From the sequence record MZ443769.1: 64,000 nucleotides of DNA, one strand, 5' to 3'. Shown in pieces: positions 1-64,000 of the stretch (position 1 is the first letter of the stretch; each line of letters opens with the position of its first letter). The notes beneath the pieces are model-generated. The model searched no databases and was not told the origin of the DNA. It worked only from the letters and a program-made list of their open reading frames with translations. A program made the position numbers and the translations under genes.

Positions 1-63
1 ATCATCGTATGCCCTGAACTCGAAGAGACTGCACAGCCTTTCCGATTCAGAGGCCAATGTCCG

Positions 64-564
64 ATGGTCACTTGTCAGTATTGCACAAGAGAGACTATGA
101 CAGGCTGCATGGCTCTTGACCGAAAAGAATCCGCTGATCGTTCTATCTCTAACAGGGAGATTGCTTATTACAAGCGTGGCCTCTTTCCTGAACTTAAAGA
201 AATGGACCAAAAGCAATTGGACACGACAGTCCGTCGCGCACAAGCTCGTACCCGTACTGCTCTCTGTCTTAATATGTACATTGCTTCCATTGATGATTCT
301 GATTGCGACCGTACTTTCTCCTTTGTAGAAGGCCGCTCACGAATCGTTGATCAGGTTCATAACTATCTGGTTCAAACATTTACTGACTACCGACCGTGGA
401 TGCTCGCGTATCTCGATGATGAAGAACGCTTCAACACGTCAGTGGGCAAAGTAACCAATTCCGAATTCAATTTAGGTTACGCACTGCGCTTAACGCCTCG
501 TAAGTATCAGACGTTCTGCCAGTCGCTAAAAGACCTCAAACAATCTGGAGAAAGACATGAGTAA
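64..564 (+). CDS. hypothetical protein (166 aa)
   Basis: ORF track; stop overlaps next start; no recognisable motif. Confidence 0.6.
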   Translation: MVTCQYCTRETMTGCMALDRKESADRSISNREIAYYKRGLFPELKEMDQKQLDTTVRRAQARTRTALCLNMYIASIDDSDCDRTFSFVEGRSRIVDQVHNYLVQTFTDYRPWMLAYLDDEERFNTSVGKVTNSEFNLGYALRLTPRKYQTFCQSLKDLKQSGERHE

Positions 565-2323
565 CTTTATTTCGTTGGATCAGTATCGTGCTATCATCCA
601 ACGCAACATTCTCGTCGAGCCTGCAATGCTTGTCTCGAACCAAACGCAGCCGCTGGGTTCTATCACCTTCCAGTGTCCTGGCGACAATTTCCAAATGCGG
701 GATATCACAATCCCTGCTTCGCGTAACGCAGTCGACCTGACTCAATATGCGCCTCTGGAAAATTTACTTGCGTGTTCTCAACTGAAATCTCTAATTCAGT
801 TGCAGCGCATCGCGTTGTTGAATCCGGAAGACATGCCAACTCCTGGTGAAGGTATTCAGAAGCCTACGCTTTCTGTTGAACCTGTTGCTGGCGCTATGTC
901 AGTTGATGGACAGACTATCCCGAATGCAACGATCATCGTTGAGCAGAACGGAAATGTTTGGACTGGTACTTCGAACGGTGCTGGTGTATTCACTGTTGAC
1001 GTTAGCGGACTCGAAGAAGGTTCGTTCTCAATCACAGTGACCGCAGAAGGCTTCACGCCAGCTCGCTTCACCTACGAAGCAGGTGAACAGCCTCTTCAAC
1101 CGTACCCAGTTCCTACTGCGACTGCTGTGTTTAAAGAAACCACAGTCAACGGTACGACTGTTCCTCTTGCGAACATTGTCGTTGCGTTCGACACTAAATC
1201 GTTTACCGGTCAAGCAGATGATCAAGGCGTGTTCGCTATTGATGTTGACCCAATTCCGTTTGATGCAATCAGCCTGCACTTCGAAGCTGAGGGCTATCTG
1301 GAATACAACACAACGATCAACGCTGCAAGCATTCCTGGTATCGCGTCTGTTACTGCGCTGAACTTCCTGACAACTAGCGTTGCAGGTACTGCGAGTCCGA
1401 ACGCAGAAGTTGAGATCTTGATTGATGGCCAGCCGAACGTGTTTGCTACTGCAAGCCCGACTGGTACATGGTCAGCAACTGTGTTGCCTGTTAAAGGCAC
1501 TGTGCTTGCGCGTAGTCTTGAAGTTGATGGCTATGATGAAGCAACGGCCACTGCCGTACCTTCTAAATTGAACTTCGGTGACGTTGTTGTTGATGACGCT
1601 GATCAATTCGGTGAGAACCGTACAACTGTGACCGGTACAATCGCAGGCTTGAGCCCTGATGCTACCGACATTGCTGTGACAGTTACTGTTCAGGCAGGTG
1701 TTTACGAAGGGACTGTTGACCTTGCTGCTGGCACGTTCAACATTACAGGCGTTGATGCTAAAGCGGGTGTTGGTTCTACTGGCGTTGTCGATGTTACTTC
1801 CGCATTCTACGAAGATGGCTCTGCTGCGTTCACGATTCTGGAAGAGTTCGCTGCGCCTACGCTGCAACAAGCTGTTGATGGTCAGACTGCTGTTGTCGGC
1901 GACACTGCTGCTTCAACCACAGTTAAAGTCACAATGAACGGCGAAACTAAAACTGCATCTTCTAATCCGCAAGGTGCGTTCTCTGTTGATGGCTTCACTA
2001 ACGTTGCTCCAGGTGAAATCACAATCGAGTTGTCTCGCGCTCAGTACCTGACTGCGACGTTCAAACCTGTGCTGGCTGTTCAAGCGTTTGCTGAACTCGA
2101 TGCAGACCTGAAAGAAGCTGACACAACTGTTGCAGGTCACGCAACTCCTGGCTCTACTGTTTCTGTTGTACAAGACGCAATCACTGGCGATGCAGTTGCT
2201 CAGCCAGACGGTTCGTTCTCTATCACGCTGTCTGGTCCACTGGTTGCTGGTCAAGCACAATTATCTGTGCAGCACGCCAACTATGTAACGTATTCGTCTG
2301 CGCTTCCTGTAGACGCTGCTTAA
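557..2323 (+). CDS. Ig-like repeat virion protein (putative fibre/decoration protein)
   Basis: Repeated ~80-aa T/V/A/G-rich units (V.G...P.A.V.V....G...A...G.F.V) typical of bacterial Ig-like domains; N-terminal ~90 aa shared with 2380-3039. Confidence 0.75.
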   Translation: MSNFISLDQYRAIIQRNILVEPAMLVSNQTQPLGSITFQCPGDNFQMRDITIPASRNAVDLTQYAPLENLLACSQLKSLIQLQRIALLNPEDMPTPGEGIQKPTLSVEPVAGAMSVDGQTIPNATIIVEQNGNVWTGTSNGAGVFTVDVSGLEEGSFSITVTAEGFTPARFTYEAGEQPLQPYPVPTATAVFKETTVNGTTVPLANIVVAFDTKSFTGQADDQGVFAIDVDPIPFDAISLHFEAEGYLEYNTTINAASIPGIASVTALNFLTTSVAGTASPNAEVEILIDGQPNVFATASPTGTWSATVLPVKGTVLARSLEVDGYDEATATAVPSKLNFGDVVVDDADQFGENRTTVTGTIAGLSPDATDIAVTVTVQAGVYEGTVDLAAGTFNITGVDAKAGVGSTGVVDVTSAFYEDGSAAFTILEEFAAPTLQQAVDGQTAVVGDTAASTTVKVTMNGETKTASSNPQGAFSVDGFTNVAPGEITIELSRAQYLTATFKPVLAVQAFAELDADLKEADTTVAGHATPGSTVSVVQDAITGDAVAQPDGSFSITLSGPLVAGQAQLSVQHANYVTYSSALPVDAA

Positions 2324-2336
2324 TCCTATTTACTCG

Positions 2337-2352
2337 AGGGGCTTCGGCCCCT
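2337..2352 (+). terminator. GC hairpin with UUCG loop
   Basis: AGGGGC-TTCG-GCCCCT just after the stop; weak U tract. Confidence 0.55.
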
Positions 2353-2379
2353 TAACAAAACAATTCACGGAGACATACA

Positions 2380-3039
2380 ATGTCAAACACTAAAACTAGC
2401 CACGTTAAGCCGATTACTCTGAACACGTACAACGACCGCTACGGTGACAACTCTGTTGCTCCGATGTATGTTGTTAACCGTACCGAACCTCGTGGCAACG
2501 TTGCATTCACTGCGCAAAACGACATGGGTCAGCCTGTTGCTGTCGTTGTTCCAGCCACTTTCATCCCGATCGATCTGACTACTCAGGCAACTAAAGAAAG
2601 CCTGCTGAAATCTACTCACTTCCGTCGTGCGTTGAACATGGGTCAGTTGGTTATCATCGAAACTGACAGCGCCGAGTCGTATCTGCAAAACAACAAACTC
2701 GCTCAGTCCGAACTGCGCAAGCTGAACAAAATGGGTCATCAGCTGGACGTTGACCTGTCTCGCGGCGATAACGAAGAACTGGAAGATATCGATCTGGGTG
2801 CGGGTTCTAAGAAACGCGCAATCGTATTCGAAGGCGATAACGTCAGCTCCAACAACTTCGTCAATGCGTTTATCCAACGCGCCGCTGAAAACAGCGAAGA
2901 GTCTGACGACAACTTAGAGCGCGAATTCCTGACTAAAGGTCTGGAACTGCCTCGCTCTGAACTCGAACTGCTGCGCAAGTACATCACGCGCCCAGCTATC
3001 GTTGAACTGATCGTACAAGCACTCGACGACGCACAGTAA
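2380..3039 (+). CDS. hypothetical protein, paralogous N-domain with 557-2323
   Basis: SD (GGAG) before ATG; strong codon bias; gapless N-terminal similarity to the Ig protein. Confidence 0.8.
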   Translation: MSNTKTSHVKPITLNTYNDRYGDNSVAPMYVVNRTEPRGNVAFTAQNDMGQPVAVVVPATFIPIDLTTQATKESLLKSTHFRRALNMGQLVIIETDSAESYLQNNKLAQSELRKLNKMGHQLDVDLSRGDNEELEDIDLGAGSKKRAIVFEGDNVSSNNFVNAFIQRAAENSEESDDNLEREFLTKGLELPRSELELLRKYITRPAIVELIVQALDDAQ

Positions 3040-3055
3040 TTCTCGGCGTTTAGAC

Positions 3056-3094
3056 AAAAAAAATGGGAGGCCCCGAAAGGAGTCTCCCATTTTA
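3056..3094. terminator. bidirectional rho-independent terminator
   Basis: A8-TGGGAG...CTCCCA-T5 between convergent genes. Confidence 0.85.
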
Positions 3095-4186
3095 CTATGC
3101 CGCTGCTTTTTGTCTACTTGACTTCTTTACTACAGGCGGTGGCAACTGACATTGCCTACTCCAGCCTAACTTCTTAGCAGGTATAAGTGCTTTCTTACCA
3201 TGCTTATCTTTCAACGTCAATCGAACTTCACGAATGATTTCTTTTGGTGCGTTGTCAGGGTCCATCTTAATCACGTTACCTTCTTTGTCTTTATCACGCG
3301 GAAGTTTGAAGTGACGTACGGGAACAGGTGAGCCAGAATTTTCAAACTCATACTTGATCTTGTCACGCAACAACTTACCACCACCGTCGTTATCAGTCAT
3401 CGTATAAACAACACTGATACCGAGCATCTCAATCGTTCTGCGTTTAGTCACACCAAACTGCTCTGCACCTAACACAGCGATTGCTGGAATGCCTTGTGAT
3501 AATAAAGCAAGCGCATCACGAGGACCTTCAACAAGAACAACGTAACGAAGCCCATATTCTTTGATGCAGTCTTTCACTAGCTGCAACGGGAACAGACCTT
3601 TCTCTTTCGCCCAATCACCTTGCGAGTTCACATAGCTTGTGCCGTTCATTTGCTTACGCAGATACGCAGCGACACCACCTATGTATTTCGTTCCATGCTT
3701 ACACGGGAAGAAACAAACGTTACTACCTGTTCGCTGTGCATTCAATAAACCACCAGCAGCACGAACAAGCGATCCCGGATATGTACGCCACTCAACATCG
3801 AGAGGCCATTCCATATAACTGTTTCTGCCTAACGCTTTCATCAATGAAGCGACAGAAGCATAGGTACCAATCTTCGAACCGAGCTTCTCGTATGTTTTAA
3901 GCAATGCACTGAGACTGTTCGACCCAGCATCTTTCAATGCCCAGCCTTTTATCTCTTGAAGCCCACACTGCTTCGCTAAATCATTCCACCCGCCTTTTGC
4001 ACCACAACCGAAGCAGTGAAAGAAGCCTAATGGAATCTCCATCCCTACAGAAGTGTAAATACCACAACTAGGGGACTTATCGCTGTGGAACGGACAGCAT
4101 ACCATAACAGTATCTCCCGCAAACTTTCTGTCTCCGGGAATCTTTGCTATCTCGTCCATTATTACCTGATGAACGTCATCTGCCAT
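3095..4186 (-). CDS. DNA primase (CHC2 zinc finger + TOPRIM)
   Basis: CPFHSDKSPSC...HCFGC zinc-binding motif; TOPRIM LVEGPRDALAL and TDND motifs. Confidence 0.9.
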   Translation of the reverse strand: MADDVHQVIMDEIAKIPGDRKFAGDTVMVCCPFHSDKSPSCGIYTSVGMEIPLGFFHCFGCGAKGGWNDLAKQCGLQEIKGWALKDAGSNSLSALLKTYEKLGSKIGTYASVASLMKALGRNSYMEWPLDVEWRTYPGSLVRAAGGLLNAQRTGSNVCFFPCKHGTKYIGGVAAYLRKQMNGTSYVNSQGDWAKEKGLFPLQLVKDCIKEYGLRYVVLVEGPRDALALLSQGIPAIAVLGAEQFGVTKRRTIEMLGISVVYTMTDNDGGGKLLRDKIKYEFENSGSPVPVRHFKLPRDKDKEGNVIKMDPDNAPKEIIREVRLTLKDKHGKKALIPAKKLGWSRQCQLPPPVVKKSSRQKAAA

Positions 4187-4229
4187 ACCTTACCTGCCTT
4201 CTTTCGTAATTTCATAGCATATAAGCGTA

Positions 4230-4236
4230 TTTACAG
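4230..4236 (-). promoter_or_regulatory. CTGTAAA motif upstream of primase
   Basis: TTTACAG on + strand, ~44 nt upstream of the only minus-strand gene. Confidence 0.6.
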
Positions 4237-4253
4237 ATAAAGGAAAAAAGACA

Positions 4254-4595
4254 ATGGTTAATGCGCATCGTTACGTGCATACAGCGGTACGTCGCTTCTA
4301 TGCACCACATTGGATTCAATTTTGTGATCAGATTAAAGTAAGCCCGCAGACGCATGGTGCATTCGACAAGCAAGACAACATGCTTGGTCTGCAACTGCCC
4401 CGTAACTTGTTTGACCAACGTATCGATCAGATGGTGCGTCCGCTCAAGTTGGTTTATTCTGTTAAGGAAAATGAAGTAGAGTCTCGCTGCTATCTGTTCG
4501 GCGTTCGCTATTACGTTTTTGTTTTCTTCGAAGAAGTTATCGCTGTCAGTGAGGACACATATGAGAACGTTCGCAGCCGTACCCAGCAGGGCTAA
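4254..4595 (+). CDS. hypothetical protein (113 aa)
   Basis: AAGGA SD upstream; 3' end overlaps next gene. Confidence 0.55.
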   Translation: MVNAHRYVHTAVRRFYAPHWIQFCDQIKVSPQTHGAFDKQDNMLGLQLPRNLFDQRIDQMVRPLKLVYSVKENEVESRCYLFGVRYYVFVFFEEVIAVSEDTYENVRSRTQQG

Positions 4596-5646
4596 TGATA
4601 CTCGTGTGTTGTCACGTATCGGCAAGATGGTTGATGCAGCACTCGACGTAAAGATTCAAGAGAGACGCTGGCCAAAGAAGCGCGTTAGTCCTTCTATGTT
4701 TCCTATCTGTGCAATACAGGAATATGCAAAGCTCCTGTATCAGAAACACAACAACGCTGTTACTGGCGAGTCAGGTACGCTGCTGAATATCTTTGCGAAA
4801 GCAGGTACGGGGATGCACGAAGCTGTACAGAATGCTCTCGGCAATAGCGGTCAGATGGTCGGTCACTGGAAGTGTAGAAACGAGAAGTGTCCAGAACACG
4901 CGAAGACCAAAGGTAAAATGGTTGATGGTAAGTATAAGAAGGGCAAGTATACGCGCACTCGTAGCACGAATAATATTTGTCCCTGTTGCCAACAACCGAT
5001 GGCTTATGCAGAACTCAAAGTCCTGTACAAGTCGCTCAAAGGTTATGTCGATGGCCTTATTGATAATCTCGACGGCACGTATAGCCTGATAGATTTGAAA
5101 TCAACGACGATCAAGAAAGCTGGTGACGGTACCTTCTTCGTGAAGTATCACCGTTTCCAGATCGCAACGTATGCTTACCTGCTGAAAAAGCGCTACGGAT
5201 ATAACATCGTCGATTACACATTGATTTATGTACCCCGCGATAATCCGAAGAACTTTGTTGAGAAGACTTTCCTTTTCGATGAAGCTGAATCAAAGCGCAC
5301 AAAAGATTTTATGATGGAGCAAATTAACGCATGGGACGCGGCTGTTACTTCTGCTGCTAAGTCAGATCCCCTTGCAGCGATGAAGCGCAAGCCTTGCAAA
5401 AGTCCCGAGTATTACTGGGACGAGTTCCACGGTTACGATGTATGCCCCTTTGTTGATTACTGTTTCATACAGTCACACCTGATCGAGTTCCTCGCAAAAC
5501 TGGAACAACGAATCATGGCTAACCCCGATCTGTCTTATACGGAGATTATCAAGACAAGTCGGAAAACTCAACAACAAGGATTGATGCAGGACAAAGCGAA
5601 GAAGTCGCAACGTCCCGCAGTGATCGTAAAACAATTTGAACTATGA
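4561..5646 (+). CDS. Cas4-like PD-(D/E)XK exonuclease
   Basis: Start set at ATG 4561 (GAGGA SD); PSMFPIC, HEAVQ, YVDGLID..IDLKST, QIATYA motifs; C-terminal Cys cluster (PC...CPF..YC). Confidence 0.8.
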   Translation: MRTFAAVPSRANDTRVLSRIGKMVDAALDVKIQERRWPKKRVSPSMFPICAIQEYAKLLYQKHNNAVTGESGTLLNIFAKAGTGMHEAVQNALGNSGQMVGHWKCRNEKCPEHAKTKGKMVDGKYKKGKYTRTRSTNNICPCCQQPMAYAELKVLYKSLKGYVDGLIDNLDGTYSLIDLKSTTIKKAGDGTFFVKYHRFQIATYAYLLKKRYGYNIVDYTLIYVPRDNPKNFVEKTFLFDEAESKRTKDFMMEQINAWDAAVTSAAKSDPLAAMKRKPCKSPEYYWDEFHGYDVCPFVDYCFIQSHLIEFLAKLEQRIMANPDLSYTEIIKTSRKTQQQGLMQDKAKKSQRPAVIVKQFEL

Positions 5647-6053
5647 GCATACAAAAAGACTACGAACGATCAAAGCGTAGGCTTATGACTGCTGTTCATC
5701 GAATGGAAGAACTAGGATATGTGGTGCCACGATGCGTCGATGTTATTGTCGATAAAATCCTGCCACCACAGCAAGTAGTGTCACGAAAATATTTAGTGAT
5801 GCTCATGCTGTTCAGCCAGACGTGCGAGACACTAGGTTACACTCTGACTACGCGAGAGCAACTGGTTGTTAAGCTGACACTGTTAAGCCGCAAACACCCT
5901 ACACCAGAGATACAGCGACGTATTGAGAAGCTCGATGCTCTGGTTATATCGCATGACAGGAATATCGAAAGCCAGAGATTGTTGCTTGACTATCGCAGTG
6001 CAATCCTGATTGAAATTCTTGAAGGGCGAGAACCAAATTCACGATATACCTGA
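5643..6053 (+). CDS. hypothetical protein (136 aa)
   Basis: ORF track; ATGA overlap with upstream stop. Confidence 0.65.
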   Translation: MSIQKDYERSKRRLMTAVHRMEELGYVVPRCVDVIVDKILPPQQVVSRKYLVMLMLFSQTCETLGYTLTTREQLVVKLTLLSRKHPTPEIQRRIEKLDALVISHDRNIESQRLLLDYRSAILIEILEGREPNSRYT

Positions 6054-6061
6054 GGTGCAAC

Positions 6062-6568
6062 ATGATTGTATTTATTAGTCTGAGTCAAACGACTTCTGAC
6101 AAGAATCGAGACAAACCGACTAGCCCTGAATCAAACACGGGCCGTGTCGATATCTCCGAGTACGCTAGTCTGGAGAAGAAAATCCGTCTGACTGATGAAG
6201 CTAAGGACAAAGAGAAGTTAGCTCAACAGGCTGGTGGCGGGGATTCTGTAAAGGGTAAGAAAGACGCTAAAAAAGGCGATACTTCTAAACCCAAAGAAGA
6301 TGACGCAGACGCGGATGCTGGTGACGACGATGAAGGCGGGGATGACCCGGACTTTGGCTTCGGAGGTGGTGACGATGATGCAGATGATTCTTCCGATGAT
6401 AGTGGAGACGACTCCGATGGAGCAGACGATTCTACCAAAGGCAAGAAAGGAAAGAAAGCCGGAAAATCCAAAGCTGACGAAGCTGACGATGCAGAACCCG
6501 CAAGTGACGACGGGGATGACGATGCTGAAAGCTCTGATGATGAGGAGCTCGATGACGGAGACGTGTGA
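6062..6568 (+). CDS. acidic low-complexity protein
   Basis: GAGGTG SD; D/G/K-rich; begins MIVFISLS. Confidence 0.75.
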   Translation: MIVFISLSQTTSDKNRDKPTSPESNTGRVDISEYASLEKKIRLTDEAKDKEKLAQQAGGGDSVKGKKDAKKGDTSKPKEDDADADAGDDDEGGDDPDFGFGGGDDDADDSSDDSGDDSDGADDSTKGKKGKKAGKSKADEADDAEPASDDGDDDAESSDDEELDDGDV

Positions 6569-7082
6569 CGTTGAAAAGTCATACGAGTCCATGCGTGATA
6601 TCTTGATCGCACTTCGTTATATGTGCACCAAGCGCATGGCATTTCCAATCGTTACTGCAAATATCGAGCAGAACAACGAGTATCTGGTTATGACACGGAT
6701 GGGCTTCCAAGTGAAGCCGTCCAACTTCTTTTCTGCTGTGACTGATAACAATGGTCGTGTGAACTGTGAATGGTTGTTGAAAGCATTCACGCGCATTGCT
6801 ATCTACTTTGATCTGAAACCGATCATCGTTGAAAAGAACAATCAGTATCAACCGCTGTCTACACGGTATTTCTCCAGAGAGGCTTCTGAGTTTGCGTACA
6901 GCCGACATTACGATGTACGTGCTATGCCGCAAGTTGATTCAATCAGAAAACCTCGTGTGTATACGCTTCAAGGAGTTAACTATAATGGCGTACAAGTCGC
7001 TGGCCAAGAAACCCAAGAAGAGCGCCGCTGCGAAGCAAGCCGAAACTCGGGAGAAAGCGCACAAGCAAGCGAAACGCGGTAA
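6552..7082 (+). CDS. hypothetical protein
   Basis: 3' part of ORF 6300-7082; ATG 6552 follows GAGGAG; overlaps next gene by 98 nt. Confidence 0.55.
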   Translation: MTETCDVEKSYESMRDILIALRYMCTKRMAFPIVTANIEQNNEYLVMTRMGFQVKPSNFFSAVTDNNGRVNCEWLLKAFTRIAIYFDLKPIIVEKNNQYQPLSTRYFSREASEFAYSRHYDVRAMPQVDSIRKPRVYTLQGVNYNGVQVAGQETQEERRCEASRNSGESAQASETR

Positions 7083-7641
7083 GCTGGGAAAAGCAGTGAA
7101 GACTTTATCTGCTGCTTCTGCTAAGTCTCGTCGTATGACCAAAGGCGAGAAACGTGCAATCATGGTTACGCCGTTCAAACCACAGATTGTGCCTCAGCCC
7201 CCAACAACTCCGCTGATGCTGAAAGGTCTGTCGCTCAACATGCTGATGAAGTCAACGCCTCGTCTCATGAAAGAGAACTCGACCGAGTGTTACGTTAGTC
7301 GCTACAAGATGGGCAAGACGAAGAAAGGTCTGCCTGTCGTTACTGCAAACGTAAAACACAAAGACCCGATGCGTCCGAACAAGACTGTTCGTATTCATAA
7401 GCCGATGATCATTGGTCTTGATGATCCGTTCAAACCGATTCACAAACAAAAGCGTGTGATGTGTAGCTGCCCGTGTGAGAACTATGTTTTCATGTGGGAG
7501 TATGCGAACACTGAACACGGTGCTGCGCGAATCATTTACGGCAACGGCGAACCACCGAACTTTACTAACCCAGGTTCTGCACCGGGATTGTGCAAACACT
7601 TAATGGCTTTGGCCACACTGGTCAAGCGTAACGGAGATTGA
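6985..7641 (+). CDS. basic protein with SWIM-like zinc finger
   Basis: AAGGAG SD before ATG 6985; CSCPC...CKH motif. Confidence 0.7.
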   Translation: MAYKSLAKKPKKSAAAKQAETREKAHKQAKRGKLGKAVKTLSAASAKSRRMTKGEKRAIMVTPFKPQIVPQPPTTPLMLKGLSLNMLMKSTPRLMKENSTECYVSRYKMGKTKKGLPVVTANVKHKDPMRPNKTVRIHKPMIIGLDDPFKPIHKQKRVMCSCPCENYVFMWEYANTEHGAARIIYGNGEPPNFTNPGSAPGLCKHLMALATLVKRNGD

Positions 7642-7644
7642 TAG

Positions 7645-7869
7645 ATGTTCTTCAAAAATCCTGTTGGCGGCATTGTGCCGAACTTCCCTGTTCAGTTATC
7701 AATTGTTCAGATGCACCGCGAAGTCGCAGAACTGCATGGCGAGCTGAAAGCTGCTGGTTGTGAGATCGTTCAGCACTGCGGTGACATTGAAATCAAAGTT
7801 CCTGCCGGCATTGATATCCAGCCTATTATGGATAAACACATGCACATGTTTAATAAAGGTGCTCAATGA
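7645..7869 (+). CDS. hypothetical protein (74 aa)
   Basis: ORF track; tight packing with neighbours. Confidence 0.55.
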   Translation: MFFKNPVGGIVPNFPVQLSIVQMHREVAELHGELKAAGCEIVQHCGDIEIKVPAGIDIQPIMDKHMHMFNKGAQ

Positions 7870-8201
7870 AAAATTTGAAAATCTTTCTTGGCGGTCATCC
7901 TCTCGATTGTACGCAGGCTGCACTTCAACCTGTGTCTGTCAAGAGCGAGTTCGATACTAATGAAGGTATCATGTCAATGTTTAAACGTTGGCAAGAACTC
8001 GTTGCAGAACCGACACCAACGCCTCCGCCGATGTGTGCTCCTGTTCCTGAGTACATGCGTCAAGTGTTTCGTGATCAGGGTTTCTCTGAGGAACGCATTG
8101 ATCGCATCGTTATCACAGGCTTCGAACCTGAATTGAATCTGAATTGTCTCGAAGACAAGACAGTGCAAACAGTTCAGATTACGTGGGCTGATGGCTTGTA
8201 G
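7866..8201 (+). CDS. hypothetical protein (111 aa)
   Basis: ATGA overlap with upstream stop. Confidence 0.6.
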   Translation: MKNLKIFLGGHPLDCTQAALQPVSVKSEFDTNEGIMSMFKRWQELVAEPTPTPPPMCAPVPEYMRQVFRDQGFSEERIDRIVITGFEPELNLNCLEDKTVQTVQITWADGL

Positions 8202-8409
8202 TGGTTGTGGTCGTCGTAGCACACGCATTAGTTACGGCAGACAGTCAGTTCCTCAAGAGCTAGTTCCTATTGAGGACGATACGTTAAGCGCCGCGCGTTT
8301 GACACCTCATGGTTGGGTACGAACCTGCATCAAGTGCGGTAAAGTATCTGACCCTTCTCCCTTTGCAGAACATATCAACCAGACTTGTGACTGCAAAGCT
8401 GACGAGTAA
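8191..8409 (+). CDS. small Cys-rich (zinc-binding) protein
   Basis: CSGC, CIKC and CDC motifs. Confidence 0.6.
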   Translation: MACSGCGRRSTRISYGRQSVPQELVPIEDDTLSAARLTPHGWVRTCIKCGKVSDPSPFAEHINQTCDCKADE

Positions 8410-8414
8410 CTAAA

Positions 8415-9098
8415 ATGGAACAACTTGCTTCTTATGCTTCTGATCTGGACAACATTCGTTTCTATGCTCAGAACATGTTGAACGTCCAATTCGGTTCTCC
8501 TTTGCAACTGTGTCCGTATACGCATCGCGTGTATATCAGGCACGGGAGTCTTCAACGACTGATTGCAACTATCGAGCGTGATTTTGATAACGCAATCAGT
8601 CGTGGTGATCTTGCTTTCCCGTCTGAACCTCTTATCTATAAGTTCCGCGCTGCGCTTGATCGCTACAGAACCTCGTACTTTTACACGCAATTACAACCAT
8701 GTTTGCCTAGCTTGGGTTACGATCTGAAAGTACCTGAGCGTGGTAATAAATCTGCGCGTGAGTTTGCTTGTTTCTTCTTGGACTACGCGGCCGAGCAGGT
8801 ACGGAGTTTCATTTATCTTCTTTCTATCGAGTGCTACGCAAAGCAGACGAACGATAGTGTCTTACCTCTATGTCCGCAGCGCTTCGAAGTTCCTCCTGTG
8901 TTTGATTGTCTGCAAATGCAAGATGCTCACGCTAACGTTGCGCGTTCCATGCTGGAAGCTCTGTTGCTGTCTTATCGCGATGGGGAAAACTCCCATAATC
9001 CTATTCTACGTGAATACGGCAGAGATGTTATTCTGCCTCTCGTAGCAGAAGCCCGCAATGTTATTTATGCGGCATACCCAGAAGTTAGAGGCGAATAA
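8415..9098 (+). CDS. hypothetical protein (227 aa)
   Basis: ORF track. Confidence 0.7.
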   Translation: MEQLASYASDLDNIRFYAQNMLNVQFGSPLQLCPYTHRVYIRHGSLQRLIATIERDFDNAISRGDLAFPSEPLIYKFRAALDRYRTSYFYTQLQPCLPSLGYDLKVPERGNKSAREFACFFLDYAAEQVRSFIYLLSIECYAKQTNDSVLPLCPQRFEVPPVFDCLQMQDAHANVARSMLEALLLSYRDGENSHNPILREYGRDVILPLVAEARNVIYAAYPEVRGE

Positions 9099-9622
9099 TG
9101 TCAGACGTAATCGCGTTCGTAGATCAACAAAGCTGGGAAGATATTGGCACTGCTATGTACGAGGAGTACAAACTCAGCGTTACAACCACAGCAAGCCAAG
9201 CGATGCACATTCCTGTAGTCGCACCTAATGGTGATGTTAAACACGCGCTGACCTATAAAGACACGAACATTTGGTCTGAGAAGGTTGTTCTTGACCTGTT
9301 GATCGAAGAGGCAGAAGTACCTAACGGTGTTGAGCCTTACTACGATGCGACTGGTCTTGAAGTTGCTGTGCGTCAGGTAGTAGCTCACTATCAGGCTGTT
9401 GCGAAAGATCTTGATTGTCATACTGTTGGTCGTTATCTGACAGAAGACAACAAGGTTCAAGGTGCGCTTGTGCGTGTATTCCGCAATGCAGATTTCGAGT
9501 GTAAAGGCCACCCAGAAATGTTGTTCGGATCTCCAATCGGAATGTTCCACTGCGACAAATGCGGAGAGATGCAAGTCGCGGGTTCATTCCATCTGGCTAA
9601 AGAGGAAACAGCTAATGGTTAA
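9098..9622 (+). CDS. hypothetical protein with C-terminal HCxxC zinc ribbon
   Basis: TAATG overlap; PIGMFHCDKCGEMQVAG. Confidence 0.7.
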   Translation: MSDVIAFVDQQSWEDIGTAMYEEYKLSVTTTASQAMHIPVVAPNGDVKHALTYKDTNIWSEKVVLDLLIEEAEVPNGVEPYYDATGLEVAVRQVVAHYQAVAKDLDCHTVGRYLTEDNKVQGALVRVFRNADFECKGHPEMLFGSPIGMFHCDKCGEMQVAGSFHLAKEETANG

Positions 9623-10082
9623 AGGCGGTCTGTGGCGCGTCTTTCCTGATTACGATTCAGAAGAGATGCTGCTTAAACTGTTGTCTACTATCGGCATAGA
9701 CTCCGATGATGAATCTGTGCCTGATGAATTCCACGTTACTCTCGCTTATGATATGTCTAATCCAGACGTCAAAGCAGAGATCAACGATCCAGGGGAATTC
9801 TTCGGCGTAGTGAAAGAGGCAACGCTGTTCGGTGAGGGTCAAGATAAGATTCTTGTTCTCGTACTTGAGTCCGAAGACTTGCAGCGCGAACACAATCGCA
9901 TTCATGCGTGTGGCGCAGCAACGTTTAAACACTCTCCGTACAAACCTCACGTTACTCTCACTCATGCGGCGAAAGATAGTCACGCAGAATTCCTGAATCA
10001 GGTTATCTCGCATCCGGGTCGCCCTCCAATTACTTTGCGCTTCATCGAAGAAGACCGCAAGGTGCTTGTACCGAAAGACTAA
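9615..10082 (+). CDS. acb1: 2H phosphoesterase, Acb1 (T4 gp57B)-like
   Basis: Two HxT motifs (FHVTLAY, PHVTLTH); LVLVLESEDL...H...GA...Y.PHVTL resembles T4 57B as recalled; GAGGA SD before ATG 9615. Confidence 0.8.
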   Translation: MVKGGLWRVFPDYDSEEMLLKLLSTIGIDSDDESVPDEFHVTLAYDMSNPDVKAEINDPGEFFGVVKEATLFGEGQDKILVLVLESEDLQREHNRIHACGAATFKHSPYKPHVTLTHAAKDSHAEFLNQVISHPGRPPITLRFIEEDRKVLVPKD

Positions 10083-10091
10083 CCCAATCAG

Positions 10092-10118
10092 AGCGGTGGC
10101 CATTGTGCTGCCGCTTTT
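10092..10118 (+). terminator. putative terminator
   Basis: AGCGGTGGC/GCTGCCGCT stem followed by TTT. Confidence 0.55.
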
Positions 10119-10137
10119 GTCATTTGAGGACAAAACA

Positions 10138-10455
10138 ATGGAAATGCTCATTAGCCTTAGCCATGAGATTCGCATCGAAGAACAGGATGTGAAGCCCGTT
10201 ACTCAACCAACTGATCAAGCGCAGCAGGCCCTTGCGTTAAAAGACCAACAACGTATCGTAGAGGATTACGGTATTGACGCCTCACCTGAGGAAATTGAAA
10301 AAGGTGAGAAAGAGCGCACAGAGCAGGAAGAAGAGAAAGCAGAGGAAGCAAAGAAAACTGTGCCTCAGGATTTGGGTCAGTTCAAACAGTCTGATGAATC
10401 AGAGAACAATGCGGCTAAGATCCAGCAATCTCATGATAACCTCACAGACCTGTAG
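10138..10455 (+). CDS. acidic Q/E-rich protein
   Basis: GAGGA SD before ATG 10138; begins MEMLISLS. Confidence 0.7.
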   Translation: MEMLISLSHEIRIEEQDVKPVTQPTDQAQQALALKDQQRIVEDYGIDASPEEIEKGEKERTEQEEEKAEEAKKTVPQDLGQFKQSDESENNAAKIQQSHDNLTDL

Positions 10456-10459
10456 GAAT

Positions 10460-10466
10460 CTGTAAA
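10460..10466 (+). promoter_or_regulatory. CTGTAAA motif
   Basis: AATCTGTAAAT in the gap upstream of the sigma-like gene. Confidence 0.55.
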
Positions 10467-10500
10467 TATGAGTCAAAGCAACTGACAGGTGTATTTGACC

Positions 10501-11538
10501 ATGAGCGATAAGTCTAATCTCACGGGTGGTCAGATTGAGAGTGTGATGGACACACTTCTTCATGACTGCCTTAGTGAGATTGTTGAGAATACAAATATCT
10601 TTGACGTGCAACTGACATATCTACTCGGTCTTATCACGTCTAATAAAAAGCGAAAGCCGTACAACGCAGAAACCCGCGAACGTGCGATAAGCCTGCTGAT
10701 CAAAGCACTCTCTGTTACGCGGGACCAGAAGATGGTTTATATCCGCGAGCTTAAAATGGAACGTAACTTTATCTACGTCTTCCTGGACAATGTAATTAAG
10801 CGATACTACGCGACGTATGTTGATCTGTATCGCTGCTTTATCGTGACTGCCGATGTGAACAAGCGTATTCGTTATGCTCAACGCCTTGACGTGTACGTTA
10901 AGATGTTCGGTGCGGATTCACGATCAAAGTTGTTTGTAGCACTCAATCGCCTCAATGATTTGCTTCCGCACTTCATGGAATATTTCCATTCGGTTGTTGC
11001 TGACTTCTATCGTCTGTGTACAAAGCAGACACGATTTTATGTTGATACCAATAAAGGCAAACAGTACGACAGCAAAGATGTTCGACAGAACTTCCTGCGC
11101 AACGTCATTATTGCGATCAACAAGTATGACTCGTCGCGTGGTGCGATTGTGAGTTATACGAAGTGGTGGATTCTGAACGCTCAAACCTGTAGCAGTAGCG
11201 AACACGAATATGGGATCGCGTATACAATACCGCAGACCCAGCGTAAGAAACTCGCAACAGGTGAAGATACCACTTCACTCAATTTCTCGGTTAGTCTCGA
11301 TGCTCCGACTTCTGAATCTGATGAAGGACCGGACGCGAGCCTCCATCAAAAAGTGAGTGACCATCATCACTTAGAAGATCACGTCGATAGCGAAAGACGA
11401 ACCGGAAAGCTGAGACTCTTGATTAAGCGTGTAGACCCGTTGGGTGTCGCTCGCCTCACGATGGATGTGGGTGAGGAGTTCGACAAAGACGAACTGGAAT
11501 TTATGCGCCGTTACATGAAGTCTCAACGGCTAGCCTAA
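10501..11538 (+). CDS. phage sigma70-like transcription factor
   Basis: IAINKYDSSRGAIVSYTKWWI matches sigma region 2.3-2.4; VSLDAP matches region 3.2; region 4 degenerate. GTG 10489 is an alternative start. Confidence 0.75.
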   Translation: MSDKSNLTGGQIESVMDTLLHDCLSEIVENTNIFDVQLTYLLGLITSNKKRKPYNAETRERAISLLIKALSVTRDQKMVYIRELKMERNFIYVFLDNVIKRYYATYVDLYRCFIVTADVNKRIRYAQRLDVYVKMFGADSRSKLFVALNRLNDLLPHFMEYFHSVVADFYRLCTKQTRFYVDTNKGKQYDSKDVRQNFLRNVIIAINKYDSSRGAIVSYTKWWILNAQTCSSSEHEYGIAYTIPQTQRKKLATGEDTTSLNFSVSLDAPTSESDEGPDASLHQKVSDHHHLEDHVDSERRTGKLRLLIKRVDPLGVARLTMDVGEEFDKDELEFMRRYMKSQRLA

Positions 11539-11540
11539 AA

Positions 11541-11547
11541 CTGTAAA
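11541..11547 (+). promoter_or_regulatory. CTGTAAA motif
   Basis: Intergenic, upstream of the SSB gene. Confidence 0.55.
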
Positions 11548-11582
11548 CATTGCGAAAGCAAACTCAATATTGAGGATATATA

Positions 11583-12845
11583 ATGGCACGTGGATTTGAT
11601 AACATCAGCGACAACAGTAAGCGCGACAGCTTACGTGAGTCGGATATCTTTGAGATTTATCCGTTAGCGAAAAAAGCTGCTGGCGGCTGGGTGTCTATTC
11701 GTTTACTTGAAACTGACCTGCTGCCTATCAAAAAGCACTGGATCAAAATCATGGGCGGCAAAGACAAAGACAAAGAAATCAAAATCCCACGTCTTTGTGT
11801 TAGCTTCGACCCTGACAATGCCGGTAAACCGTTACGCGGTATGAAGTGTCCGTACTGCGGCATTGCTCACGGTAACGACGAATCAGGTGCACCAGCGCAG
11901 TACGACTTTAAGTGGTATGCGCAAGCGATTGTTCGTGATGAACAAGAAACTCAGCCACGCAAATTGCCGAAGCACACGAAGCAAGAGCTGAAAACGAAAA
12001 AGAAAGAAAAAGGCTCAGAAAGCTGGACTCCGGTATTTTGTATTCCGCTCACTAACAGTCTGGCTGGTCGTATCAAAGAGCTGGGCGAGCGCAACATTCA
12101 CAACGTTAAAGACAAAAAGTCTGGCAAGAAGTCTAAGCAAGCGTTTCAGGTCAATCATCCGAAGTACGGCTGTGACATTGAAATCAAATACAACGCTAAG
12201 AAATCTCCTGCCGAGCGTTACTCAATCGAACGCGGTGAGCATAAGCCGCTGACCGAAGAAGAAAAAGAATATCTGACCTGGGACTTCGAAAACTGGGAAG
12301 AGATTTATGATCTTCTCGGCCGTCTGTCAGAAGCAGATGCTCTTGCTGACTTCAAGAAGATGGACGTTCTCGGCGTCGAACCTGATGATAGCGATGACGA
12401 CGAAGACGACGATGACGATGGCATGTCATTGGGCAAGAAAGGTAAAAAGTCCAAGAAGTCTCGCAAAGACGATGACGACGAAGACGACGAGGATGACGAA
12501 GACGAACGACCGTCTAAGAAATCCAAGAAGTCCAAGCCTTCTAAGTCTAAGCGTCTGCTTGACGATGATGAAGACGACGAAGACGAAGATGATGAAGACG
12601 AAGACGATCGTCCATCTAAAAAGTCCAAGAAGTCTTCTAAGGACAAAAAGTCAGTGAAGTCCAAGAAGTCTAAAAAATCCAGTCGTGACGATGACGACGA
12701 AGATGATGAAGACGAAGACGAAAAGCCTAAGAAGAAGAAAAAGAAATCTTCTTCTGCTGACAAGTCTTCCGTGAAGAAGAAGAAAAAGAAATCTTCTGAC
12801 GACGATGAAGACGAAAAGCCAAAGAAAAAGAAAAAGAAAAAGTAA
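11583..12845 (+). CDS. T4 gp32-like ssDNA-binding protein with long D/E- and K-block tail
   Basis: HWIKI...CPYC...WYAQAIVRD...YGCDIEIK pattern recalls gp32; adjacent to the recombinase; C-terminal ~150 aa low complexity. Confidence 0.6.
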   Translation: MARGFDNISDNSKRDSLRESDIFEIYPLAKKAAGGWVSIRLLETDLLPIKKHWIKIMGGKDKDKEIKIPRLCVSFDPDNAGKPLRGMKCPYCGIAHGNDESGAPAQYDFKWYAQAIVRDEQETQPRKLPKHTKQELKTKKKEKGSESWTPVFCIPLTNSLAGRIKELGERNIHNVKDKKSGKKSKQAFQVNHPKYGCDIEIKYNAKKSPAERYSIERGEHKPLTEEEKEYLTWDFENWEEIYDLLGRLSEADALADFKKMDVLGVEPDDSDDDEDDDDDGMSLGKKGKKSKKSRKDDDDEDDEDDEDERPSKKSKKSKPSKSKRLLDDDEDDEDEDDEDEDDRPSKKSKKSSKDKKSVKSKKSKKSSRDDDDEDDEDEDEKPKKKKKKSSSADKSSVKKKKKKSSDDDEDEKPKKKKKKK

Positions 12846-12857
12846 CTGATCGATCAC

Positions 12858-12887
12858 ATGGGGTGGCATAAGCTGCCCCATTCTTTT
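12858..12887 (+). terminator. putative terminator
   Basis: ATGGGGTGGC/GCTGCCCCAT stem followed by TCTTTT. Confidence 0.6.
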
Positions 12888-12910
12888 CTCTAATCAGGAA
12901 TTACCTCTCG

Positions 12911-15403
12911 ATGGCCAAAGAGAAGAAAGTAAAAGAACCCAAAGCTAAGAAAGCAAAAGCTGTTGCTTCGGACGATGTGGGTGGAAAAGAGATTAAGGTG
13001 TTTAGTCTCTCAAGCATGATGGACGACACGCTCGATCTCATTGAGAAGAAAACGAAAGTAAGTTCTCAGGATGCAGCGCGTCACGCACCACGTATCTCAA
13101 CTGGTGTGCTCGCTCTCGATATGTATCTCGATGGCGGTATTGTACCTGGTGGCTGGTACACATTCGCAGGCGGTGAGCAGTCCTGTAAGTCTACGATGAC
13201 CATGAGTATCATGGCGTCTCTGATTCGACTGAAATATAAAGGGACCAGCGTAGTATTCGACTACGAAGGTTCAACCGATGCTGACTACGTTGCTGGTCAG
13301 TTGAAAACGTTTGGCGTTACTGTCGATCCGAAAACAATCTTCGGTGTGCGTGATACTGATGGTGGCGGCTGGATCATCAAACCTCAGATCCGCTACTACG
13401 CACCTGATAACGGTGAGCGCTTCTTCGATTACATGTCGATGCTGCGTCGTCGTCTGCCGAACAAAATCGTTGAGAAAGACGGCTCTGCGTATTACGTCTT
13501 TGAGAACACCAAAGAGAACGCGAAGAAAGTCGCTGGCTTCTACGATAAGAAGTGGTTCAGTCGTAACAACGAATTCAAAGTACCTGCCGAAGATGCACAC
13601 ATGCAGGCTATGGTTATCGTTGACTCATATCCGGCCATGATGCCTGATGCTGTCGATGATGACGATGGTTCAAAAGCAATGGCGATGCAGGCGCGTATGT
13701 TCTCTGACGGTATCAAACGTTTCCGTGGCGGTATGCGTCGTAAGATGATGACTATCGTTGGCGTTAACCAGATTCGTCTGAAACCTGCTGTGATGTTCGG
13801 CCCGCCTGAGTACGAGCCGTGTGGTGAAGCGTTGAAGTTCTATTGCTTCGCGTCTGACACTAACATCCGTACTGATCACGGTGTGCTGACTGCACCTCAG
13901 ATCAAAGAGCTGCTGGATGATGGTAAAGACGTTAGCGTTGAATCGTTCGACGGCTTCCAACAGATCGTTCAGGCGTGGAAAGTCGATGACGCTCCATTCC
14001 CTATCGAGCTGTACGCTGGTGGTCACGCATATGTTGGCAGTGCAGAGCACCGTCAGTTCACGCTGATGCACGACACAACCGATGATGGTATGCGTGTGTT
14101 ACGCCCTGAGTGGAACACGCTCAATCAGCTTGCGCAATTCCCAAGCGCCGAAGGCCAGTACGCAGCGTTGCGTGTTGCTAAAGTTGAAGAACTGAAACAG
14201 CATACGCCTGACGTGTATGATGAATCTTCCGCTGCTGTTAAACGCCTACTCGCTAACTGCGATCCACAAAGCAAGCAACTGCCTCTCGTATCTAAAGGTG
14301 ATACGACGTATGCAGCGAACTGCCTCGTGATTGATATGGTTGGTGATAGCACTGACCAGTCAGACTTCGAGCTGTGGGTTAAGCACTTCATGAACATCGG
14401 TATCTTGGCGTTTGCTGATGCTAACGGTATCTGGTTGCCGGGTCTGCATAAGCATGAGCTGGAAGAAGCCTTAGTTCAAGATGCTCTCGGTGCACACGCA
14501 GGTATCAGTGATGCTTCGTCCGCTCGTCAACGTCAGACTCAGATGCTGACTGTGATCGCTGACGTATTCCCTGAACTGACTCGTTACGTCCTCGACTACA
14601 ACCTGACTAACGAGCCTATATATCTGGCTCCTGGTTATGATTTCGCGGAAGCGCTTGACGCAATTCTGCATAAAGAAATCAGCGGTTACGACGACCAGTA
14701 CGATCTGCTGATGACTCAGCTTGCGTACATCGAAGACTGGTACACGGTCTGTGACTCAATCGTTCCTGTTCCGTTCTCTCTTCGCGCTCTCGACCGTGCT
14801 GTTGAGTTCTGGGATGTTAACGTTGCATCAACCTCAGTCGTTATCACGAACAACTTCGCATCGCATAACAGTGACGTGCGCGTTCGTCTGACTTCTCGCG
14901 CTGTGCCTCAGGGCTGGCCTGTGATGAAAGACGCTCACGGTATCGTCGGCGAGAAGTCTGTTACTGTTGAAGGTGGTACTGACCGCTATCGTTTCATTGC
15001 GGCTAAGACTACCAAGAACAAGATGGGTGGCATCCCGAATCAGCAAACGTGGATGCGTTTGTGGGAAGCAGATGGTAATGGTGAAGCGCGTGGCTTCGAC
15101 CCAGTGTTTGACTGCTGGCATTATCTGAAAACCCTGGGCTTGATCAACGGTACGCGCAAGAACTTCAAAATGAAAGCGCCGTGTCCTCTCGCATCTGATG
15201 TTAAGATCGATTGGGACGAGTTCCGTACTTTGATCAACGGTAACAAGCAACAAATCATTGACGTGTGTCGTAAGCTGAAAGTGAAGAAGCCTCTGTCTCT
15301 GCGTACGTGGTGCTTCAAGTTCGTGCAGTCCACACAGGGCAAAGAGATGTTGAAAGCGTCTATCAGTAAGTCGGCTAAGGTCGAAGACGACGAAGACGAT
15401 TAA
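12911..15403 (+). CDS. recA: RecA/UvsX-like recombinase interrupted by an intein
   Basis: RISTGVLALD, Walker A GGEQSCKST, IVDSYPAM, GVNQIR, GEALKFY motifs. Confidence 0.9.
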   Translation: MAKEKKVKEPKAKKAKAVASDDVGGKEIKVFSLSSMMDDTLDLIEKKTKVSSQDAARHAPRISTGVLALDMYLDGGIVPGGWYTFAGGEQSCKSTMTMSIMASLIRLKYKGTSVVFDYEGSTDADYVAGQLKTFGVTVDPKTIFGVRDTDGGGWIIKPQIRYYAPDNGERFFDYMSMLRRRLPNKIVEKDGSAYYVFENTKENAKKVAGFYDKKWFSRNNEFKVPAEDAHMQAMVIVDSYPAMMPDAVDDDDGSKAMAMQARMFSDGIKRFRGGMRRKMMTIVGVNQIRLKPAVMFGPPEYEPCGEALKFYCFASDTNIRTDHGVLTAPQIKELLDDGKDVSVESFDGFQQIVQAWKVDDAPFPIELYAGGHAYVGSAEHRQFTLMHDTTDDGMRVLRPEWNTLNQLAQFPSAEGQYAALRVAKVEELKQHTPDVYDESSAAVKRLLANCDPQSKQLPLVSKGDTTYAANCLVIDMVGDSTDQSDFELWVKHFMNIGILAFADANGIWLPGLHKHELEEALVQDALGAHAGISDASSARQRQTQMLTVIADVFPELTRYVLDYNLTNEPIYLAPGYDFAEALDAILHKEISGYDDQYDLLMTQLAYIEDWYTVCDSIVPVPFSLRALDRAVEFWDVNVASTSVVITNNFASHNSDVRVRLTSRAVPQGWPVMKDAHGIVGEKSVTVEGGTDRYRFIAAKTTKNKMGGIPNQQTWMRLWEADGNGEARGFDPVFDCWHYLKTLGLINGTRKNFKMKAPCPLASDVKIDWDEFRTLINGNKQQIIDVCRKLKVKKPLSLRTWCFKFVQSTQGKEMLKASISKSAKVEDDEDD
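13844..14869 (+). mobile_element. intein (342 aa) in recA
   Basis: Starts CFASDT after ALKFY; block B SAEH; ends SHN followed by extein Ser; removal restores ALKFY-SDVRVRL. Confidence 0.9.
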
Positions 15404-15414
15404 TATAAACCAAT

Positions 15415-15443
15415 AGAGGCGGGCTTCGGCTCGCCCTTTCTTT
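15415..15443 (+). terminator. terminator with UUCG loop
   Basis: GGCGGGC-TTCG-GCTCGCC then CTTTCTTT. Confidence 0.75.
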
Positions 15444-15458
15444 AACAGGAAAAATGAA

Positions 15459-15836
15459 ATGTCAAAAACGTATCTCGCTGATATCGGAAACTTAGGTCTT
15501 ATCAAACTGGCTATCAATGCTGACGTTCGCCCTCTGAATATCGAAACGCTCAAAGAGCTGGACTCTGCTGATCTGCCTACTGACCTGAACCGTGTGTACA
15601 TCGTTGGTGCTAACGTCGCGCCTGCTATGTTCACTGAACTCGAAAGCTACATCGACCCGTCTGAACTCGTTGCTGACGTTGAGAAAGGTAATATCGGCAA
15701 GCTGTTCAACCGTGATGTTATTCGCAGCGAACAGGTAGACCCTGATATGCTGGCGCTGGTCCTGCTGTTTAGTCCGAACAATGACAGCGAAGCACTCGAA
15801 GTTCTCGGCTTTGCTGCTGTGAAGATTAATCTGTAA
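15459..15836 (+). CDS. hypothetical protein (125 aa)
   Basis: AGGA SD; strong codon bias. Confidence 0.75.
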   Translation: MSKTYLADIGNLGLIKLAINADVRPLNIETLKELDSADLPTDLNRVYIVGANVAPAMFTELESYIDPSELVADVEKGNIGKLFNRDVIRSEQVDPDMLALVLLFSPNNDSEALEVLGFAAVKINL

Positions 15837-15837
15837 A
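15831..15837 (+). promoter_or_regulatory. CTGTAAA motif
   Basis: Overlaps the stop codon; followed by a 9-bp hairpin at ~15847-15869. Confidence 0.5.
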
Positions 15838-15910
15838 TACAACACAGAGCGAGAGATTCACTCTCGCTCACATTCAACTCGATAGACCATAAGGTCAGGA
15901 GTATTAGACG

Positions 15911-16630
15911 ATGAAAAGAATTCACGTACAGACATTACCGCTAGACGCACTCAACGGACTTGTTCACGGTTTCCACCACCATGAACGTCACCACAATTTC
16001 GGTCGGGTCGATGTATCTTTATATTACATGGACGTGACAGCTCAAGCAGCGCAGAACTCCTTGTTCTCTATTTTGAAAAAAGAAAAGCATAACATCAAAC
16101 CTGTGGGTTACGATAGTATCAGCTCTGTTCAAGGTAAAACGCTGCCTGAAATAGCTGGCACTGTGTTATCTACTAGCCTGCTTCACGTTGACCGTGTATC
16201 TATCGCATCTAACCTAAACGACATGTTTGGCAGTATGCGCCGCTCTGGACTCACTAAACAAAGCACAATAACAATTTACGGTGAGCCTGGAATTGAGAAG
16301 CTTATGCACATGGCGAACGACGTTGCATACGCAGCATATAGCGAAGCCGATAACTCCTCAATCCGACTAGGCCATGAAGGTACGACGACAAATCTTCCGT
16401 TAGATACTCTCATGAAACTTATTCTCGATACTGAGAAGAACATTTGTGCTATGATTCATAATTCGCCTGCGAACGTATACACGTTTGGTCCTGAGCTTAC
16501 GATCTTGGACCCTGAGTGGTTGTCTAAGTTTCTTTCGTGTGTGAAGCGTACAGGCAAGAGCGCACATCTTCATCCAGAACTTCATCGTAAGTTTTTTGAC
16601 GCTGAAATTTCCATTTACGAATTCGTATAA
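15911..16630 (+). CDS. hypothetical protein (239 aa)
   Basis: ORF track. Confidence 0.7.
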   Translation: MKRIHVQTLPLDALNGLVHGFHHHERHHNFGRVDVSLYYMDVTAQAAQNSLFSILKKEKHNIKPVGYDSISSVQGKTLPEIAGTVLSTSLLHVDRVSIASNLNDMFGSMRRSGLTKQSTITIYGEPGIEKLMHMANDVAYAAYSEADNSSIRLGHEGTTTNLPLDTLMKLILDTEKNICAMIHNSPANVYTFGPELTILDPEWLSKFLSCVKRTGKSAHLHPELHRKFFDAEISIYEFV

Positions 16631-16669
16631 CTGAACACAATGCTGTGTGTAGTCTTTGCCAATTGGCAC

Positions 16670-16699
16670 GGGAGATCATGATGGTCTCCCATTTTTTTT
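16670..16699 (+). terminator. rho-independent terminator
   Basis: GGGAGATC/GGTCTCCC stem followed by a T8 tract. Confidence 0.8.
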
Positions 16700-16736
16700 A
16701 TTTAAATTCCCAGCATATGTCTTGAGAGTCTGCGCT

Positions 16737-17756
16737 ATGTCTAAAGAAACTTACTTAGAAGTACATGATGCCTATATTGCAAACAATTTCTTGCAGGATA
16801 TTCCACGTTCTAAGCTGACAGCTCGCTTCACTGAATATTTGAATCGTGTCAAAGGCGTTGTTCCTTCCAACGGTATTCCTATGGCTGAATTCTTGCAGTG
16901 GGCAAACATGATGCCAGCTAAGGACGAGGAGATCGATTCCCGTAGAATGCTGTTTACGGTTGGCATTGTCTACACGCATTTCATCTGGTCGTTCACTAAA
17001 GCCTCCTATGTTGTTGAGCGTGACATATGGAAGCATCTTGTCGAGAGCGACTCTCCAAAAATACTACCGTCTGCTACACTCAAGCAACTCCCTCACTGGT
17101 CTCAGTGGATTGCAGCACCAGTTACTGTCACACACAAAGACAGCAAGTCCGATACATCTTACATAATTGATTCGGATGGTTTCTGGGCGACCTATGCAAA
17201 TTTCAACGAAACAACCCACATGAACCTGGCCTTTGTTGGGTCTATCAGCATTAATAACGACCGTCATATAATGCACATGCAACTTATCTTTGACATTACC
17301 AAAGATATGGAATTGATTGATGGTTTCGATTGGTTCATGTTTATATTAGGTGAAAATGGAAGTTCACACATAGACCCGAGTACACCAGAAGGTCCTGTCG
17401 TAGCTCGTATTCTTGAAGAATTTATGAAGCCTGTTGTCAACGTTCTTTTGTTCATTGCATCGGAAGTAGACAACATCTACAAGGGAGGTATGAAAAGGTT
17501 TAAACCTCGTAAGCAGGGTAACTCATACAAAGTTATACCAGTGCGCGATGTAAGAGAGTGGCGAGTAGGTACAGAGTTACTTAATGAAATTCGTACTTAC
17601 GAAAACGAAGTAGAGACTGCGAAGTCGCAAGGCCGTCGTGCTCATATACGACGCGGCCATTATCATAACTACTGGTACGGTCCGCGTACTGGTGACCGTC
17701 AGCTCAAATCAAGATGGGTTCCACCTTGTGTTGTTAGAGGCACCATCGAAGATTGA
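16737..17756 (+). CDS. AcrVA2/FinQ-like protein
   Basis: C-terminal RAHIRRGHYHNYWYG...RWVPP plus LPHWSQWI and DGFWATY, colinear with AcrVA2 as recalled. Confidence 0.65.
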   Translation: MSKETYLEVHDAYIANNFLQDIPRSKLTARFTEYLNRVKGVVPSNGIPMAEFLQWANMMPAKDEEIDSRRMLFTVGIVYTHFIWSFTKASYVVERDIWKHLVESDSPKILPSATLKQLPHWSQWIAAPVTVTHKDSKSDTSYIIDSDGFWATYANFNETTHMNLAFVGSISINNDRHIMHMQLIFDITKDMELIDGFDWFMFILGENGSSHIDPSTPEGPVVARILEEFMKPVVNVLLFIASEVDNIYKGGMKRFKPRKQGNSYKVIPVRDVREWRVGTELLNEIRTYENEVETAKSQGRRAHIRRGHYHNYWYGPRTGDRQLKSRWVPPCVVRGTIED

Positions 17757-17801
17757 GTTCTATCAACCTCCACGTATGAGCTGTTAGCTCGGAGAAAAAC
17801 T

Positions 17802-18563
17802 ATGTCCCGTGTACAAAATGTCTATATCCCTGATGTTGAATCGTTTGAACCTTACGTCCGCTCACTGTGTCACATGGCGCGTATACTCGATCAAAATGGT
17901 ACTAACTACAACAAGATGAAACACGTAGTTGTTATCGGTACTTCTAAACGTATGGCAGAAGCTTATGTGCGACAGCTTCTCGGATCAAAAGACCTACCCA
18001 GCAATCTTATCTGCTTCGGTTGTGATGAATCACCTGTCAATCACCGCGAGTTCTCTTACATCGGTTCGCATGTCGTGCTGCTGCCTGAATTGAACTATGC
18101 GTCTGAAAGCGCTTTGGATAAAATCTCACGCCGCGTTATTGAAATGATTTTGAGCCTGAAACAGAAGGACGAAGACACAGAGCTAAAGAATGGCGCTCTC
18201 ACTGTCACGTATCAGAATCCAAGAATCTGGTCATGCCTCATTTCATGTGGGGCCGTCATGAACGCGCCGAACTATGCTAACATTCAGTTCCAGAAAGATT
18301 TGGTGTCTTCCATAGGCGTAGGCCAACTCATGGACTGTATGACGAATGAAGACTACCACGAACTTCATGCGCAAACGATCACGATCGGCCTTGAGTTCCT
18401 GTACGTCAAAACCGAATACATTATTGAGAAACTGCACAACCTGCTGTGGTCACTCAGCTCAACAAACAGTGAGTTCAAGGATAAGCACACGGTAGTCCTG
18501 CACGACGATTTCCGTCTGGCCTTATTCGAACAATATCTGCTCTACGACTTCCGTGGGTTTTAA
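17802..18563 (+). CDS. hypothetical protein (253 aa)
   Basis: GGAG SD; ORF track. Confidence 0.75.
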   Translation: MSRVQNVYIPDVESFEPYVRSLCHMARILDQNGTNYNKMKHVVVIGTSKRMAEAYVRQLLGSKDLPSNLICFGCDESPVNHREFSYIGSHVVLLPELNYASESALDKISRRVIEMILSLKQKDEDTELKNGALTVTYQNPRIWSCLISCGAVMNAPNYANIQFQKDLVSSIGVGQLMDCMTNEDYHELHAQTITIGLEFLYVKTEYIIEKLHNLLWSLSSTNSEFKDKHTVVLHDDFRLALFEQYLLYDFRGF

Positions 18564-18901
18564 GACTATTCTTAGTCCTGTTCTCTAATTTCTAAACGTC
18601 GGCAAGTAGTGCTGACGAGACGTTATTGGAGAATAACATGTGCGGACGTAGCCTAGTACGGTTGAAGTATCTCGCACGGTCCTCGAACTGGTGCAACAAT
18701 AAAGTAAACGCTTGTAATAAGCGGAAGGCGAAGCATGTACAGTGTGAAGAATTTCTGGCAGCCACGAAAGGTTGTAGCACTGTCCAACTCTCGCCCAGTG
18801 TTATCTCGTTCTATTGTAATTCTGAACTGGTCGGTCAGACAGTATGGCATGAAATAGAAGGCGATAATTCACTTCAATTCCGTCTGTTACTCGCATAGTC
18901 T
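18563..18901 (+). ncRNA. candidate structured ncRNA (~340 nt)
   Basis: Largest gene-free gap in the core block; many nested helices; ends complementary (AGACTAT/ATAGTCT); followed by a terminator. Confidence 0.5.
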
Positions 18902-18942
18902 AAAGGGCTGTCAGAAATCAATCTGATGGCCCTTTCTCTTTT
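18902..18942 (+). terminator. rho-independent terminator
   Basis: AAAGGGCTGTCAG/CTGATGGCCCTTT stem followed by CTCTTTT. Confidence 0.8.
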
Positions 18943-19006
18943 ATACGCTAATTTTTAAACGTATAAACGCGCGGTGTTCCGCTACCTCACTCTAAGGATA
19001 TTCATT

Positions 19007-19939
19007 ATGTCTTTGATTAAACTCGAAGGCGTTGCATCTACTTCTGCTGTATCAAAAGCACAGAAAGATGCGGCTGTCTACATGTTCGGTTCTAAAGGTC
19101 ACAGCATTGTTGCAGTGCTTGACAAGTTCGCTCGCGCAAAAGAAATTCAGGCGCCGCACCTTGCTGGTATTCTCGCGCTGATGAAAGATGGTGAAGATGA
19201 CGAAATCATCAAATTCACATCGTCCGCTGCTGGGAAGAAGTCTATCGTTGCTGCGAAGCAATTCGCTATTGCAAAAACGTTTACGAACGCAATCAAATAC
19301 CTGAAACTGATTCGCGTTCCGATGAAGTGGATTCCAGGCCACTCTGATACTGCGGCTGCACGTATTCAACAAACCGAAACTATTCGTGCAAGCAAACGCG
19401 CTTCTACAAAACCTGAGAAGCCTATCAAGCTTGATAACCCTCATGCACCTGAAGCCGTAGAGCAAGAACAAACCAAAGCGTCTGCCGCTATCAACAAGAT
19501 TTGGGACCTGTCTAAGTTCAAATCAAATCTTCTTGATTCGTCTTGGTCTGCGTTGATCACTGCATTCAACACAGAGTTCAAAGGTCGCTATGTGTTGAAA
19601 CTGAACAAGCGTGAAGGTGCATTCCGCATCAACACTCTCAATGGCGGTTACTCTGGTCGTGGTGAAGCATTCCTGTCTGCTGCTTTCGAAAACAATTCGT
19701 GGGTAATGTTTGCCAACGACCCTGCGACTAAGAGTGCTGCATTCGATAGTTGGTACGTCGGTCCTAAACTGACATTCGCAACAATCGTTTCGTATCTGAG
19801 CAACGAACTTGCTGGTCCTCATTCCGGTGAGAAGCAAGAGATCGATAAGCTGATCGCTGGCGCTGTTATCTTCCCGCACAATGATCGCTATTACGATGCG
19901 ACAGAAGACCAGCCGAAAAAGACTACTGCAAAAAAGTAG
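19007..19939 (+). CDS. hypothetical protein (310 aa); short product of a putative frameshifting gene
   Basis: AAGGA SD before ATG 19007; ends at slippery A_AAA_AAG TAG. Confidence 0.75.
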   Translation: MSLIKLEGVASTSAVSKAQKDAAVYMFGSKGHSIVAVLDKFARAKEIQAPHLAGILALMKDGEDDEIIKFTSSAAGKKSIVAAKQFAIAKTFTNAIKYLKLIRVPMKWIPGHSDTAAARIQQTETIRASKRASTKPEKPIKLDNPHAPEAVEQEQTKASAAINKIWDLSKFKSNLLDSSWSALITAFNTEFKGRYVLKLNKREGAFRINTLNGGYSGRGEAFLSAAFENNSWVMFANDPATKSAAFDSWYVGPKLTFATIVSYLSNELAGPHSGEKQEIDKLIAGAVIFPHNDRYYDATEDQPKKTTAKK

Positions 19940-19995
19940 TTACCAGTGCACCTGCTGCATACACTCCTTCGGGGAAAAGCGCAGATACACTGGTA
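19930..19995 (+). other. putative -1 programmed ribosomal frameshift signal
   Basis: A AAA AAG at 19930-19936; TACCAGTG 19941-48 pairs with CACTGGTA 19988-95; C(UUCG)G cap. Confidence 0.7.
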
Positions 19996-20640
19996 GACGA
20001 AATCGCAGAAACTCCTGCCAAGAAAATTGCAGCGAAAGGTCTTCGCGAGAAAGAAGAATACTTTGCTGCACTAGCTACGGTGCTAGGTCGTAACTTGCCT
20101 GCATATCGCGTAGAAGCAACGCACGAAGGTGTGACTGTTACACGTGGCTCGAAGGTCAACACTGTGCGTCTCGGCGAAAAAGCTTGGACCATTCAGATGG
20201 GCATCACTGCTAAACTGAAATCACTCGGCGCCAAGTTTGATATCGTTGATCTGCTTGGTATGATTGACAAAGGTATCGCCAGCCCAAAGCTTAAAGCCGG
20301 AGTTCCCGGCCAAGCAATGCCGATGCCTTACTTTGATGCCGTGAAGAAGAACGCGCAAGACGGAACGTATGATACCGTTATCTACATGGAAGCTGATCGA
20401 ATTTATCCTCTGGCGCTCAAGCGTGAAGGGAATATGTTCACAATGAAAGTTTCTATGTTCGGCCCTATTCAGCATTTCATCACTCAAGGTATTCAGGAGT
20501 GTGGTGCAACGCTGACTGGTGTGACGGGTAGATCATTCACGTTCAATGAAGACGATGCCAACGCATTTGAGAAGTGGCTTAAAGCTCAACGTAGACCGAA
20601 GACGCTTTCGACCAAATATCTGATGCCACAGGCTTTGTAG
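19936..20640 (+). CDS. -1 frame extension of 19007-19939 (fusion ~544 aa)
   Basis: Frame open from 19885 to 20640; the GTG at 20080 has no SD. Confidence 0.65.
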   Translation, partial: VVTSAPAAYTPSGKSADTLVDEIAETPAKKIAAKGLREKEEYFAALATVLGRNLPAYRVEATHEGVTVTRGSKVNTVRLGEKAWTIQMGITAKLKSLGAKFDIVDLLGMIDKGIASPKLKAGVPGQAMPMPYFDAVKKNAQDGTYDTVIYMEADRIYPLALKREGNMFTMKVSMFGPIQHFITQGIQECGATLTGVTGRSFTFNEDDANAFEKWLKAQRRPKTLSTKYLMPQAL

Positions 20641-20657
20641 TAGCAACTGCTTGAACC

Positions 20658-20686
20658 AAAAAGGGGTGCCTTCGGGTGCCCCTTTT
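20658..20686. terminator. terminator with UUCG loop
   Basis: AAAAA-GGGGTGCC-TTCG-GGTGCCCC-TTTT. Confidence 0.85.
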
Positions 20687-20763
20687 GCGTCTCTGTACGC
20701 CGTTAAAAGCACTAAAAATCGACCTCATATCGCTACATATAATAGACCGCACATCTGCTGAAC

Positions 20764-20819
20764 TCTGCATATAATAGGCTAAAATAGCGCTAGATTTGAG
20801 GTACTGAATATGATATACT
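20764..20819 (+). promoter_or_regulatory. early promoter (upstream element + extended -10)
   Basis: TCTGCATATAATAGGCTAAAATAG...TGaTATACT. Confidence 0.75.
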
Positions 20820-20866
20820 GAATGCGAGCAATAATGCTCAATACACTGATTGCCAAGGGGCATAAA

Positions 20867-21235
20867 ATGACTACTTATACATCTATCTATGAAATCGCAG
20901 AAGCAATCGACGGCGGCCTGAATTCAGAAGAAGTTGCGCAAGCTCTTAACATCACTAAGCCTCATCGCCAAGAAGTTCTGGTTTGTGGTCTGCAAGAAGA
21001 CTTCGGTATCTACGCGCCGATGATGAACAGCGATGAAAACTATCTGTTTGCTGACACAGACGATTTGTTCTCTGAACATCTGAAAGGTCAAGGCGCTTTC
21101 ACCGTATGCCGCATCTTCACACCAGAAAATGAAATGTTCGATCAAGAAGAAGTCACAGTCGAACAGCTCGGCGAGTTTAATGATTTTGAAACCGCACTCG
21201 CAGCATTCGTATCTGCTATCAACACAGCCGCATAA
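20867..21235 (+). CDS. acidic hypothetical protein
   Basis: AAGGGG SD before ATG 20867. Confidence 0.75.
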   Translation: MTTYTSIYEIAEAIDGGLNSEEVAQALNITKPHRQEVLVCGLQEDFGIYAPMMNSDENYLFADTDDLFSEHLKGQGAFTVCRIFTPENEMFDQEEVTVEQLGEFNDFETALAAFVSAINTAA

Positions 21236-21259
21236 TAAAGACTGACACATAGCAGGCAG

Positions 21260-21296
21260 AAATTCTGATTGTATTTGAACTGCTGCCTGCTATTAT
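21260..21296 (+). promoter_or_regulatory. putative early promoter
   Basis: TTGTAT-16-TATTAT with extended TG; inside a 9-bp inverted repeat. Confidence 0.5.
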
Positions 21297-21345
21297 ATGA
21301 TCTCTAGCGCAATGACGCGCTCAACACTGAACGAGAGAAAACAAA

Positions 21346-21597
21346 ATGACAGACAAGAAAGTAGTTATTGATTTAGTCGCTGACGTTGCATCGCCAACAG
21401 AAGTTGTTTTTGAAGATGGCCAGAAATCATCTGAGTGGCTTGCGCCTTACGATCTGCGTTTGAACGTGTCGCAAACTGTAGGGCCGAACGGCTATCCCGA
21501 AGTTGAAATCATCGGCGACGATGCTAATCTCATTAAGTTCTTCGACGAGCAAATGCCTAACTCTGAACTTTCAGAAAACGACTTGCTCGATCTGTAA
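21346..21597 (+). CDS. acidic hypothetical protein (83 aa)
   Basis: ORF track. Confidence 0.7.
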   Translation: MTDKKVVIDLVADVASPTEVVFEDGQKSSEWLAPYDLRLNVSQTVGPNGYPEVEIIGDDANLIKFFDEQMPNSELSENDLLDL

Positions 21598-21610
21598 TAG
21601 CGCTGCACAC

Positions 21611-21639
21611 AAGAGACGTTACGGCGTCTCTTTTCTTTT
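21611..21639 (+). terminator. terminator with UACG loop
   Basis: AAGAGACGT-TACG-GCGTCTCTT then TTCTTTT. Confidence 0.75.
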
Positions 21640-21664
21640 ATACTAATTGCCAAGGGGCATATTG

Positions 21665-22321
21665 ATGAACGTTTTAAAAACTGCTGCTGACTTTGATCGC
21701 GCTCTGCATAACGCCGTTGTTCTGAACGACACGACTGAGATTGATCAATTCATCTCTGCGTTGAATAACGAGATCAAACGATCTGATATCGTTCTGCGTT
21801 TAGTTGTTGGCCAAGATCCCTCAGATGAAAATTCTGATCTGTCTGTGGCGCCTACGTATATCTCTGCGGCGCGTGTTGCAAACCCCGAAGAAGATCTCGT
21901 TTCTATCTATCTGCCTACTAATCATGAATTCTATGCAGACGAATCAATCAACATTACTGGCACAAGCGCTAGTGCAATCTCAATTAATGAATGCGTCGAA
22001 ATCAATGACAAGACGATTCAAGAAGTCTGCCGCACATTAGCGAAGTATATCAAACGTCGCCCGCCTCTGCTTAAACTGGCTGACGCTGATCGCTCTATCA
22101 TTGAGATGTACAGCGCAGGTCTTATCTCGATGACTGAGCTTGTGCTTGACCTTATGTCACGCGGTATTGGCATTCGTCAAATAACGACAGGCACAACTGA
22201 TGACCCAGCAATCGAAGTCATTGTTCGTCACGGCAAACTCTACTTAGACCTCACACATGATGCAGGCCAAGTCGATGAACACAACTGGCCTGTGCTGCAA
22301 TCAGTTGTTGTGCTAATCTAA
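21665..22321 (+). CDS. hypothetical protein
   Basis: Same ATTGCCAAGGGGCATA RBS block as gene 20867; ATG 21665. Confidence 0.75.
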   Translation: MNVLKTAADFDRALHNAVVLNDTTEIDQFISALNNEIKRSDIVLRLVVGQDPSDENSDLSVAPTYISAARVANPEEDLVSIYLPTNHEFYADESINITGTSASAISINECVEINDKTIQEVCRTLAKYIKRRPPLLKLADADRSIIEMYSAGLISMTELVLDLMSRGIGIRQITTGTTDDPAIEVIVRHGKLYLDLTHDAGQVDEHNWPVLQSVVVLI

Positions 22322-22372
22322 TTCAATACGCCCTGCTGCGGGGCTTTTATATTTCTGTTTGAGAGAATCGCT

Positions 22373-22900
22373 ATGAAAAATCAATACCTCATTATTCGCA
22401 TGAAAGCCGCTGACCTGTACAACAACAAATTTTTAATGCGCGGCTTTGATCGAAAACGTATCGAGCAAGTCATCGGTATCGTTGTCGTTGTGGCTGATGA
22501 ACACAGCACTTCCCTGAAAGACAACATGTATCACCTGTCCAACGTTGGTGTTGAAATGTTAGTTTCTGATACGCAGCAAAAACATGCGCGACTGTTCTGG
22601 AATGACGAAGACCGTCGTGTGATACAAGATGGTAAAACACTTCTGCCTGCGGATTTACGCAAGACGATTGATTCTATGCTGAACAATCGTATGTACCATA
22701 CAGTAGATACTCAAATACCAGAAGCGTTTCGTGAGTGCCACACTGTGTTTGATATTCCGACAGGCACAGAAATGCGTGAACGCATAAATAAACGCTTGCG
22801 TGATTCGCAGAAGAAAGACGTTCTTGATAAATTCACTGTAGAAGAATTATTGCAGCACCTGAAGAAACGTACAGGCGCTAAAATCACACTCGAACTGTAA
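22373..22900 (+). CDS. hypothetical protein (175 aa)
   Basis: ORF track. Confidence 0.7.
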   Translation: MKNQYLIIRMKAADLYNNKFLMRGFDRKRIEQVIGIVVVVADEHSTSLKDNMYHLSNVGVEMLVSDTQQKHARLFWNDEDRRVIQDGKTLLPADLRKTIDSMLNNRMYHTVDTQIPEAFRECHTVFDIPTGTEMRERINKRLRDSQKKDVLDKFTVEELLQHLKKRTGAKITLEL

Positions 22901-22901
22901 A
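22895..22901 (+). promoter_or_regulatory. CTGTAAA motif
   Basis: Overlaps the stop codon, upstream of 22957. Confidence 0.4.
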
Positions 22902-22956
22902 TCAAAACTAACCAATAGCCCTGCATGTGTGGGGCTTTTCTGATCTGGAGAATGCT

Positions 22957-23394
22957 ATGATCTACGAACGCGAAGACCTCGAACAAAAAGACTGCACTGA
23001 ATTACACGCTATTGCTGAACAGCGTGGCTTACTCGCCGACTTCGATGATGAAGACGATGTAGACGAACACCTGCTTATCGGCCTCATTCTTGACGCACAG
23101 AAAGAAGACCTCGATGCTGAGGTCAAAGAGTGTGAAGATCGCGAACGCGAAGAAGACGAAGAGGCAGAAGAAGAATTCTGCGAAGAATGTGGTGGCATGA
23201 TTGGCGATGATTGCGATTGCGATAATGAAGACGAAGACGATGATCACTGCGACGAGTGTGGTGAATCGTTCGACAGCCATGAAGGCCTTGATGAATTCGA
23301 ACAAGACGCGCTCGACAAGCAGCGAGCCGAAAATGATCGCGACCCGCTGATCAATCGTCGTGATGGCCAAGACGGCTCTGACGACTACTGCTAA
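22957..23394 (+). CDS. very acidic protein with CxxC motifs
   Basis: GGAG SD before ATG 22957; CEEC, CDEC; D/E-rich. Confidence 0.75.
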   Translation: MIYEREDLEQKDCTELHAIAEQRGLLADFDDEDDVDEHLLIGLILDAQKEDLDAEVKECEDREREEDEEAEEEFCEECGGMIGDDCDCDNEDEDDDHCDECGESFDSHEGLDEFEQDALDKQRAENDRDPLINRRDGQDGSDDYC

Positions 23395-23438
23395 AACGAA
23401 GAGACACCAAACGAGTGTTTCAATAACTGGAGAACATC

Positions 23439-23780
23439 ATGGACCGCATGATAATCAAAGTAAGCCCTGACGAATTCAACGCTCGTCAGATTCTATTACC
23501 TCACGCTTTACCTTTCACTAAAGAAGAGGCTGTTGTGTTTGTCGTAACGAGCACGAACGAGTTTGGTGGTTTGACGTATGAAGACGCATACCTTATCACT
23601 AAACTCAAAGTGACTGACAACACAACTCCTGGCGGGCCTGCTCAAACGCTTGAAACGCAAGAGTATGGCAAAGTCACATTAGATGAAGCGTGGAAAATTC
23701 CACTCTTGCCTAAAGTGTATATCGTTGAGCCTGTACCTGAACGCGATCAGCGTATCTACTCGCAGACTGAATTCGTCTAA
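23439..23780 (+). CDS. hypothetical protein
   Basis: GGAG SD. Confidence 0.7.
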   Translation: MDRMIIKVSPDEFNARQILLPHALPFTKEEAVVFVVTSTNEFGGLTYEDAYLITKLKVTDNTTPGGPAQTLETQEYGKVTLDEAWKIPLLPKVYIVEPVPERDQRIYSQTEFV

Positions 23781-23785
23781 CTATC

Positions 23786-23812
23786 AAGGGCTGCCTAACG
23801 GTGGCCCTTTTT
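23786..23812 (+). terminator. rho-independent terminator
   Basis: AAGGGCTGCC-TAAC-GGTGGCCCTT then TTT. Confidence 0.75.
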
Positions 23813-23817
23813 CGTTT

Positions 23818-23824
23818 CTGTAAA
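23818..23824 (+). promoter_or_regulatory. CTGTAAA motif
   Basis: Immediately after a terminator and before 23857. Confidence 0.55.
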
Positions 23825-23856
23825 TACTGCTCACGAACAAACAAAAGGTAATCACT

Positions 23857-24216
23857 ATGCGCCGCTCTTTCATTGTATTTCTTATCTCTCAAGGCGAACT
23901 AAACAACGGTCGCTTCTTTCAACCCAAGATGAAACTTGGTGCAGACCTGCTGGCTCACATTGATTGTGTGTTGCTCGTCGTGCGTGATACCAAACACGTC
24001 TACTGCCCTAAGCAGTTTGAGCACCGTGAAAGCGCAGAGCCTGGAATCTATCAGGTTGACTTTGAAGACATGCAAGAAGTCACCACGATGATCAATGCTA
24101 TTCAGGCACTCAAGATGCCTATTGACAGGACTGCACCGATCGAAGAGATTCGCTATTTCTTGCGCACACCAGCACAAGACACAGACCCGTCACTTGTAAC
24201 TTATATCGAGGTATAA
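23857..24216 (+). CDS. hypothetical protein (119 aa)
   Basis: ORF track. Confidence 0.65.
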   Translation: MRRSFIVFLISQGELNNGRFFQPKMKLGADLLAHIDCVLLVVRDTKHVYCPKQFEHRESAEPGIYQVDFEDMQEVTTMINAIQALKMPIDRTAPIEEIRYFLRTPAQDTDPSLVTYIEV

Positions 24217-24486
24217 ATGGCATACGATCCACCTAAGCCGAGAACGAATCTCGGTGCATCACTGGCAGCACGTTTTGGTGTTACTTCTGCTGAGAAGATT
24301 GCGAAGAGAAAAAAGATCTACCCGAAAAACAAAACAGCTTCGTCTGCTGTCACTACTCCGATGTATGTTGCACTGACGAAGCTGGCTAATCGTCGTGGTA
24401 TCTCTGCTGCCCGTCTTATCGAAAGTCTGTTAGAGCGTGAGCTTACCGCAGAGAACATTCCTTACATTGGAGTTCAAGACGAATGA
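24217..24486 (+). CDS. putative ribbon-helix-helix DNA-binding protein
   Basis: GAGGT SD; MYVALTKLANRRGISAARLIESLLE resembles RHH helices. Confidence 0.5.
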   Translation: MAYDPPKPRTNLGASLAARFGVTSAEKIAKRKKIYPKNKTASSAVTTPMYVALTKLANRRGISAARLIESLLERELTAENIPYIGVQDE

Positions 24487-24848
24487 GTCTGCATATTTAT
24501 TGTCGTCTGTATGGCGTACAGCATCGCTTGCGTATCACGGAGCATGATTTCACACGCACACCTAAAATGGTCACTGTGTGTAACGCAGACTTTCTCACAA
24601 TGATGCCTCTTGTTATTGTCGGTGCTGCTTACGACACGTACACGCCGTACAAAATTTTGAAAGCAGGTAAAGCTGATTTTAAGATCAGAAGAATTGAACG
24701 TGTATCGCCAGACAAGTGGCTTTATGTATTCGAAGATTCACAGGGCAATGCGTTCCAAACGTATTTGCAGAGGAGGATGTATGAAACGTATCGGGACAAT
24801 CGTAGCACTCGGCCTGAAAGACAAACAGCCGAAGTCGTGCGACATTGA
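24483..24848 (+). CDS. hypothetical protein (121 aa)
   Basis: ATGA overlap. Confidence 0.55.
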   Translation: MSLHIYCRLYGVQHRLRITEHDFTRTPKMVTVCNADFLTMMPLVIVGAAYDTYTPYKILKAGKADFKIRRIERVSPDKWLYVFEDSQGNAFQTYLQRRMYETYRDNRSTRPERQTAEVVRH

Positions 24849-25416
24849 TATAACACCTGTGTCGAAAGACGACGAATGGGGCTCGCTGAGTCCCTTTCAT
24901 TTAGGACCATGCAGAACACCTGACGGTACGATGTTCTATAACATGGAAAACCTCTGGCAGTACAGCAAAGTGTATGAAGACCATCTGAACAACTCTAACG
25001 ATATCTTTAGTGGTGAAGTTAGTCCAGACTGGTATGCGTGGCATCTCAAAGGTGCTATGTCAAAACAGGCGCATCGTTATCCCATGGGTAAAGGCCAAAA
25101 GCCGTTATTCAGTCGCTGGGGTAATCTGCGTCTTTCTTACGTTCCAGCGCGAAAACAAATCTACGTGCCTGAGTATGCGAAGCTGGTAATTGAACAGAAG
25201 AAGTTCAAACAGCTCCTCAAAGAATATAAGAAAGGTGCTAACATCGTTGTGCGTGATTATGACACCTACGATATTCATAAAGCATATCCTGATTCACGTT
25301 CACCTTGGATAAGTGCGATAGAGAATCCCCATAACAAGTTCGGACACTCATTCGTGATCGCGCTTGCTCTCTTATTTCATGAACGACCTCTCTGGTACAA
25401 TCAATGGGTTTTATAA
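24781..25416 (+). CDS. conserved hypothetical protein (possibly DUF6939/NADAR-related)
   Basis: GAGGAGG SD before ATG 24781; LSPFHLGP, ENLWQYSKVY, ARKQIYVPEY, GHSFV motifs; family from memory only. Confidence 0.5.
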   Translation: MKRIGTIVALGLKDKQPKSCDIDITPVSKDDEWGSLSPFHLGPCRTPDGTMFYNMENLWQYSKVYEDHLNNSNDIFSGEVSPDWYAWHLKGAMSKQAHRYPMGKGQKPLFSRWGNLRLSYVPARKQIYVPEYAKLVIEQKKFKQLLKEYKKGANIVVRDYDTYDIHKAYPDSRSPWISAIENPHNKFGHSFVIALALLFHERPLWYNQWVL

Positions 25417-25778
25417 AAATCAATCGACAAGGTTGTACGCGCATTGTTTTCCTGACAAAGAAGTATGCGATCAAGATTCCTACTATAACAACGTGGGAAG
25501 GATTCGTTCTCGGTATGCTGGGCAATATGAATGAGCGCAGGTGGAAAGACTCTCCTCCTGAATGGTTTATCTGCCCGCTTCTTTATAGCAATCGTTTTGG
25601 TCTGTTGAACATAATGCCTCGTTGCAGTCCAGTCAAGCATCGAGGTTTGTATCTCACGGAACTGAAACGTATCTGTGTGCTTTCACCTCTGTCCGATGAA
25701 TTCTATATGTCAGACGCAAAGCCTCAGAACTATGGAACGTATAAAGGCCGCATGGTCAAACTTGATTATGGGAGTTAA
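25404..25778 (+). CDS. minimal protein-kinase-like protein (124 aa)
   Basis: GCTRIV, YAIKIP, NMNE, SDAKPQNYG and terminal KLDYG in kinase order. Confidence 0.6.
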   Translation: MGFIKINRQGCTRIVFLTKKYAIKIPTITTWEGFVLGMLGNMNERRWKDSPPEWFICPLLYSNRFGLLNIMPRCSPVKHRGLYLTELKRICVLSPLSDEFYMSDAKPQNYGTYKGRMVKLDYGS

Positions 25779-25781
25779 AGC

Positions 25782-26096
25782 ATGATTCAACCTAAATACG
25801 AATGGCGTATGCGTTTTGAAGACCGTGAAGGTAATCTCAACTTACCTGAGTTACCTCCTGATATCGAAATCTATATCAAAGACAACCTCACGCTTCAACG
25901 CATTCCTGTCTTAGTTAACCGCACAACAATCGTAAGCGTTAACGGTAAGACGTGTGGTTGTTTGCAGTGGCTCGATACTGCTAATCTACTCGTTTGGTCT
26001 TCATTTGAGATCTATCGTTTTACGCTGTTTGTCGAACGAGTCACAAGCGTAACCGCATCTGAGACAACCCTGCAATCTGAACAACTCTGCATATAA
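25782..26096 (+). CDS. hypothetical protein (104 aa)
   Basis: GGGAG SD. Confidence 0.6.
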   Translation: MIQPKYEWRMRFEDREGNLNLPELPPDIEIYIKDNLTLQRIPVLVNRTTIVSVNGKTCGCLQWLDTANLLVWSSFEIYRFTLFVERVTSVTASETTLQSEQLCI

Positions 26097-26141
26097 TAGG
26101 CTAAAATAGCCGTTCACTTCTAGACGCTCCTATGCTATAAT
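26086..26141 (+). promoter_or_regulatory. early promoter (upstream element + extended -10)
   Basis: TCTGCATATAATAGGCTAAAATAG...TTCACT-17-TATAAT with TG. Confidence 0.8.
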
Positions 26142-26170
26142 AGATTCAAGCAATAGTGCCTATAAATCTA

Positions 26171-26184
26171 ACGCTGAGGAGCGT
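26171..26184 (+). promoter_or_regulatory. RBS hairpin with GAGG loop
   Basis: ACGCT-GAGG-AGCGT. Confidence 0.65.
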
Positions 26185-26187
26185 ATC

Positions 26188-26631
26188 ATGACTGTATATC
26201 ACATCTCAACTCTGACTTCCCCAGAAGACTTCCTTGAAGCGCGTTTTGGCCACATGGAAAACCTCGTTACTAAAATCAAAGAAGCGTTGAATCGTCCTGA
26301 TATCGAAGTGTACTTAGATGCGGACGACGGGCAGATGCTCGAAGAAGCAAACACAGAAGGTCCAGACCAGAAGATTGACGATAGCCTGATCAACGTTCAC
26401 ATTCGTTATGCAGGTATGTCATTCGATGAATCGACTGAGAAAGGTGTGTGGGATATTCTGCTGGGCGTTCCTCATGTTGATAACGACATGGGCGACTGGA
26501 CGAATTCATACACGCTGTTCATTCTCGATGAAGACATGGACGCTCTTGAGGAAGTTGCGATTGAAAACGGAAATCCTCATATGTTTGAGACTATCGTTGA
26601 TCGCATTAACTTCTGGTTACCTAAACTGTAA
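26188..26631 (+). CDS. acidic hypothetical protein (147 aa)
   Basis: GAGGAG SD. Confidence 0.8.
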   Translation: MTVYHISTLTSPEDFLEARFGHMENLVTKIKEALNRPDIEVYLDADDGQMLEEANTEGPDQKIDDSLINVHIRYAGMSFDESTEKGVWDILLGVPHVDNDMGDWTNSYTLFILDEDMDALEEVAIENGNPHMFETIVDRINFWLPKL

Positions 26632-26633
26632 TT

Positions 26634-26693
26634 GATTTGTGAAGGGCCTTCTCTGAGGGCTCTTTGAAAATCTAACCTAAGCTGAGGAGCTTA
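26634..26693 (+). repeat. intergenic repeat copy 1 (10-bp hairpin + GAGG-loop RBS hairpin)
   Basis: GATTTGTGAAGGGC...CTTTGAAAATC...TAAGCT-GAGG-AGCTTA. Confidence 0.75.
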
Positions 26694-26696
26694 ACA

Positions 26697-27023
26697 ATGT
26701 CATCATCAACTGAAATCACTTTCTCTTTCTCTTCTCTGACTAGCCTTGAAGTTGTGACAGGCAGTAGTGCTGTTGCCGACTATATGGGCGTGGCTGCGAA
26801 TCAGAAGAAAACGTTTAGCAACAAAGAAGCGTTGGACCTGATGCAGAACAGCAACATCATTAGCGCGTTGTCTCGCTTTGATCAAGCGATTGTCAATCTG
26901 CTGATCGATCAGCAAGAGAGCCACGAAGAACAGCGCAAGCATTATGTCGAACTTGCTCGTGGTATCGATCGTCCTGAAGATGTCCATGCAGGCGTGTATC
27001 TGACAATCAGACACTGCCGCTAA
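26697..27023 (+). CDS. hypothetical protein (108 aa)
   Basis: GAGGAG SD. Confidence 0.75.
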   Translation: MSSSTEITFSFSSLTSLEVVTGSSAVADYMGVAANQKKTFSNKEALDLMQNSNIISALSRFDQAIVNLLIDQQESHEEQRKHYVELARGIDRPEDVHAGVYLTIRHCR

Positions 27024-27086
27024 GATTTGTGAAGGGCATTCTAGCGAGTGTCCTTTGAAAATCACATAACCCGTTCTGAGGAGAAC
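27024..27086 (+). repeat. intergenic repeat copy 2
   Basis: GATTTGTGAAGGGC...CTTTGAAAATC...GTTCT-GAGG-AGAAC. Confidence 0.75.
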
Positions 27087-27090
27087 AAAC

Positions 27091-27447
27091 ATGTCTGCTA
27101 CTCAACTGCCTATCGACGCTCGCGCTTTTGATGACCTCGATAACATCGGCTTTTTGCATATCACTAACTGCCTGTCGATTATGCTTTCTCGTGGCGATTT
27201 AGAACTCGTCACTGATATTGCAGATCGCACAGTCACTGTTAAGTACCGCACTGGCGCTGTGAACAAACTCGGACACGGACTCATTGTCCTGCGTTTCCCG
27301 TCAGAAGTGCTTCAATCGGATATTCTCGAAGACTTCGAAGTGACCGTTGATAAGAATATTGTGATTCTTATCGAACGCCAGCACAGTTCAGACGCAACGT
27401 TCCAGCGCATTGCCGGCGTGATTGAAGGTCTGATGTACAAACTGTGA
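27091..27447 (+). CDS. hypothetical protein (118 aa)
   Basis: GAGGAG SD. Confidence 0.75.
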   Translation: MSATQLPIDARAFDDLDNIGFLHITNCLSIMLSRGDLELVTDIADRTVTVKYRTGAVNKLGHGLIVLRFPSEVLQSDILEDFEVTVDKNIVILIERQHSSDATFQRIAGVIEGLMYKL

Positions 27448-27494
27448 TTGTTGCTTGCAGGTTCTTACGAGAGCCTGCTGTCAACATAACCCAC

Positions 27495-27508
27495 ATGCTG
27501 AGGAGCAT
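27495..27508 (+). promoter_or_regulatory. RBS hairpin with GAGG loop
   Basis: ATGCT-GAGG-AGCAT. Confidence 0.65.
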
Positions 27509-27511
27509 ACA

Positions 27512-27931
27512 ATGATGAAATTCCCAACACGCGGCCAGACTTACACACTGCGTCAAATTCTGCTTGAACTGCCTTTACGTGATTCCGCGTTCTTGCGTTT
27601 CTACCCGACTAAAGTTCGTTATGTCGGATCAAGTGAAGCAGATATTCAAGTCATTCAGACTTCTGCATTGAGCGACGAGCATTTGCTGCTTGACCCTAAG
27701 TGGGAAAACAGTGAGTGGACATTCGTCTAAGAGACTTACGAGTGGATTCCTATCTTCCGCGCAAAAGATAATGCAGCAATCGAAGCGCTGTGTATTATCG
27801 AAGCTTCAACCGAGTCATTCCATCGTAACAACGGGCACATGCACGTATACCCAAAAGGTATGCAGTTCCCGCAGTACGAACCTTATGATGAAACAGTTCA
27901 CGCCAGCTATCTTGAGCGTGTAGGCGAATAA
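27512..27931 (+). pseudogene. gene interrupted by a single in-frame TAA (27728-27730)
   Basis: Same frame continues 66 sense codons (ETYEWIPIF...ERVGE) to TAA 27929-31, then a terminator. Confidence 0.65.
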
Positions 27932-27937
27932 CAAAAC

Positions 27938-27969
27938 AGGGATGCTCACAAAGGTGGGTGTCCCCTTTT
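27938..27969 (+). terminator. rho-independent terminator
   Basis: GGGATGCTCAC/GTGGGTGTCCC stem then CTTTT. Confidence 0.7.
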
Positions 27970-27991
27970 ACTTTCTGTTGAGGAAAAAGCT

Positions 27992-28501
27992 ATGACAAAT
28001 AACACCAGTGCTATCGTTCTGCGTCTCATGACTCACGTTCATCTGATGCACAGTGTAGAGCAGGTCTGCATCATGCAGGACGTTGTACGCATCCGTCTGT
28101 CTGGGATCATGTATGACGTGCGCACAAACGGCCATACGTTCTTAGTGCATGAGATTGAATCCTCCTGCATGTCATCAACTAAGGCAGCGCGAGACCTTGA
28201 AGAGAAATTGAACGGCGAGCGTGAAGCGGTACCTGTGCACGGTTTAAAGATTCAACCACACTGGCCACCGATTATCGACAAATACACCCAGTCAATGTCG
28301 CCTCAGTACATTCAAGAATACACGGAACATTGTGGTGGGCCTGACTTAGATGATCTCAAAACAAAAACTATCTGGGTAAGATCTCACTTGCTCGAATTCT
28401 GGCGAGCGAATGGTCTGAACAATTTCCTCGACCACGTACTCTTTATCGAAGGTCGCATTCGCCGCGACGAGCTGTTCAAAGAAATCCAAAAGCACTGCTA
28501 G
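27992..28501 (+). CDS. hypothetical protein (169 aa)
   Basis: GAGGA SD. Confidence 0.75.
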   Translation: MTNNTSAIVLRLMTHVHLMHSVEQVCIMQDVVRIRLSGIMYDVRTNGHTFLVHEIESSCMSSTKAARDLEEKLNGEREAVPVHGLKIQPHWPPIIDKYTQSMSPQYIQEYTEHCGGPDLDDLKTKTIWVRSHLLEFWRANGLNNFLDHVLFIEGRIRRDELFKEIQKHC

Positions 28502-28527
28502 TTCACTCATAACAAAAGAAGGACCAA

Positions 28528-28836
28528 ATGAAAACATTTCCGCTTAACTTAGCGGGCTTTGTTGTAGCGATTTATAGTCGCATTAAGTACCGTAGGGAAA
28601 GATTCAAAAACGAAATATTGGACGCGATTATAAAATTGAATCAACGAGACCGTAACCTGTTGTTCATCGTGTTTGATTTAGAAAACAATGACAGTGGCAT
28701 AACTGCATTGTCTAACATGAGTCGCAGACAGCTTGCTGACCTGTGTGCTCAAAACTACGTGCGTGTCACAGGCAGAGATTGGCCAGTGTACCACACATTC
28801 AACCAAGTAGTATCTGCAACTAGAAGATGGGGTTAA
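28528..28836 (+). CDS. hypothetical protein (102 aa)
   Basis: AAGGA SD. Confidence 0.7.
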   Translation: MKTFPLNLAGFVVAIYSRIKYRRERFKNEILDAIIKLNQRDRNLLFIVFDLENNDSGITALSNMSRRQLADLCAQNYVRVTGRDWPVYHTFNQVVSATRRWG

Positions 28837-28838
28837 TC

Positions 28839-29279
28839 ATGAGCGATATAGATATTCTGATCCGTGAATACCAACGGGCGTATCTGAAAGCGGAAGCATC
28901 ACACTGGGGAAACGTTGCGTACCACGTTGAAGATCTTACTGAGTGTTCGATCTACATGCGATTCCGTTCAGGCAGACAAGCTCTGTGGCAGCGACCCGTT
29001 CTTGTACTCGCAACAATCGACGTGAAAAATCCTGGCAACGGTTTCTTCTCCAAGCTTCTCGCTGAAACGAAAGCCCTGTGCAAAGAACGCGACTGGGTGC
29101 TACAGCTTGAGAACGTGTTGACTCCGCAGTTTCGTCGCTTCCTATCTCGTGGTGGATTCACACCGCAAGGCGTAGACTCTGATTCTGATCATGGCAGTAT
29201 GTACTGGTTTCATGATGAAAGCATCCTCAGCACAACACCTATGCGACCTGAGTATTTTGAATTGATCAAACAGCTCTGA
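28839..29279 (+). CDS. GNAT-like acetyltransferase
   Basis: LATIDVKNPGNGFFSKLL (motif A-like) and FLSRGGF (motif B-like). Confidence 0.5.
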   Translation: MSDIDILIREYQRAYLKAEASHWGNVAYHVEDLTECSIYMRFRSGRQALWQRPVLVLATIDVKNPGNGFFSKLLAETKALCKERDWVLQLENVLTPQFRRFLSRGGFTPQGVDSDSDHGSMYWFHDESILSTTPMRPEYFELIKQL

Positions 29280-29295
29280 ACATTGATAACCACCC

Positions 29296-29325
29296 AAGCA
29301 CTGGTCTGAAAAGGTCAGTGCTTTT
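29296..29325 (+). terminator. terminator with GAAA loop
   Basis: AAGCACTGGTCT-GAAA-AGGTCAGTGCTT then TT. Confidence 0.7.
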
Positions 29326-29346
29326 CCTACATTACTGGAGCACTAC

Positions 29347-30387
29347 ATGACTAACGAAACTGGCATGATGATTGATGAAGATGTTCTTGATTACCTCGAA
29401 GACAGACTCACGCATGAGATGCAAGACATTACCAATGCGTTGAACAACCTGCTGTATGCAAACCGCGCTGTGTTGCAGATATCCCACCTCGAATCAGATG
29501 AAGACATTGCTGCACTGTCTCACGCTGACCTTACGCTGCTGCTCAAGCTGGCTGACCCGAACAGTTCTTACGACAACGTTACTCTGTCTAACAGAAAGAT
29601 TCTCGGTCTTGTGTTGAATGCTCTGAACGTTGTAGAGTATCGCCTGCCTACTTATCAATCCACTCTACTGGAGAAACGTGCCTTTGAGCTAAATGAAGTT
29701 CTCATTCTCGACAAGACTGTCGGCCAAGGCGTTATCTTCTCTGCTGCATGGAACTGGCTGCACGGCATTCAAGATGTGAATCTCGATCAGATTGGATTCA
29801 GTGAAGCGCCTGAGACAGATGGTATCTATCTCGTACTTGATGAACATAAGCAAGTGCGTATGGGCAGACTGTTCCACAACGCAGATGATGGACTTTCGTT
29901 TATTGAGCAACATGCAAATGAAAGTTCTTTGTGGCACAAGGCAGAAGAACTCGACGAAGATGAATTGCCGATCTGCTTACTCACTAACTGGGTTCTGGTT
30001 ATGCCTGAAGTAGTACCTACTGTACGTGCAACAGGTGCACCGCTTAAAGCTGCTACTGACTGCACTCGCATCTATGCGTTCGTGACAAACCTCAGCCCTC
30101 ACGTTAAGACTGAACTTGTCACACACTTCGCAGGCATTCTTGATCGTGAACTTAATTCCGTTCAAGCGATAGGTCGTCTGTCTGAACTTGACTGGCAGAA
30201 CGCAGCCCGCGCAGTTGCTGACGATGTGCTGTTACGCCTGAGTGACCGTACATCTTGGTCTACAGAGAAAGCGTGGCCGTGTTTCGTTGCTGTGTTAAAG
30301 GAGTTGGGCTTCAACTTCGAAACCCATCAGTTCGATGCTCAATATGAGTATGGTGCTAACGATGAAGAACATGATAGCGATTCGTAA
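29347..30387 (+). CDS. hypothetical protein (346 aa)
   Basis: GGAG SD. Confidence 0.8.
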   Translation: MTNETGMMIDEDVLDYLEDRLTHEMQDITNALNNLLYANRAVLQISHLESDEDIAALSHADLTLLLKLADPNSSYDNVTLSNRKILGLVLNALNVVEYRLPTYQSTLLEKRAFELNEVLILDKTVGQGVIFSAAWNWLHGIQDVNLDQIGFSEAPETDGIYLVLDEHKQVRMGRLFHNADDGLSFIEQHANESSLWHKAEELDEDELPICLLTNWVLVMPEVVPTVRATGAPLKAATDCTRIYAFVTNLSPHVKTELVTHFAGILDRELNSVQAIGRLSELDWQNAARAVADDVLLRLSDRTSWSTEKAWPCFVAVLKELGFNFETHQFDAQYEYGANDEEHDSDS

Positions 30388-30583
30388 AAAGTTATATTTG
30401 AATGTGACAGCCTTAGTGCTGTCCTTCATTCTTATCACACTGCTTTGTTGGTCTGACCTAGACGTGTTTGCTTTTGCATACGCTATGCTGCTGGGTCTAT
30501 CTCTATTCTGCGCAGGCGTTGCTGTTGGCCGCGTAGAAAAAACAATTGAAGAACTATTTGAAAAGGAAGATCAGAATGGCTAA
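30371..30583 (+). CDS. small membrane protein (2 TM)
   Basis: Two hydrophobic segments; overlaps both neighbours. Confidence 0.6.
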   Translation: MIAIRKKLYLNVTALVLSFILITLLCWSDLDVFAFAYAMLLGLSLFCAGVAVGRVEKTIEELFEKEDQNG

Positions 30584-31121
30584 GTCACTCGGCGTATACA
30601 TGACATACGTGTTACGTCACAGTCCGCAATCAATCGGTATTGCTATGGACACTCAGGGTTGGGTATCAGTTTCTGATTTCTTGCAGAAGCAACAATGGCA
30701 CAAGACAAAGACTGTCTCTCTGGAAATGCTGATCGAAGAAGTGGCGAATGACGAGAAAGGCAGATTCGAGTTGAACACAAGTCAGACCAAGATTCGTTGT
30801 GTTCAAGGCCACTCTGTTGAGCATGTGATTCTTAACTTGCAGGACTACATGCCTGAAGATTACCTGTATCACGGTACTGCTGAAAAGAACTTGGCAATCA
30901 TCTTACAGGAAGGTCTGAGCAAGATGCGCCGCAAGCACGTTCACATCTCTGACAACCAAACTACTGCAATGCAAGTAGGTCAGCGACACGGCAAACCTGT
31001 TGTGCTTTCAGTTGACGCCGCTACTATGGCTTCTCATGGATATAAGTTCTACCGTGCAGAGAACGGAGTCATTTTGATTAACGAAGTACCTCCACGATAT
31101 CTTAGGATTGCTCATGAATAA
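30576..31121 (+). CDS. kptA: RNA 2'-phosphotransferase Tpt1/KptA family
   Basis: LRHSP, GWV, RCVQGHS, LYHGT, RKHVHIS, GQRHG, NGV.L..VPP motifs. Confidence 0.9.
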   Translation: MAKSLGVYMTYVLRHSPQSIGIAMDTQGWVSVSDFLQKQQWHKTKTVSLEMLIEEVANDEKGRFELNTSQTKIRCVQGHSVEHVILNLQDYMPEDYLYHGTAEKNLAIILQEGLSKMRRKHVHISDNQTTAMQVGQRHGKPVVLSVDAATMASHGYKFYRAENGVILINEVPPRYLRIAHE

Positions 31122-31512
31122 AAGATACTATCAATATCTAGGTGGCCGTCGATTTGTCAGATCGCCTAGCGGTACTTGGTACTTCGTGTTTCAACGCGAT
31201 GGTGCTATGGTAACGAACAGCAACGGAACAACGTTCTACCGTACAGGTTCAGAAGTGTGGAAAGATATCACGATGACTGAACGTAACCAACTTGAACGCA
31301 TGTTCGTGGAATCGAGACAAGCCGAACGCAAAGTAATGAAAGAGGAAGATATGCACTGGCTGACCCTGATCCGTGTTCTTATCAATGACTCAATGATTGA
31401 AAGCAACGAAAACAAGGCCGAATTGGCAGGGCTTTTAGATGGGCTGCGCATAGCGTCATATCAAGAGAAGCTGTCTGATCTAGACACATTATTGGACAAA
31501 ACGTCTGTATAA
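31114..31512 (+). CDS. hypothetical protein
   Basis: AGGA SD before ATG 31114. Confidence 0.65.
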   Translation: MNKRYYQYLGGRRFVRSPSGTWYFVFQRDGAMVTNSNGTTFYRTGSEVWKDITMTERNQLERMFVESRQAERKVMKEEDMHWLTLIRVLINDSMIESNENKAELAGLLDGLRIASYQEKLSDLDTLLDKTSV

Positions 31513-31536
31513 AGTGTAAGCACAACCTGTTATACT
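31504..31536 (+). promoter_or_regulatory. possible promoter (shortened early-class variant)
   Basis: TCTGTATAAA...CAACCTGTTATACT resembles both ends of the 53435-53490 promoter. Confidence 0.35.
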
Positions 31537-31572
31537 ATCAATGAACGCTAGACATTCTGTTTAGCTATTTAC

Positions 31573-32949
31573 ATGAGGAACATGTACATGAAAAAGATCA
31601 AACACACTTTCCGCCTTGCTGACTTGGTTCACATCAAACCAAACACAAAGAAAACCCGCAGTCACTTCGAATCCGATGTTGATGCAATCGTCGTTGGCCG
31701 TGATGATGAAGAAGACAAGTATGACCTTCACATTAAAGGTGTTGGTGTAAGTGCTTGGTACCCAGCAGAAGACCTGATTCTGATCAAACACGATCAGAGC
31801 GAACTGCTTGACCAGTGGGAATCCGGCAACTACGGGAAAAAGAAGCGCAAGATTCCTAAGACGCTGCGTAACTTCACGGCGATTCTGCCTGTGACCTGCA
31901 ACGCCGATTGTTCGTTCTGTCCAGAGAAAGAGATGGAAACGAAAGCTGGCCAGAAAGAATGGCAAGACAATCTGATCGCCTCTATTCTTGCGCAGGAACA
32001 TCGCTTCGACCACGTATCAATCAGTGGCGGCGAACCTACTCTGCGTCAGAAATTCCTGTTCGAAACGATCGACCGTATTCTGTCTGAGACTTCAATCAAG
32101 AAAGTCGGTCTGACTTCTAACGGCCAATTCCTTGAGAAGCATAACAACACTCTGGACTTTCTTGATCGTAACACAACGCTTGAGATGACGAGCAAGCTGT
32201 CGCATCTGAATATCAGTATGCACTCATTCAACCGTGACCGTGCAAACGAAATCATGGGCGTGAAGTATCAGCACAGTCTGGAGGAGCTTGCCCGCTTCCG
32301 TCGTCAGTTAGGTCGCAACGTTAGTTTCCACATTAACTTTGTTCTGAATGAAAAGTCCGATGACTATCAGAAAGAGTTTCTGGCAGCACAAGCTTTCATG
32401 AAAGAGCATCCGTACATTGATGTTGTATTCCGTGTTGACTACAACAACAAAGAGCTGTCGCAAGAGCTGCGCGACTACGCTATGTCCGTTGAAGAGTATC
32501 ACGCACAATCTGCTGATGCTGTTAAACGCCGCTTGAAGTTCAAGGCGCCTAAAGTATTACGTCCTAAGCTTGTTCAGAAGTTTGATGGCGTCTTCGGTCA
32601 TAACGAAGATCACGAAGAAGGTGCTTGGACAACGGGCTGTCCGTCTTGCTTCACTCACTGTTCTGATTCCGTCAACAATAGTCATGCGTACTTGAAAGCG
32701 AGTTCATACGAACCGAATGAAGATGAAGATGAATACACTGAGATGGTGTTTCACATGGACGGTAAGTTGTACTTCGATTGGTCGCGTGTGGATGTAGTGC
32801 CTGCTAAGAAACCGAAAGCTAAGAAAGTTGTGGCGAAAGCTAAGAAAGAAAAGAAAGAAAAGAAAGAAAAGACTAAACGCGATTGTGTGTACTACCCGCG
32901 TTCTGGTTGTTCTTATGCTCGTACTGGCGTAGGCTCTTGTCAATTTTAA
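31573..32949 (+). CDS. radical SAM domain protein
   Basis: CNADCSFC (CxxxCxxC), SISGGEP, LTSNG, LNISMH motifs. Confidence 0.85.
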   Translation: MRNMYMKKIKHTFRLADLVHIKPNTKKTRSHFESDVDAIVVGRDDEEDKYDLHIKGVGVSAWYPAEDLILIKHDQSELLDQWESGNYGKKKRKIPKTLRNFTAILPVTCNADCSFCPEKEMETKAGQKEWQDNLIASILAQEHRFDHVSISGGEPTLRQKFLFETIDRILSETSIKKVGLTSNGQFLEKHNNTLDFLDRNTTLEMTSKLSHLNISMHSFNRDRANEIMGVKYQHSLEELARFRRQLGRNVSFHINFVLNEKSDDYQKEFLAAQAFMKEHPYIDVVFRVDYNNKELSQELRDYAMSVEEYHAQSADAVKRRLKFKAPKVLRPKLVQKFDGVFGHNEDHEEGAWTTGCPSCFTHCSDSVNNSHAYLKASSYEPNEDEDEYTEMVFHMDGKLYFDWSRVDVVPAKKPKAKKVVAKAKKEKKEKKEKTKRDCVYYPRSGCSYARTGVGSCQF

Positions 32950-32959
32950 GGGGATAAAA

Positions 32960-33514
32960 ATGAAACCTGTTGAACATTCCGAAGGTTACTGGGCATCTGC
33001 ACTCTGCCCTCTTCTGCCTACAGCGATTCATAAAGATCGCGCATGGCACGGCAAGAAACAGTTTCTTGCAAAACTTGATCGCGTAGAGTTGCAAGCGAAC
33101 CGTGTGCAATTCCGTGGCATCTCTAAATGTCGTCTGTGTAACTGTCAGAACGGTGGCGGTACCTTTGAGTATCTCGGCTGGCGTTGGCCTCAAGGCTATT
33201 CTCATTACATCGACGAGCACAACATCAAGCCGTCTGCTGAGTTCTTTGAATTCGTTAATCGTTGTACAACCGATCCGAAGATCAAAGTAGACGTAAGCAC
33301 AGGCGTAACGAAAAAAGAGATGTTGCTTCTGGAGCATGTTGCATGTGCCTATGCAGGCAACGAACAAGTTCGCCTACATGCAATGTATATTGTAGCTAAG
33401 ATGCTACGTGCTGAACGCGGCCAGAACATGCCGCACACTAACGTGGTTATTGTTGATGAAAAGAGTAGCGAAGACGAACTCCGCGCTGCTCTGAAAAGAA
33501 TGGGAGTCTTATAA
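32960..33514 (+). CDS. hypothetical protein with CxxC/H motif
   Basis: CRLC...WPQGYSHYIDEH. Confidence 0.7.
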   Translation: MKPVEHSEGYWASALCPLLPTAIHKDRAWHGKKQFLAKLDRVELQANRVQFRGISKCRLCNCQNGGGTFEYLGWRWPQGYSHYIDEHNIKPSAEFFEFVNRCTTDPKIKVDVSTGVTKKEMLLLEHVACAYAGNEQVRLHAMYIVAKMLRAERGQNMPHTNVVIVDEKSSEDELRAALKRMGVL

Positions 33515-33846
33515 TGTATTCTGTTTATTACACTGCGTACCATACGTGGCGCAAACGCTTTTCTATTGTCGTCTTGTTGTTAGTTCTGACTCTGATTGCT
33601 CAGGGTTACATGAGTCAAACAATGGCGAACAGTTACTGGATGTGGATTGGCATTCTGTACATCATACCGCTTGCTGTTAGTTGGTACTACATGGCTTTCT
33701 ATAGTGACTGTCTGATTTCTGATTTGCAGGCAGGAACTCACGTTGTCTGTCCTGGCTATGACAAGTGGAAAAAGCGACACATCGCTTGGTACACAAAACG
33801 TTTTGGCAGCGCACCTCGTATTAAACAGATGGGGGATAATAACTAA
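33514..33846 (+). CDS. membrane protein (2 TM)
   Basis: Two hydrophobic segments; TAATG overlap. Confidence 0.65.
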   Translation: MYSVYYTAYHTWRKRFSIVVLLLVLTLIAQGYMSQTMANSYWMWIGILYIIPLAVSWYYMAFYSDCLISDLQAGTHVVCPGYDKWKKRHIAWYTKRFGSAPRIKQMGDNN

Positions 33847-34172
33847 TGATTACTTTCCTTCTCCGTGCTCTAGGCTTGCGCTACCCCTCAGTCTATTGTG
33901 CCCTGAACAATATGCGCAAAGATTGTGTGCGTATCTCCTATGACTCTTACGTTGTAAAAAATTCTTCTGGATTGGCCGAAGCAATCAATGACTATATCAA
34001 AAATACTTACGATATGGTTAGCCCTAATGATCGTGATACAGCTTCGGCGTTGCGCGTTAATCTTTTAGAAGGTGCAACAAACGTGCATTATCCTAGCGTT
34101 GTGTGGGTGGCGCAGAGTTCATTGGAAATTCTGCATGTTGATTATGATCAATCTGATGCGTACGGAGCGTAG
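33846..34172 (+). CDS. hypothetical protein (108 aa)
   Basis: TAATG overlap. Confidence 0.6.
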   Translation: MITFLLRALGLRYPSVYCALNNMRKDCVRISYDSYVVKNSSGLAEAINDYIKNTYDMVSPNDRDTASALRVNLLEGATNVHYPSVVWVAQSSLEILHVDYDQSDAYGA

Positions 34173-34175
34173 CTA

Positions 34176-34652
34176 ATGAGTCGTCTGTTTACTGAGAACC
34201 ACCGCAAGAAACATCACGTTGCTTCAACTGACCCTAAATATCATGGTGCTGAGTGTGAAGCAATCTATCTCAACGGTATGGAGTTGTTGAAAGAGCATCA
34301 CTACCTACGCTCTGTGCTGACCAACATAAATATTGTTGCTAGTTCTTCTAGCATCACTAATAAGACAACGCGCAAGACTCGTAACGCTTGGGTGAAAGCT
34401 GTTGCTTCCCTCGCAGACGAACCGCGTAGTCGTGCAACTCTTATTGCTCGGTACAACGATGTTGCCGAGCTGCTGAAAGATGCAAGGCACTCTTATTCCG
34501 AGTACCACAGCGAACGACACGGCGTGCCTATCCTGTATCACGTAGTCGACCCGCGTATGCAGGTTCTCGTCAAGTGTCACACTCACGGGTATGCCCGTCA
34601 CTATATCGACTCAACGGGCATCATCGCAAAACTTAAATATATTAAGGTGTAA
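34176..34652 (+). CDS. hypothetical protein (158 aa)
   Basis: GGAG SD. Confidence 0.7.
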   Translation: MSRLFTENHRKKHHVASTDPKYHGAECEAIYLNGMELLKEHHYLRSVLTNINIVASSSSITNKTTRKTRNAWVKAVASLADEPRSRATLIARYNDVAELLKDARHSYSEYHSERHGVPILYHVVDPRMQVLVKCHTHGYARHYIDSTGIIAKLKYIKV

Positions 34653-34656
34653 AGAA

Positions 34657-34914
34657 ATGGCTGTAGGCTTTGGACCTGCTGATGGTGTTCAAGATACCAT
34701 CCACGCAAACTTGATGAATGAACTTGATCGCGTTCGTTCAGAACTTCAAGGTAGTGGTAGCGATTATTGCCATGACTGTGACGCAGAGATTCCAGTCATG
34801 CGCAAGCTTGCAATGCCGAACGCTATCTACTGTGTAAGCTGTCAATCAGATCACGACGGCAGCGCTCACGTTTCCTATAATCGACGTGGTTCGAAAGACT
34901 CACAGTTGAGGTAA
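34657..34914 (+). CDS. ybiI: DksA/TraR C4 zinc-finger protein, YbiI-like
   Basis: CHDC...IP..R..A.P....CVSCQ; C-terminus YNRRGSKDSQLR as in enterobacterial YbiI (recalled). Confidence 0.85.
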   Translation: MAVGFGPADGVQDTIHANLMNELDRVRSELQGSGSDYCHDCDAEIPVMRKLAMPNAIYCVSCQSDHDGSAHVSYNRRGSKDSQLR

Positions 34915-34916
34915 GT

Positions 34917-35282
34917 ATGGGTATCAGATATATTCCTCGTTGGATTTACCTGAGTGTCAAACGTGTCGTTCTCTCCATAGAATTGAAACTGCTTGAACGT
35001 AAAGTCCAGCGAACGGAAGAACAAAGAGTTGTGTTTGATGCGATTGCGAACATGGGCGTTCGTGGTCATCAAGTCTTGGTTTACTTTGATCGTTACTACA
35101 AGAAACCTCGTGGCATTAGTCACAATCTTGTTTACTTGTGGCCGAAGAAAACACTGCATCAAGTATTCCACAATAACGGCATTGAAGTGTCAGACACACC
35201 TGACTACGAAGTTGCGTTCAACCAACTACTCGACAAAGTATACAGAGAAGATAAGCATGAAACCGACTATATGGAAAGTTAA
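34917..35282 (+). CDS. hypothetical protein (121 aa)
   Basis: GAGGT SD. Confidence 0.65.
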   Translation: MGIRYIPRWIYLSVKRVVLSIELKLLERKVQRTEEQRVVFDAIANMGVRGHQVLVYFDRYYKKPRGISHNLVYLWPKKTLHQVFHNNGIEVSDTPDYEVAFNQLLDKVYREDKHETDYMES

Positions 35283-35616
35283 GTACACGCAGAAAGATAA
35301 TCCAAGTAATACACATGACGCTATCTTTTACTCTCAAGAGGACTTTGAGAAATCCGCGTGGTTGCATTCGCTCAACTTCACTGTCGATGTTCAGACTTTC
35401 ATTGAGCTGCCTCTCGATTCGTTTCAATACCCGGACGTTCCAAGCACCACGGAACCTCCGCGTATCTTTAGCGTTAAGCATTACACAGGCGACGAGCATC
35501 CGTCACTGATAGGCATGAAGCAATACTTCCACGTCATTGGTGATCGTGAAGAAGTACAGGACTTTGCTGATATGCTCAACACCGCACTGCTGTGTGCATC
35601 AAAAGTTAAACAGTAG
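35257..35616 (+). CDS. hypothetical protein
   Basis: 3' part of ORF 34993-35616; ATG 35257. Confidence 0.6.
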   Translation: MKPTIWKVKYTQKDNPSNTHDAIFYSQEDFEKSAWLHSLNFTVDVQTFIELPLDSFQYPDVPSTTEPPRIFSVKHYTGDEHPSLIGMKQYFHVIGDREEVQDFADMLNTALLCASKVKQ

Positions 35617-35623
35617 GTGAATC

Positions 35624-35959
35624 ATGAACGAGAAATTCGGTGGAATCTCTGACGAAGAAGTGGAAGTCTTCTTGAAGCAGAATGGTTTTATGCAAGTGCG
35701 TAAGCTTGAGACAGGTGAATGGATTGGACTGATGCGCCTAGCATTCACAATGAGCGTGTGTTGTGATATTGATGACATGACACCGTTTCGTTATCGTTGG
35801 TGTTTCAGCGAACTTGCCGAAGCCATGCACTTCTTCGCTGTATGCAAGTCTGTGACAGAAGTACCTGAAGAAGATCGTAGACATTCACTTGCTGGTCATC
35901 GGTACATTGATAAGCCGTTACTCGTTCTGTACAACGAAGTGGGCTTGCCTCGCTGGTAG
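35624..35959 (+). CDS. hypothetical protein (111 aa)
   Basis: AGGTG SD. Confidence 0.7.
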   Translation: MNEKFGGISDEEVEVFLKQNGFMQVRKLETGEWIGLMRLAFTMSVCCDIDDMTPFRYRWCFSELAEAMHFFAVCKSVTEVPEEDRRHSLAGHRYIDKPLLVLYNEVGLPRW

Positions 35960-35970
35960 TCGATACGATT

Positions 35971-35977
35971 CTGTAAA
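35971..35977 (+). promoter_or_regulatory. CTGTAAA motif
   Basis: Intergenic, upstream of 36011. Confidence 0.55.
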
Positions 35978-36010
35978 TCCCCTCTATAACTGTTGAGTAA
36001 GGAAAAGAAA

Positions 36011-36376
36011 ATGATTAAACAACTTCCGAACATCGTCAAAGGTATGAACTGTGACGATGCTGCCGATTACGTCGGACTTCACGAGTACAGCGCTACTGTC
36101 AAAGGTACGTGGCGTCTCATTCATGGTTTGAGTGCAAGCGGTGAACGGGTCGTTGTCCTGTCCGTACCTCAAGACCATCATGTGCTGCCTGACTACAAAG
36201 GCGTTCAGACTCTTATCCACTACGGCTTCAAAGAAGTGGACGCTCTGCTTGCGTTGTGTATTCATCGTAACGAGTATGCACAAATGAAGAAGAAAGACAG
36301 AGCTGCCAAACGTAAAGCAGCCGAAGTAAAACAACAACCGCGTCGCAGCGGTCCTGTATCTCTCGACGACCTTTAA
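36011..36376 (+). CDS. hypothetical protein
   Basis: TAAGGA SD before ATG 36011. Confidence 0.7.
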   Translation: MIKQLPNIVKGMNCDDAADYVGLHEYSATVKGTWRLIHGLSASGERVVVLSVPQDHHVLPDYKGVQTLIHYGFKEVDALLALCIHRNEYAQMKKKDRAAKRKAAEVKQQPRRSGPVSLDDL

Positions 36377-36385
36377 GGAACAATC

Positions 36386-37102
36386 ATGACAACTAAACCT
36401 GAACTGAGTGAGTTCGCTAAAAGCGGCCGTATCGTTCGTCAATGTGAAATCCGTCTGGCTCTTGCTGATTGCTATCGGACTCTGCGTGATAACACATTCT
36501 TGCAGTCGATTGAATTGCCTGCTGATGAACGTAAAGCATTCAACATGTTCACGTCTACCATGGACGAAGGCGATTGTGTACGCTTCCAATCCATGGTATC
36601 AACGTGCGCCTTCGCCCTCGATAAGTTTTGCAGTGGCGCACTGACTGATCTCTCTAAACTGATCGCGATTCATTATGATCGCTGCCGTGAAGAAGATAGC
36701 ATCCGCACTTCTATCCATCCGCATCAACAAGCTATCATGGCTGATCTTGCGCGTACTGAGAGTGTCACTGTTCATGTGGCCTCTGTTGAGCCTGAAGAAG
36801 ACATTCGCACGTTCGTTGCGGCTCTGATCGAATACATCAAAGAGCATCTGGACGAAGAAGACCGCGAGCCGTGTGTAATCGAAATCTGCGAAGCGCTTGA
36901 AGGTGAAGAGTACGATATCTTCGCAGACAAGACCGAAGACGAGATGTTCGCGTTCTTGCGTGAAGCGATGTTTGCCACAGACATTCCTGTTGAAGATCTC
37001 AAAGAAGATGTTCTGAATGTTATTCAAGGAAACGGCTGGCCTCAAGTGGGTATCTTCGGGGCTGACGAGGCTGACGATGAAAACTACGCACTCGCTCCTT
37101 AA
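36386..37102 (+). CDS. acidic protein ending in ssrA-tag-like peptide EADDENYALAP
   Basis: TAAGGA SD; C-terminus read directly from the sequence. Confidence 0.8.
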   Translation: MTTKPELSEFAKSGRIVRQCEIRLALADCYRTLRDNTFLQSIELPADERKAFNMFTSTMDEGDCVRFQSMVSTCAFALDKFCSGALTDLSKLIAIHYDRCREEDSIRTSIHPHQQAIMADLARTESVTVHVASVEPEEDIRTFVAALIEYIKEHLDEEDREPCVIEICEALEGEEYDIFADKTEDEMFAFLREAMFATDIPVEDLKEDVLNVIQGNGWPQVGIFGADEADDENYALAP

Positions 37103-37274
37103 TCGTTACTGGCGCGAACTGATCATTGTGATTGTGTTCGCTGCCGTTGCTGCCGCTGTTATTTTTCTTGGAGTAGAAAGCCCTAAGGTTGTCGTGATAG
37201 TGGCAATCATCTGTGCTCTCTACTTCATTGCTGTTCGGGTCTGTAGACCATCTTATGGGGATAAGAAAGAATGA
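37077..37274 (+). CDS. small membrane protein (2 TM)
   Basis: GAGG before ATG 37077; two hydrophobic helices. Confidence 0.55.
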   Translation: MKTTHSLLNRYWRELIIVIVFAAVAAAVIFLGVESPKVVVIVAIICALYFIAVRVCRPSYGDKKE

Positions 37275-37831
37275 AAAAGAATGAAGTTAAACTGAGTGCG
37301 AAAGATATTGAAGCAGGCAAGAAGCAAATCTTAGACATGTGCCTGCATTACGGTATCACTGTTGAAGCTGGTGGCGTGGGTTATGAAACGCTGTACACCG
37401 ATGACATGGATGAAACGCAAGGCGGCTGGTATTGTTCTTTCGATAAGAAGATGAAAGAGCGACTGCGTGAAGCGCGTGTTACTTCGTGGCAGAACATCGG
37501 CATGGTGTCTGATGATACCATCAACGGCTTACTCGTCAATCTGCGTGACTTAGGCACCAAGCTGCGCAATCGCCGCAAAGCAGATCCTCAGACTGGTCTG
37601 ACTAAAGCTGAGACTCTGACTAAAATGAAAGTGGCCAACACAAAAGCTGCGGTCAACAAGTTCCACAGCACGGGTGCTCTGACTGATGAAGAACTCAATC
37701 TTTGCATCAAGCATTATCAAACCTTAGAGCAAGCAATTCATGCAGACCAAACACTGCAACTTGCTTGGGCTTATGTGTCGCAGAGTCTAAACACTCTCGT
37801 CCAGTTTAAAGAAGCACGTAAGCGCAAGTAA
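37271..37831 (+). CDS. hypothetical protein (186 aa)
   Basis: ATGA overlap. Confidence 0.7.
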   Translation: MKKNEVKLSAKDIEAGKKQILDMCLHYGITVEAGGVGYETLYTDDMDETQGGWYCSFDKKMKERLREARVTSWQNIGMVSDDTINGLLVNLRDLGTKLRNRRKADPQTGLTKAETLTKMKVANTKAAVNKFHSTGALTDEELNLCIKHYQTLEQAIHADQTLQLAWAYVSQSLNTLVQFKEARKRK

Positions 37832-37834
37832 CAT

Positions 37835-37865
37835 AATGGGAGATCTCGACAAGAGGTTTCCCATT
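37835..37865. terminator. 13-bp intergenic hairpin
   Basis: AATGGGAGATCTC/GAGGTTTCCCATT; weak U tract. Confidence 0.5.
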
Positions 37866-37887
37866 AGTCATTTCTGGAGCAAATTTT

Positions 37888-38862
37888 ATGAAGTACGGAT
37901 TCGCCTGCAAGCTGATTGATAACAAGGGCAAACAGCCTTTCCCTAATCGCAGTATCAGCTACAAACACTTCGCACCGTTAACTGACGAAGACCAGAGACT
38001 CAAACTGATTGAGATCGCTACGCACAACCTGACAATGTTGCTCGCTATGATTCACTATGTCGGACGCTTGCGTATGGACTTGCGTATGTTCCGCATAACA
38101 AGCGAACTGCTTCCTCTGTACACGCATCCGAAAGTCAGTGCATTGTATCAAGAGCCTCACATACGATCATTGATTGAACCAATGCTTGCTGCGTGTGGTC
38201 GTGCTGCGCGTACACGTCAAGTTCGTTTGTCGTTTCACCCAGGACAATTCACTGTACTTGCATCTGACCGACCAGAAGTTGTCGTGTCTGCAATTGAAGA
38301 ACTTGAGTACCACGCATACTGTGCATATCAGATGGGATACGGCAGAAAGTTCCAAGACTTCAAAATCAACATTCATCTGAGTGGCCGACTCCGTGCAGAA
38401 GGTTTCCGTGCTGCGTTCAAACTCCTGTCACCTCACTGTCGTCGTATGTTGACCGTCGAGAATGACGAGATCACCAGCAGCATCGAAGACGTGTTAACTC
38501 TAGGTGACTTGTGCCCGATCGTCTTGGACGTGCATCATCATTGGGTAATGACTAACGAATACATTCTGCCTACAGATGATCGCGTTAAGCGCGTGATAGA
38601 CTCGTGGCGCGGCGTTCGACCTGTTGCACACTATTCAGTGTCTCGACCTGAGCATGTACCGTCACGTGGTATGCCCGATCAGAACAAGCTGCAAGCTAAC
38701 AGAATGCAGTTACGCGCTCACGCTGAATACTATCACAATGAAGACGTAAACGACTGGGTCCGCACTTTCTCTGATTTCGACATAATGTGCGAGTCAAAAG
38801 CTAAAAATCTAGCTCGCTTAAAATTGGTGTATTTTGAGTCAACTCTGCATATAATAGGCTGA
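37888..38862 (+). CDS. uvsE: UV damage endonuclease (UVDE)
   Basis: RLSFHPGQFTVLAS, LTVENDE, LDVHHHW, HYSVS, DIMCESKAK motifs. Confidence 0.92.
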   Translation: MKYGFACKLIDNKGKQPFPNRSISYKHFAPLTDEDQRLKLIEIATHNLTMLLAMIHYVGRLRMDLRMFRITSELLPLYTHPKVSALYQEPHIRSLIEPMLAACGRAARTRQVRLSFHPGQFTVLASDRPEVVVSAIEELEYHAYCAYQMGYGRKFQDFKINIHLSGRLRAEGFRAAFKLLSPHCRRMLTVENDEITSSIEDVLTLGDLCPIVLDVHHHWVMTNEYILPTDDRVKRVIDSWRGVRPVAHYSVSRPEHVPSRGMPDQNKLQANRMQLRAHAEYYHNEDVNDWVRTFSDFDIMCESKAKNLARLKLVYFESTLHIIG

Positions 38863-38899
38863 AATACGGCTTGTGCTGTAGGTCGCACCGTGATAAACT
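38844..38899 (+). promoter_or_regulatory. early promoter (upstream element + extended -10)
   Basis: TCTGCATATAATAGGCTGAAATAC...TTGTGC-17-TAAACT with TG. Confidence 0.75.
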
Positions 38900-38953
38900 G
38901 TACATGAGCACTTTTGCTCGTTTAGCTTGTCTAAAAAGACATAAGGAAACGCT

Positions 38954-39247
38954 ATGTACACTAATCACATTATCGCAAAGAAACCTGCTGCACCTCTGAC
39001 GTATTCAGCAAGCAACACGTATGAACAACGCGACCGCATCTCCTGCATCTGGCCTGGCTGTCTCGATGTTCCTGCTGCAATTAAACGTTGGTGCCGTGCT
39101 CATGAGATTATGATCGATCTCGATTCCTATATGCGCGTTCGATTTCGAGGACGTCGTGCGGATATCCTGACATTGATTGCAACTCACATTGCGCCTAACA
39201 ATTCTGAACTGACCGCACGTATCGTCAGCACAATCACAGAGGCTTAA
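38954..39247 (+). CDS. hypothetical protein (97 aa)
   Basis: TAAGGA SD. Confidence 0.7.
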   Translation: MYTNHIIAKKPAAPLTYSASNTYEQRDRISCIWPGCLDVPAAIKRWCRAHEIMIDLDSYMRVRFRGRRADILTLIATHIAPNNSELTARIVSTITEA

Positions 39248-39248
39248 A

Positions 39249-39512
39249 ATGAAAATCGAAAGAATGGAAGCTACCTATGAGTTGCGTGATACGAAAGCGG
39301 CTTTAGTTGAGAAGAGGGGCTTTCGTACCGTTGAGTCGAAGTATGTTGACGGTACGGAGGTTAGATTACAACGGAGAGACCACGAGGTTCTCGAACGTAT
39401 CGTTGTAGGCTACGACAGATTTGGTCGTGCCGTGTACGGGTCACTCGTACCACAACGTTCGTTCGAAGTGCGTGACAGCAAGGACGGCGTACCTCAAGTG
39501 CCAGCTCCCTAG
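39249..39512 (+). CDS. hypothetical protein (87 aa)
   Basis: GAGG SD. Confidence 0.65.
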   Translation: MKIERMEATYELRDTKAALVEKRGFRTVESKYVDGTEVRLQRRDHEVLERIVVGYDRFGRAVYGSLVPQRSFEVRDSKDGVPQVPAP

Positions 39513-39589
39513 CAAGCTCACAACAAGAAGCCATAGAATATACAAACTCAAAAATAATTCTGTGCTTAAACCTAGTGGGGTGTCACAAA

Positions 39590-39967
39590 ATGATCGTCAT
39601 CTGTAATTCTTCGAAAGACTTTTCTTTTGAACGGTTGTCACACGGGGACGCATTTGTTTTTGGAAAGACACGCATGTTACTACGTGCGGACTTTATCGTC
39701 CTGACCGACAAGAACAATGCTTTCTATGTTATACGCAAATCTGATGTTGTTTGGTCGCCGGAACTTACTGGTGCAACGCAAATGGTGAAAGTCCGGGCGT
39801 TTGCCCAGATTAAACCGTTCGAACTAAACACTGCATGTCCGCAATTCAACAGCCGCGTATACGGAACAGTAGCTTTTCGCAACACGCACTTTGAGTATCG
39901 GTTAAATCACCTACAATATAAACCAACACAGTTCGGAGGTTTACATGGCACGGTATCATGTGTTTAG
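39590..39967 (+). CDS. hypothetical protein
   Basis: GGGGTG SD before ATG 39590. Confidence 0.55.
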   Translation: MIVICNSSKDFSFERLSHGDAFVFGKTRMLLRADFIVLTDKNNAFYVIRKSDVVWSPELTGATQMVKVRAFAQIKPFELNTACPQFNSRVYGTVAFRNTHFEYRLNHLQYKPTQFGGLHGTVSCV

Positions 39968-40193
39968 CGCTACCCATCAGTATTACGGCGAAGCTTACGC
40001 TGGGACATATCTTAAAGATATCGACATGGGCGTAACGCTGAACCAAGCGGAGTTCAAGGACTTCGCCTCAGCCAAAACTTGTGCGGATAAATTGCATGAG
40101 GTTTGCGATATAGGCTGGATTGTCTACAACGCATTTTCTGAAATGCCGATGTACGACACTCGGACGTCTACTGACGAGTCTGTAAATACATAA
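39945..40193 (+). CDS. hypothetical protein (82 aa)
   Basis: GGAGGT SD. Confidence 0.65.
   Translation: MARYHVFSATHQYYGEAYAGTYLKDIDMGVTLNQAEFKDFASAKTCADKLHEVCDIGWIVYNAFSEMPMYDTRTSTDESVNT
40180..40186 (+). promoter_or_regulatory. CTGTAAA motif
   Basis: At the 3' end of the upstream ORF, ~80 nt before 40264. Confidence 0.4.
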
Positions 40194-40263
40194 CAGGCCC
40201 GCCTACATCTTCCAGTGTGATGCTTACGGGCTTCACGCAAATTCACTTAAATGAGGTTTTACT

Positions 40264-40773
40264 ATGAAACGTTTTATCACTGCTATCGCTTTTGTTGTTG
40301 CTTCTTCTAACGCATTCGCTTCTGCCCAGTACGTTGCGCCAACAATTAGCGGACTGAACCCAAGCACTGACCTGACTATCACTCATGCACTTGATAGTTC
40401 TTGCAGCACAAAGCTGGCGACTGCTATCGATCTGCGTGGTGGCCTTGTTGATTTTGCTGTCAACAAGAATACCATCGACACTAAACCTCTGTGGCCTCTG
40501 CTGTGTAGTCCGACAGTTGAAGCCACTAAAGTGGATGTGGAACGTGCGGGGCAAGACATTACTCTGACCTATATCAACCGCGATAAATCAATGCCTAAGC
40601 TGATTATCGTTATGCAGCGCGTCGAATCTGAGAACGACGATGATGCGCCAACGTATCAGATCGTCCGCGTAGGCGATATGAATGCTATGGGCTATGAAGA
40701 ACAAGCGGCACTGCAAGACTGGCTGCTTGATTGCTACGCTGCAACTAATCAAGATTCGTTGGCGCTGAACTAA
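40264..40773 (+). CDS. putative secreted/periplasmic protein
   Basis: Sec-type signal MKRFITAIAFVVASSNAFA; two Cys. Confidence 0.7.
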   Translation: MKRFITAIAFVVASSNAFASAQYVAPTISGLNPSTDLTITHALDSSCSTKLATAIDLRGGLVDFAVNKNTIDTKPLWPLLCSPTVEATKVDVERAGQDITLTYINRDKSMPKLIIVMQRVESENDDDAPTYQIVRVGDMNAMGYEEQAALQDWLLDCYAATNQDSLALN

Positions 40774-41075
40774 TGGCTAAAACGAAAACCATGCTGACGT
40801 ATTCTAATCAGTTGCAGAAAGATATCTCAAAGCCTGAAGACTGGCAGTTGTTCAAGGCCATGCTGCTTAATCTTCGGCTTGCTGTACTGACTGAACCTAA
40901 GCCTCATGCTAAAGTGCGTGAACTATGTCGCACTTGGTATAGTGGCGGGAAATATCGAAGCCCGATTTGTGATTCAACCCTTATTCGTTTGTCTTCAACA
41001 AAGAAAGCGCATACGCTGTTAGACGAACTCATTGAACTTTATGTTGGTATTGAGGAAAAGAATGATGACCAGTAA
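40773..41075 (+). CDS. hypothetical protein (100 aa)
   Basis: TAATG overlap. Confidence 0.65.
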   Translation: MAKTKTMLTYSNQLQKDISKPEDWQLFKAMLLNLRLAVLTEPKPHAKVRELCRTWYSGGKYRSPICDSTLIRLSSTKKAHTLLDELIELYVGIEEKNDDQ

Positions 41076-42132
41076 ACCTGTTATGAGTGCAACCCAAATT
41101 GAAAACCGTCGCGTGACTGGTGTGCGCAACAAAGTTACTGCTGCCTTGCAAGGTGGTTTCGATGCAATGCGTGTGCCGCGTCCTGATCAAAGCCATGTGC
41201 GTGATGCTTTCCGCTTCATTGCTAATCAGGTTCTTCACGCAGGCGCACAGTTCAAGTATGAAGACACTAGGCCGAGTCATGCAGCCGCGTACGATATTAT
41301 TCGTCAGTACGAAATCAAACTCACTGGACCTCAAGCGCGAATCGCTCGCCCTGATGTTATTGTTGATTTTGAAGATCTGCTGCGTCCGAACTTGCAAGCA
41401 GTCTGGCCGAGCGTTCTGCGTAATCTAACGATCACAAACTCGTTGCTTCGCACTCCAGATTCGAACGTATTCTCTCCTGACCCTGATGCGAATACACAAA
41501 ACCTGATGAACTCGCTTGCGTTCTGGTTCACTGAACTCGGCTTGAAAAATATGCTTATCGATCCTTCAATCGTTGAGCACACCAACTTAGTATCGATCAA
41601 CGTTGTCACTGCGGCATCGCACTATGATCTGTCTGCGTGTGATTGGGAGTATCGCAACCGTCTCTACGGCCGCTCGTATGAACCTGATACACAAGAAGTC
41701 CCAGACTGGAAAAAGCCAGCACCTTCGAACTGCACCTGCAACACAAGTTCTTATGACGACGATTGTCCTGCTCACGATACAGGCGATGATATTGACGATG
41801 AAGTTCCTGCTTTCTATACAGACCGATACATCGTCGAATTCGAACACAGCCTGCGTGACGTTGATTTCAACGCTGAAAGGCCTGCACCAGTTGCCTTAGA
41901 TTCCGTACAACAAAAACAGCGCTTCAAGAAAGCAAAGTCTAAAACACCTCGTGGCGGCACGTTCGATTTCATGCCTCAATGGTATGTGCTTGATGAACGT
42001 GAAGCGAAAGGCGTATACTTCGCTGTCGTGCTTATGTCTCGTTCTACAGTCGGTATCCCAGTTGTTACTGCGACAACCCGCGAAGCTCTCGCAATCGCAG
42101 AAGTCCTGCACTCGTTCGAATTCGACAAATAG
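41062..42132 (+). CDS. hypothetical protein
   Basis: GAGGA SD before ATG 41062. Confidence 0.8.
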   Translation: MMTSKPVMSATQIENRRVTGVRNKVTAALQGGFDAMRVPRPDQSHVRDAFRFIANQVLHAGAQFKYEDTRPSHAAAYDIIRQYEIKLTGPQARIARPDVIVDFEDLLRPNLQAVWPSVLRNLTITNSLLRTPDSNVFSPDPDANTQNLMNSLAFWFTELGLKNMLIDPSIVEHTNLVSINVVTAASHYDLSACDWEYRNRLYGRSYEPDTQEVPDWKKPAPSNCTCNTSSYDDDCPAHDTGDDIDDEVPAFYTDRYIVEFEHSLRDVDFNAERPAPVALDSVQQKQRFKKAKSKTPRGGTFDFMPQWYVLDEREAKGVYFAVVLMSRSTVGIPVVTATTREALAIAEVLHSFEFDK

Positions 42133-42139
42133 CAGGTAG

Positions 42140-42177
42140 AAACAGCGCTCGAAATGAACGCACTTCTATGATATAAT
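42140..42177 (+). promoter_or_regulatory. early promoter
   Basis: AAACAG-26 nt-TATAAT with extended TG. Confidence 0.65.
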
Positions 42178-42243
42178 CATAGCTAGAGCATATCGCTCTC
42201 ACGTAACCTTTAAACATACGTTAATCAGTAACGGGAATATATA

Positions 42244-42546
42244 ATGGCTCGCACACTCTCACGCAAGAAAGCACTCGCCCTCATGTCTGACGCTTACAAC
42301 TCAAAACACGAACAATACCTTCCACGACTTATGGCGGAAGATATGGAATCGAAACACCTCTTCGAATTCCGTGAGCAAGTTGTCGCTAAGATTCAGGCGG
42401 GCGAGAATCCCTCTAAAGTTGTCGATGATATGATCGATACCGCGATTCGCGTTACTCTGGTCCGTCGTCGCACGAGCAATGACTATAATCCAAAACTTTC
42501 TGATGTGCTCACCGACGAACTGCGTGATGCACTGCGTAACTTATAA
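42244..42546 (+). CDS. hypothetical protein (100 aa)
   Basis: ORF track; follows a promoter. Confidence 0.75.
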   Translation: MARTLSRKKALALMSDAYNSKHEQYLPRLMAEDMESKHLFEFREQVVAKIQAGENPSKVVDDMIDTAIRVTLVRRRTSNDYNPKLSDVLTDELRDALRNL

Positions 42547-42554
42547 GGTATAAA

Positions 42555-43115
42555 ATGAAAAGCTACGGTTACTTTTTGGTTCTTAACCACATCGCACTCG
42601 CGGTTGACAATCCCAGCAAGGAGGCTGGGTTCAAGTCTCTTATCGAACTTGATATGTTCAATCGTGCTTCCTCAATCGTTCTGCCTGATGCTGAGCCGAA
42701 AGGTTTCAAGCTCGCAAAAGATTTGACGGAAGCTATCTATCCTGCGTCTGCTGACGTTCAACCAACAATCGGCCAACGCATGATGATGGTGCAAGCCCTT
42801 CATGACCAAGAAGTAGCCGCACTGTTAGGCGATACAACGATCTTTGTCGCTCATTCATTCACTAATGATGAATTGATGACACGCTTTGGTTTCTTCTACG
42901 ACGGTACAGACACTGCGCTGTTCATGCCGTACTACTTGCGCAAACACATCATGGCAGATCAAGCGGTCTTCTGTGAAGGTAAGCTGACGAGTTTTGATTA
43001 TGCCTGTTCAAACGGTGCAATCACACCTCATGTCCATTCTTACGGTTTGCTGACTGCGCAAGCTTATGGTCACGATACAATGCCAGCTAAGTACCGTCAC
43101 AATTTTCTTCTCTGA
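42555..43115 (+). CDS. hypothetical protein (186 aa)
   Basis: TAAGGT SD. Confidence 0.75.
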   Translation: MKSYGYFLVLNHIALAVDNPSKEAGFKSLIELDMFNRASSIVLPDAEPKGFKLAKDLTEAIYPASADVQPTIGQRMMMVQALHDQEVAALLGDTTIFVAHSFTNDELMTRFGFFYDGTDTALFMPYYLRKHIMADQAVFCEGKLTSFDYACSNGAITPHVHSYGLLTAQAYGHDTMPAKYRHNFLL

Positions 43116-43129
43116 CGGAGGCCGCACTC

Positions 43130-43576
43130 ATGGGTGTAGTCAAAGGTATCACATCGACTGAGTTTCCAGCTCGCGACCGCGACGAGTATTCGCAAGTCAT
43201 TATTCAAATGTCTGACGGTACATTCAGCGCAACGCTAATGCGACGAGATCGTACGGAGCCGCTGAATACAATCTGGCGTATCGACGGCGACTGTCTGCCT
43301 GAAGAATTCTTTCAAGGCACTCGCCCTCTGTATGTGTCTGCATCGTATCTGCAAGACAACGGCAAGAGCTTGTTAGTTGCAGCAGGTCCGAATGAAGGTC
43401 TGTTCTGCGAAGTCTGTTTTGATTTTGATTTGAAGTCAAAAGTTGACGGCGTTGTTCTTACACACCGTGCTAACCAAACAATCATTCAGATTCTGAGCGG
43501 ACCTCATGAAGGTCGCATCGTCAGTTCTGCTGAGTGTCAATATTCAATTCTCCCATATAAAGGAGTTAAGCTGTGA
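43130..43576 (+). CDS. hypothetical protein (148 aa)
   Basis: GGAGG SD. Confidence 0.75.
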   Translation: MGVVKGITSTEFPARDRDEYSQVIIQMSDGTFSATLMRRDRTEPLNTIWRIDGDCLPEEFFQGTRPLYVSASYLQDNGKSLLVAAGPNEGLFCEVCFDFDLKSKVDGVVLTHRANQTIIQILSGPHEGRIVSSAECQYSILPYKGVKL

Positions 43577-43755
43577 TCAAGTTTAAAGTTCTCGTAATCT
43601 CTACCGTTGTCCGTGGCTGTGAGTCGGGCGCAGGTGTCAGTCAGACCGTGCTGGACTTCGACACAAAAGAAGAGGCTGATACTGCCGCAGATCGAATCAA
43701 CGGCACAAAGTCCGTAGAGTATTACTTAAAGAATCAGGCTATCCCACTCTACTGA
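43573..43755 (+). CDS. hypothetical protein (60 aa)
   Basis: AAGGAG SD; GTGA overlap. Confidence 0.6.
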   Translation: MIKFKVLVISTVVRGCESGAGVSQTVLDFDTKEEADTAADRINGTKSVEYYLKNQAIPLY

Positions 43756-43768
43756 TTTAGGTGATGCT

Positions 43769-44032
43769 ATGAGCAAAGGTAATTTCATGAAGCGCCTTGA
43801 AGCGGGCGAGACGTTCTACATGTACGTGTCTGGAAAAGACTGCACTCCAATCGCTCTTGGTCACGATGCTAATATTACGGACTTGCGTGTTGCTATAGGC
43901 GGACTTGCGTTTGCTCACAACCTCAAGAAAGTAAAAGTATCTTTTAGTCGCAACATCATGGCAGACCCTGATGGTGTTGTGTATTTCGATATCGTTCAAA
44001 CAATCACTGTTAAAAAAGAAAAGGTGTACTAA
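43769..44032 (+). CDS. hypothetical protein (87 aa)
   Basis: AGGTG SD. Confidence 0.65.
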   Translation: MSKGNFMKRLEAGETFYMYVSGKDCTPIALGHDANITDLRVAIGGLAFAHNLKKVKVSFSRNIMADPDGVVYFDIVQTITVKKEKVY

Positions 44033-44568
44033 TGCAATTTCTCGTTAAGCCAGACCTGAATCGTTACCCAGATTTCATCGTACCAAAGCGTGGCTCTGCG
44101 CAAGCTGCTGGTATTGATCTGTTCGCTCAACAGGATATGATCATTACTGCTGATACTGAGCTGTTCGACCTGGGTTTTCAAGCTGCTGTGCCTGATGGTT
44201 ACGTTGCTATTATTTTCCCTCGTAGTGGTCTTGGCGCTAAGTTCAATGTGCAACTGTCGAACACTACTGGCGTTATTGATAGTGACTATCGTGGCGAGTG
44301 GAAAGCTGCTATTCATCTCGGCGGTAAAGGTACGCAAGTCGATCAACTTGATTGGCTGAGCGCTGCGTATCTGCAATCGGACATGGACGAATTCCCTGAC
44401 CTCGACGATGACGAAGATCAGAAAGCATTGCTGATCAAACGCGGCGAAGCTTACGCACAGGTACTCTTCTTTGAAGTGCCTCTGATGGAAGTTGCGCTGG
44501 CCGAAGAACTGCCTGATACAGAACGCGGTGATGGTGGCTTCGGTTCTACAACTGCACCACGTGTCTAA
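44032..44568 (+). CDS. dut: trimeric dUTPase with acidic insertion
   Basis: AGIDL, PRSGLG, GVIDSDYRGE, AQV, RGDGGFGST motifs. Confidence 0.95.
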   Translation: MQFLVKPDLNRYPDFIVPKRGSAQAAGIDLFAQQDMIITADTELFDLGFQAAVPDGYVAIIFPRSGLGAKFNVQLSNTTGVIDSDYRGEWKAAIHLGGKGTQVDQLDWLSAAYLQSDMDEFPDLDDDEDQKALLIKRGEAYAQVLFFEVPLMEVALAEELPDTERGDGGFGSTTAPRV

Positions 44569-44785
44569 TTGGCCAGCGATAGCCATCGCGTATTATCTCG
44601 TTGGTTGTGTTATGGCTTATCGTGATTTCAAAGTGGCTAGTGCGGAAGTCAAGAAAGATTCTTACAAGACAACCATTCTTGGCAAAATGCCTCGATATAA
44701 AATTGTTTTGTTAGCTCTGATGATTTCCGCCATCGTGGTGTTCATTGATATCCCCACGTGGCCATTTAGGAAGAAACGTTCTTAA
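44561..44785 (+). CDS. small membrane protein
   Basis: Probable GTG start overlapping the dut stop; two hydrophobic stretches. Confidence 0.45.
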   Translation: MSNWPAIAIAYYLVGCVMAYRDFKVASAEVKKDSYKTTILGKMPRYKIVLLALMISAIVVFIDIPTWPFRKKRS

Positions 44786-44833
44786 ACACGAAGGGTCCTT
44801 CACTGGGCCCTCATTTATCGTAATATAAACACT

Positions 44834-45148
44834 ATGAGAAAGAAAACTTGCTTGCTGCCACGAGAGCGTAAAAGCCCGCTAAAGAACATGCGCGCCTATC
44901 TCGCATTTCTCGCCCGGAAACCCAATGATAATCGCAGAGTATTAGAAGCGTATTGCAATGCAGCGTTAGCTCAAATGCGCCGTGACAGATTCTTTGTTGG
45001 CAGGCTCTTTGCTCATAAAGTGTATACGAAGTCGAACAAGGTCGCATACACAGTTGTCTGGATTGACCCATACAACTACGACTGTCTTGTTCTCAATCAC
45101 AGAGAGAGGAAAGTAGAATTTAAAAATCTATATGGCCTGATTCTTTGA
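44834..45148 (+). CDS. hypothetical basic protein (104 aa)
   Basis: ORF track; weak SD. Confidence 0.5.
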   Translation: MRKKTCLLPRERKSPLKNMRAYLAFLARKPNDNRRVLEAYCNAALAQMRRDRFFVGRLFAHKVYTKSNKVAYTVVWIDPYNYDCLVLNHRERKVEFKNLYGLIL

Positions 45149-45187
45149 TTAGGTCCTAGCGCCTACACACTAGGAGATATTCCAAAA

Positions 45188-45865
45188 ATGTTAGTTATCA
45201 TCAACAATCGTACCGACGAGGTAATGAACCGCCTGAACGTAGCAGTATGGGTTTGTGTGGCATTCGCGTTTGCTCTTTTAATAGCGTTACGCATTTCGCC
45301 ATCATTCGCCAGTATGTCTACAGGCATCGAGAAACCAATTGATGTTTCGTCCGCAGTGTCGCTTGATGCCTCCCATCGAGTGGCTAAACAATACAAGGAG
45401 ATGGCTGCATCTGAGCAACAAGAAGAACGAAGGCGAGAGAAATCCCTGACGAAAGAACGCCTTCAACAATTGTATGCACACCTGCCGCACCCGTCAGACC
45501 TAGGCAAGCAAATTGATTTGGCCGCAGCAAAGTATGGAGTAGACGCAAAACTCGTCCTCTCTATCTGCGTGTCCGAGTCGCATCTTCGTGCTAAAGTCAG
45601 AAACAAATCTGGTGCTACTGGCTTATGTCAGATAATGCCAAAGATGCACGGGCGTAGTTCACGCGAGTTACTTGATTACCGTGTTAACGTTGATCTTGCA
45701 GCACGTATCGTTTCAGATCTTACCAAGCAATGCAAAGGCCGTCGTGCCTGTGTGATTCAATCTTACAACACTGGCTGGGGAGCATACCTGAAGGGTGCGC
45801 GAGCGCCACAATACTTAGCTAAAGTACAGACCGAGTATCGCCGCAAGCATACTCCTTCTTCCTGA
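45188..45865 (+). CDS. lytic transglycosylase (SLT domain) with N-terminal membrane anchor
   Basis: AAAKYGVD...VSES catalytic Glu, SGATGLCQIMP, SYNTG, YLAKV; hydrophobic N-terminus. Confidence 0.85.
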   Translation: MLVIINNRTDEVMNRLNVAVWVCVAFAFALLIALRISPSFASMSTGIEKPIDVSSAVSLDASHRVAKQYKEMAASEQQEERRREKSLTKERLQQLYAHLPHPSDLGKQIDLAAAKYGVDAKLVLSICVSESHLRAKVRNKSGATGLCQIMPKMHGRSSRELLDYRVNVDLAARIVSDLTKQCKGRRACVIQSYNTGWGAYLKGARAPQYLAKVQTEYRRKHTPSS

Positions 45866-45879
45866 GAGGATATAATACA

Positions 45880-46554
45880 ATGAATATTCAATTCGCAGAC
45901 CTGTGTAAGTTGCAGCGGGAAATATTAAAGCCGTTATCTCCGAATCAAGAGTTCGCTCTGGTTCAGTTGCTCGTTGACGAAGACTGTGCTGATGAAGTTG
46001 CTGGCATCATTGAAGTGATGTTGAAAGAGCATGACCACACAGAACGTCTGTATAGTGCTTGGTTGGAATCGTCTAAGCACACAAACGTTGTCCCGCTGAT
46101 CGTTCCTGTTATTGACAGTGAAAACATCATGCGTGACATTCTCAACCGCGATAATAGCACTCTCGGTCTGGCGGACAGCTTGCGCCACGTTCTTGATGAA
46201 GCACACATCCGCATGTTGCGTACTGCTGAATCTCAAACAGAACTGCTGTCTGTATCAACTACTGGTCCTGCACTGACTGTTGATTATGTTGTTGGCTGTA
46301 TGCTCGACGCTCTTAATGAAAGTCTGATGCCTATTGCAGTACGCCCTACTCAGGAACAACGTGCTTCGCGTAAAGAGAACCTGCTGTCATTCAGCAAACT
46401 CAAAGCACTCGACCTGTTCTCTGGCACACTCGATTATAGCCGCGCACTCCGCCCTACTCCTGAACATCGTCAGGAACGTATGCAGATTGCCGCTTCAATC
46501 GCACACAGTGCTGGTAAATCAAACGAAGATTATTCCTTCGTGTTTGAACGCTAA
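45880..46554 (+). CDS. hypothetical protein (224 aa)
   Basis: GAGGA SD. Confidence 0.75.
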   Translation: MNIQFADLCKLQREILKPLSPNQEFALVQLLVDEDCADEVAGIIEVMLKEHDHTERLYSAWLESSKHTNVVPLIVPVIDSENIMRDILNRDNSTLGLADSLRHVLDEAHIRMLRTAESQTELLSVSTTGPALTVDYVVGCMLDALNESLMPIAVRPTQEQRASRKENLLSFSKLKALDLFSGTLDYSRALRPTPEHRQERMQIAASIAHSAGKSNEDYSFVFER

Positions 46555-46563
46555 GTAAAACTC

Positions 46564-46594
46564 AACGGGAGACCTTAACTGGTTTCCCGTTTTT
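46564..46594 (+). terminator. rho-independent terminator
   Basis: AACGGGAGACC/GGTTTCCCGTT stem then TTT. Confidence 0.75.
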
Positions 46595-46625
46595 CATTCT
46601 TGTACGAATTTTTGAGATCAACCAA

Positions 46626-47567
46626 ATGACTAAAATGGTTACTATGCCGTGGGCAACTTCTGAGCAACGCAATGACTTTTTCTCTACGCAAGTACGGCAG
46701 TTAGACTTACATCCTGTGTGGAGCTATGTCGAAGTGCAAAACAATCCTCAGTGGAAAGGTGACCCGCTGCTTCACCACATGCACTATCATTCGACAGAGC
46801 ACATGAAGCAGGTAACTGCACTTGCATTGTGGATGCTGACAGAAGAAATGCAGTACGCATGGCAGTATGAAAACGGTGCGCTGCCGCTGGCCGTCGCGTG
46901 TATGTTCCACGATATGCACCACTCACTTGGTCGTCTTAATGATTCAGGCAATATTCTCATTGCCAAAGATGCTTTCAAAAAGTATCTGACCTTCTGTACA
47001 GACCAACGTATTATTGATCAGCAAGAAATCATTCTTGAACTGATTGGCATTACCGAATTCCCTTACATGAAGAACAGACAGCCGAAGAATCTGATTGAGC
47101 GCTGTATTCGTGATGCAGATATTCTCTACGGTATGCAGGATGACGCAATGGACGTAGTGCTATTTGCTCTGCGTCGTGAAGTGAATCGCAGCGTCAATAC
47201 TAATACGCGCTACAACCAAGAACAGTGGGCTACAGGCCGTGTTGACTTCCTCATGTCCGTTGAGATGTACACACCTACTGCGAATGCAATCATGGCCTGG
47301 GCATTAGCTGAGGATAACGATCACAACCATCAATCTAAGATTGATAGCTGGGCGAAAGAGAATGTATACTTCCGTGATACGACTGCACACCAGCTAAAAG
47401 CTAATGACGTGTTGTTCATTGATACGCAGGAAGACAGTACTCCGAAACGCCGTCTGATCGAAAGTGTTGAGACAGTTCATCCATACCTGAACATATACTT
47501 CCACGACGGCTCTGCTATCTCGCTGCGTGATGGAGAGAGCTGCGTGGTATGCGAAAGACGCAAATAA
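46626..47567 (+). CDS. HD-superfamily phosphohydrolase
   Basis: YHSTEH, MFHDMHH and IRDADI motifs. Confidence 0.8.
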   Translation: MTKMVTMPWATSEQRNDFFSTQVRQLDLHPVWSYVEVQNNPQWKGDPLLHHMHYHSTEHMKQVTALALWMLTEEMQYAWQYENGALPLAVACMFHDMHHSLGRLNDSGNILIAKDAFKKYLTFCTDQRIIDQQEIILELIGITEFPYMKNRQPKNLIERCIRDADILYGMQDDAMDVVLFALRREVNRSVNTNTRYNQEQWATGRVDFLMSVEMYTPTANAIMAWALAEDNDHNHQSKIDSWAKENVYFRDTTAHQLKANDVLFIDTQEDSTPKRRLIESVETVHPYLNIYFHDGSAISLRDGESCVVCERRK

Positions 47568-47612
47568 TAGGCTGAAATAGAGGTTCAGCAAACACCTCAT
47601 ATGTGATATAAT
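47563..47612 (+). promoter_or_regulatory. early promoter
   Basis: AATAGGCTGAAATAG-26 nt-TATAAT with extended TG. Confidence 0.75.
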
Positions 47613-47641
47613 AATCAGACACACATAAAGAGAGAAATAGA

Positions 47642-48334
47642 ATGAGAACTTTAAAACGAATCAACATCGGCTCAGATACTAACTTTTTTGCGCTTAACGC
47701 AATCGTCGTACCTGTCGCTGCAATCTACATGGACGTCACTATGACGGAGTCAGGCAAAGAACTGAAACTACCTGTACGTGTTGACCCGAACGTATCTCCT
47801 GAATCCATGTCGATATTTGTTGAATACAAACTGGATATTCCTGTGCTTGCCTGTCATCCGATATCTGATACCGAGTTCTATACCGAGATCGGATTTACGT
47901 CAGTTAATGCTCGTCGTTTTAATCTTGAACACAGACGTGTCTCGCCTATCGCTTACATGGGAATGCTGCCTGACGTTACCGAATCTGATGTTGGGGATAA
48001 ACGATACGTTGCGCCTTTATCAGTTTATCAACTTCCTGAACGTACAGACATTCCTAAACCATTTTCAAAGGTCCGCAGATACGGCGCTGTATTGCGTACT
48101 GATTATTTGCACACACCACTTCTTGATGCTATTGATGACGAAACGTGGGCCGCTCGTTTGCTGGAGCCAACAGGTATGATGTGGTCTGAATTTCTCGAAG
48201 GTGCGACAAACGGTAGATTCACACCAGCCGATGATTTGTCTGAATGCTTCGGCGATCTGGATGCGGAGTTTGTACCTGAGTCTGACCTAAAGTATCTTGT
48301 AGGTCTTAAAGTTAAAAATCGAATGAAGGACTAA
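47642..48334 (+). CDS. hypothetical protein (230 aa)
   Basis: ORF track. Confidence 0.75.
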   Translation: MRTLKRINIGSDTNFFALNAIVVPVAAIYMDVTMTESGKELKLPVRVDPNVSPESMSIFVEYKLDIPVLACHPISDTEFYTEIGFTSVNARRFNLEHRRVSPIAYMGMLPDVTESDVGDKRYVAPLSVYQLPERTDIPKPFSKVRRYGAVLRTDYLHTPLLDAIDDETWAARLLEPTGMMWSEFLEGATNGRFTPADDLSECFGDLDAEFVPESDLKYLVGLKVKNRMKD

Positions 48335-48336
48335 TC

Positions 48337-48555
48337 ATGATGCACGATTTGTATAAGGTAAGTGCTATCCTGTTCTACGCGCTAGGTGCTATGGCATTCC
48401 TTGCACATATCGTAGGCTTCATGAAGAACTGGATGAAGATAAAAGAGATGCGCCAGAAGAGTCGTGACAAGCTGAAAAAATCAGTAACGCCTATGGCAGC
48501 AATTCGTCGTCGTCTTAAACAAGCAAAGCGCGATACACTGCGCAATAAGAGGTAA
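48337..48555 (+). CDS. small membrane protein with basic tail
   Basis: GAAGGA SD; one TM segment. Confidence 0.65.
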   Translation: MMHDLYKVSAILFYALGAMAFLAHIVGFMKNWMKIKEMRQKSRDKLKKSVTPMAAIRRRLKQAKRDTLRNKR

Positions 48556-48559
48556 TGCT

Positions 48560-48892
48560 ATGACAACCAAACAACGTAACAGTCAGTATATCCGAAGTCG
48601 TGTGATGTTAGCCCTCGATGCAATGTTCGCACGTAAGCAAGAGCAGAACCTCGCTGATGATACAGCGTTCTCCGTGTTACAGACAGACCTACTTCCTGTT
48701 GGGGAAATGATGTTCAGAGATGCCTCAATGATTGAGCGGTGTCTGCAAAGTCCACACTTCGTTAATCTCTACGGCGCGTATACAATCACTCCTGCGCGTA
48801 ATCAAAAAGACGAGCGCGTTGTTGTTTTCGTTCGTGTGCCTGATATTGATGACGTAGTGCAAGTGGAGGTACTGAACGATGGAACAAATTGA
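48560..48892 (+). CDS. hypothetical protein (110 aa)
   Basis: GAGGT SD. Confidence 0.7.
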   Translation: MTTKQRNSQYIRSRVMLALDAMFARKQEQNLADDTAFSVLQTDLLPVGEMMFRDASMIERCLQSPHFVNLYGAYTITPARNQKDERVVVFVRVPDIDDVVQVEVLNDGTN

Positions 48893-49421
48893 TATGTTCG
48901 CTTTCGGAGAAGCGCAATCCGTGACACGATTCTCTGAGTACCACAACCCTGCTATTTCTGATGATGATCGTGCGAGGACTTGGCGTAAAGCACAAGCAGC
49001 CTTTGGTGCTGGACCTGCTGGCAGCCCTATTCGTGTTGAAACTCTGCACAAACAAGTTGGCCGTGTACATGAATTCGTTATCGTTCCAAGCGAGTTCTTC
49101 CGTGCAAAGATTGCACAGAACATGGGTGAGCCTCGTGATGCAGATGACCAGACCTACTTAACTAACCTGTATACGCATACAGAAACAGTTGGTGCGTTTG
49201 TCCGCGACTTTCTTGAGTACGAACAAGACATGGGCCTCGTAGGCTGTATGCCGTTATTCACGGCTGCTACGATATATGAAATCCGTCTCGTCATGTTCTG
49301 GCATTTGAATAAACTTGAAACAGTAGACGACTGGACTGCATGGGTAAAAGCAGTTAGCGACTACATCGATCAAGAGAAGTGTTTCGAAATCCACAGTTCG
49401 ACTGAACTCTATTCCAAATAA
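48879..49421 (+). CDS. hypothetical protein (180 aa)
   Basis: GGAGGT SD. Confidence 0.75.
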   Translation: MEQIDMFAFGEAQSVTRFSEYHNPAISDDDRARTWRKAQAAFGAGPAGSPIRVETLHKQVGRVHEFVIVPSEFFRAKIAQNMGEPRDADDQTYLTNLYTHTETVGAFVRDFLEYEQDMGLVGCMPLFTAATIYEIRLVMFWHLNKLETVDDWTAWVKAVSDYIDQEKCFEIHSSTELYSK

Positions 49422-49458
49422 GCCGTAATGCTCACGGGCATTATACAGGAGATACAAA

Positions 49459-50757
49459 ATGTTATTCGATATCCGTAAGAACTTACTCATGGTTCGTGTT
49501 GTTATGGGCGGCCAGCCTGTATACAACTTCTACAATGCGTGTGGTCGTGAGTATCAACTCACTGGCCTAGTGTGGAAAGAAATTGTAGAGCGTCAGTTCT
49601 CTGGTAGTCTGAACGTACAAACTGCGTGGGGTCAAAGCGTCCGCATTGATCGTCAGACTTTCATCTTCGACGAATCGGGTGACATGTTGATTCGCCTGTA
49701 TGTAGGTCCGTACGGTTCAATTGATGTACCTGTCGCTGATGTGACTAACGGCAATTCTATCTTCAACGTGATTGACGGTGTGTGCATTGAAGACTCAATG
49801 CGTGGTGATATCCGCGCCCACCTGCGGGCAACAAACAGACCTGTTGAAAACATTGTCTGGTATCATGATATGTCTGATACTGAGCTGCGTATTGTGCTCA
49901 AGAGCTTCGGGCAAGGTCCGATGCGTATCGACAAAGCTGACACAGAAGGTCTGCATAAGATCTGGGAAACGTTTATCGAACGCCACGATGACGTGTACAA
50001 ATACACGCACAGAGCAATCGGTATTGAAGACGATGAAAAAATTCCTGCTGATCTGCGTCCAGAAAATCTGCGTCCGATTTCAAAACGTGCTATGGCTCCG
50101 AATAAAACCGTTGAGCTGATGAACGTTGCTCTATTTGACATACTCAAAGTCATGGCCATTATTCCTGTAGATGCGGAGAATGGACTTGATCGCCAGCAGT
50201 TGCATGACATTGTTTTCGAGTGGTACAAGTCGCTTGAAGATGATCGCCTGCCTACGTACTTGAGAAACCCTCAGTTCACTGTCAATTTCATCTACGGTAT
50301 GTTGCCCGACTATGATTGGAAAACAATCAATGACGAGACAGAAGACTATCAACAATCTCTCGTCCGCGCTGCGCTTATCGAGCTGGAAAAAGAATTCGAA
50401 TTAAATCCACGCCCAGAATTGAAGCAGACTGGTGCGTGTAAGCTTCCTGAGCTGAGGCTTCTCTCTGATGTGAAGTGGGCTATAGTGCGCCGCGTCTTAC
50501 GCACTATTGAGACACGTTGTGCTTTGGGTCATGACGTACTTCGTATCGGCATCCCAGACGTTCTCAAACTTCTTGCGCAAGATGCTGTATTGTCCTCGCT
50601 GCACAAAAGCCAGCTTGTGACTCTTGCTAGTGCTTTAAGCCACTTTGAAGCAGCAAAACAAAATACAGAATACCTGAAAGAACTAATTACATATGCGGCG
50701 CTGAACATAGAACGTCTTTCAGATGAAGCCGAAGAAGAGGAAGAAGAAGACGAGTAA
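49459..50757 (+). CDS. hypothetical protein (432 aa), acidic tail
   Basis: AGGAG SD. Confidence 0.8.
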   Translation: MLFDIRKNLLMVRVVMGGQPVYNFYNACGREYQLTGLVWKEIVERQFSGSLNVQTAWGQSVRIDRQTFIFDESGDMLIRLYVGPYGSIDVPVADVTNGNSIFNVIDGVCIEDSMRGDIRAHLRATNRPVENIVWYHDMSDTELRIVLKSFGQGPMRIDKADTEGLHKIWETFIERHDDVYKYTHRAIGIEDDEKIPADLRPENLRPISKRAMAPNKTVELMNVALFDILKVMAIIPVDAENGLDRQQLHDIVFEWYKSLEDDRLPTYLRNPQFTVNFIYGMLPDYDWKTINDETEDYQQSLVRAALIELEKEFELNPRPELKQTGACKLPELRLLSDVKWAIVRRVLRTIETRCALGHDVLRIGIPDVLKLLAQDAVLSSLHKSQLVTLASALSHFEAAKQNTEYLKELITYAALNIERLSDEAEEEEEEDE

Positions 50758-50806
50758 GCTTCTTCCGATTCACACTCAATCATACCTAACATTGTAGGGA
50801 ACAAAA

Positions 50807-51238
50807 ATGGTACAGTTTAATAAAAAGATTCTTGTAGTTGACCGCGTGTCTCTCGTAATGAATGACGAAACTATTGCTGCGTGGGGAATAGCTGCTGGTG
50901 CTGATCGTGAAGGCGCAGCGACTAACACTGCCCTGATACTCGGTAAGCTGCAACGTGATATCGCTTGTTCGCTTTATACGAACCATCCAGAAGCTGCGCT
51001 GCGTGGAGAAATTCTCTGGACCTCTTACGGTAGCGTGTCACTGCAAGGTCTGTTCGTCATTGCGTCTAATGCTGACAATGAACTCCTCAACTCTATCGAA
51101 GATCAGGATTACCTGTGCCATCTTCGTAGCATTCAGGAAGTTGCCACTGCCTCTGGTTTTAACGTCAACATCCAGCGCGTTCAAACGTCATTCCCGATCA
51201 ACACAATCGAAGTACCTGCGTCTCTCTTAAACTCCTGA
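50807..51238 (+). CDS. hypothetical protein (143 aa)
   Basis: AGGGA SD. Confidence 0.75.
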   Translation: MVQFNKKILVVDRVSLVMNDETIAAWGIAAGADREGAATNTALILGKLQRDIACSLYTNHPEAALRGEILWTSYGSVSLQGLFVIASNADNELLNSIEDQDYLCHLRSIQEVATASGFNVNIQRVQTSFPINTIEVPASLLNS

Positions 51239-51247
51239 GGTGATATC

Positions 51248-51547
51248 ATGACAACAAAGACAATGACAGTACCGAATGCTGTAATCGTTTGCGCCATGCG
51301 TGAGTCTAGTTCTTTCATGGGTCAGAAAGCAGACGGCTGGGTTTATCTGCCAAGCAAAGAAGCGCTCGAACAATTCAAGAAACACATTGAACAACACAAG
51401 CGCATTGAGGAGTACAGCTACATTGTGAGCATAGACCTCAAAGTAATCAATGAAGCGGGTATGCTGCAACTCGCGGACTGCATCAACGACGAAGATGATC
51501 GCCCGTGGCTGTGGTCGAATGATGACTTCTCTGTCAAGCTGTGGTAG
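51248..51547 (+). CDS. hypothetical protein (99 aa)
   Basis: GAGGTG SD. Confidence 0.75.
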   Translation: MTTKTMTVPNAVIVCAMRESSSFMGQKADGWVYLPSKEALEQFKKHIEQHKRIEEYSYIVSIDLKVINEAGMLQLADCINDEDDRPWLWSNDDFSVKLW

Positions 51548-51555
51548 CTATCAAG

Positions 51556-51611
51556 TCTGCACAAAATAGGCTGAAATAGCGGTATCAATAAAAGCCTCAA
51601 TATGATACAAT
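51556..51611 (+). promoter_or_regulatory. early promoter (upstream element + extended -10)
   Basis: TCTGCACAAAATAGGCTGAAATAG-26 nt-TACAAT with TG. Confidence 0.75.
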
Positions 51612-51645
51612 AGAAGCGTAGCAGATGCTGCGCTTTTTACTTTAT

Positions 51646-51659
51646 AGTCTGAGGAGACT
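51646..51659 (+). promoter_or_regulatory. RBS hairpin with GAGG loop
   Basis: AGTCT-GAGG-AGACT. Confidence 0.65.
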
Positions 51660-51663
51660 CGTT

Positions 51664-52128
51664 ATGTTAGAACCAATCAAATTCAATCAGTCTGAAATCG
51701 ATCTGCAAGACGCAATCATGGAAGTAGCTGTGAGCAACGTTATCAAGCTGACACCTAACTGGACTGATATTTGTCTTGCTGCTGCCCGCCTGTATCTGAC
51801 AACCTGCGATATGCTTAACGGAACAATTCCTGAAATCCGTTTCATTCATAACGGAAAGTCTACTCGCCTTGAGTACCGTCTCAAAGAAGTTGAAGGTACC
51901 GAAGAGTTTGAAGCTGACGCTGCGGACATTGAAAAGCAGAAAGCAATTCTCGACGCGATGTTTGACACTGCTGAGAAATCAGAAGACGGATTCAGTTACG
52001 GCGACTTGCTGATCTGTTCGGGTCGTTTGTTTATGATTGGTTATGACGGTCTTGCTGGAACCAAAGACGTTCTGAAATTCCGTCACAACAAAAAGAACTT
52101 CACTATGCACCTTGTTGAGGCCAAATAA
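51664..52128 (+). CDS. hypothetical protein
   Basis: GAGGAG SD before ATG 51664. Confidence 0.75.
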   Translation: MLEPIKFNQSEIDLQDAIMEVAVSNVIKLTPNWTDICLAAARLYLTTCDMLNGTIPEIRFIHNGKSTRLEYRLKEVEGTEEFEADAADIEKQKAILDAMFDTAEKSEDGFSYGDLLICSGRLFMIGYDGLAGTKDVLKFRHNKKNFTMHLVEAK

Positions 52129-52761
52129 ATGGAAACCTATTTCGTACTCAAACGTCACATGCGCGATAGCCGCAGCCTTGCATTCTTCCACGACGATAAG
52201 TGTCTGGCGATGTTCTCAACACGCTTGATGCAACGTGTTCAAGAAATTCTTGAGCTGCCTACAGTTATGTCCACAATCGTTTGGGCAGACGACAAAGAAA
52301 CGCACAACCGTCTGCTGATCGTTGACCGCTCATTCATAACACGCGACAACGAAATGCGCACTAACTTTGAACTGTCGATGATCACTTCGCCTGCTGGCCG
52401 TCCTGATTATTCGATACCTGTTGATGTGTGTCGTATGCACGACGGCATCACACCGTACATCAAAGAGATTCGCATTGAACAGGCGATTGCTCAATTCATG
52501 CTGAAAGAGATTCAAACTCTGCTGCTGTCTGAACCTAAAGAAGACGACGAAGACATGTATGAGTCTCTTTTAGACGGCGACGAAGTATCGGACATAGAAT
52601 TCTCTCCTGAGTTCCTGCGTCAGGAAATTGCCGACGGCTATCGCACAGAAGACTACATGCTTCGCCTGAGCATTGAAGACGTATTGGAGATACACGACAA
52701 AGAAGTCGGAGTATTCATGCCAGAGCACGAAGAACAAGACCAAACACCTTTCTATTATTAA
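52129..52761 (+). CDS. acidic hypothetical protein (210 aa)
   Basis: Abuts the upstream stop. Confidence 0.75.
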   Translation: METYFVLKRHMRDSRSLAFFHDDKCLAMFSTRLMQRVQEILELPTVMSTIVWADDKETHNRLLIVDRSFITRDNEMRTNFELSMITSPAGRPDYSIPVDVCRMHDGITPYIKEIRIEQAIAQFMLKEIQTLLLSEPKEDDEDMYESLLDGDEVSDIEFSPEFLRQEIADGYRTEDYMLRLSIEDVLEIHDKEVGVFMPEHEEQDQTPFYY

Positions 52762-52772
52762 GGCAGTACAGA

Positions 52773-52964
52773 ATGAAAACAACAAGTGACCTTGTCAAAG
52801 AACTCAAACAACATGGCGTCTTGATTATTGAAGACCACATGAAACACACTCTGCCTGATTTAACTTTCACGCTTGATTGTATGTGTATCACTTATTCGAA
52901 GCGTGAAATTGAAAGTACCAAACTAGGCCGTGTTGTTCGTATTCGAATGATGGCAACACACTAA
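52773..52964 (+). CDS. hypothetical protein (63 aa)
   Basis: TAAGG SD. Confidence 0.6.
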   Translation: MKTTSDLVKELKQHGVLIIEDHMKHTLPDLTFTLDCMCITYSKREIESTKLGRVVRIRMMATH

Positions 52965-52976
52965 TACATGCGGTTT

Positions 52977-53034
52977 GCCTGACGTGCCTCACACTCAACC
53001 ACGCATTTGCGGGTGGCATAGTCGGGCTCTTTTT
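52977..53034 (+). terminator. long hairpin/terminator
   Basis: GCCTGAC/GTCGGGC outer stem with inner stems, then TCTTTTT. Confidence 0.55.
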
Positions 53035-53074
53035 GAAATGTGTTTGTTTGACGCGCATTACATAAAGATAAACC

Positions 53075-53088
53075 AACAGGAGGCTGTT
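53075..53088 (+). promoter_or_regulatory. RBS hairpin with GAGG loop
   Basis: AACAG-GAGG-CTGTT. Confidence 0.6.
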
Positions 53089-53427
53089 ATGAACAGATTT
53101 ACCGCAGTATCGAAAGACGCACAAATCGTTTTGCTGAGTTGCGCTCTCGCAGGCACGCTGAACATTCTAGGCAGAGAACATCAAGACGGCGGAAAGCAGG
53201 TATTCGAATTCACGCTTGCTAAAATTGGCCTCGCACCAGACGAGTTCAAATTCATTCTTGATCAAATGTCGTCTGATGTGGAAGAGGAAGTCAGATCTGT
53301 TACTGGTCTGCCTGACGAAGACGAAGACACCGCGTCTGATTTAGACACTATGGAAGACAGCCCGAACAAAGGCGAATACGATACAAGCCGCATGAACAAA
53401 GATGGCTGGGAAGATTTAGACCGCTAA
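53089..53427 (+). CDS. acidic hypothetical protein
   Basis: AGGAGG SD before ATG 53089. Confidence 0.75.
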   Translation: MNRFTAVSKDAQIVLLSCALAGTLNILGREHQDGGKQVFEFTLAKIGLAPDEFKFILDQMSSDVEEEVRSVTGLPDEDEDTASDLDTMEDSPNKGEYDTSRMNKDGWEDLDR

Positions 53428-53434
53428 TGTGAAG

Positions 53435-53490
53435 TCTGCATAAAACAGGCTAAAATAGAGGTTGAGACATATATCAACACCTGTTATACT
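53435..53490 (+). promoter_or_regulatory. early promoter (upstream element, -35, extended -10)
   Basis: TCTGCATAAAACAGGCTAAAATAG, TTGAGA-17-TATACT with TG. Confidence 0.8.
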
Positions 53491-53498
53491 TATTAGAC

Positions 53499-53619
53499 AG
53501 CGAGACATATATGTGTTGCTGAGTTCGATTGATAGCTTTTAGCTGTATGTGAACTTTTCCCCCGCATACAGCTCTTTTTAAAGTGACTTGATTGAGGTTG
53601 CTTTAAAAAGACCAGCTAT
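53499..53619 (+). ncRNA. candidate sRNA / structured leader
   Basis: Three hairpins between two tandem promoters; no ORF. Confidence 0.4.
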
Positions 53620-53643
53620 TTGATGTATGCAAAAAGTTGGACG

Positions 53644-53680
53644 AAATAGCGGTTGTGCAAAATGCTCTGCCTGCTATACT
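53644..53680 (+). promoter_or_regulatory. early promoter
   Basis: AAATAG, TTGTGC-16-TATACT with TG. Confidence 0.7.
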
Positions 53681-53725
53681 TATATCTCTAGCGCAATATC
53701 GCGCACAACGTAGTATCTCATATAC

Positions 53726-53741
53726 AATACTGAGGAGTATT
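53726..53741 (+). promoter_or_regulatory. RBS hairpin with GAGG loop
   Basis: AATACT-GAGG-AGTATT. Confidence 0.7.
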
Positions 53742-53745
53742 AATC

Positions 53746-55326
53746 ATGGCTATCGAAACTAACACAAATCTGGTTGGCAAAACTATCGTTCTGTTGGACG
53801 GCACTAAAACTAAAATCACTGATGCAATCGCGTCTGGTTATAAAGTGAAAAGCCGCACAGCCCGCGTATCAACTCGTTGTGTAGTTAAAGACGGCGCTCA
53901 CTTCCGTGAAATCGAGCGCATGAACATGAGCCAGTTAGAAGATACAGGCGAAGGTTACGTGAAAGTGAAAGACGCGAAAGCGACCAAGTCTGCTAAGACC
54001 GCGAAAGCTGAAAAGCCAGCTAAGACCGCGAAGACAACCAAAGCAGAAAAGAAACCTGCTAAGCCGTCTAAGAAAGACGAACCTGCTCCGAAAGTTCGCA
54101 GCAAGAAAGAAAAAGAAGCGAAGCAACAAGAAGATTACTTGAGCCTAGCAACTGCGATCATTAAAGGCGGCAAGAAAGTTGCGCCTGTCGAAATCGAAGC
54201 AACCGACGCTGAACTGACAGACGCGATTGCAAAACGTCTGGTAGATGTTCTCGAAAATACCGAAATCGCCCGTGTAGCTGCTGATAACAAAACGCCGATC
54301 GCAAACGCAATCGCAATCACGTACGGCGCTGAGTTCGCCGAAGAAGCTAACGTGCTTCAAATCACGTTGAACCTGCAATACGCTAAGCCTGTCGTATCAG
54401 CACCTGAGCCTGAGCTGGACGAAGCTGTTGCTCGTCGTGCTGCTAAACTCGCCGCTAAGAAAGTGGGCAAGGTGTTGGCGAAAGCAATCAAAACTGCATT
54501 CGACCTCGAAGATGCAAACGACCTGCTGCCTGGTACCGTGTTGCTCAAAGCAGAAGAAGAGTTTATCTTCTGCGGCGAAAGCGCGAAACATGCAGGCAAA
54601 GCGCTGCTGTACAAAACAGCCGACGATAAGTTTGCGTCTGTCGCTGCTGATGCTCTGACTGAATACGAAATTGTTCAGGAAGAAGCTGAGGCAGAAGAAG
54701 AGGAAGAAGAGGAAGAAGAGGAAGAAGAGGAAGAAGAGGAAGAAGAGGAAGAGGAAGAGGAAGCTGATGAAGACCTCGATGACTCTGACGCTTATTCGTA
54801 CATCGCCGTTGATAAAGACCAGCTTGCACTCGTTAACAAGAAAGTGACTGCTAAGTATCACGCTGCAACCGCTGAACGTTTCGGCGTTAGCGAAGAAGCT
54901 CTGGTCCCTGGCCTTGTCGTTACAGACGGCGACACAACGTTTGCTTATCTGGGCTTCGATAGCAAAGGCGGTATGCTCGTCATTGACAACGAAGCCGAAG
55001 ATCAAGATGTTCTGTGCTACTCAAAAGCAGACATTAAATCTCTGGTAGACTTCTCGCCAGTAGTTGGCGAAGAGGGCGAAGATGATTCGGACGACGAAGA
55101 ATCTGCTGATGACGAAGAATCTGCTGATGACGAAGAGGAAGAAGAAGCAGACGAAGAAGAAGAAGCGGATGATGACTTCGACTTCGGCTCTGATATCCCG
55201 TCAGAAGATCTTGAAGACCTGACCGCGGATGAACTGCGTGACCGTGTTGTTCACTTAGGTCTGTCTACTCAGAAGAAAGCAGATCGCATGGACGAAGACG
55301 AACTCCGCGCTCTGCTGACTGAATAA
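53746..55326 (+). CDS. acidic multi-domain protein with poly-Glu tract
   Basis: GAGGAG SD; K/A-rich segment, E23 run, D/E blocks; N-domain shared with 55412-56647. Confidence 0.85.
   Translation: MAIETNTNLVGKTIVLLDGTKTKITDAIASGYKVKSRTARVSTRCVVKDGAHFREIERMNMSQLEDTGEGYVKVKDAKATKSAKTAKAEKPAKTAKTTKAEKKPAKPSKKDEPAPKVRSKKEKEAKQQEDYLSLATAIIKGGKKVAPVEIEATDAELTDAIAKRLVDVLENTEIARVAADNKTPIANAIAITYGAEFAEEANVLQITLNLQYAKPVVSAPEPELDEAVARRAAKLAAKKVGKVLAKAIKTAFDLEDANDLLPGTVLLKAEEEFIFCGESAKHAGKALLYKTADDKFASVAADALTEYEIVQEEAEAEEEEEEEEEEEEEEEEEEEEEEEADEDLDDSDAYSYIAVDKDQLALVNKKVTAKYHAATAERFGVSEEALVPGLVVTDGDTTFAYLGFDSKGGMLVIDNEAEDQDVLCYSKADIKSLVDFSPVVGEEGEDDSDDEESADDEESADDEEEEEADEEEEADDDFDFGSDIPSEDLEDLTADELRDRVVHLGLSTQKKADRMDEDELRALLTE
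54694..54762 (+). repeat. (GAAGAAGAG)n microsatellite encoding poly-Glu
   Basis: Six 9-nt units plus degenerate GAAGAG units, 23 Glu. Confidence 0.85.
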
Positions 55327-55336
55327 GCTGTACTCA

Positions 55337-55343
55337 CTGTAAA
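55337..55343 (+). promoter_or_regulatory. CTGTAAA motif
   Basis: Intergenic, upstream of 55412. Confidence 0.5.
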
Positions 55344-55392
55344 CTGATATGATAGCGGTCTATGATGGCCGCTATACTTTGACTAATCGCGC

Positions 55393-55406
55393 TGATTGAG
55401 GAATCA
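55393..55406 (+). promoter_or_regulatory. RBS hairpin with GAGG loop
   Basis: TGATT-GAGG-AATCA. Confidence 0.65.
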
Positions 55407-55411
55407 CAACT

Positions 55412-56647
55412 ATGTCAACTTCAAACAAAATGTTATTGAACGCCCGTGTACGTCGTCTTGATGGTACTGTTACTCACATCAACAAGATCAATACTAACGG
55501 TTATAGCACTGATGCCAAGGGGCCTCAGATACCTGTTAAGCGTCTCGTTCTTGCAGGCAAATCTTTGAAAGAGATTGAAGCGCCGTTCGCAAAAGACGAG
55601 TGCATCATCTCACAAGGCGTTACAGTCAAACTGAACAAACGCCAGCAACGTGAACTCGCAGATAAAGCGCTTGATGAAAAAGCGTTGCGTCCTGACTTCG
55701 GTAGCTTAGTGTTTATCGACCCTGACACAGGCAAAGCGACTGACGGCAAGAAAGTGAAAGTGAAAGCTGGTGCGAAAGAAAGCCTGAAAGAAACGCGCAA
55801 GCATAACAAAGAGCCGAAAGTTAAGAAAGCAGAGAAAGTTTCTGCCAAGAACGATCTGAAAGATTCGCTCGACCTGATTGACGAACGTAAGGCACCTAAG
55901 TCTGCGCTCGTTGAAATGCTCACTGCTACACTCGAAGGCGATACGACGAAAGAACAGCGCAAGCAATTCGCTGATGCGTTTGGTATTGACTGGAAAGCTG
56001 CTAAGAAGCTCGGTGGCAAGGGTATCGTTAAGCAACTCGGACGTAAAGCTGCGCAAGCCGCTGCTGACAAGCTGAATGCTACTGTGACCTCTGATGCGTT
56101 CATTAAGCAGATGCCTCCTGAGTTGAAGCGTCTGATGCGTGAAGGTTCGCTTACTCTGAACAAAACACAGATTGAGCGTGTACTGTCTGCGCTTGGTCTT
56201 GATACGAAGTTCTATGCTATCGCAATGCAGAACTTCCTGGGTAATCTGACACTGGCCATCAAGCCCGAAGAAGTGAAGACTACGCAGAAGAAAAAGAAAG
56301 CTGCACGTCCGCAATACGCGACTGATAAAGATGCGAAGCGCCGTGTAAAGAAGATGACAATAAAGCTGCTGGCGCCTGATGCGAAAGGTATGAAGACTGC
56401 TAAGGCTCATTTGAAACAGGCAAAAGCAATCTTAGCCTCTAAGCTGGGTATCGCTACAAAAGATATTAAACGCGGTCTGATTGTGTATCACAAGAACGGA
56501 GTTGATTACATGTTCGTTGCCTGTGATGTACGCGGTCCGATCTTCATCGACAAAGATGGTGACCCGGCAGTGTATACTTACGCGAACCTGCAAGACACGT
56601 TCGACTTCACACTGACGCCAACCTCTGAGCTGGACGCCGCTGTATGA
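55412..56647 (+). CDS. basic K/A-rich protein, paralogue of 53746-55326
   Basis: LDGT-x10-GY-x22-EIE N-domain shared with the upstream gene. Confidence 0.85.
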   Translation: MSTSNKMLLNARVRRLDGTVTHINKINTNGYSTDAKGPQIPVKRLVLAGKSLKEIEAPFAKDECIISQGVTVKLNKRQQRELADKALDEKALRPDFGSLVFIDPDTGKATDGKKVKVKAGAKESLKETRKHNKEPKVKKAEKVSAKNDLKDSLDLIDERKAPKSALVEMLTATLEGDTTKEQRKQFADAFGIDWKAAKKLGGKGIVKQLGRKAAQAAADKLNATVTSDAFIKQMPPELKRLMREGSLTLNKTQIERVLSALGLDTKFYAIAMQNFLGNLTLAIKPEEVKTTQKKKKAARPQYATDKDAKRRVKKMTIKLLAPDAKGMKTAKAHLKQAKAILASKLGIATKDIKRGLIVYHKNGVDYMFVACDVRGPIFIDKDGDPAVYTYANLQDTFDFTLTPTSELDAAV

Positions 56648-57033
56648 AAACATCTGAAATAGTTTTGACAGGTGTATTTGCTCAACTGTATGCGCGGCTA
56701 GCAATGGCCGCCATCAATAAAGTTCACATCTACTACATGGACTTAGCACCTGTAGTGTTCGGTGTGCAATTCAGTAAGATGGATAACTCGCAAGTAGAAG
56801 CTGTCTGGCAAATGCTGCGTATGTCCATGCAAATGGATATGCAACACAATAGACCGCCGCTCGCTGCGCTGTTTGTCAGTCGCGCTTCTGAGTTAAAGAA
56901 ACCTGGCCGCTCATTCTTCAATGAGTATGAGAAGATTACAGGAATTAAGCTCTCCTACGAAGACTGGCAGAAGCTCGTTGAAGAAGTATGGGCGCATTAT
57001 TCGATGCAAGATTTCGTTGGAGAGCAATCATGA
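56644..57033 (+). CDS. hypothetical protein (129 aa)
   Basis: ATGA overlap; PPLAALFVS...PGRSFF motif. Confidence 0.7.
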   Translation: MKTSEIVLTGVFAQLYARLAMAAINKVHIYYMDLAPVVFGVQFSKMDNSQVEAVWQMLRMSMQMDMQHNRPPLAALFVSRASELKKPGRSFFNEYEKITGIKLSYEDWQKLVEEVWAHYSMQDFVGEQS

Positions 57034-57509
57034 AAAAGTTAAAAATCAAATCGTCAATCAGTCGCGGTGGTTACAAGCCGAAGTCTGATGACGAAGCCCG
57101 CAAGCTGGTAGTTGAGTTTATTCTCGGTACTATCGGTACTGCACCAACTGTTCTGAGCCAGACGTTAGTTCTGAACGTTGCGAACTATAACTGGCTGACG
57201 TCAATACCTGATACTGCTAAGCCTACGCAATCGAATCAATCAGTGTTGCATAAAACTGTAAAAGAACTTAATGAGTTCTGTCGATTGAACAAATTTCCAC
57301 TGGGCTTACTAATTATGCCCCACACATCATCGAGTGACTATAGCGGTGATGAAGTGATAGCAATCCCGTGGAAACATGTTGCGGCGAATTCACAAAGTCA
57401 GTCCGCTGTTAATTCGATTTTCGAAACAGTGATCGCTGATGGATATCCGCAGTTCGTAGCCGATGCAAAAACTTTGCACGTAGACGTAGAGGGTAGCGAT
57501 GTTTTATGA
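57030..57509 (+). CDS. hypothetical protein
   Basis: GGAG SD; ATGA overlap. Confidence 0.65.
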   Translation: MKKLKIKSSISRGGYKPKSDDEARKLVVEFILGTIGTAPTVLSQTLVLNVANYNWLTSIPDTAKPTQSNQSVLHKTVKELNEFCRLNKFPLGLLIMPHTSSSDYSGDEVIAIPWKHVAANSQSQSAVNSIFETVIADGYPQFVADAKTLHVDVEGSDVL

Positions 57510-58779
57510 TCACGTATTCACGCATGACGAGCGGCAGGCGTTGCTGCTCCTTGCTGAATCATTCTTTCTGGTAAAAACTGAATGTCCCGACTATCTCAAA
57601 AAGTCTAAGCACTCGATTGAGATTCGACACACGATTAATCATCGTGGGAAAGAACGCCGGTCGGGTCACATTGTAACGTCATTCGTTCCGCGTATTCACA
57701 TGAGCGTTATTCAGCGTCTTGTTCGTGTGATTCGTGACGACTACGATATCCGCGCAGCACATCACCTGAGCAAGTTGTTTGAACTCGGACTCGGCGTGCC
57801 GAAGCAACGTGACATTGCACTTTACCTGAGTGACTACTCAAAAGAAGCTGACCCGAAAGGTGTGGGTATGAAGTATATCCGCAAGCTGATTAATGAGTAT
57901 CACCGCAAGTATCGTCGCAGCATGGCAGGTAGTCGCTGGATTATGCCAGCCGCGTATACTGCGAACATGATGCACATGCAGTCTTTCATTCACTTGAAAG
58001 AGAACGGTTATGCGAAGCAACTCAAAGTGCCTGATGGAATACCTGTGGTTCTCGTGTACAACAACACGAACCATGAGCGTTCTGAGTTTACTTTGTGTGA
58101 CGCATTCATGATAAGCCCGCTGGGTTTCCCTGTACCGTTCGCGCAGATTGCATTACGTCCTGAATTCAAAGCTGTGCCGAAAACGTTTTGCTCGAAAGCA
58201 CTTCGCGGTCGTGGTATGTACAGCATGGTGATGGGTGTTGTTCATTGGTCTGATACTGATTCCGTGAAGCACTTCCGCGAACTGATGGAAATTGATGCTG
58301 ATAGCTATCTGTCATTGCTCGATAGTGAACAGTACATGGACCGCCGGTCTCCTGAGTATCAAGCGCTGTGTGACAAGCGCGCCGAGTATAACGAACAACG
58401 TGTAGAGATGAATGAAGTCCTCGCTAAGTTCGGAACTACGAAGCGTATTCTTAAACCCGAGCAGCAGGCTAAGTTAGACCGCGCTCTCAAGTTCTTCGCA
58501 GACCGCAAAGACTTCCTCAAGGAGTTTGATCAGTTTGAGAAGAAAGAACAGCACAAGGCAGCGAAGCAATTCGCAGTAGCCAGTGCGCAGTTCGCAGCAA
58601 TTGACTGTGGTACTATCATGGACCGCACAACGTATATGGCGGTCAGTACGACACTCGATAAAGTTCACCACATTCTTGGGAAGTGGGGATTTACTACTGT
58701 CGATACTGTTAATGCTAGTTTGAAACACTCACTCATGACTTACGGCGAATCAAAAGCAACTCGTCGCTGGTCACTATAA
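57499..58779 (+). CDS. hypothetical protein (426 aa)
   Basis: GAGGGT SD. Confidence 0.8.
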   Translation: MFYDHVFTHDERQALLLLAESFFLVKTECPDYLKKSKHSIEIRHTINHRGKERRSGHIVTSFVPRIHMSVIQRLVRVIRDDYDIRAAHHLSKLFELGLGVPKQRDIALYLSDYSKEADPKGVGMKYIRKLINEYHRKYRRSMAGSRWIMPAAYTANMMHMQSFIHLKENGYAKQLKVPDGIPVVLVYNNTNHERSEFTLCDAFMISPLGFPVPFAQIALRPEFKAVPKTFCSKALRGRGMYSMVMGVVHWSDTDSVKHFRELMEIDADSYLSLLDSEQYMDRRSPEYQALCDKRAEYNEQRVEMNEVLAKFGTTKRILKPEQQAKLDRALKFFADRKDFLKEFDQFEKKEQHKAAKQFAVASAQFAAIDCGTIMDRTTYMAVSTTLDKVHHILGKWGFTTVDTVNASLKHSLMTYGESKATRRWSL

Positions 58780-58783
58780 CCTT

Positions 58784-58797
58784 TATCTGAGGAGATA
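58784..58797 (+). promoter_or_regulatory. RBS hairpin with GAGG loop
   Basis: TATCT-GAGG-AGATA. Confidence 0.65.
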
Positions 58798-58801
58798 TGT
58801 A

Positions 58802-61800
58802 ATGTCTGATAACAACGAAAACTTGGGCGCATCAAGCCGCTTCGGCACGGAGTTACAACAACAAGTGACGAACGAACAACGTCGCGCTAACTCTGCTGAA
58901 AGTGGTACCGTACATCGCAGCACTATCGTGGTGCTGACTACCCTGAACTCGAACGAAAAATATTCGTACATGTCTGCCGACGAGCAACTGCACGAAAAGC
59001 CTATCATCGGTAAAATCATCGACCGTCTGCCTGCGCTGATCGAACGTGCATCAGGTCCGTCTGCTGATAAGAACAGCGCGTACTATCTGCTGCATCCGAA
59101 CAACGGTGTACCGACCAGCATTGATGAACGTGTTAAGTTCGGTGACTCGTTTGCTGCTATCGTTTCATATACTGTAAATAAAGCAGTATCAGAGATGCAC
59201 GGTACGCTGTCGCTTGCGCTGTTTGCTGCTGTGGATTCTTCTGACTTGTCAGACTTAGCTGCTGAGTTCGGTATCCACGCAATCGCAATCGTGCCTGCTG
59301 ATAATAGCGGTGTGTTCATCAAAGCACTGACTGAACAACTCGAAGCGCTGCAATCTGTAAACGTACTGAGCATTGACGACACTGATGGTACTCTGGACCG
59401 CGAAGTGATCGACTACGCTGCTCTGCCCGGCAATCCAGTAACTGTGGTATCTGGTGCTGTGCGTACTTTCATTACGCAATCTATCGGTGGCGAAGTCATC
59501 GCTGCAATCCCAAATAACGGAGAGTTCAACGTGAAACAAAACACAATCAATCCTGCGCCAGTCGATCTTGAAGAAGACTTCGATAATGAAGACGAAGTTG
59601 AAGATCAGCAGGAAGACGGTGAAGAAAGTCCTGCGTCTGGTGCCGAGCTGTTCGGCTTCAAGTCAGAAACCCTGACCACTGAACAGATGACCGAAGCTCT
59701 GGAAGCTGTCGGTTATGATTGTTCCGAGTTCGCAGAAGATGAACTGCGTGTATCGTTCGAAACCGAACAGGCGTTGTACCTGTCTAAAGAAGACGACGCT
59801 GCGGAAGAAGAGTCTGATGAAGAAGAATCAGACGACGAAGAAGAAGAAGAAGCGGAAGAAGAAGCGGAAGAAGAATTCGATCCGTGCGCTTCTCTCGCTC
59901 AACTGCTGGCCGAAGAATCTTTCGACCGCCGCGCTCTGAAAGTCCTGGTACTGTCACAAGAACTGAAAGTGTTCAAGTCTGACACCGAAGAAACTCTGGT
60001 AGCGAAGCTGCTGGAAAACGTTGAAGACGCAACGCAGCAAGAGCTGTTTGAGCTGGTATCAACGTTCGTTGAACTGCTGGGTGAACGTGAAATCGAATGC
60101 CCTGCGCTGACTGCTGCGATCTCGTCTGACGACGAAGACACATCAGGTGATGACTCTGACGACGAAGAAGAGTCGGAAGAAGACGAAGACGAAGACGAAG
60201 AATCAGAAGATGATTCCGAAGAAGCGCCTGTCTCTGACCTGACCTCTGTAACTGATCCGCTCGACTACTTCCAGTTTGCTGGTGGTGAACTCGAACATCA
60301 TCACCGTCTGGCCGCTGTTGAAGCGATGGGCGAAAACGTTGAAGGCCTGAACATCATTCAGGTAATGAAAGCGTTCAACCGCATTCAGCAACAAACCAAC
60401 GCAATCGAAATCACCGGCCTGTCCGTCAACGCTGATGTAGACGATGCAGAAGACGCGGGTCTGGAAGATCAGATTCGTGCGATTCTCGAAGCGAACGAAA
60501 GCGGTGACGACGACGACACTGCAATCGAAGATCTGTGGACGCTGCTTGACTGCGCATCTGATGATCAAGACGCTACCATGATTGACGATATCGTTGCGTC
60601 TGGTACCGAAGAGCGTCACGCTACAGCTCTGCAATCTGCCGCTGAAACCTACGGCGTGGACATTTCAGAAATGTCTTACGAAGAAGGTCTGCTCGCATTC
60701 CTGGCCGAGTTCTTCGCTGAAGGTGATGCAGAAGAAGAATCCGAAGAAGAGTCGGATGAAGAAGAAGCGGAAGAAGCTGATGACCGTGAAGGTTACGAAG
60801 CCGATACTGCTGAAAACGCATCGAGCCTGCTGTTCCTGAAAGATATCGACAAGTCAAACCCAATCGGTCCGATGCTGTCTGTTGATATGGCGCAAGCGCT
60901 GATCATCAACTTCACGCTGACTGATGGCCGCACGTACACTGATATCGAAGCTGAACTGAACGACGTTAACGATGTTAACTACCGCATTCCGTTCAACGTA
61001 GGCGCTGCTGATAAAGCTGCCGGTTCTATGCACGTACCTGCCGGTATCATCGTTGATGTTATTCAACGCGCTGGCACCAGCCGCTTCTTAGCTGATCCGA
61101 AAACGTTCGACGTTGGTTCATGGGCTGAAAGTCTGGAACAAACTCTCGACGCTGAGATTCAGAACTCTATCTACGAAGGCCGCATCCCTGATGGCGCTGA
61201 CCCGCAGGAAGCTGGTGTTGTAGTCGGTGACTTCATCGACGAAGACGAGCTGGAAGAAGCTGCCGAGCTGGGTATTGACCCAAGTCAGTTTGACGAAATG
61301 GGTACTGGTGATCATCTGCCGATTGCGAGCCTGTACAACGCACACACTCGCGTTCGTCCGGTTAACGATGGTGATAACTACATCGTCGCTCACACCACTG
61401 TGTTGAACGTTGCACTGCCTGGCTTCTGGGGCGCTGAGTCTGCTGAGATTGTTGGCCGCATGATTCAAGCTGCTGTCAATCGCGTTATCAGTAGCATCGC
61501 AGATCGCACCGACGTTAAAGTCTACGCTGCGTTCACTCTGGAAGCTGCTGCTCTGCTGAACAATAGCAACCTGTTCGCTGCTATGTCTGTGCTGCGTGAC
61601 ATGGAACGTGTACAAGCGTACTCTGCTGCTGACGCCGCTGCGTTCACTGAAACGGATGACGTGATCGAAACTGCATCTGCTCTGGATGATCGTGACCTGC
61701 CGTTCACTGTCCTGACTTCTGGCATTGCACAAGCAACGTTCGAAAACGGCGGTGACCTGACTGTTCTGGTACCATGCTTCGAAGAAGAAGCTGAGTACGA

Positions 61801-61834
61801 AGACGAAGCCGAAGACGACGGCGACGACGAATAA
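58802..61834 (+). CDS. very large, extremely acidic protein (1010 aa)
   Basis: GAGGAG SD; multiple D/E blocks; strong codon bias. Confidence 0.9.
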   Translation: MSDNNENLGASSRFGTELQQQVTNEQRRANSAESGTVHRSTIVVLTTLNSNEKYSYMSADEQLHEKPIIGKIIDRLPALIERASGPSADKNSAYYLLHPNNGVPTSIDERVKFGDSFAAIVSYTVNKAVSEMHGTLSLALFAAVDSSDLSDLAAEFGIHAIAIVPADNSGVFIKALTEQLEALQSVNVLSIDDTDGTLDREVIDYAALPGNPVTVVSGAVRTFITQSIGGEVIAAIPNNGEFNVKQNTINPAPVDLEEDFDNEDEVEDQQEDGEESPASGAELFGFKSETLTTEQMTEALEAVGYDCSEFAEDELRVSFETEQALYLSKEDDAAEEESDEEESDDEEEEEAEEEAEEEFDPCASLAQLLAEESFDRRALKVLVLSQELKVFKSDTEETLVAKLLENVEDATQQELFELVSTFVELLGEREIECPALTAAISSDDEDTSGDDSDDEEESEEDEDEDEESEDDSEEAPVSDLTSVTDPLDYFQFAGGELEHHHRLAAVEAMGENVEGLNIIQVMKAFNRIQQQTNAIEITGLSVNADVDDAEDAGLEDQIRAILEANESGDDDDTAIEDLWTLLDCASDDQDATMIDDIVASGTEERHATALQSAAETYGVDISEMSYEEGLLAFLAEFFAEGDAEEESEEESDEEEAEEADDREGYEADTAENASSLLFLKDIDKSNPIGPMLSVDMAQALIINFTLTDGRTYTDIEAELNDVNDVNYRIPFNVGAADKAAGSMHVPAGIIVDVIQRAGTSRFLADPKTFDVGSWAESLEQTLDAEIQNSIYEGRIPDGADPQEAGVVVGDFIDEDELEEAAELGIDPSQFDEMGTGDHLPIASLYNAHTRVRPVNDGDNYIVAHTTVLNVALPGFWGAESAEIVGRMIQAAVNRVISSIADRTDVKVYAAFTLEAAALLNNSNLFAAMSVLRDMERVQAYSAADAAAFTETDDVIETASALDDRDLPFTVLTSGIAQATFENGGDLTVLVPCFEEEAEYEDEAEDDGDDE

Positions 61835-61846
61835 GCACAAGCCTGC

Positions 61847-61874
61847 AAGCGGCTCTTCGGGGCCGCTTCTCTTT
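61847..61874 (+). terminator. terminator with UUCG loop
   Basis: AAGCGGCTC-TTCG-GGGCCGCTT then CTCTTT. Confidence 0.75.
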
Positions 61875-61889
61875 GAAGGAAATGTGTAA

Positions 61890-62738
61890 ATGTCAGAAGC
61901 AAAGCAAGACAGTATTGACCACGGCGCAAAGCTTGCTGAATTGATTGGTAAGCAAAGCGCAGACTACGACAAGCTGCATTACAGCTACGTTGAAGTGCGT
62001 GGTAAGAACATGGACTTGGAAGAAGAACTCGCCGAGTCCACCAGACGTGAAACGAAGCTGCGCCTCGAAGCGCGTAACACGCAGCGTCTTAACCGCGACC
62101 ATGCGATTCGCCTCGAACGTATCATCGAGCAAGAACGTGGTGATAAGGTTGATGCGCAAAACGAAAATGCTCGTCTGCTTGTTCAGATCGATAAGCTGAA
62201 CGAAACTGTAAAACAGAAGCATGTAGAGCAAGCGTCTGTTGTTCTGCAAATGATAATGTCAGAATCTGTCAGGCAGTTCGGTAATGTTGTTCAAGCTGTA
62301 TCTCACATGTTCGTCAATCGTCGTAAGTCAAAAGCCGACGCAGCCATGCAATCCGCATTGCTGATGGACTATGTGACTAAACAGCCTTCACTGTACCGCA
62401 CTGTTGCGCAGTATTACAACTCAATCAATCTGCCTGTACCAACCGCAGCCGCGTTGAAGTTGCAAATGATTGAGCACGTTAAACTGAACGCGCATCTGTA
62501 TCTCAAAGACCCTGATATTCAAGCCTATCGTGAAGCATTGATTATCATGGTTACGCAACCGACTTCGCAAATTAATCGCAGCCGCATGATGACCAGTGTG
62601 CGTGATGGTTTCGACTACATCAATGTTTTCGATGCTGGGTTCGACGTAGCTATTCTGTCGGACAATACTTCGTGGGCAGCAACACTGTCTGACTCGCTGT
62701 TAGATATTTCGGGTCATCTTATCAGCGCGAATTTTTAA
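61890..62738 (+). CDS. hypothetical protein with N-terminal coiled coil
   Basis: GAAGGA SD; heptad-like E/Q/R-rich N-half. Confidence 0.75.
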   Translation: MSEAKQDSIDHGAKLAELIGKQSADYDKLHYSYVEVRGKNMDLEEELAESTRRETKLRLEARNTQRLNRDHAIRLERIIEQERGDKVDAQNENARLLVQIDKLNETVKQKHVEQASVVLQMIMSESVRQFGNVVQAVSHMFVNRRKSKADAAMQSALLMDYVTKQPSLYRTVAQYYNSINLPVPTAAALKLQMIEHVKLNAHLYLKDPDIQAYREALIIMVTQPTSQINRSRMMTSVRDGFDYINVFDAGFDVAILSDNTSWAATLSDSLLDISGHLISANF

Positions 62739-62739
62739 T

Positions 62740-62771
62740 CTGTAAAAAATATTCGTAAAGTAATCTGTAAA
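62740..62771 (+). promoter_or_regulatory. tandem CTGTAAA motifs
   Basis: AATCTGTAAA with cores at 62740 and 62765. Confidence 0.6.
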
Positions 62772-62833
62772 CACTAATTGAAGTTCACACTGAGCAACTC
62801 GCTCAACCGCATAAATCTGGAGCATTAAAGAAA

Positions 62834-63394
62834 ATGGCAAAAGCTACTAAAGGTACTAATCTGGTTCCGACCATTGTTTCCCGTATCGCAAAGAAAGCTG
62901 GTTCTATCGGAACTACCAAAGTTAAGCCAACTGATCTGCCGCACGACATTCTGATTGAAAGCGTTCACGCTTCTGAAATCGTCGGTTTCATCACAGACCG
63001 TTCTGCTACCAGCGTAACGATTCGTCACAAACGTGGCCACGGTTCTTCTGCTCAAATCGTTTCTACTTTCGGTCCTGGTCAACTGCTGACTGTTCTGGGT
63101 GAAGCCGGTTCTCACGGTCAAGTCCGTGCAATCGTGACTGCACCAGTGTGTGAGCTGAAAGGTTACACTGTTAAATTCGACGGCGCAATCATCATCGCCA
63201 CCTCAATCGAAACGGGCGAAGTGATCAACGTTAACACCAACCTGCCGGGCTACACTGTTCGCGCTACTGTTAACGAAAACGCTGCTGCTAAAAAGTACGG
63301 CACTGCTGCGCCAGTTAAAAACAAAAAAGTTGAAAAGTCTGACAAAGCCGGTAAATCTGCGAAAGCGATTAAAGGCGGCAAAGTAAAAAAGTAA
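62834..63394 (+). CDS. hypothetical protein (186 aa), basic tail
   Basis: GGAG SD; very strong codon bias. Confidence 0.8.
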   Translation: MAKATKGTNLVPTIVSRIAKKAGSIGTTKVKPTDLPHDILIESVHASEIVGFITDRSATSVTIRHKRGHGSSAQIVSTFGPGQLLTVLGEAGSHGQVRAIVTAPVCELKGYTVKFDGAIIIATSIETGEVINVNTNLPGYTVRATVNENAAAKKYGTAAPVKNKKVEKSDKAGKSAKAIKGGKVKK

Positions 63395-63432
63395 CGGCGT
63401 CTGACGAAGACTTTTAATAGTCTCTGACGAAT

Positions 63433-63498
63433 CTGTAAAGAATGATTATGCAGCAACATAAAAAATGTGTTGCTGCCGAATACAAACGAATCTGTAAA
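63433..63498 (+). promoter_or_regulatory. tandem CTGTAAA motifs flanking a hairpin
   Basis: ACGAATCTGTAAA twice (cores at 63433 and 63492). Confidence 0.6.
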
Positions 63499-63546
63499 TC
63501 TTAATTGAAGCAATAACGCTTCTCGAACTCAAAGGAAATTCGTATC

Positions 63547-64000
63547 ATGGCTAAAGCTAAATCCGCAAACGCAGCAACTCTGGTTCTGGCATCTATCTTC
63601 GGTGTTGTTGTTGAGAACGCCTCGAACGAAGAGATTCAAAAGCTGCTGGCAGACGCGGGTCTGACTGTATCCGGTGGTAAAGTTGTTAAAGGCAAAGCTG
63701 CTAAAGCTGAAAAGCCTGCTGCTAAAGGTAAAGGCAAGAAAGCTAAAGCGCCGACCGTTGCTGAAATCGTTGCAGCGGTGAAGGAAGAAGAAGAACTGGA
63801 CATCTCTGCTGTGAGCGAAGATGATCTGCGCGCCGCAGTTGTGAAAGCTAAACTGGCCGCTGCCAAGAAAGCAAAAGCGCTGGACGAAGACGATCTGCGC
63901 GAACTGCTGAACGAAGCAATGGGCGTCGAGTCAGAGGATGACGAAGACGAAGAAGAAGAGGACGACGAAGAAGAAGAGGACGAAGACTCTGACGACGAAG
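63547..64000 (+). CDS. K/A-rich then acidic protein, runs off the window end
   Basis: AAGGA SD; translated by hand: MAKAKSANAATLVL...; not in the ORF track because it is incomplete. Confidence 0.8.
   Translation, partial: MAKAKSANAATLVLASIFGVVVENASNEEIQKLLADAGLTVSGGKVVKGKAAKAEKPAAKGKGKKAKAPTVAEIVAAVKEEEELDISAVSEDDLRAAVVKAKLAAAKKAKALDEDDLRELLNEAMGVESEDDEDEEEEDDEEEEDEDSDDE

What the first reader, a model, noticed from the sequence alone, without database searches (positions are those of the whole stretch)
37067..37102. Protein ending in an ssrA degradation-tag look-alike (EADDENYALAP vs AANDENYALAA)
Seen: 8 of 11 C-terminal residues of 36386-37102 match the enterobacterial tmRNA tag, followed directly by the stop. 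Codons differ from ssrA at synonymous sites, so it is not a fresh DNA capture. Knowledge: SspB reads the AANDENY part and ClpX reads the terminal LAA-COOH. Here N3 is D and the last residue is Pro, expected to weaken ClpX engagement. Inference: a non-degradable decoy for SspB/ClpXP/ClpAP/Tsp, or a tuned degron. Caveat: the segment overlaps the start of the next ORF (ATG 37077), which may constrain it.
Basis: partly seen in the sequence, partly recalled or inferred. Interest (0 to 1): 0.7.

Follow-up and report, generated by a model that had tools for sequence, protein, structure and literature searches.

The report
Phage copies of the ssrA tag
A phage protein ends in a conserved near-copy of the bacterial "destroy me" tag that lacks the tag's last two alanines. 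The same short motif turns up on at least six other unrelated phage proteins, so it looks like a portable plug into the host's tag-reading protein-degradation machinery.

Summary
ORF 36386-37102 (238 aa; Erwinia jumbo phage pEp_SNUABM_52, Y3-like) ends EADDENYALAP-stop, 8/11 identical to AANDENYALAA. Chance is about 5e-8 per C-terminus.

The tail is the best-conserved block in a family whose members share only 21-31% identity. Codon analysis shows that selection acts on this peptide, not on the overlapping start of the next gene.

The finding generalises. The motif A-x-D-E-N-[Y/F]-A-L recurs on seven protein families with no detectable similarity:
- In five families, exactly two variable residues and the stop follow it.
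- It lies on acidic, probably disordered tails and never ends in a free Ala-Ala.
- A control motif (DDN in place of DEN) gave no such tails.
- One carrier group (Agricanvirus, e.g. RAY) also encodes its own SspB homologue.

Best reading: a genome-encoded mimic of the adaptor-binding part of the ssrA tag. It would dock the carrier protein on SspB/ClpXP without being an autonomous ClpX degron, like a natural DAS tag. A pure decoy remains possible.

Main caveat: tag position 3 (Asn, a reported SspB contact) is free in the phage motif while positions 5-6 are fixed. No binding was tested. I found no description of this in the searched literature.

The parts
36386..37102 (+). ORF of 238 aa (pEaSNUABM52_00286, annotated hypothetical). 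It is acidic (pI 4.3) and is the carrier of the tail. I call its family F1.
   Evidence: Homologues at 97% (Y3) and 21-31% identity occur in Alexandravirus and SNUABM_46-type Erwinia/Dickeya jumbo phages. Only 5 clusters were found among 1.84 billion representative proteins.
36398..36748 (+). N-terminal helical domain (about residues 5-121): a generic four-helix bundle with no informative fold match.
   Evidence: AlphaFold2 model, (pLDDT about 76-85 for most of this region, falling at its C-terminal end). VIA-align best Z is 8.2, below the level that means anything for helical bundles. Foldseek against PDB, BFVD and AFDB found nothing outside the family. In pEa_SNUABM_17 this domain is fused directly to the tail.
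36794..37030 (+). Second helical domain (about residues 137-215).
   Evidence: It is deleted in frame in the SNUABM_17 variant while the tail is kept.
37031..37069 (+). Flexible linker before the motif (residues 216-228). It varies in length and sequence between homologues and is acidic just before the motif.
   Evidence: No helix or strand is predicted after residue 215, and pLDDT is below 50 from residue 225. The alignment columns are gapped and variable.
37070..37093 (+). Core motif A-D-D-E-N-Y-A-L (residues 229-236). It equals positions 2-9 of the ssrA tag except Asn3 -> Asp.
   Evidence: A229, E232, N233, A235 and L236 are invariant, and Y234 is Y or F, across 13 homologues. There are 3-4 synonymous codons per site. 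The same motif occurs on 6 other families that share no detectable similarity.
37094..37102 (+). Two variable last residues (Ala-Pro here) plus the stop codon. This is where the ssrA tag has Ala-Ala-COOH.
   Evidence: The last two residues are AP, RG, PS or RN in the family and KG, KA, KS, PA, EG or KN in other families. A free C-terminal AA never occurs.
37077..37274 (+). Next gene: a 65-aa predicted membrane protein whose first 26 nt overlap the tail. A GAGG Shine-Dalgarno-like site lies at 37067-37070. This gene is not part of the motif's function.
   Evidence: Its residues 4-8 take 3-5 different amino acids each, whereas the tail frame is constant. Its conserved part (K-R-Y-W-R-E) starts after the tail's stop codon.

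Best explanation
The last ten residues are a genome-encoded short linear motif, A-x-D-E-N-[Y/F]-A-L plus two free residues. It copies positions 2 and 4-9 of the host tmRNA (ssrA) tag AANDENYALAA but leaves out the terminal Ala-Ala-COOH. It hangs on a flexible tail behind a two-domain helical protein of unknown function.

I propose that it works as a docking peptide for the machinery that reads ssrA tags. The main candidate reader is the adaptor SspB, which binds the front part of the tag and tethers it to ClpX. That would be the host's SspB in this phage, and possibly the phage's own SspB homologue in Agricanvirus. ClpX needs Ala-Ala-COOH for autonomous recognition, so the tail would not be a degron on its own. 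The carrier would become an adaptor-dependent client of ClpXP, that is, a natural counterpart of the engineered DAS tags. While bound, it would also occupy SspB.

Shown here:
- the motif exists;
- purifying selection acts on the peptide;
- no structure is predicted for the tail;
- the motif recurs at C-termini of proteins that share no detectable similarity;
- Ala-Ala is always absent;
- one carrier clade encodes an SspB homologue.

Inferred: binding to SspB, the involvement of ClpXP, and the outcome (degradation or occupancy).
For: (1) The tail is the most conserved block among 13 homologues that share 22-31% identity with the window protein apart from the 97% Y3 copy (21-31% across the alignments), and in all 5 clusters found among 1.84 billion representative proteins.

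(2) Codon test. The Y/F, A and L codons show 3-4 synonymous variants each, while the overlapping frame changes amino acid. In L025, D-E are coded GAC GAG, which destroys the usual overlapping ATG, yet D-E-N is kept.

(3) The tail is predicted unstructured, with pLDDT below 50 for the last 14 residues.

(4) The motif recurs in seven families with no BLASTP similarity between them:
- F2: Yoloswag and Rivsvirus;
- F3: Agricanvirus RAY, AH06 and a 287-kb contig;
- F4: a 230-kb contig;
- F5: phages like Erwinia pyrifoliae pEp_SNUABM_08;
- F6: Aeromonas 61-kb phages;
- F7: internal motif in the ATP-grasp enzyme of E. coli Kuravirus phages.

(5) In five families exactly two residues follow Leu, the same offset from the C-terminus as in the tag.

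(6) A control scan with DDN in place of DEN gave 14 loci (16 matches), none in a C-terminal acidic tail. The DEN scan gave 14 of 29 loci with the motif exactly two residues from the stop.

(7) Literature: AANDENY binds SspB and ALAA binds ClpX. Tags lacking ALAA are degraded only with SspB (PMC8512704). Terminal Ala-Ala is necessary for autonomous ClpXP degrons (PMC10862746). DAS+4 tags are SspB-dependent (PMC8138137).

(8) Agricanvirus phages, which carry F3, encode an SspB homologue. RAY gp39 scores 29.3 bits on PF04386 and E 6e-12 to E. coli SspB chain 8ET3, and ends in a ClpX-binding-like KKPTLTVVK (PMC10299810).

(9) The named hosts (Erwinia, Dickeya, E. coli, Aeromonas) are gamma-proteobacteria. 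The tag ANDENYALAA was verified for E. coli.
Against: - Position 3 of the motif is D, G, A, E or N. In the tag it is Asn3, which together with residues 1, 2, 4 and 7 is reported as an SspB determinant (Flynn 2001; I cite this from memory, the paper was not held).
- Positions 5 and 6 (Glu, Asn) vary between the tmRNA tags of different bacteria (also from memory) and are not reported SspB contacts. In the phage motif they are almost invariant, and so are Ala8 and Leu9.
- The conservation pattern therefore does not match any single published reader map.
- One lineage of the family (pEa_SNUABM_3) has let the motif decay to GGGDNGTFDFRM, so it is dispensable there.
- No SspB homologue was found by tblastn in Y3, Alexandravirus or Yoloswag phages.
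- F5 proteins begin with a hydrophobic, signal-like segment. If that is real, their tail would be outside the cytoplasm.
- No binding or stability data exist.
Confidence: 0.4

Rival explanations
1. Another reader. The motif is a docking peptide for a host protein other than SspB alone. It could be the ClpX pore together with SspB in a ternary complex, ClpA, or a so far unknown factor that reads Asp4-Leu9 of ssrA-tagged proteins. The outcome need not be proteolysis.
For: The conservation map (positions 2 and 4-9 fixed; 1, 3, 10 and 11 free) fits none of the published maps for SspB (1-4, 7), ClpX (9-11) or ClpA (1-2, 8-10). In the cryo-EM delivery complex SspB and ClpX touch opposite faces of Tyr7 at the same time (PMC9963277), so joint reading is conceivable. 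In Kuravirus enzymes the motif is internal, more than 100 residues from the C-terminus. It can therefore act without a free end.
Against: No other protein is known to read this part of the tag. ClpA and ClpX both need residues that are absent or free here. An SspB homologue co-occurs with the motif in Agricanvirus.
Confidence: 0.28
2. Decoy. The tail binds SspB (or ClpXP) but the carrier is not degraded. Its job would be to block delivery of ssrA-tagged proteins or of RseA to ClpXP during infection.
For: Ala-Ala, the part needed for ClpX engagement, is always absent, and some tails end in Pro or Gly. Viral-contig scans found one copy per phage genome. Phages do interfere with this pathway: SspB homologues occur in pf16, phiKZ-like, Ralstonia, Xanthomonas and Agricanvirus phages (PMC5587285).
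Against: A decoy needs only a peptide. Here seven different, individually conserved carrier proteins bear the motif, including an ATP-grasp enzyme, which suggests the motif serves the carrier. SspB-tethered substrates without ALAA are still degraded in vitro (PMC8512704). SspB loss has little phenotype in E. coli (PMC10659297), so the gain from blocking it is unclear.
Confidence: 0.17
3. By-product of gene overlap. The sequence would be kept because it holds the Shine-Dalgarno site, start codon and first codons of the downstream membrane-protein gene, and the likeness to ssrA would be chance.
For: The 26-nt overlap and an ATG inside GAT GAA are conserved in most family members. GATGAAAAC is nearly invariant in the DNA.
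Against: - The overlapping frame is variable at residues 4-8, while the tail frame changes only synonymously.
- L025 keeps D-E-N with other codons and without that ATG.
- L023 keeps the overlap but has lost the motif.
- The same tail occurs where the usual partner gene does not overlap it: F3's next gene lies well downstream, and F2 is followed by a different gene.
- Chance is about 5e-8.
Confidence: 0.02
4. Relic of DNA capture. The tail would be a piece of host ssrA DNA picked up by recombination and spread between phages as a module, with no present function.
For: GAAAACTACGC appears to be shared with E. coli ssrA (compared by recollection of the ssrA sequence, not aligned here). The fixed two-residue offset from the stop would fit a copied segment.
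Against: Codons differ at synonymous sites within and between families, while the amino acids stay fixed across proteins at 21-31% identity. Flanks differ completely between families. A neutral relic would decay, as it did in the single SNUABM_3 lineage.
Confidence: 0.05

Closest known systems
ssrA (tmRNA) degradation tag AANDENYALAA of E. coli and relatives
   Same: Residues 2 and 4-9 are identical or conservative (Y/F). The motif has the same distance from the C-terminus (two residues after Leu9) and sits on an unstructured tail.
   Different: It is encoded in the gene itself, not added by trans-translation. Asn3 is replaced by D, G, A or E. The terminal Ala-Ala-COOH that ClpX requires is always missing. 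In one family the motif is internal.
Engineered SspB-dependent degrons (DAS, DAS+4; McGinness, Baker and Sauer 2006, as reviewed in PMC8138137 and tested in PMC8512704)
   Same: The front part of the tag is kept and the ClpX-binding end is deliberately spoiled. This makes degradation depend on the adaptor.
   Different: Those tags are man-made and keep AANDENY intact. Here the design is natural, position 3 is altered, and adaptor dependence is untested.
Phage-encoded SspB homologues (Erwinia phage RAY gp39, Pseudomonas phage pf16 gp18, phiKZ ORF232)
   Same: They show that large phages act on the same SspB-ClpXP pathway. RAY-type phages carry both an SspB homologue and a tail-bearing protein (F3).
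   Different: They copy the adaptor, not its ligand. None is detectable in the phage of this window.
RseA(1-108), a natural SspB client
   Same: It is a genome-encoded protein that SspB delivers to ClpXP.
   Different: RseA uses an unrelated SspB-binding sequence and gains a VAA-COOH end by cleavage (table in PMC8138137). The phage tails resemble the ssrA tag itself and have no AA end.
Viral short-linear-motif mimicry of host peptides (well known in eukaryotic viruses)
   Same: A short, disordered, convergently acquired motif that copies a host recognition peptide.
   Different: In the literature I could search I found no bacterial-virus example that copies a degradation tag.

Membership tests
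tmRNA-added ssrA tag | Added co-translationally from a tmRNA reading frame | tested here: not met
   The tail is the in-frame end of a 238-codon ORF. ARAGORN finds no tmRNA or tRNA in the window.
ClpX C-motif-1 degron (ssrA-like) | C-terminal Ala-Ala with a free carboxylate (LAA-COOH or a close variant) | tested here: not met
   The tail ends Ala-Pro. Other members end RG, PS, RN, KG, KA, KS, PA, EG or KN. Terminal Ala-Ala is necessary according to PMC10862746.
SspB-binding peptide of the ssrA type | AANDENY-like sequence with the reported contact residues 1-4 and 7 | tested here: inconclusive
   A2, D4 and Y/F7 are conserved, A1 is often present, and N3 is replaced by D, G, A or E (N once). 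Whether this still binds cannot be judged from sequence.
SspB-binding peptide of the ssrA type | Physical binding in the SspB groove and competition with ssrA-tagged substrate | not testable with these tools
   The tools offered no way to model a peptide-SspB complex, and no experiment was possible.
SspB-dependent degron (DAS-type) | Weakened ClpX determinant combined with a retained adaptor determinant | tested here: met
   The first half is met in full: AA is never present. The second half is met in part: 6 of 7 front positions match in the family's common AADDEN[Y/F] form and 5 of 7 in this window's EADDENY.
SspB-dependent degron (DAS-type) | Stable without SspB and degraded by ClpXP with SspB | not testable with these tools
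   This needs GFP-tail stability assays in sspB, clpX and clpP mutants.
Short linear motif under selection | Conserved short peptide in a disordered region, with variable flanks and independent occurrences | tested here: met
   The last 14 residues have pLDDT below 50. The linker before the motif is variable and gapped. Purifying selection was shown by the codon test. The motif occurs in seven families with no detectable similarity, and the control motif was negative.

The most novel reading that the evidence does not exclude
Phages of Erwinia, Dickeya, Aeromonas and E. coli have repeatedly acquired a genome-encoded copy of the adaptor-reading part of the tmRNA tag. They would use it as a portable module that plugs their own proteins into the host (or phage-encoded) SspB-ClpXP pathway. 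Such proteins would be natural adaptor-gated degrons, or degrader-like recruiters that bring bound host targets to the protease. The motif's conservation map (positions 4-9 fixed, 3 free) would then reveal a way of reading the ssrA tag that the E. coli mutational work did not capture.
Probability: 0.4. Interest if true: 0.85.

Novelty: new variant of a known kind. Interest (0 to 1): 0.78.

Why it matters
The ssrA tag and its readers (SspB, ClpX, ClpA) are among the best-studied recognition systems in bacterial proteolysis. The adaptor-only version of the tag (DAS) is a standard engineering tool.

A natural, virus-encoded version has not been described in the literature I could search. Here it is conserved, acquired on many different proteins, and always lacks the ClpX end. 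If it is real, three things follow:
- Phages exploit or jam the trans-translation clean-up pathway through peptide mimicry.
- About seven families of orphan phage proteins gain a testable biochemical handle.
- There are ready-made natural tag variants for controlled degradation.

Everything is directly testable with peptides, GFP fusions and standard E. coli deletion strains.

Tried and rejected
- **Overlap with the next ORF as the cause of conservation.** Rejected by the codon test, by L025 (no canonical ATG), by L023 (overlap kept, motif lost) and by tails that lack the usual overlapping partner gene.
- **Function of the protein body.** Pfam gave nothing and PHROGs only one marginal match (E 0.0035) to a family of unknown function. 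A word-indexed search found only the 97% Y3-type copy. PDB sequence search found nothing. Foldseek against PDB, BFVD and AFDB, and VIA-align, gave only generic helical bundles. The ESM Atlas gave only weak leads.
- **tmRNA in the window.** None.
- **Erwinia tmRNA tag.** Not obtained. Two literature searches gave no tag sequence. blastn of tmRNA against the phage collection found no Erwinia record.
- **Public reads**. Only fragmentary contigs were laid. The tail region 37034-37093 was unchanged in the one run that covers it, so this added nothing.
- **Scan allowing Asn at position 3**. It was swamped by host tmRNA genes at prophage ends (117 of 120 hits).
- **Refined scans for position 3**. These gave no true C-terminal tail except possibly L242. 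The 'ANDENYALFP' hits lie antisense to a P2 gpV-like gene and were discarded.
- **Prohead-protease cleavage site** (S/A/G-x-E). Considered and set aside, because D at position 3 does not fit and the carriers include non-jumbo phages.
- **Papers not held.** The original papers on tag determinants (Flynn 2001, Flynn 2004) and Lungu 2012, tried for SspB contact details, could not be read.

Full report
**What and where**

The window is bases 186001-250000 of Erwinia jumbo phage pEp_SNUABM_52 (MZ443769, 261 kb, Sasquatchvirus Y3). ORF 36386-37102 (+) encodes a 238-aa acidic protein (pI 4.3), annotated as hypothetical. It ends ...GADEADDENYALAP-stop.

Eight of the last 11 residues equal the E. coli tmRNA tag AANDENYALAA. 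I verified that tag as ANDENYALAA with ARAGORN on an ssrA gene 100% identical to annotated E. coli ssrA. With the window's own amino-acid frequencies, such a match at a given C-terminus has probability about 5e-8. The motif occurs nowhere else in the six frames of the window.

**Conservation in the family**

tblastn finds the gene in 33 phage records:
- Y3, at 97% identity;
- Alexandravirus and SNUABM_46-type jumbo phages of Erwinia and Dickeya, at 21-31% identity.

Gene order around it is conserved in these phages.

In an alignment of 13 homologues, 18 columns are invariant. Five of them lie in the last ten residues (A229, E232, N233, A235, L236). Tyr234 is Y or F. The tails read AADDENFALRG, AADDENYALAP, NAEDENYALAP, AAGDENYALRG, AADNENFALRG, AADDENFALPS and AADDENYALRN.

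A profile search of 1.84 billion representative proteins finds only five clusters. All five end in the motif, including two from public runs that match no named phage record found here (...EAADDENYALRG...GDAEDENYALAP).

The AlphaFold2 model shows two helical domains (about residues 5-121 and 137-215). No structure is predicted for the tail, and pLDDT is below 50 for the last 14 residues. No fold or sequence search explains the body.

**Is the conservation due to the overlapping gene?**

The next gene, a 65-aa membrane protein, starts at ATG 37077, inside the codons GAT GAA. The overlap is 26 nt.

- Across 12 distinct sequences the tail frame uses TAC/TAT/TTC/TTT, GCA/GCG/GCT and CTC/CTT/CTG/TTG for Y/F, A and L. 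The overlapping frame takes 3-5 different amino acids at each of its residues 4-8. Its conserved part (K-R-Y-W-R-E) begins only after the tail's stop.
- In locus L025, Asp-Glu are coded GAC GAG. This removes the usual ATG, yet D-E-N is kept.
- In the pEa_SNUABM_3 lineage (L023) the overlap and the downstream start are kept, but the tail has decayed to GGGDNGTFDFRM.
- The same tail occurs in other phages where that partner gene does not overlap it.

Selection is therefore on the peptide. The SNUABM_3 lineage also shows that the motif can be lost.

In pEa_SNUABM_17, an in-frame deletion removes the second domain and joins the N-terminal domain directly to AADDENFALRG.

**The motif is not confined to this family**

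Scanning 2.9 million viral contigs for ADDEN[YF]AL, and then for A-[D/E/G/A/V]-D-E-N-[Y/F]-A-L, recovered the family and six further carrier families. BLASTP finds no similarity between their bodies.

| Family | Carrier | Tail or motif |
|---|---|---|
| F2 | 290-aa very acidic protein of Erwinia phage Yoloswag; Rivsvirus SNUABM_5 | ...QADDENYALAP; ...DADDEDFAFKN |
| F3 | 438-aa protein of Agricanvirus (RAY, Ea35-70); AH06; a 287-kb contig | ...PAADENYALKA; ...VAADENYALKS; ...QADDENYALKG |
| F4 | 186-aa protein of a 230-kb contig | ...DDAGDENYALPA |
| F5 | about 300-aa protein of 63-65-kb contigs; its homologue in pEp_SNUABM_08 | ...EAGDENYALEG; ...DAGDETYALEG |
| F6 | 124-182-aa proteins of 61-kb Aeromonas phages | AGDENYAL plus 4-6 residues |
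| F7 | ATP-grasp (RimK-like) enzyme of E. coli Kuravirus phages (phiEco32, NJ01) and of a 90-kb relative | internal S-A-[D/A/N]-D-E-N-F-A-L |

The distant Proteus-phage homologue of F3 lacks the tail. In F7 the motif is the only invariant stretch inside a variable acidic linker, more than 100 residues from the C-terminus.

A control scan with the same design but DDN in place of DEN gave 14 loci: ankyrin repeats and internal folded segments. None was a C-terminal acidic tail. In the DEN scan, 14 of 29 loci have the motif exactly two residues from the stop.

**Position table**

Over 28 tails from the seven families:

| Tag position | Tag residue | Phage motif |
|---|---|---|
| 1 | A | free |
| 2 | A | A 28/28 |
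| 3 | N | free: D, G, A, E, N |
| 4 | D | D 27/28 |
| 5 | E | E 28/28 |
| 6 | N | N 26/28 |
| 7 | Y | Y 17, F 11 |
| 8 | A | A 28/28 |
| 9 | L | L 27/28 |
| 10-11 | AA | free; never a free C-terminal Ala-Ala |

The scans required a G-starting codon at position 3, so the spectrum there is partly a matter of ascertainment. Scans with Asn or other A-starting codons at position 3 found no true tail except possibly L242 (...ARDENYALTVA).

**Link to the tag-reading machinery**

From the literature:
- AANDENY is the SspB-binding part of the tag and ALAA is the ClpX part. Substrates tethered by SspB are degraded even without ALAA (PMC8512704).
- The terminal Ala-Ala is necessary for autonomous ClpXP degrons, and weaker degrons need adaptors (PMC10862746).
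- DAS and DAS+4 tags exploit exactly this (PMC8138137, PMC10659297).
- SspB and ClpX touch the tag simultaneously, on opposite faces of Tyr7 (PMC9963277).

The phage tails keep the front and middle of the tag and always lack the ClpX end.

Agricanvirus phages, which carry F3, encode an SspB homologue. RAY gp39 is annotated as such and reported as cytoplasmic in PMC10299810. It scores 29.3 bits on PF04386 and E 6e-12 to E. coli SspB chain 8ET3, and ends in a ClpX-binding-like KKPTLTVVK.

SspB homologues are widespread in jumbo phages: phiKZ-like, Ralstonia, Xanthomonas and pf16. They were not detected in Y3, Alexandravirus or Yoloswag phages (PMC5587285).

**Interpretation**

I think the most likely reading (0.4) is a genome-encoded mimic of the adaptor-reading part of the ssrA tag. 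It would dock the carrier protein on SspB and hence on ClpXP. Without Ala-Ala it would be an adaptor-gated degron rather than an autonomous one.

The many different carriers, one of them an enzyme with an internal motif, argue that the motif serves each carrier. This fits less well with a single dedicated decoy (0.17).

The main weakness is the conservation map:
- Asn3, a reported SspB determinant (Flynn 2001, cited from memory), is free.
- Glu5 and Asn6, which as I recall vary among bacterial tags, are fixed, and so are Ala8 and Leu9.

Overlap constraint (0.02) and a functionless captured relic (0.05) are poorly supported.

**Limits**

- No binding or stability was tested, and no peptide-SspB complex could be modelled.
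- The Erwinia tmRNA tag and Erwinia SspB were not examined.
- F5 proteins start with a signal-like hydrophobic segment whose reality is unknown.
- Public runs added nothing beyond an unchanged tail in one high-depth run.
- Four full-text searches found no description of natural phage proteins with ssrA-like tails. This is absence within the searchable library only.

**Verdict**

The feature is real and selected, and it is one instance of a recurrent phage motif that copies the host degradation tag minus its ClpX end. It is a new natural variant of a well-known system and is directly testable. Interest 0.78.

Noticed in passing
L023:3600-3720 (pEa_SNUABM_3; same position as window 37031-37102): One Alexandravirus lineage keeps the protein, the 26-nt overlap and the downstream start. 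Its tail, however, has decayed to ...KVGGGDNGTFDFRM. This is a natural loss of the motif.
   Followed up: partly
L150:3587-4078 (pEa_SNUABM_17): An in-frame deletion removes the second helical domain and fuses the N-terminal domain directly to ...QHQAADDENFALRG. BFVD also lists a 169-aa partial homologue in phage Alexandra and a 128-aa one without a name. Their sequences were not inspected.
   Followed up: partly
L153:5842-7035 (-), L148, L152, L161-L163, L169 (E. coli Kuravirus phiEco32/NJ01 group and a 90-kb relative): The phage ATP-grasp (RimK-like, 'S6 glutaminyl transferase') enzyme carries an invariant internal S-A-x-D-E-N-F-A-L. It lies in a variable acidic linker between the catalytic domain and a ~90-aa C-terminal domain. 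NJ01 reads ADDENFALAA and PAS59 reads ANDENFAL.
   Followed up: partly
L193:21468-21920 (Erwinia phage RAY gp39) and L175:8831-10144 (RAY 438-aa protein): Agricanvirus phages encode an SspB homologue with a ClpX-binding-like C-terminus. They also encode a protein ending ...AADENYALKA. This may be a phage-borne adaptor and client pair.
   Followed up: partly
one search hit list (e.g. phiKZ 229329-229625, PHIKZ232): tblastn with Salmonella SspB finds SspB-like genes, mostly annotated hypothetical, in phiKZ-like Pseudomonas, Ralstonia, Xanthomonas and Vibrio large phages and in pf16.
   Followed up: no
L168:5406-6305 (-), L171:529-1395 (-): The F5 tail-bearing proteins begin with a hydrophobic, signal-peptide-like segment (MNKSRLVLGATMLGLASMANA...). 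If it is real, their ssrA-like tail would face the periplasm, where Tsp/Prc reads ssrA tags. The start codon is uncertain.
   Followed up: no
window 36589-36824: Public runs that hold Y3-like phages show a dense cluster of substitutions, and contig breaks, in the middle of the ORF (from the end of domain 1 into the start of domain 2). The tail (37034-37093) is unchanged in the run that covers it.
   Followed up: no
window 34657-34914 and 37888-38862: Neighbouring genes are a DksA/TraR-type C4 zinc-finger protein (Y3 annotation; Pfam hits on its orthologues in L024 and L025) and a UvdE UV-damage endonuclease (PF03851, 154 bits). All genes in this block lie on the + strand and are tightly packed or overlapping.
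   Followed up: no
L197-L230 (genome contigs): The tag variant ANDENFALAA is encoded by tmRNA-like loci of Photobacterium, Francisella, Neisseriaceae, Thiotrichales and one Enterobacter sp. It was not found in any Erwinia or Dickeya representative genome.
   Followed up: no
L234, L237, L238: An apparent mini-ORF ending ANDENYALFP-stop is conserved in three prophage contigs. It lies antisense to a P2 gpV-like baseplate gene and is most likely an artefact of that gene's conservation.
   Followed up: yes
L242:84-108 (264.6-kb viral contig): A possible further tail, ...GEARDENYALTVA-stop, with Arg at position 3 and three residues after Leu. The carrier protein was not examined because the locus is cut at its start.
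   Followed up: no
phages collection, AGRM01000002.1: A 691-kb Salmonella enterica subsp. houtenae chromosomal contig is filed among the phage records. It was used here as the source of a host SspB sequence, and it also holds ssrA.
   Followed up: no
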